Source: a bacterium
GTDB taxonomy: Bacteria > Zixibacteria > MSB-5A5 > GN15 > FEB-12
DNA length: 64,000 bases
Reading direction: 5' to 3'
Assembly (NCBI GenBank): GCA_043819515.1
Contig: JBDRES010000034.1
Coordinates: 3,945 to 67,944 of the forward strand
Part shown: positions 1-64,000 of the stretch, piece after piece
Layout: each line of letters starts with the position of its first letter
How positions within the stretch are numbered: the stretch's first letter is position 1
Notes under the pieces: model-generated
Databases searched by the model: none
Seen by the model: only the letters and a program-made list of their open reading frames with translations
What the model was told of the DNA's origin: nothing
Translations under genes and position numbers: made by a program

Positions 1-2
1 TT

Positions 3-893
3 CTGTCGCTGGGTTCGACATCCACAACCGGAAGCGATCTGGAAGTCGACATTACCGCGGCCGCCACAACCGCCTCGCTGGTTGGCTCGGCCATTACCGA
101 CCCGGCCTTGATTCGGATCAATCCTGGGGTAGAGCCGCCTGCCTACGGCCTGGTATTGGATTCCACCAACAACCGTCTACGGTTGAAAATCGACGGTGTC
201 ACTTCTGAAGAAATCCAGCTAACTCAGAAGACATACGAAAGCGCCACGGAGTTGATCAACGAGCTACAGGCGCAGATAGATGCCGATGCGAAGATAGGTA
301 GCTTCGGACTTGAAGTGTCGTGGGACAGCGACGCCAACAAGATCACGATTGCCGGCAGTACCTATGGATCGACTGCCTCAGTCGAGCTTGTCTCAGGCGT
401 CGACAACAACGCCCATACCGTCCTGGGTCTTGAAAGCGGCACGAGCACGGCCGGCACCGACGTGGCCGGTACCATCAACGGCGAGGAGGCCGTGGGCCGC
501 GGCCGGTATCTGACCGGAAAAGAAGATAACGAGACCACCGAAGGCATCAAACTTCTGATCACTTTCACCGAGGACCAAGTAGGCGACGGTGTCGAAGGTA
601 CGATCAAGATGGCGCGCGGCATCGCCACGCAGTTGCACGATTCGATCGACAACCTCACCAAAAGCAAAGACGGCGTATTTGATCGGCGCATTTCGGCGCT
701 GGAAAAACAGATTGAACAGATGGCCGAGCGGGTGGTGGACATCGACGAGCGTTTGGAGATTCGCCGCGAAAGCCTGCTCAAGGAGTTTTGGGCGATGGAG
801 TCGGCTTTGGGCGAGATGAACGCCCTCAAAGACTACCTTACTCAGCAAACAGCGATGATGAACCAAAATTGGAAATTGGGTACCAATAGATAA
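3..893 (+). CDS. fliD: Flagellar filament cap protein FliD, C-terminal part (5' truncated by the window edge)
   Basis: Frame is open from position 3. GTDVAGTINGEEAVGRG...GIKL motif and C-terminal coiled coil (ERLEIRRESLLKEFWAMESALGEMN). Directly upstream of fliS. Confidence 0.9.
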   Translation: MSLGSTSTTGSDLEVDITAAATTASLVGSAITDPALIRINPGVEPPAYGLVLDSTNNRLRLKIDGVTSEEIQLTQKTYESATELINELQAQIDADAKIGSFGLEVSWDSDANKITIAGSTYGSTASVELVSGVDNNAHTVLGLESGTSTAGTDVAGTINGEEAVGRGRYLTGKEDNETTEGIKLLITFTEDQVGDGVEGTIKMARGIATQLHDSIDNLTKSKDGVFDRRISALEKQIEQMAERVVDIDERLEIRRESLLKEFWAMESALGEMNALKDYLTQQTAMMNQNWKLGTNR

Positions 894-912
894 CCCATAT
901 AGGAGACATCGG

Positions 913-1341
913 ATGGACGATCAACTGGGAACGTATCGGACTATGGAAACCCACGGCAAATCTCAACTGGATTTGATCCTACAGGTTTACAACGGGGCAA
1001 TCAAAGCCTATGAAACGGCCTCGGCTAAACTGGCCAATCAGGAATTTGACGCCGGGCGCGAGGAGCTTGAGAAGGCCAAGCGTTTTGTGGTTCACTTGTA
1101 TACAACGCTAGATACCGAGCAGGGGGGAGAGGTGGCCGACAACCTGAGCCAGCTTTACGCCTTCGTGGTAAACGAGAGCAACGTTGTGGCCGCGACAAAA
1201 GATACCGGCCGGATTGACGATATTGTTTCAATACTGGACAATCTGCGCCAAGGCTGGCAGGAACTGCGGCAGCAAGTGCAGGCAGAACCGTCGTTGTCGG
1301 CACCGGCCCCTGCCTTAGGCGGCTTCACAACTTCGGGATGA
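913..1341 (+). CDS. fliS: Flagellar export chaperone FliS
   Basis: LDLILQVYNGAI...LDTEQGGEVADNLSQLYAF...LRQGW motifs; AGGAG RBS. Confidence 0.92.
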   Translation: MDDQLGTYRTMETHGKSQLDLILQVYNGAIKAYETASAKLANQEFDAGREELEKAKRFVVHLYTTLDTEQGGEVADNLSQLYAFVVNESNVVAATKDTGRIDDIVSILDNLRQGWQELRQQVQAEPSLSAPAPALGGFTTSG

Positions 1342-1805
1342 GTATGGCAGAATTAGACCACAATGCGGTTACACAGATCGAGCGCGAATTGATTTTTGCG
1401 CTGAAGGAAGAGTACTCGTTTTACCAGTCGCTGTATCTCACTCTTGATAAGCAGCGCGATTCGATCCGGTTCAACAAGGACGAGCGTCTTCTGGATTTGT
1501 TCACTGAGATCGAACGATGTCACCAGCGAATCAAACGCTCCGAGGAAAAAATCGCACAACTTAAGGCGCGTGATCCGAAGCTGTTCAAGCTGGCTTCGGC
1601 TCACCCCGAAGTGCGCAAGCTGGTCAATAGCATCGCTACCATGGTCAAAAAGAACGTGAGTCTGGTGGCTGAGTGCGAAGAGTACCTCCAGGGTCGCTAC
1701 AAGCGCATCAAGGAGGAGCTCGGCGAGCTGCAGAACAGCCGGAAGATTTTGCAGTACATGCAGCAATCGGACCCGTCACCGCAGTTTGTAGATGGAAAGA
1801 GCTGA
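1338..1805 (+). CDS. FlgN-like flagellar chaperone (helical coiled-coil protein)
   Basis: 155 aa helical protein ending PQFVDGKS, overlapping the fliS stop; flagellar context. Confidence 0.55.
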   Translation: MSMAELDHNAVTQIERELIFALKEEYSFYQSLYLTLDKQRDSIRFNKDERLLDLFTEIERCHQRIKRSEEKIAQLKARDPKLFKLASAHPEVRKLVNSIATMVKKNVSLVAECEEYLQGRYKRIKEELGELQNSRKILQYMQQSDPSPQFVDGKS

Positions 1806-1873
1806 GCCGGGTTCCGACCAAGGCCAAGAACCCGGTCGTTGTCATGGGAAGAACAGAATAACAGGAAGTAGTC

Positions 1874-2260
1874 ATGAAAATCGGAGCCAACCCCGCTGCC
1901 GACCACCCGCCTCCGAGAGACGTGTCGGCAGAGGTCAATCAGGAAAAGGGTCGTCATTCCACCGGGCTGGAAAGCGAACCGCCGGATGTCAGCGTGCGAA
2001 GCCAACTCGGCCGGATGGCCGACAGCCTGCGTTTGAGCGGGTCGGGAGAGACCCGAGACACATACACTGAACAGCAGGTGCGGCATCCCGAACCGAGGAC
2101 TGCCTCGGAGATACGCCCGGCTCGCGAGATATCCCGTGATGCCGCCGACCGATTGAATGAAATTCGCCGCCGCATCGAGGCAAACTACTACGATCAGCCG
2201 GAGGTCAAGTCCAGACTGGCCGACAGGCTGGCCGAGGACTTCGAGTCGCCGCGGAAGTAG
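1874..2260 (+). CDS. FlgM-like anti-sigma28 factor
   Basis: Disordered N-terminus; C-terminal DRLNEIRRRIEANYYDQPEVKSRLADRL resembles the FlgM C-terminus; flagellar context. Confidence 0.55.
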   Translation: MKIGANPAADHPPPRDVSAEVNQEKGRHSTGLESEPPDVSVRSQLGRMADSLRLSGSGETRDTYTEQQVRHPEPRTASEIRPAREISRDAADRLNEIRRRIEANYYDQPEVKSRLADRLAEDFESPRK

Positions 2261-2278
2261 GTTAGGAACGAACCGCAT

Positions 2279-3178
2279 ATGTCGATTGAGTCACCCACAG
2301 CAGAAGCCAAAGTCCAACAGGTTATTTCGGGCATCCGCAACCTGCCGACGCCGCCCATCGTATTTCACCAGATCCAGAAGGTAGTGAACGATCACAACGC
2401 TTCGGCAGCCCAGGTGGCCGCCGTCCTGGCTGAGGACCCGGCCATGTCGGTGAAGGTGCTCAAGCTGACCAACTCAGCCTTCTACGGTCTGGCCCGCGAA
2501 GTTGATTCGGTCAAACAGGCGGTAGTGATAGTGGGCATGGAGGCCATCAAGAATCTTGTTCTGTCGGCCTCCGTCTTGGACATGTTTAAGGGTGACAGCA
2601 CGTTGGATAGTGAGTTTCAGGAAGAGTTCTGGCGTCACTCCCTGGCGACAGCCTTCTGCTGTCGCCTCTTGGCGCGCAGGATCAATAGCCGCGGCATTGT
2701 TGATCCCGACACCGGTTTTGCCTCCGGCTTGCTTCATGACGTTGGGAAGATGATAATATGCTGCTACCTTCCCAGGCAGCACACTCAGATCAGGATCGAA
2801 CGGCAGAACCGGCCGGATGCCACCAACTCGGACGTCGAACTCCTGGTCCTGCAGTGTACTCATGAGCAAATCGGCGCGGCGCTCGCCAGCCAGTGGAAAC
2901 TGCCGTCTAAGCTCGCAAATGCCATAGAGTACCATCACAAACCATTGGAATGTGAGGGGCCTGAGCCGGTTGCCCATCTGGTCCACGTCGCGAATTATCT
3001 GGCCAAGAAAACTTTCCTTGATCGCCAGGAGGAACACTTGATCGGCTCTCTGGCGCCGGGAATAATGGAATACCTGGCACTGGAGCCGTCCGACCTGGAC
3101 CATTTCTGCGAGCAGTTGCGGGAGGACTACTCGAAGGCGGAAACCTTCATGCAGATGGCCGGAATCAACGCCGCATAA
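2279..3178 (+). CDS. HDOD domain signalling protein
   Basis: [37 protein letters not shown] and WKLP...AIEYHH motifs. Confidence 0.92.
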   Translation: MSIESPTAEAKVQQVISGIRNLPTPPIVFHQIQKVVNDHNASAAQVAAVLAEDPAMSVKVLKLTNSAFYGLAREVDSVKQAVVIVGMEAIKNLVLSASVLDMFKGDSTLDSEFQEEFWRHSLATAFCCRLLARRINSRGIVDPDTGFASGLLHDVGKMIICCYLPRQHTQIRIERQNRPDATNSDVELLVLQCTHEQIGAALASQWKLPSKLANAIEYHHKPLECEGPEPVAHLVHVANYLAKKTFLDRQEEHLIGSLAPGIMEYLALEPSDLDHFCEQLREDYSKAETFMQMAGINAA

Positions 3179-3328
3179 TGCGGTCCCTGTTCCAGGTGGC
3201 TCCGTTGTCCGATCGACAACGGCTTATCAGTCCAAAATTGCCCCAAATATTGATTCAAAACGTTTGCATGGTAGCCGTAACCCATTGGACGCCAGCGCGG
3301 TTTTTTTGTCCCCCAGCTTAGATTGGGC

Positions 3329-3356
3329 TTGACAGAAACCGAACTTGGAGTATAAT
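3329..3356 (+). promoter_or_regulatory. Sigma70 promoter for the tRNA-Val/thrS operon
   Basis: TTGACA-N16-TATAAT with both hexamers matching consensus. Confidence 0.8.
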
Positions 3357-3410
3357 GACGCGTTACAAGAGAGCCGTCGGGTCGGTCCAATCCGGCCGCC
3401 GGTGCGGGAT

Positions 3411-3487
3411 GGGCGATTAGCTCAGATGGTTAGAGTACTTGCTTGACATGCAAGGGGTCACTGGTTCGATTCCAGTATCGCCCACCA
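3411..3487 (+). tRNA. tRNA-Val(GAC)
   Basis: GGGCGAT/ATCGCCC acceptor stem, TAGCTCAG D-arm, anticodon loop TTGACAT, GGTTCGATTCC T-loop, encoded CCA end. Confidence 0.96.
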
Positions 3488-3564
3488 TTTTTAGTCGCGG
3501 GTTACGACGCAATCCTGACTTCGTCGCGATCCGCATTCTGTTTTTGAAGCCGTAGGTTGTAGTT

Positions 3565-5496
3565 ATGTCGCGAATTAACCTCACCTTCCCGGATGGATCC
3601 GTGCGTCAGTTCGAAGCCGGCGTTTCCGGATTGGATGTTGCCAAGTCAATATCATCCGGCCTGGCCAAGGAGGCTGTGGCGTCCGTATTGAATGACGAAG
3701 TTACCGACCTGACGGCTCCTATCAACGGCGACGCGACCATAGCGATTCTTAAGTTTGATGATCCGCGCGGGCGCCAGGTGTTCTGGCATTCCTCCTCCCA
3801 TATAATGGCCCAGGCGGTACAGGAGTTGTTCCCCGGCGCCAAACTGGCTATCGGCCCATCTATCGATGAGGGCTGGTACTACGATTTTGATGTGCCCCAG
3901 CCGTTCTCGCCCGAAGATCTGGAGAGAATCGAACAGAAAATGACCGAAATCATCGCCGAAGATGCGACTTTCTCCCGGCAGGATGTGTCTCGGTCCGATG
4001 CTATCGAGGCGTGTCGGCAGGAGGGTGCCTCCTATAAAGTCGAATTGCTCGAGGGCCTAGAGGATGATACCGTCAGCTTCTATGAGCACTCGCGGTTTAA
4101 GGATCTTTGCCGGGGTCCTCACATACCGAGGACCGGCCTGATTAAGGCCTTCAAGCTGACGTCATCGTCCGGTGCTTATTGGCGCGGCGACGAAAAGCTG
4201 CCGATGTTGCAGCGCATCTACGGGGTGTCATACCCCAAAAAGCAGATGCTGGCTGAATATCTGGAGCGCTTGGAAGAAGCGAAAAGGCGCGATCACCGCT
4301 TGCTCGGCAAACAGCTTGAGCTGTTTACTATTTCAAATGTCGTTGGTGCCGGTCTGGTACTTTGGTTGCCCAAAGGGGCGCGAGTTCGGAACGAAATCGA
4401 AAACTTCTGGCGGCAGGAGCATCTCAAGGCCGGCTACGAATTGGTCTTCAGTCCGCATATCGCCAACTACGATCTTTGGGTGAAGAGCGGCCACGCTGAT
4501 TTCTATGCCGACGATATGCTCAAGCCGGTCGAGGTTGAGGGGCAGATGTTCCAGCTCAAGCCGATGAATTGCCCCTTCCATATGACCATGTACAAGTCGC
4601 GGCGGTGGTCCTATCGTGATCTGCCGCTGCGGTGGGCTGAGCTGGGCACCGTCTACCGTTTCGAGAAGACGGGTGTCCTTCATGGCCTGATGCGGGTTCG
4701 GGGTTTCACTCAGGATGATGCGCATCATTTTGTCGCCCAGGAAGGGGTGGAGGACGAACTGACGTGGTTGTTGGATTTCTGTATCTATATATTGAAATCC
4801 TTCGGCTTCAGCGACTACGAGATTTTCCTGTCGACGCGGCCGGAGAAGGCCATCGGCGAGAAGGCTGATTGGGATCGAGCCGAGAGTGGACTTGCCTCGG
4901 TTCTATCAAAAGCGGGCCTGGAATTCGCCGTTGACGAGGGTGGCGGCGCCTTTTATGGACCAAAGATCGATATTAAGATTAAAGATGCCTTGAACCGAAG
5001 CTGGCAATGTTCCACTATCCAGTTTGATTTTTCCTTGCCGGAACGGTTCGACTTGACCTATATTGGTGCGGATGGGCAGCCTAAGCGTCCCTTCATGATA
5101 CACCGAGCGCTCCTGGGCTCCATTGAGCGCTTTTTTGGTTGCTTGGTGGAGCACTATGCCGGTCGCTTTCCGTTGTGGTTGGCGCCGGTCCAGGTAAGGG
5201 TGCTGCCCATTACCGATGAATTGAACGACTATGCCCAATCGGTTGCGGACGATTTGAAACAGGCCGGTCTGCGAGCCGAGGCTGATTGTCGCTCGGAAAA
5301 AGTCGGTGCTAAGATCCGCGAAGCGGAACTTATGAAGGTGCCGTACATGTTTGTAGTCGGCAAGCGTGAGGCTCAGGCCGGAACGGTGTCGATGCGCAAG
5401 CATGGTGAAGACGACCTCGGTGTAGTTGGTATGGCCGAGGCGATTCAGAAATTGACTGAGGAAGTTGAGTCCAAAGGCCTGGAAACTGAGCGATAG
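3565..5496 (+). CDS. thrS: Threonine--tRNA ligase
   Basis: TGS domain; HSSSH, DLCRGPH, KPMNCP, RGFTQDDAH and HRALLGSIERF motifs. Confidence 0.98.
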   Translation: MSRINLTFPDGSVRQFEAGVSGLDVAKSISSGLAKEAVASVLNDEVTDLTAPINGDATIAILKFDDPRGRQVFWHSSSHIMAQAVQELFPGAKLAIGPSIDEGWYYDFDVPQPFSPEDLERIEQKMTEIIAEDATFSRQDVSRSDAIEACRQEGASYKVELLEGLEDDTVSFYEHSRFKDLCRGPHIPRTGLIKAFKLTSSSGAYWRGDEKLPMLQRIYGVSYPKKQMLAEYLERLEEAKRRDHRLLGKQLELFTISNVVGAGLVLWLPKGARVRNEIENFWRQEHLKAGYELVFSPHIANYDLWVKSGHADFYADDMLKPVEVEGQMFQLKPMNCPFHMTMYKSRRWSYRDLPLRWAELGTVYRFEKTGVLHGLMRVRGFTQDDAHHFVAQEGVEDELTWLLDFCIYILKSFGFSDYEIFLSTRPEKAIGEKADWDRAESGLASVLSKAGLEFAVDEGGGAFYGPKIDIKIKDALNRSWQCSTIQFDFSLPERFDLTYIGADGQPKRPFMIHRALLGSIERFFGCLVEHYAGRFPLWLAPVQVRVLPITDELNDYAQSVADDLKQAGLRAEADCRSEKVGAKIREAELMKVPYMFVVGKREAQAGTVSMRKHGEDDLGVVGMAEAIQKLTEEVESKGLETER

Positions 5497-5520
5497 ATTG
5501 CTCAAAAGAGGAGTTTTTTT

Positions 5521-6168
5521 ATAGCGACCAAACAACTGCGGGTAAATTCGCAGATTAGGATTTCGCCGGTAAGGCTAATAGGCCCTGAAGGCGAGCAACT
5601 CGGAATAGTGCCGGTTAAAGAGGCGCTTGAGAAAGCCCAAATCCACGACTTGGATTTGGTTGAAGTGTCTCCCACCAGTCGACCACCGGTCTGCCGGATT
5701 CTTGACTTCGGTAAGTTCAAGTACGAACAAGCAAGGAAAGAAAAGCAGGCCAAGAAACGGCAGCACAGTTTCCAATTGAAGGAGATGCGCTACCGTCCTA
5801 AGATTGACGAGCACGATTATCAGTTTAAGCTGCGCCATGTACGCGAGTTTCTTACGTCAGGCTCCAAAGTGAGAACTTTTGTGATGTTTCGCGGGCGCGA
5901 GCTGGCCTACACTGATCAGGGCAAGGAGTTGCTGGAGCGAGTGGCCCAGGACATGTCGGACATCGCCAATGTAGACATGCCGCCGAAGCGTGAAGGTCGG
6001 CACATGAGTATGATTCTGGGACCGAAGCCTGAGATTATGAAAGCTCTGAAAAACGCGCCGCTCAAAAAGCCGAACCGACCCGATCGGGAAGAGGAGCTGG
6101 TCGATGAAGCTGTCGAGCTTGATGAAGAGACAGCCGACGTCGGCGCCGAGTACAAAGACGAAGAATAA
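5521..6168 (+). CDS. infC: Translation initiation factor IF-3 (non-canonical ATA start)
   Basis: Frame extends upstream of the called ORF as IATKQLRVNSQIRISPVRLIGPEGEQLG. GAGGAG SD lies 7 nt before ATA at 5521. DLVEVSP...PPVCRILDFGKFKYE motif. Confidence 0.93.
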   Translation: MATKQLRVNSQIRISPVRLIGPEGEQLGIVPVKEALEKAQIHDLDLVEVSPTSRPPVCRILDFGKFKYEQARKEKQAKKRQHSFQLKEMRYRPKIDEHDYQFKLRHVREFLTSGSKVRTFVMFRGRELAYTDQGKELLERVAQDMSDIANVDMPPKREGRHMSMILGPKPEIMKALKNAPLKKPNRPDREEELVDEAVELDEETADVGAEYKDEE

Positions 6169-6200
6169 TGAATCACCGATAGAAGCTGAGTAAGAGATCA

Positions 6201-6395
6201 ATGCCAAAGATGAAGACACGACGTGGTGCGGCTAAGCGCTTCAAAAAGACAGCGTCCGGCAAAATCAAGCGCCACAAAGCTTACAAGACTCATATCCTTA
6301 CCAAAATGAGTCCCAAACGAACGCGCCAACTACGACGTCCGACGCTGGTTTCCGCTTCCGACATGCCCCGCGTGCGGGCTATGTTGCCATACTAA
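6201..6395 (+). CDS. rpmI: 50S ribosomal protein L35
   Basis: [23 protein letters not shown]. Confidence 0.97.
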
Positions 6396-6434
6396 ATTCG
6401 GAAATGTCTGTTTAGATTGTAGGAGCTACAAAAC

Positions 6435-6785
6435 ATGCCACGCGCAAAAAACAACGTTGCCGCCCACCAGCGTCACCACAAGGTGTTGCAAAAGGCCAGC
6501 GGCAACTACAACGGTCGCGGCCGTCTTTATCGCACGGCTCTTGAGACCGTTAACAAGGGTATGGTTTACGCCTACCGTGATCGTCGCGCCAAAAAGCGAG
6601 TCTTCCGTTCGCTGTGGATCGCTCGCATTTCGGCCGCAGCCAAAATATGCGGGACGAACTACTCGACTTTTATCTGTGGTCTCAAGAAGGCTGGGGTCAA
6701 TTTGGATCGTAAGGTCCTGGCTGATATCGCTGCCCGCGATATGGCCACTTTTAGTAACCTGGCCAAGATTTCAACCGACAACTGA
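6435..6785 (+). CDS. rplT: 50S ribosomal protein L20
   Basis: [24 protein letters not shown]...[10 protein letters not shown]. Confidence 0.97.
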
Positions 6786-6803
6786 TGCGCGAATAGTGCC
6801 GCT

Positions 6804-7817
6804 ATGACACTACTCGACGAAGTTGCCCAGATACTTCACGAGGCCCAAGAGCGGATCGGCGGCGCTGATTCGCTCGCCGCATTAAAGGAACTGCAGGTTT
6901 CTTACCTTGGGCGCAAGGGGAGCTTAACGGCTGTCCTGAAGCAGCTCAAGGATTTGCCGCCGGACCAGAAGAAGGAAATCGGAGCTGCCGCGAACAAAGC
7001 GCGCGTCCGGTTGGAGCAAGCTTTTGAACAAGCTGCCGACAGCTTCTCCGGTGACTCGGACGCCGGCATCTTTGACCCGACCCTCCCAGGCACATACCCC
7101 TACCAGGGTGTGACGCATATTGTCAATCAGACCATCAACCAGATTTGTCGGATCTTCCAGCATATGGGCTTTGAGATAGCCTACGGTCCCGATATCGAAA
7201 CCGACTATTACAATTTTGAAGCCCTCAATTTCGAGCCCGATCATCCCGCCCGTGAAATGCAGGACACTCTGTTTGTCGAGGGTGGACGTCTTTTGCGCAC
7301 GCACACCACGCCGGTGCAGGCGAGAGTACTGGAAGCCGGTCAGCCGCCACTCAAAGTGATCACCCCAGGGAAATGCTTCCGTAACGAATCAATCTCCACG
7401 CGGGGACACATGGCCTTCCACCAGGTGGATGGCTTCTTGGTTGATGAGGGTGTCACCGTTGCCGACCTCAAAGGTACGATGGTCGCTTTCTGTAAGGCTT
7501 TTTTTGGCGAAGATCTCAAGCTGAAATTCCGGCCCTCGTATTTTCCGTTTACGGAGCCGTCGGCCGAGATTGACATTCAGTGCTTGCTGTGCCGGGGGAA
7601 AGGCTGCCGGGTTTGCAAACAGTCCGGATGGCTGGAGATTCTGGGTTGTGGTATGATCGATCCCAATGTTCTTCAAAAGGCCGGAATTGACTCGGAACGT
7701 TACACCGGCTTCGCATTTGGAACCGGAGTGGAACGACCGGCCATGCTCAAGCATCGGATTGACGATATTCGCCTGTTCTTCAACAACGATGTGCGCCTTC
7801 TAAGGCAGTTTGTCTGA
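6804..7817 (+). CDS. pheS: Phenylalanine--tRNA ligase alpha subunit
   Basis: HPAREMQDT, LRTHT, RPSYFPFTEPS and GFAFGTGVER motifs. Confidence 0.97.
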   Translation: MTLLDEVAQILHEAQERIGGADSLAALKELQVSYLGRKGSLTAVLKQLKDLPPDQKKEIGAAANKARVRLEQAFEQAADSFSGDSDAGIFDPTLPGTYPYQGVTHIVNQTINQICRIFQHMGFEIAYGPDIETDYYNFEALNFEPDHPAREMQDTLFVEGGRLLRTHTTPVQARVLEAGQPPLKVITPGKCFRNESISTRGHMAFHQVDGFLVDEGVTVADLKGTMVAFCKAFFGEDLKLKFRPSYFPFTEPSAEIDIQCLLCRGKGCRVCKQSGWLEILGCGMIDPNVLQKAGIDSERYTGFAFGTGVERPAMLKHRIDDIRLFFNNDVRLLRQFV

Positions 7818-7818
7818 T

Positions 7819-10200
7819 ATGCAGATCTCTTATAAATGGCTCATCGAACTGACCGGCCTGGACTGGTCGCCCGAAGAAATCGGCGACAGACTTACCCTGT
7901 GTGGGATCGCCTGCGAGCATATAGAGCCGACATCAAAATACCTGGACAAGGTTGTTGTTGGTCAAGTTGTCAACCTGGAGGCGGTCGCCGGAGCCGATAA
8001 GATCCGCCTGGCTACGGTCGACATCGGTACCGAGCAGCTATCGATTATATGCGGCGCTCCCAACGTTGAGGCCGGACATAAAGTGCCGGTGGCCACCCTC
8101 GGTGCGGTGTTGGCCGGCGACCTGAAGATCAAGAAAGTCAAGATTCGCGGAGTCGAGTCCTCGGGGATGATCTGTTCCGAACGCGAGCTGGGGATATCAG
8201 AGGACCATGCCGGGATCATTATCCTGGATGAGACGGCCGTTGTCGGGCGGCCGCTGGTGGAACATCTGGATTACGATGATTGTGTCATGACCTTCGAGAT
8301 GACGCCCAATCGTCCCGATGCTCTGTCGGCGATAGGCATTGCCCGCGATCTGGCCACCCTGGCCGGCGTGGAATTAAGAAGGCCTGAGTTTGAACTGATC
8401 GAATCGGGTTCGCCCGCCTCCGACTTCATAAGTGTACGCATCGATGACCCGGGCGCCTGTCCGCGTTATGCCGCCCGTATCATTCGCGGGGTCACCATCG
8501 GTGAATCGCCGTGGTGGCTGAAAAAGAAGCTACTCACCTGTGGAATGCGCCCCATCAACAGCCTGGTCGACATAACCAATCTGGTTATGCTTGAATGCGG
8601 CCACCCTCTACACGCCTTTGATTTGGATCGCTTTGGCTCGTCCGAGGTTGTTATGCGCCGGGCTGCCCAGGGAGAGAAATTTACAACCCTTGATGGACGT
8701 GACCATACGCTGACCCCCGATGTTCTGATGATCACCAATGGCAAGGAAGGCGTCGCGGCCGGCGGCATCATGGGCGGGCTCAACTCCGAGGTGGCCTCGA
8801 CAACTACGAACATTTTGCTTGAGGCGGCCTACTTTGATCCGTCGACTATCAGAAAAGGCCGGCGCGTGCTCAACCTGTCGACCGAGTCGTCGTACCGGTT
8901 CGAGCGTGGCTGCGACCCCAATGGCATTGACTGGGCTATCAACCGGGCCGCGTCACTATTTGCCTCACTATGCGGGGGAGAGGTATGCTGCGGAATAGTC
9001 GACTGCTACCCCACGGAGCTCAAACCAACAGTCGTATCATTCCGTCCTCAACGATGTCATGACGTTGTCGGCGTCGAATATGATACCGAGCGGATTGCCG
9101 AGATCTTCAAGCGGCTTGGATTTGAGATACAAAAGTCCGACCCTTGGCAGGTGTCGGTGCCGACGTACCGGCCGGATATCGGGCGGGAAATCGACTTGAT
9201 CGAGGAAGTGGTGCGTATTCAGGGTTTCGACTCGGTGCCGGACGCGATTCATAACACTGGGCCGCTCTATAGTCGTACTCTCGCCGAAGATCAGTTTGCA
9301 CATGAGGTTCGACGCCTGCTGAACGGTGTCGGCTTTGACGAAATGATGGGGCATGGCCTGGCTGACGGTAAACAGGCCGAATTCATTGCACCGGAAGTAC
9401 CGATTGTCAGGCTGGCCAATTCGATTTCGGAAGAGCTGAATGTCATGCGAAACTCCCTCATGGTCTCGGCTCTGACCGTGGTGAGTCACAACCTCTCTCA
9501 TCGAGTCATCGATCTCCGCTTGTTTGAGATAGGCAAAGTCTATTTTGCCGGCCGGGACAATCCCTTTGTCGAGGAGCCGCGACTGTCGTTGGTGGTCACC
9601 GGCTGTACTCCGGCCGGTTGGCGTGAGGCGCCGCGACCTTTGGATTTTTACGATCTGACCGGCGCCCTGGCGATCCTCGGGCGGCACTTTGGTTGGCCTG
9701 AGTTTGAATTCGAACCCGGCAACTCCAGCTTGTGCCTGGATGAAGTCTCCTTTATAATAAAGCTGGCTGGTACCACGGTCGGGACCATCGGGCAACTGAA
9801 GCCGAAGGTTCTGGGTCGCTTTGACATCAAACAGCCGGTTTTTGCGGCCGAGCTGAGACTCGAGCCGCTACTGGCGGCGGTGATCGAGCATAAGACCTAT
9901 CGCCCGGTACCGATTTACCCGGCCGCTCCGCGCGATTTGGCTATAGTGATCAAAGAGGATGTCCGTGCCGCCGAAGTTGTCGACTGTATTCGTCAAGCGG
10001 CGGGCAAGCTGGCCCGAAAAGTTCAGATTTTTGATCTGTATCAAGGCAAGCAGATAGCGAAAGGCCTCAAGTCGATGGCCGTTCATGTTGTGTATCGATC
10101 TGCTGAGAAGAGTCTATCCGGTGACGAAGTCGATGGTTATCAGGCTCGTGTCATACAATCATTAAAGAAACAGTTTAATGCCGAAATCAGGGACAAGTGA
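7819..10200 (+). CDS. pheT: Phenylalanine--tRNA ligase beta subunit
   Basis: ICGAPNV, RGVESSGMICS, TPNRPDALS, RFERG and REIDLIEEV motifs; C-terminal FDX-ACB domain. Confidence 0.97.
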   Translation: MQISYKWLIELTGLDWSPEEIGDRLTLCGIACEHIEPTSKYLDKVVVGQVVNLEAVAGADKIRLATVDIGTEQLSIICGAPNVEAGHKVPVATLGAVLAGDLKIKKVKIRGVESSGMICSERELGISEDHAGIIILDETAVVGRPLVEHLDYDDCVMTFEMTPNRPDALSAIGIARDLATLAGVELRRPEFELIESGSPASDFISVRIDDPGACPRYAARIIRGVTIGESPWWLKKKLLTCGMRPINSLVDITNLVMLECGHPLHAFDLDRFGSSEVVMRRAAQGEKFTTLDGRDHTLTPDVLMITNGKEGVAAGGIMGGLNSEVASTTTNILLEAAYFDPSTIRKGRRVLNLSTESSYRFERGCDPNGIDWAINRAASLFASLCGGEVCCGIVDCYPTELKPTVVSFRPQRCHDVVGVEYDTERIAEIFKRLGFEIQKSDPWQVSVPTYRPDIGREIDLIEEVVRIQGFDSVPDAIHNTGPLYSRTLAEDQFAHEVRRLLNGVGFDEMMGHGLADGKQAEFIAPEVPIVRLANSISEELNVMRNSLMVSALTVVSHNLSHRVIDLRLFEIGKVYFAGRDNPFVEEPRLSLVVTGCTPAGWREAPRPLDFYDLTGALAILGRHFGWPEFEFEPGNSSLCLDEVSFIIKLAGTTVGTIGQLKPKVLGRFDIKQPVFAAELRLEPLLAAVIEHKTYRPVPIYPAAPRDLAIVIKEDVRAAEVVDCIRQAAGKLARKVQIFDLYQGKQIAKGLKSMAVHVVYRSAEKSLSGDEVDGYQARVIQSLKKQFNAEIRDK

Positions 10201-10442
10201 TGGATGGCAAGCTTCAACAAATAGCCCAGAAGGTCGAGTCTCTACTTACCAACCTGAACTCTCTGCAGTCGGAAAACGACCAACTGAAGCAGGAAAATTC
10301 GCAGTTGAAGACTGAAGTCGGCCGCGCCGAGAAGGAATTCCGGTCCTTGGAACTTCGCGACGCCGATCGCTCCGAATCGGTTCGGGTCAAGCTGCAGACC
10401 ATTCTCGATCGCCTGACCGAATTGGAAAAGTGGGTCGACTAA
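10200..10442 (+). CDS. zapB: ZapB-like coiled-coil cell division protein
   Basis: Short coiled coil located between pheT and zapA. Confidence 0.65.
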   Translation: MDGKLQQIAQKVESLLTNLNSLQSENDQLKQENSQLKTEVGRAEKEFRSLELRDADRSESVRVKLQTILDRLTELEKWVD

Positions 10443-10536
10443 GTTTTTTTCTTGACACCTGGTCGTAATTCCAGTTAAATTCTTGCGAATTAGCAGGATA
10501 GGGATAACTGATCCAAAGGGTGCTGTCGGGACCGGG

Positions 10537-10839
10537 ATGTCTGATCGAAGGGTAGAGAATAAGGCAGTGGTAAACATATTCGGCGAGGAATATCCCATAA
10601 CAGGGGTAACTGATCCTTCGCACATTGCTCGTGTTGCAGATTACGTTGATTCCAAAATGAGGGATGCCGCCCAATTGTCGAGGGTAAACGGCCGTGAGCG
10701 AGTTGCTATCTTGGCCGCTATGAGCATCGCCTCCGAGTTGTTTGAGGTTCGTGATCAGTTGCAGGAACAGGATGCTGATGCTGCGACTCAGGCCGAAAGT
10801 TTGCTGCAGCGACTCAACGAGGCCCTTCCCCAAGCCTAG
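10537..10839 (+). CDS. zapA: Cell division protein ZapA
   Basis: VNIFGEEYPI...VADYVDSKM...[12 protein letters not shown]. Confidence 0.9.
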   Translation: MSDRRVENKAVVNIFGEEYPITGVTDPSHIARVADYVDSKMRDAAQLSRVNGRERVAILAAMSIASELFEVRDQLQEQDADAATQAESLLQRLNEALPQA

Positions 10840-10947
10840 CCAGTTTCGCCGTCCTCTGTTTTTGTAAGCTCCCGTGGTTGTCTCCATCCGATTGTTTATA
10901 CATATATCCAACACCTGGTCGATGGCGTCCGGGTGGGAGGTACAATA

Positions 10948-12516
10948 ATGCTGAGCGAGATTATCATTCTCGTGGCGATTGCCATTGTGGTGGGAGGAGT
11001 GTCTTTCTTCCTGGCCCGCCAATCGGTCAATCGCTCCAGCCGCGACATGCTGGCGCAGGCCAAGAAGGAAGCCGCTCGTACTGTCGAGGATGCCGAGAAT
11101 GAGGCCAAGATCAAACGTCGTGAAGCAGCTCTTGAGGCCAAGGAAGAATGGCTCAAGCGCAAAGCTGAATTCGATAAAGAGGCCGACCAAAAGACCAAGG
11201 AACTCGACAAAATCGAGCACCGGCTGGCCGAGCAGCAGGGTTCCATTCAGAAGAAGCTCGATTATCTCGACCTAAAACACAATGAGCTGGAAAAGCGCGA
11301 GGGGGGGCTTGAGGGACGCGAGAAGGCTCTGACCAAACGCGAGGCGGAGTTGGAGCGGGTCATTGCCGATCAGAATGATCGCCTGCAGCGCATTGCCCAG
11401 ATGACCCCGGACGAGGCCAAAAGGCAACTGATGGACAACATGCTTCAGACGGCCAAAGTTGAGGCGGCCGCTATGATTAAAGCCATCAAGGACAAAGCGG
11501 AGATGGAGGCCGAGAAAGAAGCCAAGGAGATCATTACTCAGGCAATCTATCGCTGTGCCGCCGATCATACCGTCGAGACGACGGTTTCCGTCGTGAGCTT
11601 GCCCAACGACGAGATGAAGGGTCGTATTATCGGTCGTGAGGGAAGGAACATCCGCTCTTTTGAGACGGCTACCGGGATCGATGTGATTGTGGACGACACT
11701 CCGGAAGCGGTGATTTTGTCGGGCTACGATCCGGTTCGGCGCGAGATCGCACGCATGGGCCTGGAGAAATTGATTGCCGACGGTCGCATTCACCCTACGC
11801 GCATTGAGGAGGTCGTCGAAAAGGCGGCGAAGGAGATGGAGGTCATCGTTCGCGAGGCCGGCGAGCAAGCCTGCTTCGAGTTGGGTGTGCACGGTTTGCA
11901 TCCGGATGTGATCAAGCAGCTTGGAAAACTCCACTTCCGAACTTCATACGGACAGAATGTCCTGGCCCACGCCAAGGAAGTGGCCATGCTCTGTGGCTTG
12001 ATGGCCGCCGAGCTCAAGCTCGATCCCATTGTGGCCAAGCGGAGCGGCTTGCTTCACGATGTCGGCAAGGCCATCGATCGCGAGACGGAGGGGACGCATA
12101 CGCAGATCGGTGCCGATTTTATGCGGCGCTACAATGAGAGCGAAATAGTCGTCAATGCCATCGAGTCGCATCATGGGGACGTGCCCATGACCAGCCCCTA
12201 TCCTATCCTGGTACAGGCGGCTGATGCTGTCTCTGGCGCCCGCCCCGGAGCTCGTCGCGAGCCGCTGGAGGCGTATATCAAGCGTCTGAAGCAACTCGAA
12301 GAACTGGCCGATGGATTTAAGGGTGTTTCGAAGGCATACGCTATCCAGGCCGGGCGCGAAGTACGGGTGATCGTTGAGCACGAGAGCCTGGATGATCTGG
12401 CCAGCTCCATTCTGGCTATGGACATCGCCGCCAAGATTGAAAGTGAGATGCAGTACCCCGGACAAATCAAGGTGAGTGTGATTCGTGAGTGGCGCACGAC
12501 TGAGTATGCCAAGTAA
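10948..12516 (+). CDS. rny: Ribonuclease Y
   Basis: N-terminal TM, coiled coil, KH domain ([12 protein letters not shown]) and HD domain (LLHDVGK); GGAGG RBS. Confidence 0.97.
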
Positions 12517-12673
12517 CCGAGCCTTGCCGACGAATGGGCCGTGGAGATTGACCGCCGTATCCAGGACGGCTCCGGCTATAATCTGCGCCACGGATTCAAT
12601 GATAAGTAGTCGGTTCCCGCGAGGGTAGAGCGGTTGCCGACTCATGAAGTTCTACCTTAGAAAGATGACCTAA

Positions 12674-13543
12674 GTGTCTGACCTGAAACTACTTTACGTG
12701 GCAGATGTTTGCGGCCGACCGGGGCGACAGGCCTGCGCCCACATGATTAAACCGTTGCGGCAGAAGTATGACATCGACTATGTCATTGCCAACGTGGAAA
12801 ACGCCGCCGGGGGGTTTGGAGTCACCCCGGAAATGTCCCGCAAGATATTCTCCTACGGAGTCGACATGCAGACCTCGGGAAACCACATCTGGGATCGCGT
12901 CGAGGTTATCGACTATCTCGAGTTGGAACGACCCAAACTCCTGCGCCCGGCAAATTTCCCCCAAGGAGTGCCGGGGTCGGGGGCGTATGTCGATTCTGTC
13001 GGCAATGTGAAAATCGGCGTCATAAATTTAATGGGGCGAACCTACATGAAGGACATTGACTGCCCCTTTCAGGCAGCTGATCGGATCCTTGAGTCCCTCC
13101 GCCGAGAAACCGAAGTTATCTTTGTCGACATGCACGCCGAGGCTACCTCTGAGAAGCAGGCCATGTTCTACTATCTTGATGGCAAAGTCTCGGCCGTGAT
13201 CGGGTCCCATACTCATGTCCAGACAGTTGATAGCGTTGTCAGTGCACGTGGCACGGCCTATTTGACCGACGCCGGCATGACTGGCCCCCACAAGAGTGTC
13301 ATCGGTATGCAGGTCGGACCATCGCTGGGACGTTTTCTGACCGGTATGCCGAAGCGATTTACTACCGCCACCGACGATATCAAATTGTCGGGCGTGGTCG
13401 TCGCCGTTGACGCCTACACTGGTCGGGCTAAGAGCATCGAGAGGTTGCGAGTGGATTTTGACCTCGATACCTTCAAGCCTGAAGATATAACCGGACCTAA
13501 ACCGCCTAGTGAAGAAGCTGAACATGACGGCACAGACGATTGA
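12674..13543 (+). CDS. ymdB: YmdB/TIGR00282 family metallophosphoesterase
   Basis: NVENAAGG, TSGNHIWD, HAEATSEK, GSHTHVQT and TDAGMTGP motifs; follows rny. Confidence 0.93.
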   Translation: MSDLKLLYVADVCGRPGRQACAHMIKPLRQKYDIDYVIANVENAAGGFGVTPEMSRKIFSYGVDMQTSGNHIWDRVEVIDYLELERPKLLRPANFPQGVPGSGAYVDSVGNVKIGVINLMGRTYMKDIDCPFQAADRILESLRRETEVIFVDMHAEATSEKQAMFYYLDGKVSAVIGSHTHVQTVDSVVSARGTAYLTDAGMTGPHKSVIGMQVGPSLGRFLTGMPKRFTTATDDIKLSGVVVAVDAYTGRAKSIERLRVDFDLDTFKPEDITGPKPPSEEAEHDGTDD

Positions 13544-14417
13544 CGGTAAGGTCGTAGCCAAGGCCCTTCGTGAAGCCCTAAGAGAGCGTATTGACTTCCT
13601 GGCCGAGCGGTCGATTGTGCCCGGGTTGGCCGCTGTCTTGATCGGCGACGATCCCGCCTCGGCTACCTATGTGGGCAGCAAGGAAAAGGCCTGCCGAAAA
13701 CTGAGACTACACTCCGAGATTATCCGTCGCCCGGCCGAAACTTCACAATCGGAACTCGAAGCGATTGTCGATCGGCTTAATGCCGATCCACAGATTCATG
13801 GCATACTGGTTCAATCGCCTCTGCCGGCCCACCTTGACGAGCGCGCCGTGACTTTGCGGATTAAACCTGAGAAGGACGTGGACGGATTTCATCCTTACAA
13901 TGTCGGTCTGATGCTGATGGGTTTCCCCGGACTTTTGCCCTGTACTCCGCATGGTATCATAAAATTACTCCAGGCGTATGACATTGACCCGTCGGGCCGG
14001 GAAGTAGTCGTGGTCGGACGTTCCAATATCGTTGGCAAGCCTATTGCCGCCTTGCTGGTCCAGAAGGCACCCATGGCAAATGCGACCGTGACCATTGCGC
14101 ATTCTCGCACCCGCAACTTGGCGGAGGTCACCGCGCGAGCCGACATTCTGATTGCCGCGGTGGGATCGCCCGAAATGATCACCGGTGAGATGGTGAAGGA
14201 GGGCGCCGTGGTCATCGATGTCGGCGTCAACCGAGTTGACGATCCAGGATCCGACAAAGGTTATCGCCTGGTCGGTGATGTCGATTTTGCCGCCTGCTCG
14301 CGGCGGGCATCGTTCATAACCCCGGTACCGGGTGGTGTCGGTCCAATGACAATCGCCATGCTGATGCACAACGCGGTCGTTGCGGCCGAGACGATACACG
14401 GCCTGGCCCGGAGCTGA
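13524..14417 (+). CDS. folD: Bifunctional methylenetetrahydrofolate dehydrogenase/cyclohydrolase
   Basis: KDVDGFHP, PCTPHG, GRSNIVGKP and TPVPGGVGPMTI motifs. Confidence 0.97.
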   Translation: MTAQTIDGKVVAKALREALRERIDFLAERSIVPGLAAVLIGDDPASATYVGSKEKACRKLRLHSEIIRRPAETSQSELEAIVDRLNADPQIHGILVQSPLPAHLDERAVTLRIKPEKDVDGFHPYNVGLMLMGFPGLLPCTPHGIIKLLQAYDIDPSGREVVVVGRSNIVGKPIAALLVQKAPMANATVTIAHSRTRNLAEVTARADILIAAVGSPEMITGEMVKEGAVVIDVGVNRVDDPGSDKGYRLVGDVDFAACSRRASFITPVPGGVGPMTIAMLMHNAVVAAETIHGLARS

Positions 14418-14666
14418 GACCCCGGATCAGACCGGATTATGCCATCAGGTGCATGTTGTCGGTTTGTCTGTGCAACCGGCAGCCAGATGGCGAAGCCAGT
14501 TTGCACAAATCCGTCTGCAAGTTTCATAGCCAAAGCGACGGTCGTCTGATTTCACTCGGAATCGCGCGCAGCAAGGCAATTTGTGCTGGTTTGTGCCGCC
14601 AGATCAGCGTATAATAGAACTGGACAAACCGGCCCTGTGGATTATAAAGACGTTTTCGATTGCACT

Positions 14667-16367
14667 ATGCCCAGATACTGGCTGATCCTTACAGTGATAA
14701 TACTCTGGGGCGCCGGGGTTGCCTTTGGCGGCGCCACCCCTGATGATCTACAATACGTGTACGATGCCGGATATGGTGCCCGCCCGGCCGGTATGGGGAG
14801 GACGGCAGGTGCCCTGTCGGGTGACCTAGGCGCTGCTCTGGTCAATCCGGCCGGCTTGGTGACGCTACCGGTGTGGACCCTGGATGCGGACTTTGGTTAT
14901 CTCTCGGGTGGGGCGAGCCGAGCCTTGGCCGGCGTTGGCGGTCCGTGGCGCCAGGGTCATCTGGGATTAGCTATGTCTGTGTCCCAGCTCAGAGGGGTTA
15001 CGGCCTACCCGCGCAAGCGTTGGGTCTCCGATGTCATGCAGTACACTGGCCAAGCTGCGTATGCCCGCCGGATCACTCCGCGACTGGCCGGCGGTGGGGC
15101 GGTGAAGTTTGTCCTGCGCGAGGGGCCAGGTCAGAACAGCCAGGGGATCAATCTCGACCTGGGAGCGCGTTACGACCTTCCCAAGGGAATGGTTGCAGGC
15201 GCTTCCTGGAATGACCTGGCTCTTCAGAAAATCAAGCGGGCGGCTAGTGACGAATCGTTGCCTCATGTTTTTCGTTTCGGCGCCGCTATCGAAGAGGTCA
15301 AGATCGGCACCGAGTTCAGCGTCAATAGTGCCGTCGATCTGCTTTTTATTCAAGATGCCCAGGCTCAGCTACGCTTCGGGACGGAACTGGTGATCCCGTC
15401 TGATACCGAGTTTGACTTGAAACTGCGGGCCGGATACAACGGCCACGGGTTGTCGGTCGGAGGTGGTATTGCCGGTCGCTACGTGAGGATTGACTACGCC
15501 TTCAGTCGCCAGGCGGACCGGGACTTCCTTGATGATTACAGCCACGAGATATCAATCTCGGTTGTTCCCGACCAGATCTACGGCTTGCTTACCAGGGGTT
15601 CTCAATGCGCGGTGGAAGACTACCGAAGGGAGCGCTACCAGTATCATTTGGTCCGGGCCGAAGAGGCCCTGGCTGAATCGCAACTTGAGGTTGCTCGCGA
15701 TGAGTACGTTCAGGCTGACGCCTTCGCGACCAGTCGGGCGCAGGCCGATTCGGCAAAAACCGCCACGAGGATGGCTCAGGAGGCTATTGATCGTCAGCAG
15801 GCTATGGCCGATCGAACCTCGCTGCGCATGTACGACGACAGTGTCACATTTTTCCGCGAGCTCCTGGCTGACAGTGTGAGAGCGCTCAATGCCGCCTTCG
15901 AGCAGCGCTTGGCCGATGAGCGCAAGATGCTGTTGGGGCAGCAACGGTCCGATTTGGTCGCCCAGGCGCGCATACATCTTGACAACGGAGAATATTATAG
16001 CGCCCTGGGCAAGATATCCCTGGTGCTCGACAACGACCCATCCGATACCGCCGCGGCAGCACTGCGGGAGGAAGTGAAGTCCAAGCTCCAGAGGGCGCTG
16101 TTGTCCGATGTGCGACCCACCGACCCGGGCGCGCTTTTGAGAGAGCTGGACAGCATGTTTGTGCATATGATTGGAGTCGACCGCCTGGTCTCGGATTCCG
16201 CCGTGGCCGAGTGGTATCGTCAGGGAATTGGTTACTCGCGCCAGGAGGAGTATCAACAGGCCATCGATATATGGCAGCGAGTATATCGCGCCCGCCCGGA
16301 TCATCCCACGGTGCTGGACGATATTCGTGCTGCGCAACGGCGACTGGAAGCTAAGGAACAGGAATAG
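14667..16367 (+). CDS. PorV/PorQ-like outer-membrane beta-barrel fused to a C-terminal TPR/helical region
   Basis: Signal peptide; GYGARPAGMG...VNPAGL motif; amphipathic strands ending RIDYAFS; TPR-like helices (EYQQAIDIWQRV...PDHP). Confidence 0.7.
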   Translation: MPRYWLILTVIILWGAGVAFGGATPDDLQYVYDAGYGARPAGMGRTAGALSGDLGAALVNPAGLVTLPVWTLDADFGYLSGGASRALAGVGGPWRQGHLGLAMSVSQLRGVTAYPRKRWVSDVMQYTGQAAYARRITPRLAGGGAVKFVLREGPGQNSQGINLDLGARYDLPKGMVAGASWNDLALQKIKRAASDESLPHVFRFGAAIEEVKIGTEFSVNSAVDLLFIQDAQAQLRFGTELVIPSDTEFDLKLRAGYNGHGLSVGGGIAGRYVRIDYAFSRQADRDFLDDYSHEISISVVPDQIYGLLTRGSQCAVEDYRRERYQYHLVRAEEALAESQLEVARDEYVQADAFATSRAQADSAKTATRMAQEAIDRQQAMADRTSLRMYDDSVTFFRELLADSVRALNAAFEQRLADERKMLLGQQRSDLVAQARIHLDNGEYYSALGKISLVLDNDPSDTAAAALREEVKSKLQRALLSDVRPTDPGALLRELDSMFVHMIGVDRLVSDSAVAEWYRQGIGYSRQEEYQQAIDIWQRVYRARPDHPTVLDDIRAAQRRLEAKEQE

Positions 16368-16559
16368 AGCTGCGCACGGAAGCGGATTTCTGATGCGTCT
16401 TCTCCAAGGAATGTACAAACTCAGAGGGTCGACTTGGGACGTTGCTTTGATTGTCGGTATTGTCCGAGGGGCAATCGGTCATATAATGATCCTCACCATG
16501 ACCGGCGGGACTCCGTCGAAAGAAACCTCATACGTACCCATGGGCCCTGCGGTTGGTGA

Positions 16560-18620
16560 GTGAGCGTTATGCTGCGACGACCGATCAAAGAAATCAGCGC
16601 CGAATTCTCCGCCGAGGAAAAATATCTCGATAGTATTCAGCGCACCGTTCGCGAGGCGTGCGTCGCTGCCGGTATCGGGCGCAAAGATGTCTCGGCCGTC
16701 CTATTGGCCACCGAAGAAGGCGCCACCAACATCATCAGACACGCCTATCTCTACGAAAAAGGCCTTCTGCGCCTGCGGATCGTGATTTACCCCAAGATGG
16801 TCGTGTTTTCTCTTATCGATTTCGGTCGTTCCTTCCAGCCTGATCAAGTCGGCAACGTTGACCTGGAACACCTTGTGGCCAGCGGCCGCAAAGGTGGTCT
16901 GGGATTTTACATGATCAGGAAGATCATGGACTCGGTCCAGTATATTTCGTCGGCTGATCGCAACGAACTTCGTATGATCAAGCGCATCGGGAAGAAGCGC
17001 TCCGGCGGCCCGATGCTGAATCGGATGTTGTCGCTGCGGGTCAAGTTTTCGTTTTGGACGTTCTTTATCGTCTTTTTTATCGTAGCCGGTGCCTTCTATT
17101 ACATGGACCGCCAAACGACACGCCAGCTATATGATCGCCTCGACCGAACGGTGTCGGCCCTGATGAAGACGATCGCCGATCAAACGCAGGGATATCTCTC
17201 GTACTCTCGCTCGGCGGTTGAGTTCGACGAGCTGGTCGTGAGCTACATGAGAGCCAATCCTGAATTCCGAACGTTGGTTCTGGTAGACGGCCAGGGATCG
17301 ATTCTGGCTCACTCCGAGGATGCGCGGAGGATGGGGATGAGCTACCAGGTCCCCGACCAGATAGACGGTTCGCTGGTAGGCGTGCCGCAGCATTATGCGG
17401 TGGCGTCGGAAAACCTGAACTATCTCATCGTGCCGATTGTCTCGGGTCGACGCCAGTTGGGCCAGGTTCATGTGGTCTATTCCTCAAAAACGATTTCGAC
17501 TCCCCTGGCTGATGCGCGGCGTCGGATAGTAGTCCTGACATCACTTCTGTTTGTTTTCGGCATCGTCGGCATTTACATGCTGTCCAATTATTTTGTTCGA
17601 CCGATTGCGAATATCACTCGCCGCGTGCGTCGCTTTGCCTCGGGCGATCTTGAGTCGGAACTACCGCTTGAAGGGGCCGAGGAGTTCTTTGAGATTTCGA
17701 AAGCGTTCAACGAAATCATGACCCGTTTGAGTCAGGACCGCAAGAACATTGCGGCGCGTGAGAAGATGGCCCGCGAAATCGAGGTGGCCTCGCAAATTCA
17801 ACGCACGCTCCTGCCGACCAAGCTGCCCGATCTTCCCGGATTGGAGCTTGATGCCTTCTATCGCGCCGCCTCAGTCGTGGGCGGTGATCTCTACGATGTT
17901 TTCAGGATCGGCCCCGATCGTTATTGTCTCACTGTCGCCGATGTCAGCGGTAAGGGCGTGCCGGCCTCGCTTCTGATGTCGATGTTGCGCACCGTGATCA
18001 GGATCAGTGCCCAGGAGGCTACGTCGGCCAGAGATGTGCTCTTGAAAGTTAATGACTTCCTGAGCCGGAACATGCCGTCCGGCATGTTTATTACCATCAT
18101 GCTGGTGGTTTACGAAACGAAGGTACGGCGGTTGAATCTGGTCTCGGCGGGGCACAATGCCTTGCTTTTGTATCGGGCGCAGACAGGCCGGACCGAGCAA
18201 ATCAACCCGGCCGGGATGCCTCTCGGTATGCCGGACACACTGGATAGAGGGTTTGCGGAGAGCCTGACGGAGACCACGGTACAGCTAAACGACTCGGATC
18301 ACTTCCTGATCTTCACCGACGGTTTGTCCGAAGCCGTTGATCGGGAGGGACGACAATTCGGGTTGGATCGCCTGCAAGGTCTTTTTGGCACTTCCGCCGC
18401 CGGTCACCGCAGCCAAGATATCTCGCGCCTGGCCCAGGTGCTGATTGCCGAATTGGACGATTTTGCCGGGTTTACCAAAGCCAACGACGACATCACCTTC
18501 TTGGTGGCGCGAGCCACCGATGCCCACGATGAATTGCCGCCTGACAAGCCGGAGGCCGCATCAGTACTCACTATTGAAGATACTGATCCCGGCCCACAGG
18601 CCGAATCCGGTGACTCCTGA
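16560..18620 (+). CDS. RsbW-type anti-sigma Ser kinase + TM/periplasmic sensor + HAMP + SpoIIE/PP2C phosphatase fusion
   Basis: HATPase motifs EGATNIIRHAY and GGLGFYMIRKIMD; two TM helices; HAMP; PP2C motifs GGDLYD, VADVSGKG, FTDGL and DDIT. Confidence 0.9.
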   Translation: MSVMLRRPIKEISAEFSAEEKYLDSIQRTVREACVAAGIGRKDVSAVLLATEEGATNIIRHAYLYEKGLLRLRIVIYPKMVVFSLIDFGRSFQPDQVGNVDLEHLVASGRKGGLGFYMIRKIMDSVQYISSADRNELRMIKRIGKKRSGGPMLNRMLSLRVKFSFWTFFIVFFIVAGAFYYMDRQTTRQLYDRLDRTVSALMKTIADQTQGYLSYSRSAVEFDELVVSYMRANPEFRTLVLVDGQGSILAHSEDARRMGMSYQVPDQIDGSLVGVPQHYAVASENLNYLIVPIVSGRRQLGQVHVVYSSKTISTPLADARRRIVVLTSLLFVFGIVGIYMLSNYFVRPIANITRRVRRFASGDLESELPLEGAEEFFEISKAFNEIMTRLSQDRKNIAAREKMAREIEVASQIQRTLLPTKLPDLPGLELDAFYRAASVVGGDLYDVFRIGPDRYCLTVADVSGKGVPASLLMSMLRTVIRISAQEATSARDVLLKVNDFLSRNMPSGMFITIMLVVYETKVRRLNLVSAGHNALLLYRAQTGRTEQINPAGMPLGMPDTLDRGFAESLTETTVQLNDSDHFLIFTDGLSEAVDREGRQFGLDRLQGLFGTSAAGHRSQDISRLAQVLIAELDDFAGFTKANDDITFLVARATDAHDELPPDKPEAASVLTIEDTDPGPQAESGDS

Positions 18621-18694
18621 TGTTTATGCTTGCCAGCTCTCGCCTTCAGAGACTATCTTAGACACCGTGCGGCGCAGATTTTGAAGCCATAATT

Positions 18695-19096
18695 ATGAGT
18701 ACCTCAAACAACATTTCGATTTCCCTCTCCGAAGGCTCTCAAGGGTCTGTCTCTGAAGTGCGCGTTGATGGTGTGATCGATACCATCACGGCGGGCCAGC
18801 TCGAGGAGGTGTTTGAGGCTCTCATCAGGCGCGGCCGTTACCGAATTGTCGTCGACTTGGCCGGAGTGGACTACATATCCTCCGCCGGGTGGGGCATCTT
18901 CATTTCCAATATTCGCGACGTTCGCAACAACGACGGTGACATCAAACTGGCCAACATGGCCTCAAATGTATACGAGATTTATGATCTGCTGGAGTTTGAT
19001 AACGTTCTGCGTACCTATCAGACCCTGGAAGCAGCTCGGGCCAGTTTTGTACCGGTCGACGATCAAAAAAAAAAGCCGACGGACCAGTCCGGCTGA
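18695..19096 (+). CDS. STAS domain anti-sigma factor antagonist (RsbV/SpoIIAA-like), 0-frame product
   Basis: VDGVID...IVVDLAGVDYISSAGWG containing the phosphorylatable Ser. Confidence 0.92.
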   Translation: MSTSNNISISLSEGSQGSVSEVRVDGVIDTITAGQLEEVFEALIRRGRYRIVVDLAGVDYISSAGWGIFISNIRDVRNNDGDIKLANMASNVYEIYDLLEFDNVLRTYQTLEAARASFVPVDDQKKKPTDQSG

Positions 19097-19365
19097 CGCT
19101 GGTAGATAAGTTTCCAAGCTCATCATCAACCGATATGGCGGCCGATACACCGGCGACGGTGGACCGCGGCGATTCCGATATTGAATCGCTGATCCTGAAG
19201 ATCGTAAAGGACGATCCCTTTGCCTCCATCGGTCAGATCTCGCAGCAGGTCGTCCGCCTGCCCGGCGGTCGCCGAGGCGGCTGGTGGCGGGTCTTTGGTG
19301 TCCTGCGTCGTCGTCACCTTCTCAGGCGTCGTTCTCGATTTGCTTTTGTACGCCAGAGGAAGTAA
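19072..19365 (+). CDS. Basic HTH-like domain in the -1 frame of the STAS gene (probable frameshift extension; alternatively a 76-aa ORF from 19135)
   Basis: Open from the A10 run: KADGPVRLTLVDKFP...IESLILKIVKDDPFASIGQISQQV...GWWRVFGVLRRRHLLRRRSRFAF. No SD before ATG 19135. Confidence 0.6.
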   Translation, partial: KADGPVRLTLVDKFPSSSSTDMAADTPATVDRGDSDIESLILKIVKDDPFASIGQISQQVVRLPGGRRGGWWRVFGVLRRRHLLRRRSRFAFVRQRK

Positions 19366-19432
19366 TCACTCGAAAGACTTGTTGACACTTATGCGGCTTG
19401 CTCTATATTGCGGTTAAGAGGAGTATTGACAT

Positions 19433-21076
19433 ATGGTTAGCCAGAGTGGCCTGATTATTCTGCTCGTGGCGCTGGTGGTCATCCTCATCACTCTGCTTGT
19501 CCACCGCATCAGAAGAGAACGCCGCCATAGCGCCGCCCTGGATGGATTGCGGCCGGAAGAGCTGGATACCTTACTCAGTTCGAATGCCGGTCAGGGATCG
19601 GTGGCTGCCGTTGCTCGCAGAGTCTCCGACATATTGATCGGACCGGGTCAATGTCAGATCATATTGTTTGTTAGAAAAAAACGCGGCAATCTCGTCTGTA
19701 ATTACACTCACGGTCTGACCGACGAAGTTCGCGCAGGACTGCGCTTGCCGCACAGTAAAGCTCTTCTGGATCACTTGCAGGAGTGCTTTCTACCCAGAGA
19801 TCTAACTTGTATTCGTCCGTTTTTGCCTGAACCGTTTTCATCTCGATTGAGCGGAGTTGGCGTTGATGTGTACTTTCCTGTTTTTTGGAGAGACAACCTT
19901 TACGGCATTTACTTCGTCAAAAGCAACCTTGAGACTTCGCATGCTTTCAAGCTGCTGGTAGCATCCTTGGCCCAGACATTGTCGGCAACTTATCACATCA
20001 AGTGGCAGGAGACCAGAAATGAGACTTTGGCCAAAGAGTTGGCGGAGTCCAATCGGAAGTCGGCCGAGGTCCGCCCTCAGGTGACAGCCCCGTCTTCGAT
20101 GGCGGCCCTGGTCAAACACCGCAATTCGGAAAGCCTGATCCCGCGCCTTGTCAACTCCGTCAAGGAAGACCTGGGGCTCCAGCGGGCGGCCTTGGTATAC
20201 GATGGTCCCGGACGACAGGGGATGATTAAAGTCACAGGAGAAGGGGGCGACAGGAATCTGAGCACACCAGCATCGAAGGCTTTCGAGCAGCTTCTGGGGC
20301 GGCTCGACGAGAATTCGACGCTCAGCCTCAAGGAGATATCGGTCGACATTCCACCCCTTTGCGAGTGGAGCCGGGAATTGCAGCGCAGTGGTATGCAGTA
20401 TGTGGCTCCCTTCACTCTTTCCGGGCGCCGTAGATGTGTCTTGGCCTTTGCCTGCCAAGGGGAGGTAGGCACTATCGGCAGCCGACTGAAGCTGTTACGA
20501 TCGCACGCCGTCGATCTGGTGGCCAACGCCGAAGAATACGAAGAGATCGAAGCCCTTTCGTACACCGACAATCTGACCCAGTTGGCCAACCGTCGCTATC
20601 TTACCAAGCGGTTGGGCGAAGAAATCGCCAGAGCCGGTCGCTATCAGCGCCAGTTGGTATTGATAATCTTCGATTTGGATCAGCTCAAGACAGTCAACGA
20701 TCAGTACGGCCATCATGCCGGCGACACCGTCTTGATGCAGTTGAGTCATGTCCTGCGCCGCTCTATTCGTTCGATTGATATTGTGGCTCGTTACGGTGGG
20801 GATGAGTTCTGTGTTGTAATGCCTGAGGCCGACGCCACCAGTTGCCGACATTTTATGTCTCGCCTACAAGCCAAGGTAGCTCGGACGCCGGTCTGCATCG
20901 ATGAGAGCGGCCAGTCGGTCAGCTTCACTATTTCGCTGGGCGGGGCGGTTTTTCCGGATCACGGAACCGACGCCGACAGTCTCCTGAGGGCTGCCGACGC
21001 GGCCCTGTTGCGGGCTAAGGGTCGCGGTCGCGATTGTGCGCTGATGTATGACGAGGCCGATATCGCCGTCGAATAG
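19433..21076 (+). CDS. Membrane-anchored diguanylate cyclase with GAF-like domains
   Basis: N-terminal TM; DNLTQLANRR, DLDQLKTVNDQYGH and ARYGGDEF motifs with an RSID I-site. Confidence 0.92.
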   Translation: MVSQSGLIILLVALVVILITLLVHRIRRERRHSAALDGLRPEELDTLLSSNAGQGSVAAVARRVSDILIGPGQCQIILFVRKKRGNLVCNYTHGLTDEVRAGLRLPHSKALLDHLQECFLPRDLTCIRPFLPEPFSSRLSGVGVDVYFPVFWRDNLYGIYFVKSNLETSHAFKLLVASLAQTLSATYHIKWQETRNETLAKELAESNRKSAEVRPQVTAPSSMAALVKHRNSESLIPRLVNSVKEDLGLQRAALVYDGPGRQGMIKVTGEGGDRNLSTPASKAFEQLLGRLDENSTLSLKEISVDIPPLCEWSRELQRSGMQYVAPFTLSGRRRCVLAFACQGEVGTIGSRLKLLRSHAVDLVANAEEYEEIEALSYTDNLTQLANRRYLTKRLGEEIARAGRYQRQLVLIIFDLDQLKTVNDQYGHHAGDTVLMQLSHVLRRSIRSIDIVARYGGDEFCVVMPEADATSCRHFMSRLQAKVARTPVCIDESGQSVSFTISLGGAVFPDHGTDADSLLRAADAALLRAKGRGRDCALMYDEADIAVE

Positions 21077-21217
21077 ACAGTGGGCAATCGCCGGCGCAGA
21101 AACAAGTTGTTGACGTCGACCCGACCTTCGCTATTTCTTGTCAATGATTAGGCCCGGAATGCCGACCTAGTGTATAAGTTGTTCTATGGATGATACTTAT
21201 AAGGGATTGGATCATAT

Positions 21218-22186
21218 ATGCGAAGGATCGTGCCGGTATTATTGGTGCTATTAGCGCTCAGTATTCAAGGACAAGTACAATCGGGAGAATATGTCGTCGG
21301 GGCCGGGGACTTGCTGCAGCTTAGTTTCTGGCAGGATCCTCTCTTGAACAGCAGCGTCAAGGTTCGCCAGGACGGCTACATCACAGTGGACATAGTTGGC
21401 GAAATGATGGCGGCTGGAAAGACCACGGTGCAATTGCAAGATGATATTGTGCGCCAGATGTCGCGGCTTAACAAGCGGATATCGCAGGTCACCGTGAGGG
21501 TCACCGAGTATCACTTCCAATATGTATTTGTGACCGGTCAGGTCAACGCGCCCGGCAAGCTGACCTTTGAGCAGATCCCGGACCTGGTGACGGTACTCAA
21601 CGAAGCCGGTTGGATTACGGATCATGGCGATCTTTCGCGCGTGACCATCATCCGCGGCGGCGAGCTGGCCGGACAGGTGCAGGTCGTTGATGTCGCCTCA
21701 GCGATCGCCGCCGGCAACGCTAGCGGACTGCCCGGCGTTTTTCGTCAGGATGCTATCGAGGTCCCGCTCACACCGGCCGGAATACGCTCGGCGGATATAG
21801 GGGTTCAGGCGACCCGCAAGAATGTGATATATGTCACCGGAGCCGTGAATACGCCCGGAGCCATCCGGTTTGAAACCAATATCGACGTATATGAGGCCAT
21901 CGCACTGGCCGGCGGCCCGACCGACGCCGCCAAACTTGAGGAGGTCAAAGTCATTTCCAAGGATGGTGCCTACGCTCAGGCTTACCAGATTGACCTCAAA
22001 AAGTATTCGACTACCGGTACTCCGGCGCGGTATATACTGAGTAAGGAAGATCAGGTGGTGGTGCCGGTTCGACGAAACGGCTTTTGGGGCGGAACGGTCG
22101 GAACCGCTGCTACGGTCATTGGTGTTGTAACGTCAGCAGTGCTTCTGTATCAGAATCTGAAACCGCAGGATCAACAAGCGAACTAA
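21218..22186 (+). CDS. Polysaccharide export protein (Wza/OPX-like, SLBB domains)
   Basis: YVVGAGDLL..VRQDGYI poly_export motif; two V(T)G(Q/A)VN.PG SLBB repeats. Confidence 0.88.
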   Translation: MRRIVPVLLVLLALSIQGQVQSGEYVVGAGDLLQLSFWQDPLLNSSVKVRQDGYITVDIVGEMMAAGKTTVQLQDDIVRQMSRLNKRISQVTVRVTEYHFQYVFVTGQVNAPGKLTFEQIPDLVTVLNEAGWITDHGDLSRVTIIRGGELAGQVQVVDVASAIAAGNASGLPGVFRQDAIEVPLTPAGIRSADIGVQATRKNVIYVTGAVNTPGAIRFETNIDVYEAIALAGGPTDAAKLEEVKVISKDGAYAQAYQIDLKKYSTTGTPARYILSKEDQVVVPVRRNGFWGGTVGTAATVIGVVTSAVLLYQNLKPQDQQAN

Positions 22187-22193
22187 AGCAGCG

Positions 22194-23702
22194 ATGCCTT
22201 CTACAAATTCAGATAGCGAAAAGCGTATAGACGTCAAGTTGATTTTGGCCATAGCGTTGAAGCGCAAATGGCTTCTGGCGTTACCGTTGGTCTTTGTGAC
22301 GGCCATTGCCTATGGCTCCTCATATTTCCTGACGCCCATATACGAATCGTTCTCCATAATCTGGATAGACAAACCTCACAATGTGTCCAGTGAACTGATC
22401 AGCATTATTGGCCGTGAGGGCGGTCAGAGATTATCAAGCGATGATCGGCAGCGGGAACTGCAAGCGCTACAAAATGAGATTACGTCACAGACTTACCTGC
22501 AGGCACTGATCCAGGATCTGGGTTTGGACAACAATCCGGACTTGATCCGTCAGGCGGCTCAGATGCGCGAGGAGAATCCGGACCGGAGTCTGCAGGAGCT
22601 GAAGTTGCATCTCCTGATGGAACAACTCCGCAGGCGGATCGCGGTGGCTTATGTCGGCCAGGATCAGATCAAAATAACGGTCGAGTCCGGCGAGCCGACC
22701 CTCGCTCGCGACATGGTCACCCGTCTGACCGAGATTCTGGAACGAGAGAAGACCGCTTACGAACTGGAGAAAATCCTCGATAATCAGACTTTTGCCGATC
22801 TTCAGTTGCAACGGACCGAACTGGAATACCAGGCCATGCTGGACTCACTGACCGGGGCGCGGGCGCAGCTGTCCAAATTGCAGGTACCCCAGAGTATTGC
22901 CTCGCAGGAGAATCGACGGGAGATCCTGGCCGATATTGAAAATGCCACGCAGGAAAGCACCGGTCTTGAGCATGATCGCGATGCCATCATGAATGACCTG
23001 CGCCGTTTCGGCCTGGACAACTTGCGCTTGCATTATACCGACACGCTCGTGGAATTGCGTACCGAGATCGACGAACAGGTCGGGTCCTATGCGGCCATGA
23101 TGGAGCAGTACGCCTGGAGTTCGCAGAACGTCATCAACGTCAATATTCGCCTGAATGACAACGTGCGTCTGTTGGAGCGGGAAACGGAAAGGGCCGTCCA
23201 GAGCCAGTATTCGTCCTATCCTGAGAATCAGCGTCAACTCCTGCGGCGTTATTTTACGGTCAATGAAAACCTTGATGTTGTGAGTTCCAAAGTCAGTCAG
23301 TTGCGTTCGTCGCTGGATAAGATCGAGCGACGCCTGGACCGACTGCCCGCCCTCCAGGCGGAGATCGATGAATTGGATCGCCGCCTGACCGAGGCACGGC
23401 GCTACCGGGACGCCTTCCGTAGCGAGGAGTCGACCGTCGAGATACTGTCTGAGAGAGCCAAGGATAGAACCAAATACAAGATTATTGAACCGGCCCGAGT
23501 GCCCTTGGTGCCGGTCTGGCCCGATCACAACCGGATAATCATTATGGGTATGCTGTTGGGACTGGTGATCGGCGGTGGCGCAGTATTTCTGGCCGAAATG
23601 CTGGACAAGTCGTTCAAGGATGTGGGCGACATTGAAGAGGCTCTCCAACTGCCGGTTCTGGCCACAATACCAAGAATAGAGAAATTGCGCTTCAATCGGT
23701 GA
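22194..23702 (+). CDS. Polysaccharide chain-length determinant / co-polymerase (Wzc N-terminal, GumC-like)
   Basis: Two TMs flanking a coiled coil; IIEPARVPLVPVWP; C-terminal LQLPVLATIP. Confidence 0.88.
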   Translation: MPSTNSDSEKRIDVKLILAIALKRKWLLALPLVFVTAIAYGSSYFLTPIYESFSIIWIDKPHNVSSELISIIGREGGQRLSSDDRQRELQALQNEITSQTYLQALIQDLGLDNNPDLIRQAAQMREENPDRSLQELKLHLLMEQLRRRIAVAYVGQDQIKITVESGEPTLARDMVTRLTEILEREKTAYELEKILDNQTFADLQLQRTELEYQAMLDSLTGARAQLSKLQVPQSIASQENRREILADIENATQESTGLEHDRDAIMNDLRRFGLDNLRLHYTDTLVELRTEIDEQVGSYAAMMEQYAWSSQNVINVNIRLNDNVRLLERETERAVQSQYSSYPENQRQLLRRYFTVNENLDVVSSKVSQLRSSLDKIERRLDRLPALQAEIDELDRRLTEARRYRDAFRSEESTVEILSERAKDRTKYKIIEPARVPLVPVWPDHNRIIIMGMLLGLVIGGGAVFLAEMLDKSFKDVGDIEEALQLPVLATIPRIEKLRFNR

Positions 23703-24829
23703 GAGATATGGAAACCTATCGTTTGAAAAGCAGACTCGTCGGACGGGACAAGGAATACATCATCCAGACCTCCAACGATGCCGACCAGTCCGCCGTGTCG
23801 AGTGTTCTAATTGTGGATGGCGTACCGACTGAGACGGCGCGCTTTGACCATCCCGGCGATATCGGATCTGAAGAAGTCCTGCAGTTGGTACGCTCAAAAC
23901 ACGACCGTACCAAGCAAGAGGTCGAGAGCCTCCTGAACGCCTGCCGTGAGGCCCTTGATCGCCGGGAACCCGAGCATATGACTAATCTGGGGCTGGCCTG
24001 TTTTTACAAAGGATTCTATCTGGAAGCGCAGGAACTTATGCGCACGGCCATCGCTGTCGATGGAGCGGGCCATCGGGCGCTTCACTACCTTAGCCAGGTG
24101 GAGTCGGCCCTGGAACGGCCCGCCGCCGCCGTCCAGGCAGCTGAGCAAGCGGTGCAATTGCGGCCCCGATTCGCCGACTATAGGAACAACCTGGGGGTTG
24201 CTTTGGCCGGCGCCGGCAGATACCGCCACGCTATCGGCGAGTTCACCGAAGCTATCCAAATCAATCTCTATTATGCCGAGGCCTATTTTAATCTTGGACT
24301 GGCCCTGGTGCACAACGCCCTGACACGGGATGATCCGTCATTGTTTGAGGGAGTGCTGTCCCGGTCGGAGGAGCAGTTCAATCGGGCCTTGATGATCAAT
24401 TCCGATTACGATACGCCGCTGTTTCATCGTGGTATTCAGTCGCTCCGCGAGACTGACTTACCGGGGGCCTACGCCTGCTTCAGCCGCCTGCGTGAGGAAC
24501 GCTGGGAACGCCACCGTAGAGAATATGCGAGCTTCTATATGCAGTCGATTCTGTATCCCGACTGGTCCAACGAAGATGCGTTGGACGATCGGATCAGCTT
24601 TCTGCAAAAGGAAATCGAACGGAATCCAACCTACGTGGATCTGGTGGCACAGTTGGGTCACTGCCACCTGCACCGGGCCCGGCTGGCCTGGTCTTGCGGC
24701 CTGGAGCAATATCGCTCGGCTCTGCAGACCAACGCCTCGCTGAAGGAACTCCGAGACATTTTGGATCGCGGCGAAGAGTGTCTGGCCGGGTTGGATAAGG
24801 TCTTGTCAGAGATTCCGAAGAAAGGGTGA
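23699..24829 (+). CDS. Cytoplasmic TPR protein with a distinct N-terminal domain
   Basis: TPR motifs (PRFADYRNNLGVAL, YAEAYFNLGLAL); no signal peptide; translationally coupled on both sides. Confidence 0.8.
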   Translation: MRDMETYRLKSRLVGRDKEYIIQTSNDADQSAVSSVLIVDGVPTETARFDHPGDIGSEEVLQLVRSKHDRTKQEVESLLNACREALDRREPEHMTNLGLACFYKGFYLEAQELMRTAIAVDGAGHRALHYLSQVESALERPAAAVQAAEQAVQLRPRFADYRNNLGVALAGAGRYRHAIGEFTEAIQINLYYAEAYFNLGLALVHNALTRDDPSLFEGVLSRSEEQFNRALMINSDYDTPLFHRGIQSLRETDLPGAYACFSRLREERWERHRREYASFYMQSILYPDWSNEDALDDRISFLQKEIERNPTYVDLVAQLGHCHLHRARLAWSCGLEQYRSALQTNASLKELRDILDRGEECLAGLDKVLSEIPKKG

Positions 24830-25638
24830 GCCCAATGACGCGTTCCCGAGGGATATCTGTCATCGATTCTTTCGCTCTTGAGACTCCGTACGCCACCGAA
24901 TTCAGGCGGCTACTTCACAAGATAGAGCAAACCTCGCCCGGACATAATTCGCGCAGTATACTGGTCAGTTCGGCCATGCTGTCGGAAGGCAAATCCACGA
25001 TCTGCGCTTTTCTGGCGATCACGGCCGCCCTGCACCGCGGATTGAAAACGCTGGTCATGGATTGCGATCTTCGCCGCCCGTCTATTCACAAGCTCTTCGC
25101 CTGTAGCCGTGAGCGCGGTCTGGCTGAAGTTCTGAAGGACGGGTTTAGACTCGGTGACGCTATCAAGAAGACTTCGATCGACAAACTCGATCTGATTACC
25201 TGCGGTGCCCATCACAACGCGCCCAGCAAGCTTTTTGATGTCGAGGTGATCGGCGGTTTGGTGGAGCAGATGAAGTTTGCGTATGATCTGGTGCTGGTCG
25301 ATGCCGCTCCCATTCTACCGGTGTCGGATCCGATGCTGCTGGCGCCCAAGATCGACGACATTATCCTGGTGGTCAAGGCAGGTTCGACACAAAAGGACGT
25401 GGTCGCTCGGGCTGTTGAGATCCTCGGTCACAGCAGGAATCAGATCCTGGGGGTAGTTCTCAACAACATGAACAATGCCCTGCCGTTCCAGTATGACTAT
25501 CGCTACTATGGTTACGAATACAAAAACAGGCCGACTCAACGCGATCAGGTGCGCGTCCGATCGCCCAAGGCACCTACGTCGCAGCGCAGTCCCAATAAGC
25601 CGGGGCCCTCAGCCAAAGACTTAGCCAAACCTCATTGA
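24826..25638 (+). CDS. CpsD/CapB family BY tyrosine kinase
   Basis: SEGKST Walker A, DCDLRRP, DAAPILPVSD; C-terminal Tyr cluster YDYRYYGYEY. Confidence 0.92.
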   Translation: MSPMTRSRGISVIDSFALETPYATEFRRLLHKIEQTSPGHNSRSILVSSAMLSEGKSTICAFLAITAALHRGLKTLVMDCDLRRPSIHKLFACSRERGLAEVLKDGFRLGDAIKKTSIDKLDLITCGAHHNAPSKLFDVEVIGGLVEQMKFAYDLVLVDAAPILPVSDPMLLAPKIDDIILVVKAGSTQKDVVARAVEILGHSRNQILGVVLNNMNNALPFQYDYRYYGYEYKNRPTQRDQVRVRSPKAPTSQRSPNKPGPSAKDLAKPH

Positions 25639-26531
25639 TGAGGGATATAGCCGTGGCCCAGAGCGCCCGTCGTCATCTCAATCTATTGACCGTCGATTTA
25701 GAAGAGTGGTTCGTCGTTCAGGCTCTCCGTGGCCACTATACGAGCGACGATTGGACTCGTCTGCCGTCGACGATCGGGAAAAACACGCAACGCCTTCTGG
25801 GTTTGTTCCGGCATTATGATGTGCAAGCCACCTGGTTCGTATTGGGCTGGTGCGCCGACAACTATCCGGATCTGATCAGACAGATCGCCAACGATGGTCA
25901 CGAGATAGCTTGCCACAGCTACCGCCACGATCGAGTTGATCAGTTGACCCCCGATGAATTCCGACGCGACACCTCCAGGGCGATAGAGGCCATTACCAAG
26001 GCCACCGGCGTGAGACCAGTCGGCTATCGGGCCCCTAGTTGGTCCATTAACGGCGACATCCCGTGGGCCTTCGAGATCCTGGCCGAGCTCGGATTTGAGT
26101 ATGACAGCTCGATTTTTCCGATCAAGCATGACATCTACGGTATGCCTGAGGGGCCGCGACAAATGTTTAGGATGAAATGCAGCCAGGGCCGATTTTTGTA
26201 TGAAATACCGGCCTCGACCTGGCGCTTGTTCGGCAAGAACATGCCCATTGCCGGCGGCGGTTACCTGCGCCACACGCCGTACTGGTACAATCGCTGGATG
26301 GTGCGGCGTCTCAATCGCCGGGGTCAACCGGCCAATGTCTATCTTCACCCCTGGGAACTCGATCCGGATCCTCCCCAAATAGGCAAGCTGTCAATGAGTC
26401 AGAGGTTACGAAGCTACGGCTCGACGAACATCTTCGCCTTGAAACTGCAGAGACTCCTGTCCGATTTTAGTTTCACCACCATTGCCCAGTATCTGAAGCG
26501 TCAGCGTCAGCAGCCCATCGGTTTTCGCTAG
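25635..26531 (+). CDS. Polysaccharide deacetylase (PEP-CTERM/XrtA-locus type, DUF3473)
   Basis: TVDLEEWF, GHEIACHSYRH, GYRAPSWS, GGGYLR and YLHPWELDP motifs. Confidence 0.9.
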   Translation: MMRDIAVAQSARRHLNLLTVDLEEWFVVQALRGHYTSDDWTRLPSTIGKNTQRLLGLFRHYDVQATWFVLGWCADNYPDLIRQIANDGHEIACHSYRHDRVDQLTPDEFRRDTSRAIEAITKATGVRPVGYRAPSWSINGDIPWAFEILAELGFEYDSSIFPIKHDIYGMPEGPRQMFRMKCSQGRFLYEIPASTWRLFGKNMPIAGGGYLRHTPYWYNRWMVRRLNRRGQPANVYLHPWELDPDPPQIGKLSMSQRLRSYGSTNIFALKLQRLLSDFSFTTIAQYLKRQRQQPIGFR

Positions 26532-26639
26532 CGCCTGTTCAAGCCGATGCATTATTGTGTCTTTATTCCTTGACTAAGATTGTCTAAGAGTAGAGGTTAG
26601 GGGTGGTGTAAGGGTTAGTGTTATTGTAAGGAGAAACTG

Positions 26640-27335
26640 ATGAAGCGACTACTACTGTTTTTCTTGGTGGTGATGGTTTGTGTGCCCCAGCTGAGTGCCA
26701 GGCGGAAAAAGCCCAAGGCCGGGGAAGTGGATCACGGTACTTATTCAGATGCCTCTTACGGGTTCCACTTCAATGTTAGTGATGGGTGGGACTACAAGGT
26801 CCAGGACGATGATAAGCATTACCGACTGGTTCTGACGCAAGTCAATTGGCAAGTTCCTCCGGACTATCTGGATTCCCCGGATTACACGCACATTCCCAAG
26901 ATCGTTGTATGGGTGGACACTACCAGCCTGGGTCTTTTTCCGTTTATCGACTCGCTTCTGAGTGAGTCGTTCAAGTCCGACCAAAAGAGTGAGTTATTCA
27001 AGGAATTTGAGATTCTGGTTGATGATACCGAGCGCGATGAAATGCAACAACGCGGTCGGAGGACCAAAGAGATCGCCGGGGAAAAGGGCATCCACTGGAC
27101 CGGTTATGCTCAATACACCAAAGACGTTCAACTGTCGGCCTCGTCGGTCGGCGGCAAGCGGGTCAAGGGTGCATACGGCGGTTCCATCATCGGAGTCAAG
27201 CATGGCAATCAGATAATTCTCTTCCATATGATGAGTGAGTGGTTGTATCATCCTCAGATTGATGCTGAGCTGGTAGGCATGGTCAATACCTTGCAATTCG
27301 GCGGCTCGGAAGAGAGCCGGCCCGAAAAGAAATAG
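26640..27335 (+). CDS. Secreted hypothetical protein
   Basis: AGGAG RBS, signal peptide, 231 aa. Confidence 0.75.
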   Translation: MKRLLLFFLVVMVCVPQLSARRKKPKAGEVDHGTYSDASYGFHFNVSDGWDYKVQDDDKHYRLVLTQVNWQVPPDYLDSPDYTHIPKIVVWVDTTSLGLFPFIDSLLSESFKSDQKSELFKEFEILVDDTERDEMQQRGRRTKEIAGEKGIHWTGYAQYTKDVQLSASSVGGKRVKGAYGGSIIGVKHGNQIILFHMMSEWLYHPQIDAELVGMVNTLQFGGSEESRPEKK

Positions 27336-27436
27336 CGCTCCATGGGGATCGGCGTAGCAGCAGACTATGACGGACCTCGGTAGGTTGCTGATAGTAAATG
27401 CGCAGGCTCCCTGAGGAGCCGTACATTGGAGGTACT

Positions 27437-27826
27437 ATGTGGGCCCTGAGGGCAATTCTAATAGCATTGGTCCTTGTCTGCGTTGTGCTTTTCGGCCTGT
27501 TTAATTCCGGTCCGGATCAGACGGTTGATGTTCACCTGATTGGTTTTTCGCTGGCCAAAATGACCCGTCTTGATGTCCCGCTGATAACGGTTGTGGCGTA
27601 CTCCGTTGCGGCTGGAGTGTTTGTCTCCTTGATGCTCTTTATCTCGGTTTGGCTGAAGCAGTCGATGCAGTTGCGAGCCACGCGGCGGCGAATTCGTGCC
27701 CTGGAGGGAGAAGTGACCGTATTGCGCAACCGGCCCATAGAGGAATCGGCTGACATGCTGAAGCCCCCCGAAGGAAAGTATGCCAAGGGCAGTCCGTCGG
27801 TATTAAGCGACGTCGACATTGAGTAA
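27437..27826 (+). CDS. lapA: LapA family protein
   Basis: Two TMs plus coiled coil ending LRNRPI; GGAGG RBS; upstream of a LapB-like gene. Confidence 0.75.
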   Translation: MWALRAILIALVLVCVVLFGLFNSGPDQTVDVHLIGFSLAKMTRLDVPLITVVAYSVAAGVFVSLMLFISVWLKQSMQLRATRRRIRALEGEVTVLRNRPIEESADMLKPPEGKYAKGSPSVLSDVDIE

Positions 27827-27835
27827 GGTGGGGTT

Positions 27836-28933
27836 ATGGTGCAGTACTTAGTAGTGTTTTTTGGCCTGATGTTTGCAGCCGTCGGGCTCTACATGATCTA
27901 TGATCGATACTTGAGACGTGATCACCGCGGTGATTCTTCGCTCTATGTCGAGGCCCTTCGCGATCTGCTTGACGGGCGAGCGGAGACAGCCTTTACCAAA
28001 CTGCGTCAGGTGGTTGCCGACGATTCGGAGAATATTGATGCCTACCTCAGACTGGCCCAAATCCTCCGCGATCATAATCGCCCCGACCGGGCCCTGCAGG
28101 TCCACAAGGACCTGACTTTGCGCAAAGGACTCTCAAAGGAACAAAAAGCAGCGGTCCTTCGTCAACTGGCCGCCGATTACGTCGCTGTTAATGAACTGGA
28201 AACCGCCCAGGCGGCACTGAAGGAATTGACATCGCTGGTTCCGGACGACCGCCGTGCCTATGCCGAACTACTCAAAACGCAGAAGCAGCTTCAGCAGTGG
28301 GATGATGCCTATGACACTGCTGCCCAGATTCTGAAGCTCGAAGCCAACAAGTCCAAAAAGCCGCTGGCCGTGTTTCGGTATCAGATGGGTCTGCAGCTCA
28401 AGAAGACCGGCGAGCACCGCAAAGCGCGGGTCTTGTTTAAGGAATCTCTGGGGCTTGATCCACAGTTTGCGCCGGCCTACCTGGCCATCGGGGATTCGTA
28501 CCATGCCGAGCAGCGTTTCGAGGACGCCGTCAATTTCTGGAACAAACTCATCAAAGCGGTTCCGGATCAGGGCAGCCGGGTGCTGGATCGTCTAAACAAA
28601 GCGTTGTTTGATTTGGGGCGCTATGGCGATATCGCCGGCGCCTGCGAGCGGATTCTGGCTCACTCTCCCAAGGACAGCAAGGTCCTCATGACGCTCGGCG
28701 AATTTTACGCCAAGAAGGGCGAATCCGATCTTGCCGAAGAGACTCTCAATAGAGTGCTGAGTAACGATCCCAGTCATCTGGGAGCCATCACCGCGTTGGT
28801 GCGACTCTATATAGAGAAAAAGGATATCGGTCAGATCGAGCGGTTGCTTGGTCGGCTTGAACGAAAGCATCAGGAGCGCGGCAAGTCGAGCAGTGATGGA
28901 ATAGTGGATACGACCTTGATCGGGATCAATTGA
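27836..28933 (+). CDS. LapB-like TPR protein
   Basis: N-terminal TM; YVEALRDLL...AYLRLAQILR...DRALQVHKDLTLR is typical of LapB. Confidence 0.75.
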   Translation: MVQYLVVFFGLMFAAVGLYMIYDRYLRRDHRGDSSLYVEALRDLLDGRAETAFTKLRQVVADDSENIDAYLRLAQILRDHNRPDRALQVHKDLTLRKGLSKEQKAAVLRQLAADYVAVNELETAQAALKELTSLVPDDRRAYAELLKTQKQLQQWDDAYDTAAQILKLEANKSKKPLAVFRYQMGLQLKKTGEHRKARVLFKESLGLDPQFAPAYLAIGDSYHAEQRFEDAVNFWNKLIKAVPDQGSRVLDRLNKALFDLGRYGDIAGACERILAHSPKDSKVLMTLGEFYAKKGESDLAEETLNRVLSNDPSHLGAITALVRLYIEKKDIGQIERLLGRLERKHQERGKSSSDGIVDTTLIGIN

Positions 28934-28956
28934 AGTCCCCACCGCCATAGGCAATT

Positions 28957-29955
28957 ATGAGAATGTGGCTCCTGATATGTGTCGGCATCAGTGTCGCCGC
29001 CGCCGCTTGCAGCGCCGAGGATATCTACGATTTGATCTCGCAGGGCAGGCTGGAGCAGGCCGGCGATTCTCTGGCCGAGCTGTCGTCGTCGCCGATGCGT
29101 GATGGCAACATGTTGTACTACGCCGGTCTCATTGAAAGCGATGGCGACCGGGCGGCCGGACTGCTTGAAGCGGCTCTGAGTTCCTCGGTAGGGGCGATCC
29201 ATCGCGAGGAAGTTTACTTTCTGTTGGCCCAGTACTACCTCTTGAAAGAAGACTATTCACGTCTCTCCGATATCGTCACCGGTTACTTATCGACCAATGA
29301 GACCGGACGACACTACGGTGATATGCAACGGCTGGCGGTTGTGGCCTTGGAGTCCGCTGGAGACAGTGCCGCAGCCATGAGCCAGATCAAGCGTTATCTG
29401 CGCCTCAACACCAAGGGTGACCAAGCGCAATGGGGTGAGATTGACCGGGTCCGGTTGCTGTGGCGGGCCAATCAGGTCTCCGAGGCCCGCTCGGAGCTGC
29501 GCCGGCTCAGCCGTGAAAAAACCGGGGTCGCAATTGGGGCCGCTTTGTATCAACTGACCCTGGACGCACTCCACCGGAATCGCGTTGAAGATGCCCTTCA
29601 CTACTACGATCTCCTGCGTGAGGGGTACCCGGCGGCGGTCGGACTCGGTGCGGTTCAGGAGAAGCTGGTCAGCTTGCCGGAGCCCAAGGCAAACGACGAT
29701 ATGGCCGCGGACAAACTGACGCAAACCTACTACTCGGTCAAAGTGGGTGTGTTTTCGGTTCAGAAGAACGCCCTCAGTTGGGCCGACGAGTTTTCCAAGT
29801 ACGGATATCCGGTCGATGTGGTGCCCAAGAAGCTCTCGGGAGCCGATTACCATTTGGTGATGGTCGGCCGGTTTGCCGGCTACGAACAGGCCAGCGCATT
29901 CAAGCGTCGGGCCGAGGAAGACTACGGCGAGAATTTTCAGGTCGTGGCTCGATGA
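28957..29955 (+). CDS. Secreted TPR + SPOR domain protein
   Basis: Signal peptide; C-terminal YSVKVGVFSVQKNA...VMVGRF SPOR motif. Confidence 0.82.
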   Translation: MRMWLLICVGISVAAAACSAEDIYDLISQGRLEQAGDSLAELSSSPMRDGNMLYYAGLIESDGDRAAGLLEAALSSSVGAIHREEVYFLLAQYYLLKEDYSRLSDIVTGYLSTNETGRHYGDMQRLAVVALESAGDSAAAMSQIKRYLRLNTKGDQAQWGEIDRVRLLWRANQVSEARSELRRLSREKTGVAIGAALYQLTLDALHRNRVEDALHYYDLLREGYPAAVGLGAVQEKLVSLPEPKANDDMAADKLTQTYYSVKVGVFSVQKNALSWADEFSKYGYPVDVVPKKLSGADYHLVMVGRFAGYEQASAFKRRAEEDYGENFQVVAR

Positions 29956-32564
29956 GTGGACCGGATGTTAAAGGCGCGCGCGTCACGCCCCTCATGCAAC
30001 AATTCCATGCCATCAAGGAGAAGCACCCGGACAAAGTGCTGTTCTTTCGCATGGGGGATTTCTACGAGATGTTTGGGGACGATGCCGTCAAGGCGGCGCC
30101 GATACTGGGCATCGCCCTGACCTCTCGAGGGCACGGTGCCGACGGAGAACGTATTCCGCTGGCCGGCGTACCATACCATGCCGCAGACAAGTATCTGGCC
30201 AAGCTTATCGAGGCCGGACACAAAGTAGTGGTCGTTGAGCAGATCGAGGATCCCAAGACGGCAACGGGCATCGTGAAACGGGATATCGTCGAGATTATCA
30301 CGCCCGGCACGGCCTTGATCGACGATACCGATCGGATCGGTTCCTCACCCTCTTTGGCCGCCCTGGTGCCCGGCGCCAGGCACATCCTGGGCTTGGCCGT
30401 ACTGAACCTGGCTACCGGTTCCTTTGCGGTCGACGAAGGTCCGCAAAATGCCATTGTGGAGAGATTGCGGGTGGCGGAGGTCAGCGAGGTTGTCATTCCC
30501 GATGATTCCGATTTGGCCGAACTGATTCGCCAGATGCCCCAGTCGGTTGTCCCGGCCCAAGTGAGTGCCTTCGGCCGATGGAACTTTGATGGCGACACTG
30601 CCGCTCGGGAACTCAACGATCACTTCGGTACCTCGACACTGGAGGGCTTTGGAATTCGCAGCTGCCGACTGGGTCTGGCGGCTGCGGGAGCCATACTTCG
30701 ATACCTGCGTGAGAACCATCGCGAGCAGCTGCTTCATATCGACCGCTTGACTCGCTTTGATAACGAACTAACGATGGTTCTCGATTATGGCACGGTGCGC
30801 AACCTGGAACTGGTTCGTTCCATTCAAACGGGTACCGAAGAGTACTCGCTCTTCAGCGTGATTAACAAAACTCAGACTGCGGCCGGTGGTCGCCGCCTGC
30901 GGGATAGTCTCTTGCGACCGTTTCGAATCAGGGCTCCCATAGAAAAGCGCCTGGCGGGCGTGGCCGAATTGGTACGCTATCGCGATATGGCCGGCGATTT
31001 GACGGAGCAGCTTAGGGGACTGGCTGATCTCGAACGTCTGTGTGGAAGATTGGGAGTGGGTAAGCTCAACCCTCGCCAGGCAGCCGCGATCGGAGCGGTT
31101 CTCAAGACCTCACGTCGCATTCGTGAGATTGTCAAGGAGGCTACCAGCCCGCTTCTTGCGCAACTCAGTCAGGCCTTGCCGGATTGTGATGATATTGTTC
31201 AAAGGCTGGAAGAGGCGCTGGTCGACGAGCCGCCATTGTCGGTTAACAAAGGGGACATCATACGGCCAGGGCATTCCTGCGAGCTGGATGGACTCAATGA
31301 CTCTATCCGCGACGCCCGAGCCTACATCGCATCGCTGCAACAACAGGAACGTCAGCGCACGGGCATTCCCAGCCTGAAGGTTGGTTTCAACAAGGTATTC
31401 GGTTATTATCTGGAGGTCACCAAGACCCACTCTGAGGCGGTGCCGCCTGACTACATCAGAAAGCAGACGCTGGTTAACGCCGAGCGATACATCACGGAAG
31501 ACCTAAAGAAATCCGAAGACCTGATCCTGTCGGCTGAGGAGAAGATTTTTGAGCTTGAGGAAAAGCTATACCGAGAGCTGGTCGATTTTTTGGAAAGCCG
31601 CCTGGCCGACCTGATTTCCACGGCCCACATACTGGCGGAGTTGGATCTTGTCAACGGACTGGCCACGCTGGCCGTGGTCCATGGTTATTGTCGACCCGAG
31701 TTGTACGAGGATGGTCGTCTCAAAATAGTTGGTGGTCGTCACCCGGTGGTTGAATCGGTCTTGCCGTCCGGTTCCTTCGTGGCCAACGATGTCGACATCA
31801 ACACTGCCGACGAAGCTATGGTGATCCTGACCGGCCCCAACATGTCGGGCAAGTCGACTTACCTGCGTCAGTTGGGTTTGATTGTCATCATGGCGCAGAT
31901 CGGCTCCTTCATTCCGGCCGACAGCGCCGAGATCGGTTTGGTCGATCGAGTATTCACGCGCGTCGGAGCGCTGGACAATCTGGCCCGCGGTCAGTCGACA
32001 TTCCTGGTCGAGATGGTCGAGGCGGCCAACATTCTCAACAACGGCACCGATCAATCGCTGGTTTTACTTGACGAAATAGGCCGTGGAACCTCAACTTTTG
32101 ACGGCCTGTCGATTGCCTGGGCGGTGGTGGAGTATATCAATGAGCGAATCGGGGCGCGTACCTTGTTCGCCACCCACTACCACGAGTTGACTTCAATGGC
32201 CGAGATCTACCAGCGCATTCGCAACTATCAGGTAGCCGTCAAGCGCTGGGAGGACAAAGTGGTCTTTCTGCATCAAATCATCCCCGGCGGCTGTGATGAC
32301 TCCTACGGCATCGAGGTGGGGCGGTTGGCCGGGCTACCTCGCACGACCATCTCGCGGGCCAAGCAGATCCTGCGGCTTTTGGAGTCGGGGAGATTCAATC
32401 AGAGTGAATTGGGACGGGGCATATATCAAGAGCGGTTGCAACCGAGCCTGTTCGACCCGCAGCCTTCAGTCATAGAACAGAAACTTCGGGAAGTTGATTT
32501 GGATAATATGACACCGGTTCAGGCCCTGCAGTTTCTGGAAGATCTAAAAGGCAAACTGCCGTGA
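29952..32564 (+). CDS. mutS: DNA mismatch repair protein MutS
   Basis: TPLMQQF, FRMGDFYEMF, TGPNMSGKSTY, DEIGRGTST and ATHYHEL motifs; likely start is ATG 29952. Confidence 0.97.
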   Translation: MSGPDVKGARVTPLMQQFHAIKEKHPDKVLFFRMGDFYEMFGDDAVKAAPILGIALTSRGHGADGERIPLAGVPYHAADKYLAKLIEAGHKVVVVEQIEDPKTATGIVKRDIVEIITPGTALIDDTDRIGSSPSLAALVPGARHILGLAVLNLATGSFAVDEGPQNAIVERLRVAEVSEVVIPDDSDLAELIRQMPQSVVPAQVSAFGRWNFDGDTAARELNDHFGTSTLEGFGIRSCRLGLAAAGAILRYLRENHREQLLHIDRLTRFDNELTMVLDYGTVRNLELVRSIQTGTEEYSLFSVINKTQTAAGGRRLRDSLLRPFRIRAPIEKRLAGVAELVRYRDMAGDLTEQLRGLADLERLCGRLGVGKLNPRQAAAIGAVLKTSRRIREIVKEATSPLLAQLSQALPDCDDIVQRLEEALVDEPPLSVNKGDIIRPGHSCELDGLNDSIRDARAYIASLQQQERQRTGIPSLKVGFNKVFGYYLEVTKTHSEAVPPDYIRKQTLVNAERYITEDLKKSEDLILSAEEKIFELEEKLYRELVDFLESRLADLISTAHILAELDLVNGLATLAVVHGYCRPELYEDGRLKIVGGRHPVVESVLPSGSFVANDVDINTADEAMVILTGPNMSGKSTYLRQLGLIVIMAQIGSFIPADSAEIGLVDRVFTRVGALDNLARGQSTFLVEMVEAANILNNGTDQSLVLLDEIGRGTSTFDGLSIAWAVVEYINERIGARTLFATHYHELTSMAEIYQRIRNYQVAVKRWEDKVVFLHQIIPGGCDDSYGIEVGRLAGLPRTTISRAKQILRLLESGRFNQSELGRGIYQERLQPSLFDPQPSVIEQKLREVDLDNMTPVQALQFLEDLKGKLP

Positions 32565-34420
32565 GCGAAAGATCATCGGCCTCGACCAAACGGTGGATCA
32601 GACCGTTGCCGGAAAACGTGGTCAATAAGATTGCCGCCGGCGAGGTCATCGAGCGGCCGGCCGCGGTTATCAAAGAGCTGGTCGAGAACTCCCTTGATTC
32701 CGGAGCGACACGGATCGAGGTTGAGTCGGATAAGGCCGGCATCAAGCTACTCCGTGTGGTTGACAATGGCTGTGGCATCCCCGCCGAGCAGGTGGAGGTT
32801 GCCTTCGGCCGTCACGCAACCTCCAAGATCTCCAGCTTTCAGGATCTGGACGTATTGGTCTCCTATGGCTTTCGCGGGGAAGCGTTGCCGTCAATTGCGT
32901 CGGTTTCGCGCCTGCGAATGCTGACCCGAACGGCCGATGAGACGGCCGGCACCGAGCTGATCATCGAGGGGGGGGTGGTGCAGTCACGGAAACCGGCGGC
33001 GGCGCCGGTCGGGACAACGGTGGAGACCGCTGACTTGTTCTATAATACCCCCGCGCGTCGGAAATTCCTCCGGGCTGAAGCCACGGAAATGCGTTTTCTT
33101 TCGCGAACCATGACCGCTCTGGCGATTAGCCACCCGGGTGTGGCGATGTCATACCGGGCCGGGGGACGGCAAGTGTTTGCGGTGCCAGAAAATCAGAAAC
33201 TGGTGGCCAGGGTGGAGGCTCTGCTTTCCCTTAAGGGTCGATCATTTGCTCTGCAGGGCGCGCTGGACGGCCTGGAGATCGCCGGCTGCCTCGGGACCCC
33301 CGATGCGGCTCGCAATAATCGCTACGGACTGTACCTGTTTGTCAACGGCCGCTACATTTTCTCTACGGTGCTGGCGCATGCCGTGCGCGCCGGTTTTGGC
33401 GAGCTCATAGCCGGCGGCAGCTATCCTGTCGGCGCGCTCCTGCTGACGGTAGATCCAACCAAGCTGGATGTCAACGTGCACCCGTCGAAAACCGAGGTAC
33501 GGCTCTCTCACGAGCGTGAGATTCATGACTCCGTGCGACGCTTCATCCGTGATACTCTGCGACAGGACAATGTCATCCCGGTGTTTCAGCCGGGTCGGTC
33601 GGCACTGGACAGCCCTGCTTATCATGGGGCGACCGACTGTTCTTCGTCGGCTCATTCATCGGCACCGATCCCCGGAATTATGTCAAGGCAACCGGTGCAG
33701 CAGGATCTGTCGAGTGCCTTTGGAAAAGCAGCGGGGCCGGGCGAGCTGTCGAGCGAGTCGGCCGTGGCCAAGGTTGACACGCGCACCGGTGAGATCATAG
33801 GCGAATATCCCGATTCGAACGCGACGGCTTCGGACGGTACGGGACCCTCGGCCGGATTTCGATTGATCGGCCGCTTTAGTAATCTCTACCTGCTGGTGCA
33901 GGCCGGCGATGATCTTTACATAGTTGATCAGCACACCGCTCACGAACGGGTACTCTATGAAGATATGTTGCGTCGCATTGCGAGCGCCAGGATGGACGGT
34001 CAAAATCTGCTCTTCCCGGCTCAGGTCGAGTTATCGCCGGAACAGATGGCGGTGTTTGAGCAGTCGGGCGACCTGCTGATCAAGGCCGGTTTTGCCGTCT
34101 CTTACTTTGGCGGCCGGACGATCAATATCGAAGCCTTGCCGGGAGCGTTGGCCAAAAAATCTCCCGAGAAGATAGTCGTGGGGGTGCTTGACGACATAGC
34201 CGAGAGGCGTCGGACCGGTGGCGATATTGTCAAGGGCATGGCCCAGTCCCTGGCCTGCCGGGCCGCTGTCATGGCCGGCGATCGTCTTTCCGACACCGAG
34301 GCTATCCACCTGCTGGAACAACTGCTGGCCTGTGACAATGCCTACTCCTGCCCGCACGGACGGCCGACCTTCGTCAAGATAAGCCGTCAGGATTTGGATC
34401 GCCAGTTTGGACGCCAGTAG
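32561..34420 (+). CDS. mutL: DNA mismatch repair protein MutL
   Basis: KIAAGEVIERP, GFRGEAL; endonuclease motifs DQHTAHER, ACR and CPHGRP. Confidence 0.97.
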   Translation: MSERSSASTKRWIRPLPENVVNKIAAGEVIERPAAVIKELVENSLDSGATRIEVESDKAGIKLLRVVDNGCGIPAEQVEVAFGRHATSKISSFQDLDVLVSYGFRGEALPSIASVSRLRMLTRTADETAGTELIIEGGVVQSRKPAAAPVGTTVETADLFYNTPARRKFLRAEATEMRFLSRTMTALAISHPGVAMSYRAGGRQVFAVPENQKLVARVEALLSLKGRSFALQGALDGLEIAGCLGTPDAARNNRYGLYLFVNGRYIFSTVLAHAVRAGFGELIAGGSYPVGALLLTVDPTKLDVNVHPSKTEVRLSHEREIHDSVRRFIRDTLRQDNVIPVFQPGRSALDSPAYHGATDCSSSAHSSAPIPGIMSRQPVQQDLSSAFGKAAGPGELSSESAVAKVDTRTGEIIGEYPDSNATASDGTGPSAGFRLIGRFSNLYLLVQAGDDLYIVDQHTAHERVLYEDMLRRIASARMDGQNLLFPAQVELSPEQMAVFEQSGDLLIKAGFAVSYFGGRTINIEALPGALAKKSPEKIVVGVLDDIAERRRTGGDIVKGMAQSLACRAAVMAGDRLSDTEAIHLLEQLLACDNAYSCPHGRPTFVKISRQDLDRQFGRQ

Positions 34421-35333
34421 ACCGGCCATAGCCGTGATCTGTGGCCCGACCGCATCGGGCAAGACCGGCATTGCCGTCGATCTCTCCAAGAATTTCCCAA
34501 TCGAAATCGTCTCCGCCGACTCGCGGCAGGTTATCAGACATCTCGATATCGGGACCGCCAAGCCGACTGCGCAGGAGTTGCGGCAAGTACCGTTCCATCT
34601 TGTGGACATTGTTGATCCGGGCCGGCGCTATTCCGCTTTTCAGTTTATGGATGATGCCAACGAGGCCATCAGGGGTATTTTGCAGCGCAAGCACATCCCG
34701 GTCGTGGTCGGCGGTACCGGATTGTATCTGCGGGCTTTGAGTGAAGGTGTCGTCGAGATCGAATCTTCCGACATGGCCATCAGGGAAAAGCTCGAAGGGG
34801 AGATGGCTGAATTGGGGCCGCAGGCCATGTTTGAGCGGCTGGAGAAGATCGATCCTCTGGAGGCTGCCTCGCTTCATCCGCACCACAAGCGCCGCGTCAT
34901 ACGAGCTCTTGAGATTCATGCTCTGACAGGAAAGTGCAAGTCGGAGTTGGTAGCCACCGGGGCATACCGTCGGGCAGAGTTTCCGTTTGAGTTTTTTCGC
35001 CTGATGCCGGAACGCGCCCAACTGTACCAACGTATCAACCAGAGAGTCGATCAGATGTTGGCGGCCGGTTGGCTTGATGAAATCCGGGGATTGGTCGAGC
35101 GGGGAATGGGCGACGATATCAGACGGTCCCAGGTCATGGGATATGATGAACTGTTGGATTACCTTGAGGGTCATCTTCCCTGGGAAGAGGCGGTCAGCCA
35201 GATAAAACAGAATACGCGGCGTTACGCTAAACGGCAATACACCTGGTTTCGTCATCAAGCAGCGGGCGAGTTCTTTGACGATGTAAACACGGCCGGGCAA
35301 GCACTCCGGAGGAATCTTTCGCAATGGGTGTAG
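34407..35333 (+). CDS. miaA: tRNA dimethylallyltransferase
   Basis: GPTASGKT, SADSRQV, VGGTGLY and TRRYAKRQYTWF motifs. Confidence 0.96.
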   Translation: MDASRPAIAVICGPTASGKTGIAVDLSKNFPIEIVSADSRQVIRHLDIGTAKPTAQELRQVPFHLVDIVDPGRRYSAFQFMDDANEAIRGILQRKHIPVVVGGTGLYLRALSEGVVEIESSDMAIREKLEGEMAELGPQAMFERLEKIDPLEAASLHPHHKRRVIRALEIHALTGKCKSELVATGAYRRAEFPFEFFRLMPERAQLYQRINQRVDQMLAAGWLDEIRGLVERGMGDDIRRSQVMGYDELLDYLEGHLPWEEAVSQIKQNTRRYAKRQYTWFRHQAAGEFFDDVNTAGQALRRNLSQWV

Positions 35334-35457
35334 AAAAAGCTTGCTATCGCACAGGTTAATGCATAGTAGTCAATAAGTTAAGGCCGGTCATTCAGGGACC
35401 GAAGTGATATTCCGACATATAAGGAAAGACAACAAAGCACATTGAAAGGCCTTTGAA

Positions 35458-37698
35458 GTGACTCGTATACACTCCAGCTTACCGTTTATTCTGGCAGCAC
35501 TAATCACCTTGCTTCTTGCTATCCTGGCTGGTTGTTCCGGCAAACAGGGGATGGCTTCACCACAGGTTTACGGCCGGCCCGTTGTTGAGACGCCGCCTGA
35601 AACAACTGAGTCCGAACCACAAGACTCGCCGCGGGAGTCATCAGGCAGCGGTTCGCGTGATGCCAGTGCTTTGTCGCAGCACCGTGCCGAGCAGGAAGAT
35701 CCCAACCTGGTGCCGTCACCCGGCACACCGGAGGATTTATCCGCCCCGGGAAGTCCAGCCTCGCAGCCGGCTATAGTCTCTTACGGTGGAGCCGATATTA
35801 GTGACTCCGCGGCGGCCGTTGATGATGAAGTCTGGCGCCAATTCGACCTGGCCGAAGAGTACTACCTTATGGGCGTGATGGCCAATCGAGAGGCGTCATG
35901 GGAAGAAGCCCAGTACTATTTCGAGAGAGGTCTGCATCTGTTGGCCAAGCTCGATATCGAGGACGATTCGGTGATGACGCCCGAGGCAGTACGTTATGAT
36001 CGTATGCTGGCCAATTTTGTGGCGGATTACCGGACTACGCTCAGGTCATTGGGGAGCCTGGAGGCCGATGTTTCGACTTCGGTCTTGGTCGAGCGGTTCG
36101 GCAATATCGCCGACAATCTCGCCGGGGATACTATCAAGGTCTATGATGGCGAGCGTACCGGTGAGATTACTTATGACCTGCCGGTTGTTCAGAACGAGCG
36201 TGTCAAGAAGTCGGTGATCTACTTCCAGACGGTTGCACACGACGCCTTCAGCAAGTACCTCAGCCGCATCAACAAATATACCCCCATGATGCGACGCATT
36301 ATCGCTGAATACGGTCTTCCCCAGGATTTGATTTACTTATCGCTGGTCGAGTCGGGTTACAATCCAAATGCCTACTCCTGGGCGCGGGCGATGGGGTTGT
36401 GGCAGTTTATTTCATCAACCGGCCGGCTTTACAACCTGGACAGGAATTGGTGGATCGACGAGCGCAAGGATCCCATCAAGGCCACTCATGCCGCATGCCG
36501 GTTCCTCAAGGATCTGTACGAGGAATTCGGGGATTGGGAACTGGCTATGGCCGCCTACAATGGCGGGCCGGGTCGCGTCAGACGCACAATCAAAAGCCAG
36601 AAGACCAACGACTTCTGGAAGCTGCGTCTCAAGCGACAGACAATGGATTACGTGCCGCTGATTTACGCGGCTGCTATTATTGCCAAAGACCCCGAGAAGT
36701 ACGGCTTCGTTGATATTGAGAAAGAACCCGAGGTAGTCTGGGACGAGGTTACCATAAACCGCTGCCTTGAACTCAAGGTGGTAGCCGAGGAGCTGGGCTG
36801 TCCGGTCGAAGAGCTGCAGGAGCTCAATCCGGAATTACTGCGCAAGTTCACTCCGCCAAATGACAAGCAATATGTTCTCAAGGTGCCCCAGGGCACGAAG
36901 TCGAAGTTCTTGGCCGCCTACGATGGGATGCCATCACCCAAGGAAACATCCTGGGTTCGGCACAACATTCAGCGCGGAGAATCGGTCAGCCAAATAGCAG
37001 CCAAGTACGGCGTCTCTCAATACGCCATTATGGATGCCAACAATCTCAGTCGCCGGTCGCGGATTTACGCCGGTAAGGAGCTGATTGTGCCGGTCCCGCT
37101 GGATCGTGAGTACAATAGCAGCCCTCGCAGCCGACCCAGCGGTGACTATAAGTCGGAGGACGGCATCTATGTCGTCCGGTCCGGCGACACTATGTGGGAC
37201 ATTGCCCGCGAGTTTGGTACCAGCGTCAACGCCCTGCGAGGCAACAACTCGATTGAACGCGGCTCGCGTATCTACGTAGGTCAAAAGATCAAAATCCCGT
37301 CCTCCGCGACTAAAATCGAATCAAAGAACCGGCCCTCCGGCAGGAAAACGGCCGAGTTGGCGCAAAGCAGCCGTGGGGCTGATAAGAGTTCGACCAAACA
37401 TAAGGTGCGGTCAGGCGACACCCTATGGGATATCGCTCGCAAGTATGGGACGACGACCGGTACGATTCGTAGCCTGAACGGGTTGGGTCGATCCAGCCAG
37501 ATCTACCCCGGACAGGTTTTGGTGGTCAACGGAGCTGGCGCCAAGGACTATCTGGTTCACCATGTTCGTCAGGGGGATACGCTTAGCCGCCTGGCACAGA
37601 AATACCGTACCTCTATTGCCCGCATCATCGCCAATAATGACCTGGCTGACCCTGATGAACTCATCGTCGGCATGACGCTACGCATATACACAAAATAG
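35458..37698 (+). CDS. MltD-like lytic transglycosylase lipoprotein with multiple LysM domains
   Basis: Lipobox LAGC; SLT motifs VESGYN, AMGLWQF and AAYNGG; four clear LysM repeats (e.g. VRSGDTLWDIA). Confidence 0.92.
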   Translation: MTRIHSSLPFILAALITLLLAILAGCSGKQGMASPQVYGRPVVETPPETTESEPQDSPRESSGSGSRDASALSQHRAEQEDPNLVPSPGTPEDLSAPGSPASQPAIVSYGGADISDSAAAVDDEVWRQFDLAEEYYLMGVMANREASWEEAQYYFERGLHLLAKLDIEDDSVMTPEAVRYDRMLANFVADYRTTLRSLGSLEADVSTSVLVERFGNIADNLAGDTIKVYDGERTGEITYDLPVVQNERVKKSVIYFQTVAHDAFSKYLSRINKYTPMMRRIIAEYGLPQDLIYLSLVESGYNPNAYSWARAMGLWQFISSTGRLYNLDRNWWIDERKDPIKATHAACRFLKDLYEEFGDWELAMAAYNGGPGRVRRTIKSQKTNDFWKLRLKRQTMDYVPLIYAAAIIAKDPEKYGFVDIEKEPEVVWDEVTINRCLELKVVAEELGCPVEELQELNPELLRKFTPPNDKQYVLKVPQGTKSKFLAAYDGMPSPKETSWVRHNIQRGESVSQIAAKYGVSQYAIMDANNLSRRSRIYAGKELIVPVPLDREYNSSPRSRPSGDYKSEDGIYVVRSGDTMWDIAREFGTSVNALRGNNSIERGSRIYVGQKIKIPSSATKIESKNRPSGRKTAELAQSSRGADKSSTKHKVRSGDTLWDIARKYGTTTGTIRSLNGLGRSSQIYPGQVLVVNGAGAKDYLVHHVRQGDTLSRLAQKYRTSIARIIANNDLADPDELIVGMTLRIYTK

Positions 37699-37710
37699 GA
37701 TGGTTGTTGT

Positions 37711-38613
37711 ATGGCACGGAAGCGCGACGTAGTCATCGCCGTAATCATAGCGGTTTCATTCTTTGTTGCCATGGGCTTTGTGGCGCTGGTTTTTATTGGC
37801 GTTCTCTCGGGTGAATCCGATCTGGGTTTCGCCTCAATGGGAGGCGATGTCGGCGTCATAGAGCTTTTTGGCGTGATCGATGAGGCCTCGGGCCGTGAAG
37901 CAATCGAGCAGATCGACCGCTGGGCCGACCACGATGCCATCAAGGCCCTGGTGATTCACATCAACTCGCCCGGGGGAGGTGTAGCCATTACTCAGGAGAT
38001 TTACGACGCTGTCCTTCGTGCCCGCGAGCAGAAACCGGTGGTGGGGGCCATGGCCTCGATCGCAGCCTCGGGTGGATATTATGTTGCCTGCGCCTGCGAT
38101 CTGATCGTGGCCAATCCGGGCACGCTGACCGGATCGATTGGGGTGATTTTCCAATACTACACCGCTGAGGATCTCATGAAGAGAATCGGCGTTCGCCAGG
38201 AGACCGTCAAGGCGGGACAAGTGAAAGACGTCGGCTCCTGGTCTCACGATATGAACGAATCCGAGGAATCTATGCTTCAGGCGGCCGTCAACGACACCTA
38301 TGCCCAATTCGTTGAGGTCGTGGCCGAAGCGCGCAATATGGACCAGGATCTTGTTCGAACCTACGCCGACGGTTCGATTTATACCGGCTCACAGGCTCAT
38401 ATGTCAGGGCTGATAGATACACTCGGAGGGCTGAATGAGGCTGTCAGAATTGCAGCTGACATGGCCGGCCTGGAAGGGGACCCCGAGATAGTCCGCCCCT
38501 TTGAGCGTAAGCGCGTGTCTGTCTGGGACTTGCTCGGAAACGTCCTCGGTGGCATAGATCAGCGCATACAAGGTGGTCTGGACGGCCCCAAACTCATGTA
38601 TTTGTATCGCTAA
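37711..38613 (+). CDS. sppA: Signal peptide peptidase SppA (36K type)
   Basis: INSPGG, AASGGYY and TGSIGV motifs. Confidence 0.94.
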   Translation: MARKRDVVIAVIIAVSFFVAMGFVALVFIGVLSGESDLGFASMGGDVGVIELFGVIDEASGREAIEQIDRWADHDAIKALVIHINSPGGGVAITQEIYDAVLRAREQKPVVGAMASIAASGGYYVACACDLIVANPGTLTGSIGVIFQYYTAEDLMKRIGVRQETVKAGQVKDVGSWSHDMNESEESMLQAAVNDTYAQFVEVVAEARNMDQDLVRTYADGSIYTGSQAHMSGLIDTLGGLNEAVRIAADMAGLEGDPEIVRPFERKRVSVWDLLGNVLGGIDQRIQGGLDGPKLMYLYR

Positions 38614-38811
38614 GTTACTCACATTTTTTCACTTGCCTGCAAAAAATCTGTGGACAAAGCCCGATTTTTTACTTTCCTTAGCGGCGGTTGGGACGTATCT
38701 ATACCTGTCGCATAGGGTTATCCGGTAACATGGGGATGCCGGCGCCAGGGGTGTTTGATGTGAGTAATAGTAGTAGAATACATATTGACTCTTCTCGAGA
38801 GGGAGGATGTT

Positions 38812-39096
38812 GTGACTAAAGCGGATTTGGTCGAAAAGGTAGCCGAAAGAACAGGTCTGACGCGCACGGACGTTGCGGTTGTCGTGGACTCGTTTCTCGA
38901 CACCATCAAGAAGTCGCTGGAGAGCGGACACAACATCGAAATCAGAGGCTTTGGCACCTTCAAAGTGAAGTTGCGCAAGGCCAGGAAGGCTCGCAATCCT
39001 CGGACGGGTGAGGTTGTGCCGGTGCCGGATCGCAAGGTCCCGGTGTTTAAGCCTTCTAACGAATTCAAAAACATGATTACTCGTCAGCCAATCTAA
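38812..39096 (+). CDS. HU/IHF family DNA-binding protein
   Basis: MTKADLVEKVA...EIRGFGTF...ARNPRTGE...FKPS; GGAGG RBS before GTG. Confidence 0.95.
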   Translation: MTKADLVEKVAERTGLTRTDVAVVVDSFLDTIKKSLESGHNIEIRGFGTFKVKLRKARKARNPRTGEVVPVPDRKVPVFKPSNEFKNMITRQPI

Positions 39097-39114
39097 GTAT
39101 CCAATGGAGGATTG

Positions 39115-39210
39115 ATGCCCAGCGGAAAGAAACGGAAACGCCTTAAGATCAAGACACATAAGCGGAAAAAGCGCAGACGCGCCAACCGTCATAAAAAGAA
39201 GAAGGTCTGA
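39115..39210 (+). CDS. 30S ribosomal protein bS22 (AURKAIP1/COX24-type), 31 aa
   Basis: MPSGKKRKRLKIKTHKRKKRRRANRHKKKKV; GGAGG RBS; below the ORF-track length cutoff. Confidence 0.85.
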   Translation: MPSGKKRKRLKIKTHKRKKRRRANRHKKKKV

Positions 39211-39333
39211 TCGGGTCTCTTGACCCGCTTGGCTGTTTCTGCCCGGAGGGCTGACCCCTCCACAGATGAATCTTCCCGCGGCCTCTGTTGTTAGATATTG
39301 GGCTGGGCGGGGGGGTACGCCAAACGAATAAGT

Positions 39334-39361
39334 AAACCCGCCCCTTTTGGGGCGGGTTTTT
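39334..39361 (+). terminator. Intrinsic terminator after HU-bS22
   Basis: AAACCCGCCCC-TTTT-GGGGCGGGTTTTT. Confidence 0.85.
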
Positions 39362-39447
39362 CAGTGGGGGCGGGTTTTGGAGTGCTTCGAGAGCGTCACC
39401 CATCGTCGATCCTAATGGGCGTCCACGAAAAAACCACAGGCGCAAAC

Positions 39448-48720: not shown

Positions 48721-50253
48721 ATGAAACATCAAAAATACCTTTGGTTGCCGGTGCTACTGCTGCTGCTTGGTGGGGCAGCGGTCGCGCAGCAGGATCCGGA
48801 TCGAGATTATCCGGATGAAGTGTACGTCGATCGGATCAAGGTCGATCGATATCTTGACGCTGAAATCTGGGTCGATCATCTGGACGGGGACTATTACGTT
48901 GGTGAGACGGTGGATCTTAGCTACCGGGTCAATCGTGATGCCTTCGTCGCTATCTATGCCATCGATTCTCGAGGGCGCGTCGACCTGTTGTTCCCGACCT
49001 ATGCCGGTGAAGACAATTTCGTATATGGTGGCGTGACCTATGATTTTCCATCGGAAGAGCACGACTTTGATCTGGTTGTGTCCGGACCGGAAGGTGTCGA
49101 GAATATCCAGATTGTAGCCTCGCGCGAGAGATTCACGATCCCGGATTGGTTCGACGTGTCGGGCTTGGTGTGCGATTGGGATGATCGGTTTGATTTTATG
49201 GATTATGTTAACGCGCATTATTTCGTTCGCTATGACGGCCAGCGCTTTGCCTTCGATCGGACGGCGATGTATGTCAACGAGTGGGAGCCGACTTACTTCC
49301 AGCCGGTCTATCGTCCGTACTATCCGTCATGGACGGTCTGCGGCAACGTTTACATCGACTACCCCTGGGGTGCATCCATATATATCGACGGTGTTTATTG
49401 GGGATGCACGCCGCTCTATATCCCCCGGGTTTATGTCGGTTGGCACACCTTCACAGTGTACGACCGCCACCACCATTGCTGGGAATCGGACCTCCATGTC
49501 ACCAGGTATCACACGGTGGTTCTGGATCATCAGGTGGTCAAACCGGCACCGCAAGTGATGTCGAAATACAAGGAAGTCAGATCGGTCGGGTTTCGCGATC
49601 CGGTGTCCAATGGATACCCGAATTTCAAAGAACGGCAACTGATGGCTACGACTTCCTCGGAAACCTCCATAGGCAAGAGGCACTCCACGGTGGGAACCGG
49701 CCCGGCCTCGAAGATCGAAACCGTCGCCGTCAGCAAGAAGTACGTTCGTGGTTCGAGTGACCTTATCAAAACCGGTCGCGGCTATGAGACGGCTGGCGTC
49801 GTCACGGGAGTCAGCAAGCGTGGCTCGGAGTCATCCGGTGGGGCATCGGTCAACAGCCGAGAGCGTTTGACTTCGCGAAAAAAGAGCAGCTCGGGATCTG
49901 ATGACAGTGGCGCCAAGCGAATCACGACCGGAACGTCGCGGTCCGGTTCGGGCGGCTCCACAGGCAAACGCATCCAGTCGACCGAGGGCACCCGGCCGAA
50001 TTCGACTTCGACGACTAAGTCGACCGGCCAGTACAAAAAGAAATCAGGCAGCGCTACCCCGTCCAAGGGTGACAGTGGCGGCAAGGCAAAGCAGGGCAGC
50101 GTGATAAAGACCACCAAGGTGGAGTCGAAGGGATCGGCGGGCGCGGTCAAGACCACCCAGCCCAAGCAGGGTAACTCCGACGCCGGGAGCAAAGCCAAGA
50201 GCGACGGTTCTTCTGGTGGCAAAAAATCCGGCGGCAAGACAAAGGGCAAGTGA
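48721..50253 (+). CDS. Secreted DUF4384 + PEGA-like protein with an S/G/K/T-rich disordered tail
   Basis: YYVGETV...IDSRGRVDLLFP...GPEGVENIQIVAS; GASIYIDGVYWGCTPL; low-complexity C-terminus. Confidence 0.75.
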   Translation: MKHQKYLWLPVLLLLLGGAAVAQQDPDRDYPDEVYVDRIKVDRYLDAEIWVDHLDGDYYVGETVDLSYRVNRDAFVAIYAIDSRGRVDLLFPTYAGEDNFVYGGVTYDFPSEEHDFDLVVSGPEGVENIQIVASRERFTIPDWFDVSGLVCDWDDRFDFMDYVNAHYFVRYDGQRFAFDRTAMYVNEWEPTYFQPVYRPYYPSWTVCGNVYIDYPWGASIYIDGVYWGCTPLYIPRVYVGWHTFTVYDRHHHCWESDLHVTRYHTVVLDHQVVKPAPQVMSKYKEVRSVGFRDPVSNGYPNFKERQLMATTSSETSIGKRHSTVGTGPASKIETVAVSKKYVRGSSDLIKTGRGYETAGVVTGVSKRGSESSGGASVNSRERLTSRKKSSSGSDDSGAKRITTGTSRSGSGGSTGKRIQSTEGTRPNSTSTTKSTGQYKKKSGSATPSKGDSGGKAKQGSVIKTTKVESKGSAGAVKTTQPKQGNSDAGSKAKSDGSSGGKKSGGKTKGK

Positions 50254-50310
50254 TCGACCGGGATTTGTTGGATAAGCCGATAGAATGGTCACGACTTCGG
50301 AGTGTGCGAT

Positions 50311-50646
50311 ATGAAAAAATATCTGGTTGTAATCGCCAGCCTGTTTTGGTTCGCCCTGGTGGTCGGCTCTCCGGCCGCGGTTGATAAGAAGGACAAGAAA
50401 TCGCCGGCCAAGGTTGAGAATAAAGTGGTTGCCAAAAAGGGCGCTGTGGCTGCGAAAAAGATCCCGGCAAAAAAGCCCAACGTGTCACCATCAAAAGTGA
50501 GTAAGCTGTCCGGCAAGAAAGTCGACAGCTTCATCGATAAAAACAAAAACGGTATCGACGATCGCAAGGAACAGTTGGTCGACAAGGCAGACACCACAAA
50601 AGCAGCATCATCTAAAGCCAAAAAGACTGAGCAAAAGAAGAAGTGA
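50311..50646 (+). CDS. Small secreted Lys-rich protein
   Basis: Signal peptide, K/A-rich body, FIDKNKNGIDD loop. Confidence 0.7.
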   Translation: MKKYLVVIASLFWFALVVGSPAAVDKKDKKSPAKVENKVVAKKGAVAAKKIPAKKPNVSPSKVSKLSGKKVDSFIDKNKNGIDDRKEQLVDKADTTKAASSKAKKTEQKKK

Positions 50647-50684
50647 TGCGATAGCCTTATAGCAAAACCACAAGAGTCAATTGT

Positions 50685-50713
50685 ACGCCCGCCGGCATCT
50701 GTCCGGCGGGCGT
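50685..50713 (+). terminator. Terminator hairpin
   Basis: ACGCCCGCCGG-N7-CCGGCGGGCGT. Confidence 0.7.
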
Positions 50714-50827
50714 TCCGTTTGGCATGGTCAGCTTGTGAAAGTGAGTGGTATCACGGCTGCCGGTGGTTGCTATTTACTGCAATTATGCATCTTTTCTACT
50801 TGACTGGCGTTCAATTACAGTAGATTA

Positions 50828-50854
50828 TTAGCAGTCTGACATCGTGGCTGCCAA
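50828..50854 (+). promoter_or_regulatory. CIRCE operator (variant)
   Basis: TTAGCAGTC-N9-GGCTGCCAA versus consensus TTAGCACTC-N9-GAGTGCTAA; directly upstream of hrcA and downstream of TTGACT (50800). Confidence 0.8.
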
Positions 50855-50890
50855 TATGGCAGTTGTGAGTATTTTGTCGAGGATAATGTC

Positions 50891-51937
50891 GTGGCATTTG
50901 AAAACCTAAGCGAACGCGAAAAACAGATCCTGTTGAACCTGATCACGCACTACGTGAAATCGGCTGATCCCGTTGGGTCGAGGGTGATTGCCAGGGAGTT
51001 CAAGATGGGGATCTCTTCGGCGACAGTTCGCAATACCCTGGCGGATCTCGAAGAGCTGGGTTTGGTAGAGCAGCCGCACACCTCGGCCGGTCGCATTCCG
51101 ACCGATTTGGGCTATCGTGTCTACGTCGACTATTTCTTGAAGCCAACCGCCCTGACCCAGCAGGAGAAGGATTTCATCAAACAGAGTCTGCTCAAGGAGG
51201 GGCGTGGTATCAAGGAGATCTTAGGGCAGACCTGTAGAGTCCTCGGTGAAATAACCAACCAATTGGGCATTTCCATGTCGCCCCGATTCGAGGCTGGACG
51301 GCTGAAGCGGCTGGAACTTATCCCGGTTTCAGAGGGTCGCATCATGGCGGTTGTGGTAGTAGCCTCCGGTCTGGCCAGTAGTGTGATCCTCGAGTTGGAA
51401 GTGGCCGTCTCCGACGCAGAGCTGCAGAAGGTCGAACAGGTTCTTAACGAGCGCCTGGTCGGTTTGTCTCTGGGGGAAATCAGAACCAGCGTCTCTGACA
51501 GACTGGCGGACCTTTCCGGGCAGGGACGCCTGGTGAAGTTGCTGATGGACTCCAAGGACCGAATCTGGACCGATCATTCGGCTGACGGCATCAGGGTGGC
51601 AGGACTGGCCAGCCTTTTGGGGCAACCGGAGTTTGCTGATGTTGACAAAGTGTCGTCGCTGGTGCGAATGCTCGAGGAAGGTTCCGTTTTGTCGCAGTTC
51701 CTGGCCGATGCCGAGCAGGCCGGCCTGGTGATTACCATCGGACGTGAGAATAAGTTTGCTGAGATAATGAATTGCTCCCTGGTTACATCGTCATACAAGG
51801 TTGGAAATATCTCCGGGACAATCGGTGTGGTAGGGCCGACGCGCATGCCCTACAATCGTCTGGCTTCAGTGGTTCAGTATACGGCGCGAACGATTACCGA
51901 TGTCCTGTCGCAGATGGAGGGCAGGAAGGACGAATAA
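50891..51937 (+). CDS. hrcA: Heat-inducible transcription repressor HrcA
   Basis: PVGSR, SSATVRN, QPHTSAGRIPTDLGYR and GVVGPTRMPY motifs. Confidence 0.97.
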   Translation: MAFENLSEREKQILLNLITHYVKSADPVGSRVIAREFKMGISSATVRNTLADLEELGLVEQPHTSAGRIPTDLGYRVYVDYFLKPTALTQQEKDFIKQSLLKEGRGIKEILGQTCRVLGEITNQLGISMSPRFEAGRLKRLELIPVSEGRIMAVVVVASGLASSVILELEVAVSDAELQKVEQVLNERLVGLSLGEIRTSVSDRLADLSGQGRLVKLLMDSKDRIWTDHSADGIRVAGLASLLGQPEFADVDKVSSLVRMLEEGSVLSQFLADAEQAGLVITIGRENKFAEIMNCSLVTSSYKVGNISGTIGVVGPTRMPYNRLASVVQYTARTITDVLSQMEGRKDE

Positions 51938-51940
51938 GCA

Positions 51941-52615
51941 ATGGCCGCCAAGAAGGAAATCAAGATAAACGTCGAGCGCGACGAAGCCGAGGATCAGGAT
52001 ACCGCCCGGATTGAACCGCGTACGGACGAATCAGATTCGGCTGAGGATATTCAGGATGTTGGCGATGGAACGAAGGCCGACGGACTCGAAAAATCCAATG
52101 ACAATGTCGAGGGTAGGCCGGTATCATCGGATCCCGATGAGCGGATAGCCGAACTCGAGGATCGCCTGCTCAGGGCTCATGCGGAGTTTGAAAACTATAA
52201 GAAGCGAACCGCCCGGCAATATGAGGATATGGTCAGGGCGGCCGGCAGTCGCCTGCTGATGGAACTGCTGGAGATTGTTGACAGCTTTGAACGTGCTTTT
52301 GAGCATATTGGCAACGAGGCCTCGACCGAATCCTTGCTGGCAGGAATGGAATTGATCCACGGTCAGCTCAAGGGCCTGCTCGACAAAAACCAAGTCACCG
52401 CAATCGAGGCGGTGGGTCAGCCGTTTGATCCCGGACTGCATGAGGCCATTATGCAAATAGATAGTGAGGATCATGCCGAGGGTATAGTGGCTCTTGAGAT
52501 GACTAAGGGTTATCGCCTGGGAGACAAAGTATTACGATTTGCTCAGGTGGCGGTCAGCAAAGGTGCTGCGCGACCTGAAGATAATGGGCCGGAATCCGAA
52601 GACCAGGTCGACTGA
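51941..52615 (+). CDS. grpE: Nucleotide exchange factor GrpE
   Basis: AEFENYKKR, FDPGLHEA and KGYRLGDKVLR motifs. Confidence 0.96.
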   Translation: MAAKKEIKINVERDEAEDQDTARIEPRTDESDSAEDIQDVGDGTKADGLEKSNDNVEGRPVSSDPDERIAELEDRLLRAHAEFENYKKRTARQYEDMVRAAGSRLLMELLEIVDSFERAFEHIGNEASTESLLAGMELIHGQLKGLLDKNQVTAIEAVGQPFDPGLHEAIMQIDSEDHAEGIVALEMTKGYRLGDKVLRFAQVAVSKGAARPEDNGPESEDQVD

Positions 52616-52677
52616 GTCCGTGACAAGGCTTCAAAGATAGAGAATAGTGGATTCGTTACAATAAGGAGTGGATCACC

Positions 52678-54606
52678 ATGGGCAAGATCATCGGTATTGA
52701 TCTGGGCACCACCAACTCGTGCGTGGCTGTATTGGAAGGACAAGATGCGGTCGTCATCCCCAATCAGGAAGGGGCTCGGACGACACCATCGATAGTGGCC
52801 TTTGCCAAGGACGGCGAGCGCCTGGTTGGCGCCGCTGCCAAACGTCAGGCAGTAACCAACCCTGAGAACACGGTCTTCTCGATCAAGCGCTTTATGGGTC
52901 GTCGCCACGACGAGGTCGGCAGTGAAGAAAAGATGGTGTCGTACAAAGTTCTGGCCAACGACAAGGGTAATGTTGAAGTCGAGGCCGGCGGCAAGCGGCA
53001 TTCACCGCCCGAGATATCGGCCATGGTCCTGAACTATCTCAAGCAGGCGGCCGAGAACTACCTCGGGCAGAGTGTGACTCAGGCAGTCATTACCGTGCCG
53101 GCTTACTTCAATGATGCTCAGCGCCAGGCCACCAAGGATGCCGGCAAGATCGCCGGACTGGAAGTCCTGCGCATAATCAACGAGCCGACCGCCGCTTCAT
53201 TGGCATACGGTCTGCAGAAGAAAGCCAATGAGAAGATTGCGGTTTACGATCTGGGTGGCGGCACTTTCGATATTTCCATCCTGGAGATCGGCGACGGTGT
53301 TTTTGAGGTTCTGTCGACCAACGGGGATACTCATCTCGGCGGCGACGATTTTGATCAGGCGATCATCGACTGGATGGCTGATGAATTCAAGAAATCCAAC
53401 GGCATTGATCTGCGCCAGGATCGCATGGCCCTTCAGCGACTGAAAGAAGCTGCCGAGAAAGCCAAGATTGAACTCTCATCGACCATGCAGACTAATGTCA
53501 ACCTGCCGTTTGTCACCGCCGACCAGTCGGGGCCTCGTCATCTGGATCTGACCCTGTCGCGAGCCAAGTACGAGCAACTCACCGACGATCTGATTCAGCG
53601 GACGGTGCAGCCGTGCAAGGCGGCCCTGGCCGATGCCAAGCTCTCGACATCGGACATCGATGAAGTTGTTATGGTGGGTGGTATGACCCGGATGCCAAGG
53701 GTCAACGAGATGGTCAAGGAGTTGTTCGGTCGGGAGCCACACAAGGGCGTCAACCCGGATGAAGTCGTTGCTATCGGTGCCGCCATCCAGGCCGGTGTTC
53801 TGTCCGGCGACATGAAGGATGTGGTGCTGTTGGATGTGACGCCGCTATCGCTGGGCATCGAGACGCTGGGCGGCGTTTTGACCAAGCTCATCGAGCGCAA
53901 TACTACCATTCCCACCAAGAAGGCGCAGATTTTCTCAACTGCCGAAGATAACCAACCGGCCGTGTCGATTCATGTTCTTCAGGGTGAGCGACCGATGGCG
54001 ATCGACAATCGTACTCTGGGCAAGTTTGACTTGGTCGGAATTCCGCCGGCGCCGAGAGGTATGCCTCAGATCGAAGTGGCCTTTGATATCGATGCCAACG
54101 GTATTGTTCATGTCAGCGCCAAGGACAAGGCCACCGGTAAGGAGCAATCGATCAAGATAGAAGTGTCTTCGGGGCTCTCCGACGAAGAAGTCGAAAAAAT
54201 GGTCAAAGACGCCGAAAAGCACGCCGACGAGGACAAGGCGAAGGAAGAATTGATCAAGGCCCGCAACGAGGCGGATCAGTTCATATATGCCAGCGAGAAG
54301 AGCCTCAAGGAACATGGCGACAAAGTAACCGAGGATGTAAAGAAAGACATTCAGGAGAAGATAGATCGGCTGAAGGAAGTCGTCAAGGGCAGCTCGGCCG
54401 AGGAAATCGGCAAGGCCAAAGAGGAACTGACGACCGCCTCGCACAAACTGGCCGAAGAGATGTACAAACAAGCCCAGGCCGAAGCGGCCACTGACCAAGC
54501 CCAGACGGCCGGTGGCAGCCCCGGTGAGGAGTCGGCCGCTGAGCCGTCTGGCGACAGCGGTGCCGTCGATGCCGACTTTGAAGTGGTCGACGACGACAAG
54601 AAGTAA
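52678..54606 (+). CDS. dnaK: Chaperone DnaK
   Basis: [17 protein letters not shown] and DLGGGTFD motifs; C-terminal DADFEVV. Confidence 0.99.
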
Positions 54607-54612
54607 GCCCTG

Positions 54613-55770
54613 ATGTCTAAGCGAGACTATTACGAAATACTCGGCGCAGCGCGAACGGCCGGCGATGATGAGATCAAGTCGGCCTATCGCAAGCTGGCTC
54701 TCAAGTATCATCCCGATCGCAATCCGGATGACAAGAGCGCCGAAGACAAGTTCAAAGAGGCCACCGAGGCTTATGAGGTTCTCAAGGATCCGCAGAAGAG
54801 GCGGCAGTACGATCAATTCGGACATGCCGGCATGGGCCAGGGGGGGGGCGGTTTCGGTTTTGGCGCCTTCGACCTGGGTGATGCCATGCGGGCTTTCATG
54901 CGCGACTTTGGTGGTGGCGGGTCTATTTTTGACGAGATGTTTGGGGCCATGGGCGGCGGCGGTCGTGGCGGCCGGAGACGAAACCGCGGCGAGGATCTGC
55001 GCCTTCGCGTGAAGCTGACGCTGGAAGAGATTGCCGAAGGGGTTAAAAAAAAGATAAAAGTCAAGCGTCTCGTCTCCTGCGAGGACTGCGGCGGCTCGGG
55101 TCTGGCGGTGGGGGCCTCGCGACAGACCTGTCATCAGTGTCGCGGTGCCGGTCAGGTGCGCACCATGACTCGTACTTTCCTGGGAACCGTCCAGCAGGTG
55201 ACGACCTGTAATGTCTGTCGGGGAGCCGGTGAGATGATTTCCGAGCCGTGTCCCGCCTGCCGTGGTGAGGGCCGCGTGCAGGGTACGACCACTGTTAGTC
55301 TGACGGTGCCGCCGGGGGTATCGAGCGGCAACTATATGAGTGTCGACGGCATGGGCAATGCCGCTCCCAATAGCGGCCAACCCGGAGATCTGATCGCCGT
55401 CTTTGAAGAGGCACCCCACGATGTTTTCACTCGGCACGGTGAAAACATCATATGCGATTTGCCGATTTCATTCACGACAGCAGTGCTGGGCGGGGATGCC
55501 TTGGTACCGACCTTGGCGGGCGAAGAGACTCTAAGGATACCGCCCGGCACTCAGCCGGGCAAAGTCCTGAAATTGCGCGGCAAGGGAATCCCTCGTTTGC
55601 ATCACAACGGCCGCGGTGATCAACTGGTCAGGATCATTGTTTGGGTTCCGACCAAGCTCAGCGCCGAGGACAAACGGCTGCTTCAGAGCCTAGCGAGTTC
55701 CGAATCATTTGCACATCCAAAGCCGAGCAAGTCGTTTTTCGATAAACTGCGGGAAACACTCGGAGTATAG
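54613..55770 (+). CDS. dnaJ: Chaperone DnaJ
   Basis: HPD J-domain, G/F region and four CxxCxGxG repeats. Confidence 0.98.
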
Positions 55771-55776
55771 CCCACC

Positions 55777-56658
55777 ATGAGTCCGCAGACGGCCCGATAC
55801 ATCGAGTTCCGGCTGGAAGTTCCGAAGGCGGTTGTTGACGCGATCTGCGATTTCATAATCGGCAACATCTGCTCCGGATTGGTTCTTGAGGATGAAGACG
55901 ATAGCCCTGGTACGGTCATATGCTTCTACCTGGCCGAGGGCGAGGCTAGCCAGGTTGATCAGCAGATAAGCAGCTATCTGGCCGCCCTGCCCGAGGATCT
56001 GATGCCGGGCGTTCCCGAATTGACAAGTCGACCCATTGCCCAGGCGGAGTGGGAGGAGCAGTATCGTGATTCCGTCAAGCCGATACGGCCGGCCGACGAT
56101 CTTTTCGTACGCCCTCCCTGGTTCGATCCCGATCCCCGAGCCAAATACGATATTGTGATCGAACCACGCATGGCCTTCGGCACCGGTCATCACGAAACGA
56201 CGCGCTCTTGCCTGCAAGTCGTTCGCGAGCATTTTGCGACCGGTACACGTTTTCTGGATCTCGGCTGCGGTTCCGGGATCTTGTCGATCCTGGCGGCCAA
56301 GATGGGCGCCGCCATTGTCAAGGCCGTCGATTACGATCTTGTTGCGATAGCCAACTGCCGCGAGAATTTTGCTGTGAACGGGATTCAGACACCGGCGGAT
56401 ATTTGCCTGGGCTCGGTCGAGCAGTGTGACGGCGATCTCCCGTACGACTTCGTATGTGCTAATATCATCACGGAGACGATTGTAAGCATGCTGCCGCGGC
56501 TCAAGGGTCTGACGACGGACGGAGGGATTTTGGTTTTGTCCGGAATACTGGATCGGTACCAGGCGCAACTGGAGGCGGCCCTGGCAAGCTGCGACCTGGC
56601 CAATTACGCTGTTCTCTCCGACAACGAGTGGCGGACGTTTACGATCTTCAAGAGGTGA
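55777..56658 (+). CDS. prmA: Ribosomal protein L11 methyltransferase
   Basis: IEPRMAFGTGHHETT, LDLGCGSGILS and LVLSGIL motifs. Confidence 0.95.
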   Translation: MSPQTARYIEFRLEVPKAVVDAICDFIIGNICSGLVLEDEDDSPGTVICFYLAEGEASQVDQQISSYLAALPEDLMPGVPELTSRPIAQAEWEEQYRDSVKPIRPADDLFVRPPWFDPDPRAKYDIVIEPRMAFGTGHHETTRSCLQVVREHFATGTRFLDLGCGSGILSILAAKMGAAIVKAVDYDLVAIANCRENFAVNGIQTPADICLGSVEQCDGDLPYDFVCANIITETIVSMLPRLKGLTTDGGILVLSGILDRYQAQLEAALASCDLANYAVLSDNEWRTFTIFKR

Positions 56659-56662
56659 CCCG

Positions 56663-57406
56663 ATGGAACCAGTGTTGTATGCCCCGCCGGAGCTTTGGCA
56701 AGAGGATCAGGTTACCCTGGCGGCGGACGAGAGTCATCATCTGGTTACCGTTCTGCGTGGACGCATAGGAGAGTTGGTCATTGTCGCCGACGGTGAGGGT
56801 GGCGCCGGCCGCGGCGAAATTGTTTCGCTCCGTCGCTCCGGATGCATCATCCGTCTGATACAACCTTTGCGCAACTTCGGCGAGCCAACGGTTCGACTTA
56901 CCCTGGCAGCCGGACTATCGACCGGTTACAAGTTCGACAGCACGGTCGACAAGGGGACGCAACTTGGTGTCACGCGCTTTGTGCCTCTCATCACGGCCAA
57001 GGCGACGGTCAGATTACCTGACAGCAAACGAGCCCGAACGAGGCAGCGGCGGTTGGAGAAGGTAGCCCTGGCCGCCATGAAGCAGTCGCGCCGCTCGGTC
57101 CTGCCCCAGATAAGCGCCATCATCTCGCTCGAACGCTTTCTCACCGAAGTCGATAGCGACGACGTCAAACTGATCTTTGACGCCGGAGCCTCGCTGCCCG
57201 GCATTGACGCGGTGGCTTGGCCCGAAGCGTCGAAACGGTTTACGGTGCTGGTTGGTCCTGAATCCGGATTTTCATCGGCGGAGGTGGCGGCAGCCCGTGA
57301 GGTTGGGTTTGTGGCTGTTTCGCTCGGACGCCGGATTCTGCGCGCTGAAACGGCCGGCCCGGTTATCTGTGCCCTCTTAATGAACCGTCTGGGCGAGTTG
57401 AGTTAG
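56663..57406 (+). CDS. rsmE: 16S rRNA m3U1498 methyltransferase
   Basis: HHLVTVLR, VGPESGFS and SLGRRILRAETA motifs. Confidence 0.94.
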   Translation: MEPVLYAPPELWQEDQVTLAADESHHLVTVLRGRIGELVIVADGEGGAGRGEIVSLRRSGCIIRLIQPLRNFGEPTVRLTLAAGLSTGYKFDSTVDKGTQLGVTRFVPLITAKATVRLPDSKRARTRQRRLEKVALAAMKQSRRSVLPQISAIISLERFLTEVDSDDVKLIFDAGASLPGIDAVAWPEASKRFTVLVGPESGFSSAEVAAAREVGFVAVSLGRRILRAETAGPVICALLMNRLGELS

Positions 57407-57432
57407 AGGGCTCAGCCGCCGATATATTCTAC

Positions 57433-58215
57433 ATGAATACGATCTACCTTGTTTTTGCCATCGTTTTGGGCCTGGCCGTAGGCTCGTTTCTAAATGTGGT
57501 CATTTTTCGCCTGCCACGCGGGACGATGTTCCGATTTCGGCGTTCGATTTGTCCGCAGTGTGAAAAGCAGTTAGCCTGGTATCACAACCTGCCGTTGGTT
57601 TCATATTTGGTTCTGGGCGGCAAGTGCGCCTTCTGCAAAAAAACCATATCCTGGCGGTATCCTCTGGTCGAGTTACTGAACGCCGGATTTTATGCCCTGG
57701 CGCTTGTCTACTTTGGTTTGGGCTGGACGGCTTTGGCCTACGCCGCCTTGGGCTCGGCTCTCCTGGCGATATTCTTCATCGACCTAGATCACCAGATTAT
57801 CCCCGATTCGATTACGCTGCCGGGCATTGTGGCCGGCTTGGGGGTATCGTTCCTGCCGGACGGCATTGGGATTGTTCAGGCTGGAATCGGCATGTTGGTC
57901 GGCGGTGGCTCGCTTTTGTTGATCGCCCTGCTGGGGGACTGGCTGTTCAAGAAAGAATCCATGGGTGGCGGCGATATCAAGATGGCGGCCATGCTGGGTG
58001 CTTTCTTGGGTTGGCAGAAAGTCCTCTTGGTCTTTATCTGTTCGGCCGCCATTGGTCTTGTTATCTCGGTCGCGATAATGGTCTTTTCTGAAGAGCTCCG
58101 CCGGACGCGCCAGATCCCCTTCGGTCCCTTCTTGGTGCTGGCGGCGGTATTGGCTATCGTCTGCGGCGATCAGATAATCGGATTCTACCAGGTCACCATC
58201 CTGGGCCTTCCATAG
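57433..58215 (+). CDS. pilD: Prepilin peptidase / N-methyltransferase
   Basis: GSFLNVVIFRLP, two CxxC pairs, MGGGDIK and IPFGPFL motifs. Confidence 0.93.
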   Translation: MNTIYLVFAIVLGLAVGSFLNVVIFRLPRGTMFRFRRSICPQCEKQLAWYHNLPLVSYLVLGGKCAFCKKTISWRYPLVELLNAGFYALALVYFGLGWTALAYAALGSALLAIFFIDLDHQIIPDSITLPGIVAGLGVSFLPDGIGIVQAGIGMLVGGGSLLLIALLGDWLFKKESMGGGDIKMAAMLGAFLGWQKVLLVFICSAAIGLVISVAIMVFSEELRRTRQIPFGPFLVLAAVLAIVCGDQIIGFYQVTILGLP

Positions 58216-58262
58216 AACTCCCGCAAAAGTATTCGGGCGAGATTCCGAAGTACCGTATAGGT

Positions 58263-60080
58263 ATGTCTCGTCAACTACACAAGTTTGAATCGCGGCTCCA
58301 CCTGGGGCTGTTGGCAATCATCCTGGTGCTATTGGGCCTGGATGTTGGTGCCAACTATGTAATCCACAAGTCGCGTCAGCTACTAACGGCGGAAATCACT
58401 TCCGATCTGCAACTGGCTTGTCTTATGGCGGCCAGAGAGAGCCGCGAGACCGGTCTGAGCGGATTGTCCGCTGAGCGGCGACGTCATCTGAAACAAACGT
58501 ACCATCTGTCGAAACTGGGCTTCCTGCCGACCTGGCCTGCCGACACCGAGGATGCCGACTGGACACGCTGGCAAGCATCTTTCAGCGGAGGTGACAATGC
58601 CCACCGGGCCGGAATTGCCCGGGCGGTAGCCGGCATGTCCGCCGGCGACCTGACCAGGGGAGAAGGCACCGGCTACTTCTATGTCCACCTGGTCCGGATC
58701 GGATCCGGCACCGGAGCGGTAGTCGCCGCTCGCGAATCGCCGGCTCTGGCCTTTCTGGACGGATTGGGACGCAACATCATCCGCTTTAGTCCCTACGGAG
58801 TGGCCCTAATCGGGCTTCTCTATGTACTGCTGGTTCGGTTCATTCAGAGGCCCTTTCGAGGCATCATTCAACAGGCCGAATTGGCCGGCCAACCGATAGA
58901 AGGCGGCGGTGATGTTGAGGCTGTGGTAGCCCACTATCGCCAGATCATTGATCAATTGCGCGGTAAGGAGACCGAGCTGATAGAACTGAACAGGATTATC
59001 AGCGATCGGGTGGATTCGCTCCAGAATTACAATCAATACCTGCTCAGTTCGGTAAATTCCGGCGTAGTGACAATTGACCGCGGCGGCAAGATCAGATCGG
59101 CCAATCCCGCGGCTGAGAAGATCTTTGGGACGAGCGAAAGTGATCTGCTGGGTCAACACTTCTTTGAGCTGCTGCAAAACAGTATTGATATCGTGAATGC
59201 CATCAGCCGGGCATTGGACTGCCACAAGGGTTCCCCCTACTTCGAAGTGTCGTTGGCGTCACCGACGGGGGAGGAGCGCTACCTGGGAGTTAGTGTTTCC
59301 GTGATCGCCGACATCCACCGGCAGACAATCGGTGCCTCGGTGCTGGTCAATGATCTTACCGATCGAACTCGTTTGCGCAAGGAGCTGGAGTCCCGCAATC
59401 GCCTGGCCGCGTTGGGTGAGATGGCCGGAGGTCTGGCCCACCAATTGCGCAACTCGCTGGGTGCGATTGTCGGTTATGCTACCTTGATAACGAGGAAACT
59501 CCGACGTCAGAATATGGATGCCTCGTCGGCCGAGGCCCTGGTTCAGGAGAGCAAGGAAGCGGAGGCACTCATCAAGCGCTTTCTCCATTTTGCGCGGCCG
59601 TTTGACTATCAGCCGCAGCCCGTCGATCTTGCCGAACTGGTGGCCGATCTCATCAAGAGTCTTGAAGTTCGGGAGGACTTCAAGGACATATCCATCCAGA
59701 GCGATATTCGTTTGGACTGTCCAGTGACGGCCGATTCGCTGCTTCTGAAGCAGGCCCTTCTGAACCTGATCGAGAACGCCGCCAAGGCGTACGAAGGGTG
59801 TCCCGGTGTTGTCATGGTGAGCGCCGTCCGGGAGAAGAATCAGGCCGTTATTCGGATCAAGGACCAGGGCTGTGGGATTGCACCTGAGGATTTAGAGAAA
59901 GTCTACACGCCGTTTTATTCATCGCGGCCGTCGGGCAGCGGTCTGGGGCTGCCTTTGGTGGCCAAGATAGTCGAATTGCACGAGGGTCACCTTGACGTCC
60001 GCTCTGAGCTCGGCCAAGGGACTGTTTTTTGCCTCAGTCTACTTGTCGCCGACGAACAAGAAATAGTCCCTACGCACTAA
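58263..60080 (+). CDS. Membrane PAS-domain sensor histidine kinase (NtrB/PilS-like)
   Basis: Two TMs, PAS, LGEMAGGLAHQLRN H-box, NLIENA, DQGCGI and GSGLGL motifs. Confidence 0.92.
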   Translation: MSRQLHKFESRLHLGLLAIILVLLGLDVGANYVIHKSRQLLTAEITSDLQLACLMAARESRETGLSGLSAERRRHLKQTYHLSKLGFLPTWPADTEDADWTRWQASFSGGDNAHRAGIARAVAGMSAGDLTRGEGTGYFYVHLVRIGSGTGAVVAARESPALAFLDGLGRNIIRFSPYGVALIGLLYVLLVRFIQRPFRGIIQQAELAGQPIEGGGDVEAVVAHYRQIIDQLRGKETELIELNRIISDRVDSLQNYNQYLLSSVNSGVVTIDRGGKIRSANPAAEKIFGTSESDLLGQHFFELLQNSIDIVNAISRALDCHKGSPYFEVSLASPTGEERYLGVSVSVIADIHRQTIGASVLVNDLTDRTRLRKELESRNRLAALGEMAGGLAHQLRNSLGAIVGYATLITRKLRRQNMDASSAEALVQESKEAEALIKRFLHFARPFDYQPQPVDLAELVADLIKSLEVREDFKDISIQSDIRLDCPVTADSLLLKQALLNLIENAAKAYEGCPGVVMVSAVREKNQAVIRIKDQGCGIAPEDLEKVYTPFYSSRPSGSGLGLPLVAKIVELHEGHLDVRSELGQGTVFCLSLLVADEQEIVPTH

Positions 60081-60217
60081 GGGCATCTAAGGCGTCCAAG
60101 ACCCGAGTAGTATGCTTCCACGATGCCGCACTGTCCGGGACTCGAAAAGCCCACAGAAAACGCTTGGGTAGCGCTCTGTTTCTTGTATATTTGGAGCCGA
60201 TTTATACAGGAGGCGAC

Positions 60218-60778
60218 ATGTTTACACCGTCCGATTTTAGAAAAGGCCTGCGCATTCTGGTCGATGACCAGCCCTACTATGTGGTCGAGTACCAGCACTT
60301 TAAGATGGGCCGTGGCAAGGCCAATATTCGCACCAAGCTGAAGCACATCAAGACCGGCTCGGTGGTCGAGAAGGTCTTCTCATCCAACGACAGTTTTAAG
60401 CCTCCCGATATGGAAGAGCGGCGGATGCAATTCCTATACGAGAATACCGGCGAATTCGCTTTTATGGACTCGGAGACCTTTGACCAGGTGGCTGTTCCCG
60501 CGGACAACCTGGGTGATGCCCGCTGGTATCTGTTGGAGGACCAGGAATACAAGGTACTCTTCCTGGATGGCGAAGCCTTGTCGGTCGACCTGCCGGCGGC
60601 GGTTATTCTGGAAGTGATTACCACTGAACCCTCGGCTCGGGGCGACACCGTTTCCAACGTAACCAAGCCGGCCACCCTGCAGACCGGTCTGGTCGTCAAG
60701 GTCCCGCCGTTTGTCAAAGAAGGTGATAAGGTCAAGGTCGATACTCGCACCGGTGATTACCTGGAGCGGGCCAACTAG
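60218..60778 (+). CDS. efp: Elongation factor P
   Basis: MFTPSDFRKG...HFKMGRGKA...RGDTV..VTKPATLQTG...VDTRTGDYLER; AGGAGG RBS. Confidence 0.96.
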   Translation: MFTPSDFRKGLRILVDDQPYYVVEYQHFKMGRGKANIRTKLKHIKTGSVVEKVFSSNDSFKPPDMEERRMQFLYENTGEFAFMDSETFDQVAVPADNLGDARWYLLEDQEYKVLFLDGEALSVDLPAAVILEVITTEPSARGDTVSNVTKPATLQTGLVVKVPPFVKEGDKVKVDTRTGDYLERAN

Positions 60779-60781
60779 TCC

Positions 60782-61432
60782 ATGACCGGTCGCAATATTC
60801 TGGGCGTAGACGAATCCGGTAAAGGTGACTTCTTTGGGCCACTGGTAGTGGCCGCCTGTGCCTGCCCTGAGAGCAGCCAACAGGCTATGATTGAGGCCGG
60901 GGTGAGAGACGGCAAGCTTCTGACTGAAAAACGGGTGCTGGCCCTCGACACCTGGCTGCGTTCGGAGTTTCCCTATGCGGTAGTGGTCGTTTCCCCCTCG
61001 GAGTACAATCAGCGTTACCATAAAATCAAGAACCTCAATCTCCTGCTGGCCGAGTGTCATGCTCAGGCCATAAACGAACTGGCCGCTCAGAGTGACATCG
61101 ATCTTGCGGTCAGCGACAAGTTTGGAAAGGCGGAGCTGGTTGAGAGTGCCCTGCGCAAGGTTGGTTGCATAACGCCGTTGAAGCAGATTGTTCGGGGCGA
61201 GCGCGTGACGCAAGTTGCGGCAGCATCGATCCTGGCTCGGGCTGAGTTTATCACTCAGATGCGGTCGATGGAATCAGAATATGGTGTGGCGATTCCGAGG
61301 GGAGCATCGGCTCAAGTTGACGCCGCCGGCAGGGAGATCGTACGACAATTGGGTGCCGACATTCTGCCGCAACTGGCTAAAATGCATTTCAAAAACCTGG
61401 GGCGCGTCACGACTCGGAGCCTGTTTAGCTGA
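60782..61432 (+). CDS. rnhC: Ribonuclease HIII, catalytic domain only
   Basis: GVDESGKGDFFGPLVV, GVRDGK, VAAASILAR and AKMHFKN motifs. Confidence 0.85.
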   Translation: MTGRNILGVDESGKGDFFGPLVVAACACPESSQQAMIEAGVRDGKLLTEKRVLALDTWLRSEFPYAVVVVSPSEYNQRYHKIKNLNLLLAECHAQAINELAAQSDIDLAVSDKFGKAELVESALRKVGCITPLKQIVRGERVTQVAAASILARAEFITQMRSMESEYGVAIPRGASAQVDAAGREIVRQLGADILPQLAKMHFKNLGRVTTRSLFS

Positions 61433-61774
61433 AGCGGGCCGAAATCGAATGGCTACGAATTGTTTTCTCAGCCGGCTCCGAGTAGTCCAGGTTGTCACCC
61501 TTCTCCCAATTCACAATCTCTCGCGTCAGTGAATTCGCAGGGCTTCTTTCACAACTGAGCAGCAGGCGGGACGTCGACTGCGTTGCTGGTGCAACCTGCA
61601 GTTAAGCATAGACTTGGACCGATAGAATAATCGCGGTCGGTCTGTCGGATAGCCCAGAGGTATGGTGCGCGGCCCATAGCAGTAGTGCCTTTGTATCCGT
61701 AAGGGCTGAATAGATGCTCTCCATTTGCCGATAACCAAAAAGATAGTATTGAGTTAGGCCAAAGGAGGGCTCTT

Positions 61775-63688
61775 GTGATTGGTGGCGATGTAAATCTGAT
61801 TCTTTCCATGGTGACGTTGGCCGGTTTGGTTGCCATGGCTGAACTACAACGGCACATGCCGCAGCATCGTTCGCGCGAGTTTGCGATGATCGCAGCCGGC
61901 TTGGGCATCTTGGCTTTAGTGACGTCGGCGCGGGCCGTTGCCAGCACCGGTATTCTGGCGGCCCTTCCGGTGCCGGCCAACAGCTTGGCTTTCGATACCG
62001 TGTGTTGGTCGGCCACACTCCTGGCTCTGGTCCTGATCGTCAGTGGGGTCTCCCAATGGTTGCCGATCGTGCGTGATTTTCGTCGGCTTCGGTCTCAACG
62101 TCTAAATCAACTGGAGCTTATAAAAAGGGCTCATCAGCTCAGTTCACTCGAGTCGCGTCCGCACCGCTTGTTACCCGGTTTCATTGAGCAGTTGACCTCT
62201 TCGCTGGGAGCGGCCGGGGTCGCTCTTCTGCGCAGTGTCGGCGACGAGTGCCAGTTGATCGCGGCCCGAGGGAGCGCCTCCGGCATGGCCCGAGTTCTGG
62301 TGCGAACCAGTCTCGACGGAAAGATCTGGCGCGGCGGTCTGATGTCTGATCTTTGGCGCCCGAGATCGGCCGAACCGGGCCGGGCGACGGCTTCCGTTCT
62401 GGGAGTGCCGATGAGAGGGCCGCACGACGACAAGTACCTGCTGTTGCTGTGGCCGGGTAAGGAGGCATTTGACAATGACCTGTGCCAGAATGTGAAGATT
62501 GCCGCCGAGATAATCAGCCGAGGGCTCCAAGCGGCGCCGGTCAGTTCACCAACTGGCCCCACGGCCAATGATCTCACCTCGGCTGCCTTTCAGAAGTTGC
62601 TCGCCGCGACCGGCGACGTCCGCGATCTCACTCGCGAATTGGGCGGGCTGTACATGGGCCGGGGTGGTGTCAGCTACCTGTCGATGGAAATCGTCCTGGG
62701 AGACAGGGTCAAGCGCTATTCCCTCGGCAAGGGAGGTAAGGTACTACAGGAATTAGGTCTACGACCTGATGGACTATTGCCGCATACCAAGACAGTCCTT
62801 GAGTCTACGGTGGCCGCCGAATTTTCTGTTTTGGGTCCCGGTCGTCCGCGATCGGCATTGGAGCGGTCCCTGGGCTCGGCAGAAAACGGCACCGTTTTGT
62901 GCATTCCGTCGACTCCAGGTCAAGCGTCGGCGGTATTGACACTAGCCTCCGATAGATCTCACGCCTTTGGGTCCATAGGTGCCTCCGAGAGAGACATGCT
63001 ATCGGTCGTTCTCACGATGGCGATGGCGCGTTACACTCAGCAGCAAGCCACTGCACAGGAATCCGCTCGTCTGTCTTCAATCGCGAGCTTGGTGGAGTCG
63101 CTGGCTTCGGTTACCAGCCTCTCGGAGTCCTTTGCAATCGCCGCCGAATCGCTGCGGCAATTGATCGGACCATCTGTCATACGTATTGCTACCTTCAGTC
63201 GCGAGCGCTCGTTTCTGACTTCCAGGGCACTACTGGCCCAGGACGAGGCCTCACCGGCGACACCCGCCGGCGGCCATATGATCCTTTCGCTGATGCCATA
63301 CCACTGCCTGGTTCGGGATCACGGCCGTTTGATGTTGGTCAACCAGGACGACACCGACAAGCCGATCAGCGAGGCCGAAGCGTTACAAGCCTGGTGCTCC
63401 GATCTGAAGTCGGCTTTGATAGTCCCGGTCACCGTCAACGGTCAGGTCATAGCTGTTCTCAGTCTGGCCGATCGACGCCCCTGGGAGGAATTCCGATTTG
63501 ATCACGCCGATATCGCCGCAGCTCGTATGGTGGCCTCATTGCTCTCCATTTCAATACGAGCCAGCGCCATGACCCGTCGCCCCGGTCGCGTGAGGCCTCA
63601 GATCGAATCGATGCCACTGACGGCAGTCGCCCAATCGCCAGGCCACTCTGAACGGCGGGCGCAAACGTTTCTAACCGAGGCTCCGTGA
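61775..63688 (+). CDS. Membrane protein with tandem GAF-like domains and no recognisable output domain
   Basis: Three N-terminal TMs; C-terminal KSALIVPVTVNGQVIAVLSL...FDHADI GAF motif; AGGAGG RBS. Confidence 0.7.
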   Translation: MIGGDVNLILSMVTLAGLVAMAELQRHMPQHRSREFAMIAAGLGILALVTSARAVASTGILAALPVPANSLAFDTVCWSATLLALVLIVSGVSQWLPIVRDFRRLRSQRLNQLELIKRAHQLSSLESRPHRLLPGFIEQLTSSLGAAGVALLRSVGDECQLIAARGSASGMARVLVRTSLDGKIWRGGLMSDLWRPRSAEPGRATASVLGVPMRGPHDDKYLLLLWPGKEAFDNDLCQNVKIAAEIISRGLQAAPVSSPTGPTANDLTSAAFQKLLAATGDVRDLTRELGGLYMGRGGVSYLSMEIVLGDRVKRYSLGKGGKVLQELGLRPDGLLPHTKTVLESTVAAEFSVLGPGRPRSALERSLGSAENGTVLCIPSTPGQASAVLTLASDRSHAFGSIGASERDMLSVVLTMAMARYTQQQATAQESARLSSIASLVESLASVTSLSESFAIAAESLRQLIGPSVIRIATFSRERSFLTSRALLAQDEASPATPAGGHMILSLMPYHCLVRDHGRLMLVNQDDTDKPISEAEALQAWCSDLKSALIVPVTVNGQVIAVLSLADRRPWEEFRFDHADIAAARMVASLLSISIRASAMTRRPGRVRPQIESMPLTAVAQSPGHSERRAQTFLTEAP

Positions 63689-63698
63689 AGAGTAAGAA

Positions 63699-64000
63699 GT
63701 GGCGCAAGCAGATTCAATCCTCATCATAGCCCGGCTGGTTCGGGCGTTACATCAACGCCTGCCTGTCGGCCTGGTTCTGCAGGAATTGTTCGACGCTCTA
63801 GCCGAGCGTCTGCCGTTGAGTCGTCTGGTTTTGACCCCCAGGCGCGGTCCGGCCCAGGTAGCGACAAGCGGTCTTGATGGCAGGCGTTCCGCACGAGTCG
63901 AGCGGCAATCGCCACTGTCGGACGATTTGTTTGATCGCGCCGTGACCGAGGGGACAGTTTTGGTGTCCAATGTTGATGTCCAGTCTCTCGAAGAACAACA
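63699..64000 (+). CDS. Partial ORF, possible GAF-containing protein (3' truncated)
   Basis: GTG start; frame open to the window end: MAQADSILIIARLVRALHQRLPVGLVLQELFDALAERL... Confidence 0.55.
   Translation, partial: MAQADSILIIARLVRALHQRLPVGLVLQELFDALAERLPLSRLVLTPRRGPAQVATSGLDGRRSARVERQSPLSDDLFDRAVTEGTVLVSNVDVQSLEEQ

Follow-up and report, generated by a model that had tools for sequence, protein, structure and literature searches.

The locus described here raises the question of how a single membrane protein with both a serine kinase and a phosphatase could pass on its signal where no sigma factor is encoded beside it, and why its STAS partner carries a helix-turn-helix (HTH)-like domain in another reading frame, behind a run of ten adenines. 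To address this, we analyzed the window, a stretch of 64,000 nucleotides, and compared it with related loci in two families, the window's own and a sister family (together f1/f4), and in more distant families.

The sensor and its neighbors

The module and the genes linked to it are arranged as follows:

14583..16367, + strand: PorV-like (below cut-off)/TPR protein, 5' of the sensor in most related loci
16560..18620, + strand: membrane sensor gene (kinase aa 16-141, TM, Cache-like, TM, HAMP, SpoIIE/PP2C aa 452-652)
18695..19096, + strand: STAS gene, short unslipped product of 133 aa (TGA at 19094-19096; PF01740, E = 6.7e-16)
19065..19074, + strand: A10 run, then G; predicted slippage site
19066..19365, + strand: -1 frame extension of 99 codons, linker and HTH-like domain
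19382..19409, + strand: sigma-70-type promoter-like site, TTGACA-16-TATATT, 5' of the cyclase
19433..21076, + strand: membrane-anchored diguanylate cyclase (TM 5-23, uncharacterised middle region, GGDEF and RxxD I-site)
21218..26531, + strand: linked polysaccharide genes (Wza-like export protein, chain-length determinant, TPR protein, tyrosine autokinase, XrtA-system polysaccharide deacetylase)

This arrangement confirms the first-pass annotation, which had reported a sensor, a STAS protein, a cyclase, and EPS genes in the window. Its interpretation is partly supported; the origin of the long STAS isoform, the most unusual feature of the locus, had not been addressed. In profile searches, the 686-aa sensor matched HATPase_c_2 (residues 16-141, E = 1.7e-21), HAMP (341-391), and SpoIIE (452-652, E = 9.9e-43), with a further match to sCache_3_2 below cut-off (186-319, E = 1.3e-5). 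Its core catalytic residues are retained in 73-74 of 74 orthologues; we take E..N..RH (N-box), D.G, and GGLG to be the kinase motifs and GD..D, DV.GKG, DG, and DD to be those of the PP2C domain. The domain matches and retained motifs thus confirm that an N-terminal RsbW-type kinase and a C-terminal SpoIIE/PP2C phosphatase share one chain. Because two hydrophobic segments (157-175, marginal at 1.81, and 323-341) bracket the Cache domain, both enzyme domains are predicted to be cytoplasmic, in line with the earlier proposal of a periplasmic sensor and HAMP domain between them. A database copy of the sensor starts three codons later and is 683 aa long.

The Rsb/SpoII set of a GHKL Ser kinase, a STAS protein with a conserved Ser, and a PP2C phosphatase is present at the locus. 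The STAS structure model matches SpoIIAA/RsbV structures (E about 1e-6), and serines S62 and S63 of its YISSAG motif are invariant in 34 out of 34 aligned orthologues. From the alignment to SpoIIAA/RsbV, we take Ser63 (18881-18883) to be the predicted phospho-acceptor. We have high confidence that the sensor acts on the neighboring STAS protein. The genome contains five further STAS matches and two further strong RsbW-like matches, and cross-talk is therefore possible.

As previously noted, the STAS gene is followed by an intact cyclase (GGDEF match, E = 2.3e-46), and both the GGDEF and the I-site motif are present in 39 out of 39 cyclases extracted. The intervening region 19366-19432 had been proposed as a target of the regulator, which our comparison does not favor: it holds a housekeeping-type promoter-like site whose spacer varies, a looser pattern of the site is matched by 55 of 71 relatives, and no conserved operator was evident there by eye. 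The odds that the adjacent cyclase and EPS genes are the output of the module are, in our estimation, about even. The expected synteny in relatives was found in the two families, where the sensor lies 5' of STAS in 66 out of 69 loci, the cyclase downstream in 43 out of 44, and wza in 41 out of 43, but it is much looser outside them. There, STAS-HTH is often apart from the sensor (adjacent in 27 of 50 loci) or the cyclase (34 of 51), and in family f3 it is found elsewhere in the genome.

An A10 run between the STAS domain and its tail

The target had been described as a STAS(-HTH) protein. The STAS assignment was borne out, but the HTH does not lie in the STAS frame; it is encoded in the -1 frame behind the A10 run. 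The extension specifies a basic four-helix HTH-like domain (about 19165-19362; 17 K/R versus 6 D/E) with an Arg-rich end and a weak likeness to Tc3/IS630-type transposase HTH domains. In the structure model, the tail is an HTH-like helical domain of four helices with no wing (pLDDT 85), and structural comparison gave a best Z of 6.5, tied among wHTH and many other helical domains. A Foldseek search gave no match at E<=0.001, a Pfam search of the window's own tail gave none, and 15 of 25 tails from relatives matched HTH_Tnp_Tc3_2, all below cut-off (best E = 0.0017). The assignment as an HTH is thus weak. Pooled dN/dS of the HTH was 0.098 in nine out-of-frame pairs and 0.070 in eight in-frame pairs, several pairs having dS near saturation, and, as judged from these substitutions, the out-of-frame HTH is under purifying selection. 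Together, the profile, model, structural, and selection results agree with the earlier view of the extension as a genuine, conserved, helical HTH-like domain. We consider it rather likely that this domain binds DNA. The HTH is dispensable in two f1 genomes, which have retained the cyclase together with a short STAS that lacks it.

Only three A10/T10 runs occur in the 3.33 Mb genome, which argues that the run in the STAS gene is not due to chance. One added A is predicted to give a 223-aa STAS-HTH protein, and runs of 9 or 12 A products of 137-138 aa. A run of 9-11 A is present in all 71 f1/f4 loci with an HTH (60 A10, 10 A9, and 1 A11), counted among genomes that are kin rather than independent samples, and the HTH frame relative to STAS is 0 in 26 of them, -1 in 43, and +1 in 2. 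Two f1/f4 loci without an HTH also have no run. In 13 other families, no run of at least 9 A was found among 53 loci, 52 of which are in frame. One locus that has no run, G152, is nevertheless broken. On a tree of 74 loci, we count 11 changes of frame versus 2 changes in run presence.

Near stops in both other frames are a hallmark of slippage in Thermus thermophilus dnaX, according to the excerpts cited (PMC5009743, PMC1088944). In the STAS loci, both non-HTH frames close within 16 codons in 66 out of 71 cases, compared to 29.1 expected from resampling of synonymous codons, and this excess is absent from three control windows deeper in the tail (21 versus 18.2, 20 versus 26.2, and 8 versus 12.1). 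The gene combines a sense-strand run of at least 9 A, conserved among homologues (71/71), with near stops in both other frames. Of the remaining A10 runs in the genome, one is in dnaX and the other in a gene that we recognize as coaBC, each again with near stops in both other frames. The dnaX run recurs in 11 out of 13 f1 genomes scored, and the coaBC run in 8 out of 12 f1 genomes (four of these out of frame) and in 5 out of 5 f4 genomes. We have high confidence that one STAS gene yields two products, and their probable source is slippage of RNA polymerase and not of the ribosome or replisome. Since a run-free, in-frame STAS-HTH is the form in other families, the run most likely arose as a means of making an additional STAS without the HTH.

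Alternative explanations for the two forms and their role

A programmed -1 shift of the ribosome on A_AAA_AAG or A_AAA_AAA, of the kind known from Escherichia coli dnaX, could yield the same isoforms. The window's run reads CAA AAA AAA AAG in frame, where a -1 shift yields the same long HTH product, the out-of-frame loci are mainly -1 (43 versus 2), and in 67 of 71 loci the base after the run is G. However, an in-frame A_AAA_AAG occurs in just 19 of the 71, upstream SD-like motifs are not enriched (12/71 versus 11% in control windows), and downstream folding does not point to a stem-loop stimulator (mean z -0.12, with 1 of 71 below -2 and the window at 0.04). Moreover, the run stays within 9-11 A whichever of the three codon phases it occupies, two loci require a +1 shift, and stops are enriched in both other frames, which together make ribosomal frameshifting quite unlikely. 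Alternatively, slippage during replication could allow phase variation at the run, with the HTH switched on in some subpopulations and off in others; surface-polysaccharide regulators are typical targets of phase variation, and the frame state does vary between genomes. Poly-A runs are also hypermutable (PMC1088944). Against this, A10 occurs in all three frame states, so that flanking bases, not run length, determine the frame, close relatives agree in both run length and frame, and the out-of-frame states are uneven (43 to 2). No indel variant was seen in the contigs examined, although contigs drop rare variants, and dnaX and coaBC, where on/off switching is implausible, bear the same signature; we thus regard phase variation as very unlikely. 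Finally, the frame break might stem from misassembly or from decay into a pseudogene, or the HTH might be encoded by a small gene of its own. Homopolymers are error-prone in sequencing, gene callers report many stand-alone HTH proteins of 55-115 aa, and the broken G152 locus fits decay. These possibilities are largely refuted: the frame is broken at the same run in 45 genomes, likeness to in-frame orthologues reaches right up to it, dN/dS is about 0.1, and only 1 of 45 out-of-frame loci offers the HTH its own start codon with an SD-like motif. In addition, contigs from three studies cross the run gap-free, though extending only 7-20 bases beyond it, and in a strain variant the short-frame stop changes from TGA to TAA while 15 of 20 listed tail differences fall at third positions of the HTH frame (hand count).

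Other alternatives concern what the module controls. The statement that no sigma factor is present stands for the locus, as none of the genome's 18 sigma-70 region-2 matches lies on the window's contig, and for SigB/SigF/SigG-type factors (TIGR02980), which are above cut-off in 0 out of 31 genomes (MAGs) and in one control genome. A standard SigB/F-type factor encoded elsewhere, which the first-pass annotation had named as speaking against its reading, was thus not found above cut-off in these 31 genomes. Genome G000 lacks a second group-1-like sigma match that 29 of the other 30 have. The statement does not extend to FliA/WhiG sigma-28, which is encoded elsewhere in the window's genome and is above cut-off in 31 out of 31. 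STAS or the kinase might control this sigma-28 in the way HsbA acts via FlgM, with the cyclase and EPS genes as the sessile arm, for which HsbR/HsbA/FlgM/HsbD is a direct precedent (PMC5085249). We consider such a partner switch unlikely, given that the sigma-28 gene sits in a flagellar cluster on another contig and that the conserved HTH and the two isoforms would be left unexplained. Equally unlikely is that the HTH serves as a non-specific nucleoid tether, with STAS-HTH helping to place the sensor, cyclase, and export machinery while the free signaling pool consists of the short form. This idea draws on 20-21 of 50 loci in other families, in which the sensor has two C-terminal transposase-type HTH domains and is separated from STAS-HTH by a ParA-family ATPase. 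The STAS tail is weakly similar to the second of these sensor HTHs (best E = 5e-5 among five proteins), and the tail's strongly basic charge and the lack of an evident operator upstream of the cyclase are also in its favor. Yet ParA and sensor HTHs are found in 0 of 69 f1/f4 loci, where the STAS HTH is nonetheless under purifying selection.

Proposed mechanism and comparison with known systems

Starting from features established from the sequence and its comparison with relatives (domains and motifs, synteny, the run, its three-frame pattern, near stops in both other frames, and purifying selection on the out-of-frame HTH), we propose that the sensor's kinase and phosphatase domains, placed around a periplasmic Cache-like domain, likely set the phosphorylation of Ser63 on the neighboring STAS protein. 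Slippage of RNA polymerase at A10 would likely yield two kinds of product in a mixture, STAS alone (133-138 aa) and STAS-HTH (223 aa), of which the latter is predicted to bind DNA as CapS does. The product without the HTH would compete for the two enzyme domains of the sensor or, like SiaC and HsbA, act on the cyclase. The module would thereby likely tune c-di-GMP synthesis and polysaccharide production. We assign this full explanation a probability of roughly 0.55. More tentatively, and with the odds somewhat against it, the locus may be a Ser-phosphorylation analogue of a two-component system: the sensor would write and erase the mark, STAS-HTH would be the response regulator, and slippage would set the isoform ratio and split the signal into transcriptional and c-di-GMP arms, with A10 slippage at domain junctions (STAS, dnaX, and coaBC) a general device of the lineage.

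Functional transcriptional slippage has, to our knowledge, been documented in few cellular genes. If our proposal is correct, a signaling gene joins them, in which slippage decides if the protein to be phosphorylated is made with or without a DNA-binding domain, and the sensor becomes a compact model of one transmembrane signal toggling opposed kinase and phosphatase domains. The loci also offer a natural history: in-frame genes that lack the run in other families, a single gain of the run, and about 11 switches in the default frame. Our comparison further suggests that many Zixibacteria STAS and coaBC genes annotated as short, split, or frameshifted are intact, and it provides a testable handle on the control of surface polysaccharide in an uncultured phylum.

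The logic of kinase plus phosphatase, STAS, and cyclase is already known from SypE-SypA, HsbR/A/D, and SiaABCD, and STAS-HTH output from CapS. On this point the first-pass annotation was overstated: a one-chain kinase/phosphatase with a sigma-less STAS beside a polysaccharide locus has precedents in SypE-SypA (PMC10120452) and HsbR-HsbA (PMC5085249). SypE of Vibrio fischeri likewise joins an N-terminal Ser kinase and a C-terminal PP2C domain in one chain, with STAS output at a polysaccharide locus, but is described in the cited excerpts as soluble and switched by a central REC domain (PMC10120452), whereas the window's sensor has a TM-Cache-TM-HAMP middle and no REC, and its locus adds an optional HTH on STAS and an adjacent cyclase. 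SiaABCD of Pseudomonas aeruginosa shares a PP2C phosphatase, a kinase, a STAS-like protein, and a diguanylate cyclase in one module (PMC7647112, PMC8457831), and SiaC binds and activates SiaD (PMC8457831). There, the SiaA phosphatase and SiaB kinase are separate proteins, not one chain as in the window's sensor, the target residue is Thr68, and the excerpts mention neither an HTH nor recoding (PMC7647112, PMC8457831). The window's proteins score far under the SiaA/SiaD family cut-offs (NF038263, 80 versus 700 bits; NF038266, 157 versus 290 bits). HsbR/HsbA/HsbD of P. aeruginosa also has a bifunctional kinase/phosphatase, a STAS switch, and a STAS-cyclase interaction; HsbR, however, is a response regulator fed by HptB, with one output via FlgM (PMC5085249), in contrast to the membrane sensor and optionally HTH-bearing STAS described here.

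The suggestion of a phosphorylated STAS-HTH as transcriptional output has a precedent in CapK-CapS, in which an anti-sigma-type kinase is paired with a STAS-HTH partner that is phosphorylated and acts on DNA directly, without a sigma factor (PMC13373217). As portrayed in these excerpts, CapK is a soluble, ssDNA-activated HTH-STAS-GHKL protein beside immune operons, the CapS HTH is winged, and a cognate phosphatase, cyclase, or second isoform is not mentioned (PMC13373217), whereas our locus pairs a membrane kinase-phosphatase with cyclase and EPS neighbors and a four-helix, wingless tail model. For the recoding itself, T. thermophilus dnaX and Shigella mxiE likewise combine a run of at least 9 A/T and near stops in both other frames with a short and a long product per gene; the long product is reported as the default in dnaX and as the result of slippage in mxiE (PMC1088944, PMC5009743), and both arrangements occur among the STAS orthologues. 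In contrast to these cases, the device here lies in the target of a Ser-phosphorylation switch, and its default frame has flipped about 11 times in two families.

Genes and synteny of the module

The first-pass annotation had described a sensor that joins kinase and phosphatase, a STAS protein and a GGDEF cyclase as one module, and this module is real and conserved.

Genes of the locus, from open reading frames and domain searches
14583-16367, plus strand: PorV-like/TPR protein
16560-18620, plus strand: sensor, 686 aa
18695-19096, plus strand: STAS protein, 133 aa
19433-21076, plus strand: diguanylate cyclase, 547 aa
21218-26531, plus strand: polysaccharide block

The sensor carries an RsbW-type kinase, a Cache-like domain flanked by two hydrophobic segments, a HAMP domain and a SpoIIE/PP2C phosphatase, and 73-74 of 74 orthologues retain its core catalytic residues. 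The cyclase is anchored to the membrane at its N-terminus, and its GGDEF and RxxD motifs are present in 39/39 extracted relatives. A complex prediction for cyclase residues 30-547 and STAS residues 1-125, run without controls, gave no verdict (score 0.00) and is counted neither for nor against an interaction. A STAS orthologue (E<=1e-28, a single match per genome) was found in 138 of the 161 genomes of the phylum; most relatives bearing names are labelled Zixibacteria, and several records are labelled Ignavibacteria or plain 'bacterium'.

The proposed synteny with the cyclase and polysaccharide genes holds in the window's own family (f1) and its sister family (f4), with the sensor upstream of STAS in 66/69 loci, the cyclase downstream in 43/44 and wza in 41/43, but it is looser in the other families (27/50, 34/51 and 25/48, respectively). 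In family f3, the cyclase directly follows the sensor (3 loci) and the STAS-HTH gene lies elsewhere in the genome (10 loci). At L072 and L091, two loci placed in the f3 arrangement by their context, the genes before STAS-HTH are a small outer-membrane-like one and an NtrC-like regulator; genes at 45529-47649 of the window, about 25 kb downstream of the module, resemble this pair by eye.

The A10 run and the frame of the HTH

The strongest result of our analysis is the comparative case, built on sequence, that the STAS gene may undergo programmed recoding. Its STAS frame ends at 19096, and an HTH-like region lies in the -1 frame (19066-19365) behind an A10 run at 19065-19074; the whole genome holds just three A10/T10 runs, this one included. 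With one A more, the predicted product has 223 aa; with 9 or 12 A, it has 137-138 aa. We surveyed run and frame in 126 loci, one per genome, comprising 26 from a first set and 100 of 118 new STAS matches; the 18 left out were one f1 locus at a contig edge and 17 from other families. Four sensor loci that lack a STAS gene were excluded, and the STAS loci of the same genomes were obtained separately. Across f1 and f4, all 71 HTH-bearing STAS loci contain an A9-11 run, and the HTH lies in frame 0 in 26 loci, in frame -1 in 43 and in frame +1 in 2. Where the HTH is missing in these families (two loci), the run is missing too. Of the 53 STAS loci of 13 further families, none has the run; 52 are plain in-frame STAS-HTH genes and one (in genome G152) is broken without a run. 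A separate set of 80 loci gave 44 with A9-11 and 36 without, all 36 in frame; this set is biased toward in-frame genes and overlaps the survey, and was kept out of its counts. On a FastTree phylogeny of 74 loci (sensor plus STAS), frame state changes 11 times while run presence changes twice (Fitch count, support not assessed), so that the STAS gene tolerates any default frame provided the run is present. Such tolerance would be expected if both STAS products were always made.

Two kinds of locus depart from these arrangements. L012 (genome G010) and L141 (genome G147) encode a 124-aa STAS protein with neither run nor HTH, and retain the cyclase. At L261 in G152, a -1 shift breaks STAS-HTH without an A run, and the other examined loci of its family are in frame; the break is probably an assembly error or decay.

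The out-of-frame HTH itself reads as coding sequence. Pooled dN/dS over the HTH is 0.098 for nine out-of-frame pairs and 0.070 for eight in-frame pairs, with dS near saturation in several pairs, and the resemblance to in-frame orthologues extends right to the A tract. Only 1 of 45 out-of-frame loci shows a start codon together with an SD-like motif ahead of the HTH. In a strain variant from one public run, the stop of the short frame is kept (TGA to TAA), and 15 of the 20 listed tail differences fall, by hand count, on third positions of the HTH frame. Contigs from three studies cross the A10 run ungapped; they support it weakly, because they reach just 7-20 bases past it (none has 31 bases on each side) and one possibly comes from the source sample. 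A pattern scan of metagenomes for independent assemblies yielded 42 matches; as an A-rich gap occurs in none of them, all are due to chance.

On the question whether polymerase or ribosome would carry out the recoding, a stop codon closes both non-HTH frames within 16 codons at 66 of the 71 loci, whereas resampling of synonymous codons for an unchanged HTH-frame protein predicts 29.1; no excess of close stops appeared in three control windows. The STAS run thereby resembles that of Thermus thermophilus dnaX, for which slippage on nine A's and nearby stops in the two other frames are described (PMC5009743, PMC1088944). Only 19/71 loci, the window included, have an E. coli-type heptamer in frame, and neither upstream SD-like motifs (12/71 versus 11% of control windows) nor downstream hairpins (mean folding z -0.12 over 71 loci) are enriched.

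The remaining two A10 runs of the genome lie in the following genes.

Other A10 runs in the window's genome (G000)
Contig C12, position 97505, gene on the minus strand, run on the sense strand: dnaX (locus L262)
Contig C24, position 57713: coaBC, at the CoaC/CoaB domain junction (relatives, loci L294-L323)

The dnaX run stands about 400 codons into the gene, and the other frames stop after 4 and 9 codons, a T. thermophilus-type tau/gamma signature. The third run-bearing gene, which we take to be coaBC, likewise has close stops in both other frames. The dnaX run was found in 11/13 f1, 2/2 f2 and 0/4 f4 genomes scored, and the coaBC run (A9-10) in 8/12 f1 (four of them out of frame), 5/5 f4 and 0/7 other genomes scored, all of these counts being over kin and not independent. 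Eight dnaX and five coaBC loci went unscored for absence of the anchor motif, and the split dnaX of genome G135 was left out.

The HTH tail

The tail likely binds DNA, possibly without sequence specificity, a prediction that we base on weak Tc3-type matches, a helical model and HTH-bearing relatives among profile matches and sensors. The window's tail has no Pfam match, and HTH_Tnp_Tc3_2 is matched weakly by 15 of 25 aligned tails. A model built from 50 sequences has four helices and no wing (pLDDT 85); structure comparison gave a best Z of 6.5, with nucleic-acid-binding and other helical domains among the matches, and is non-discriminating. The full STAS-HTH model is of low confidence (pLDDT 60), with structure matches through its STAS part only. 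Foldseek with the tail returned nothing at E<=0.001, sequence comparison with the PDB gave a best E of 0.32, and a word-based search for the tail within longer proteins found no match. A profile of the tail retrieved 102 proteins at E<=0.001, and the 11 weak or long matches that we scanned comprise 3 STAS proteins and others with transposase-type or other HTH repeats, 4 of them on family-2 glycosyltransferases (P0087, P0096, P0097 and P0099, whose repeated N-terminal transposase-type HTH pairs weakly resemble the STAS tail). The sensor ends in a transposase-type HTH pair in 21/50 loci of the other families and in 0/69 of f1 and f4, and a ParA-family ATPase precedes STAS-HTH in 20/50 and 0/69, respectively. 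At L058:2394-6010, L065, L084 and other loci of six or seven of the other families, the order is a sensor of about 950-975 aa with a C-terminal transposase-type HTH pair, a ParA-family ATPase and then a STAS-HTH that has no run.

Regulatory output and known systems

The regulatory output of the module is one that we infer. A sigma-70-type promoter-like site of variable spacer stands before the cyclase (11/12 matches), and a looser pattern occurs in 55 of 71 relatives; inspection of this region by eye revealed no conserved operator. The claim that the module works without a sigma factor was borne out in part: no SigB/F/G-type sigma factor scored over the cut-off in 31 genomes, but FliA/WhiG did in 31/31, so that an HsbA-like sigma-28 route is still viable. 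FlgM was not found in the window's genome with PF04316, which is no evidence that it is absent, given a genome 95.5% complete and the divergence of FlgM. This assembly also lacks a second group-1-like sigma match present in 29 of 30 relatives, probably through an assembly gap. The genome holds further STAS and RsbW-like genes; L256:2418-3266 and L257:1463-3552 are two more RsbW/STAS pairs, and one of the two is accompanied by a HEAT-repeat-like protein and an RsbU-like phosphatase.

Among the papers listed by literature searches, which cover few subscription journals, none describes this module or reports slippage within a STAS gene, and none pairs Zixibacteria with slippage. Genome-wide frameshift surveys and their supplements exist and could include such a case.

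The proposed logic of the module has close precedents. SypE joins kinase and phosphatase, acts on SypA and lies beside a polysaccharide locus (PMC10120452); STAS switches are tied to a cyclase in SiaABCD (PMC7647112, PMC8457831) and HsbR/A/D (PMC5085249); CapS is a STAS-wHTH repressor under an anti-sigma-type kinase (PMC13373217); and the canonical partner-switching scheme is set out in PMC8256260. By analogy, the module would work like SypE-SypA, SiaABCD, HsbR/A/D and CapS, and by the defining features tested it is a member of none of them. It is a variant, matching none of the systems compared, of kinds that are themselves known.
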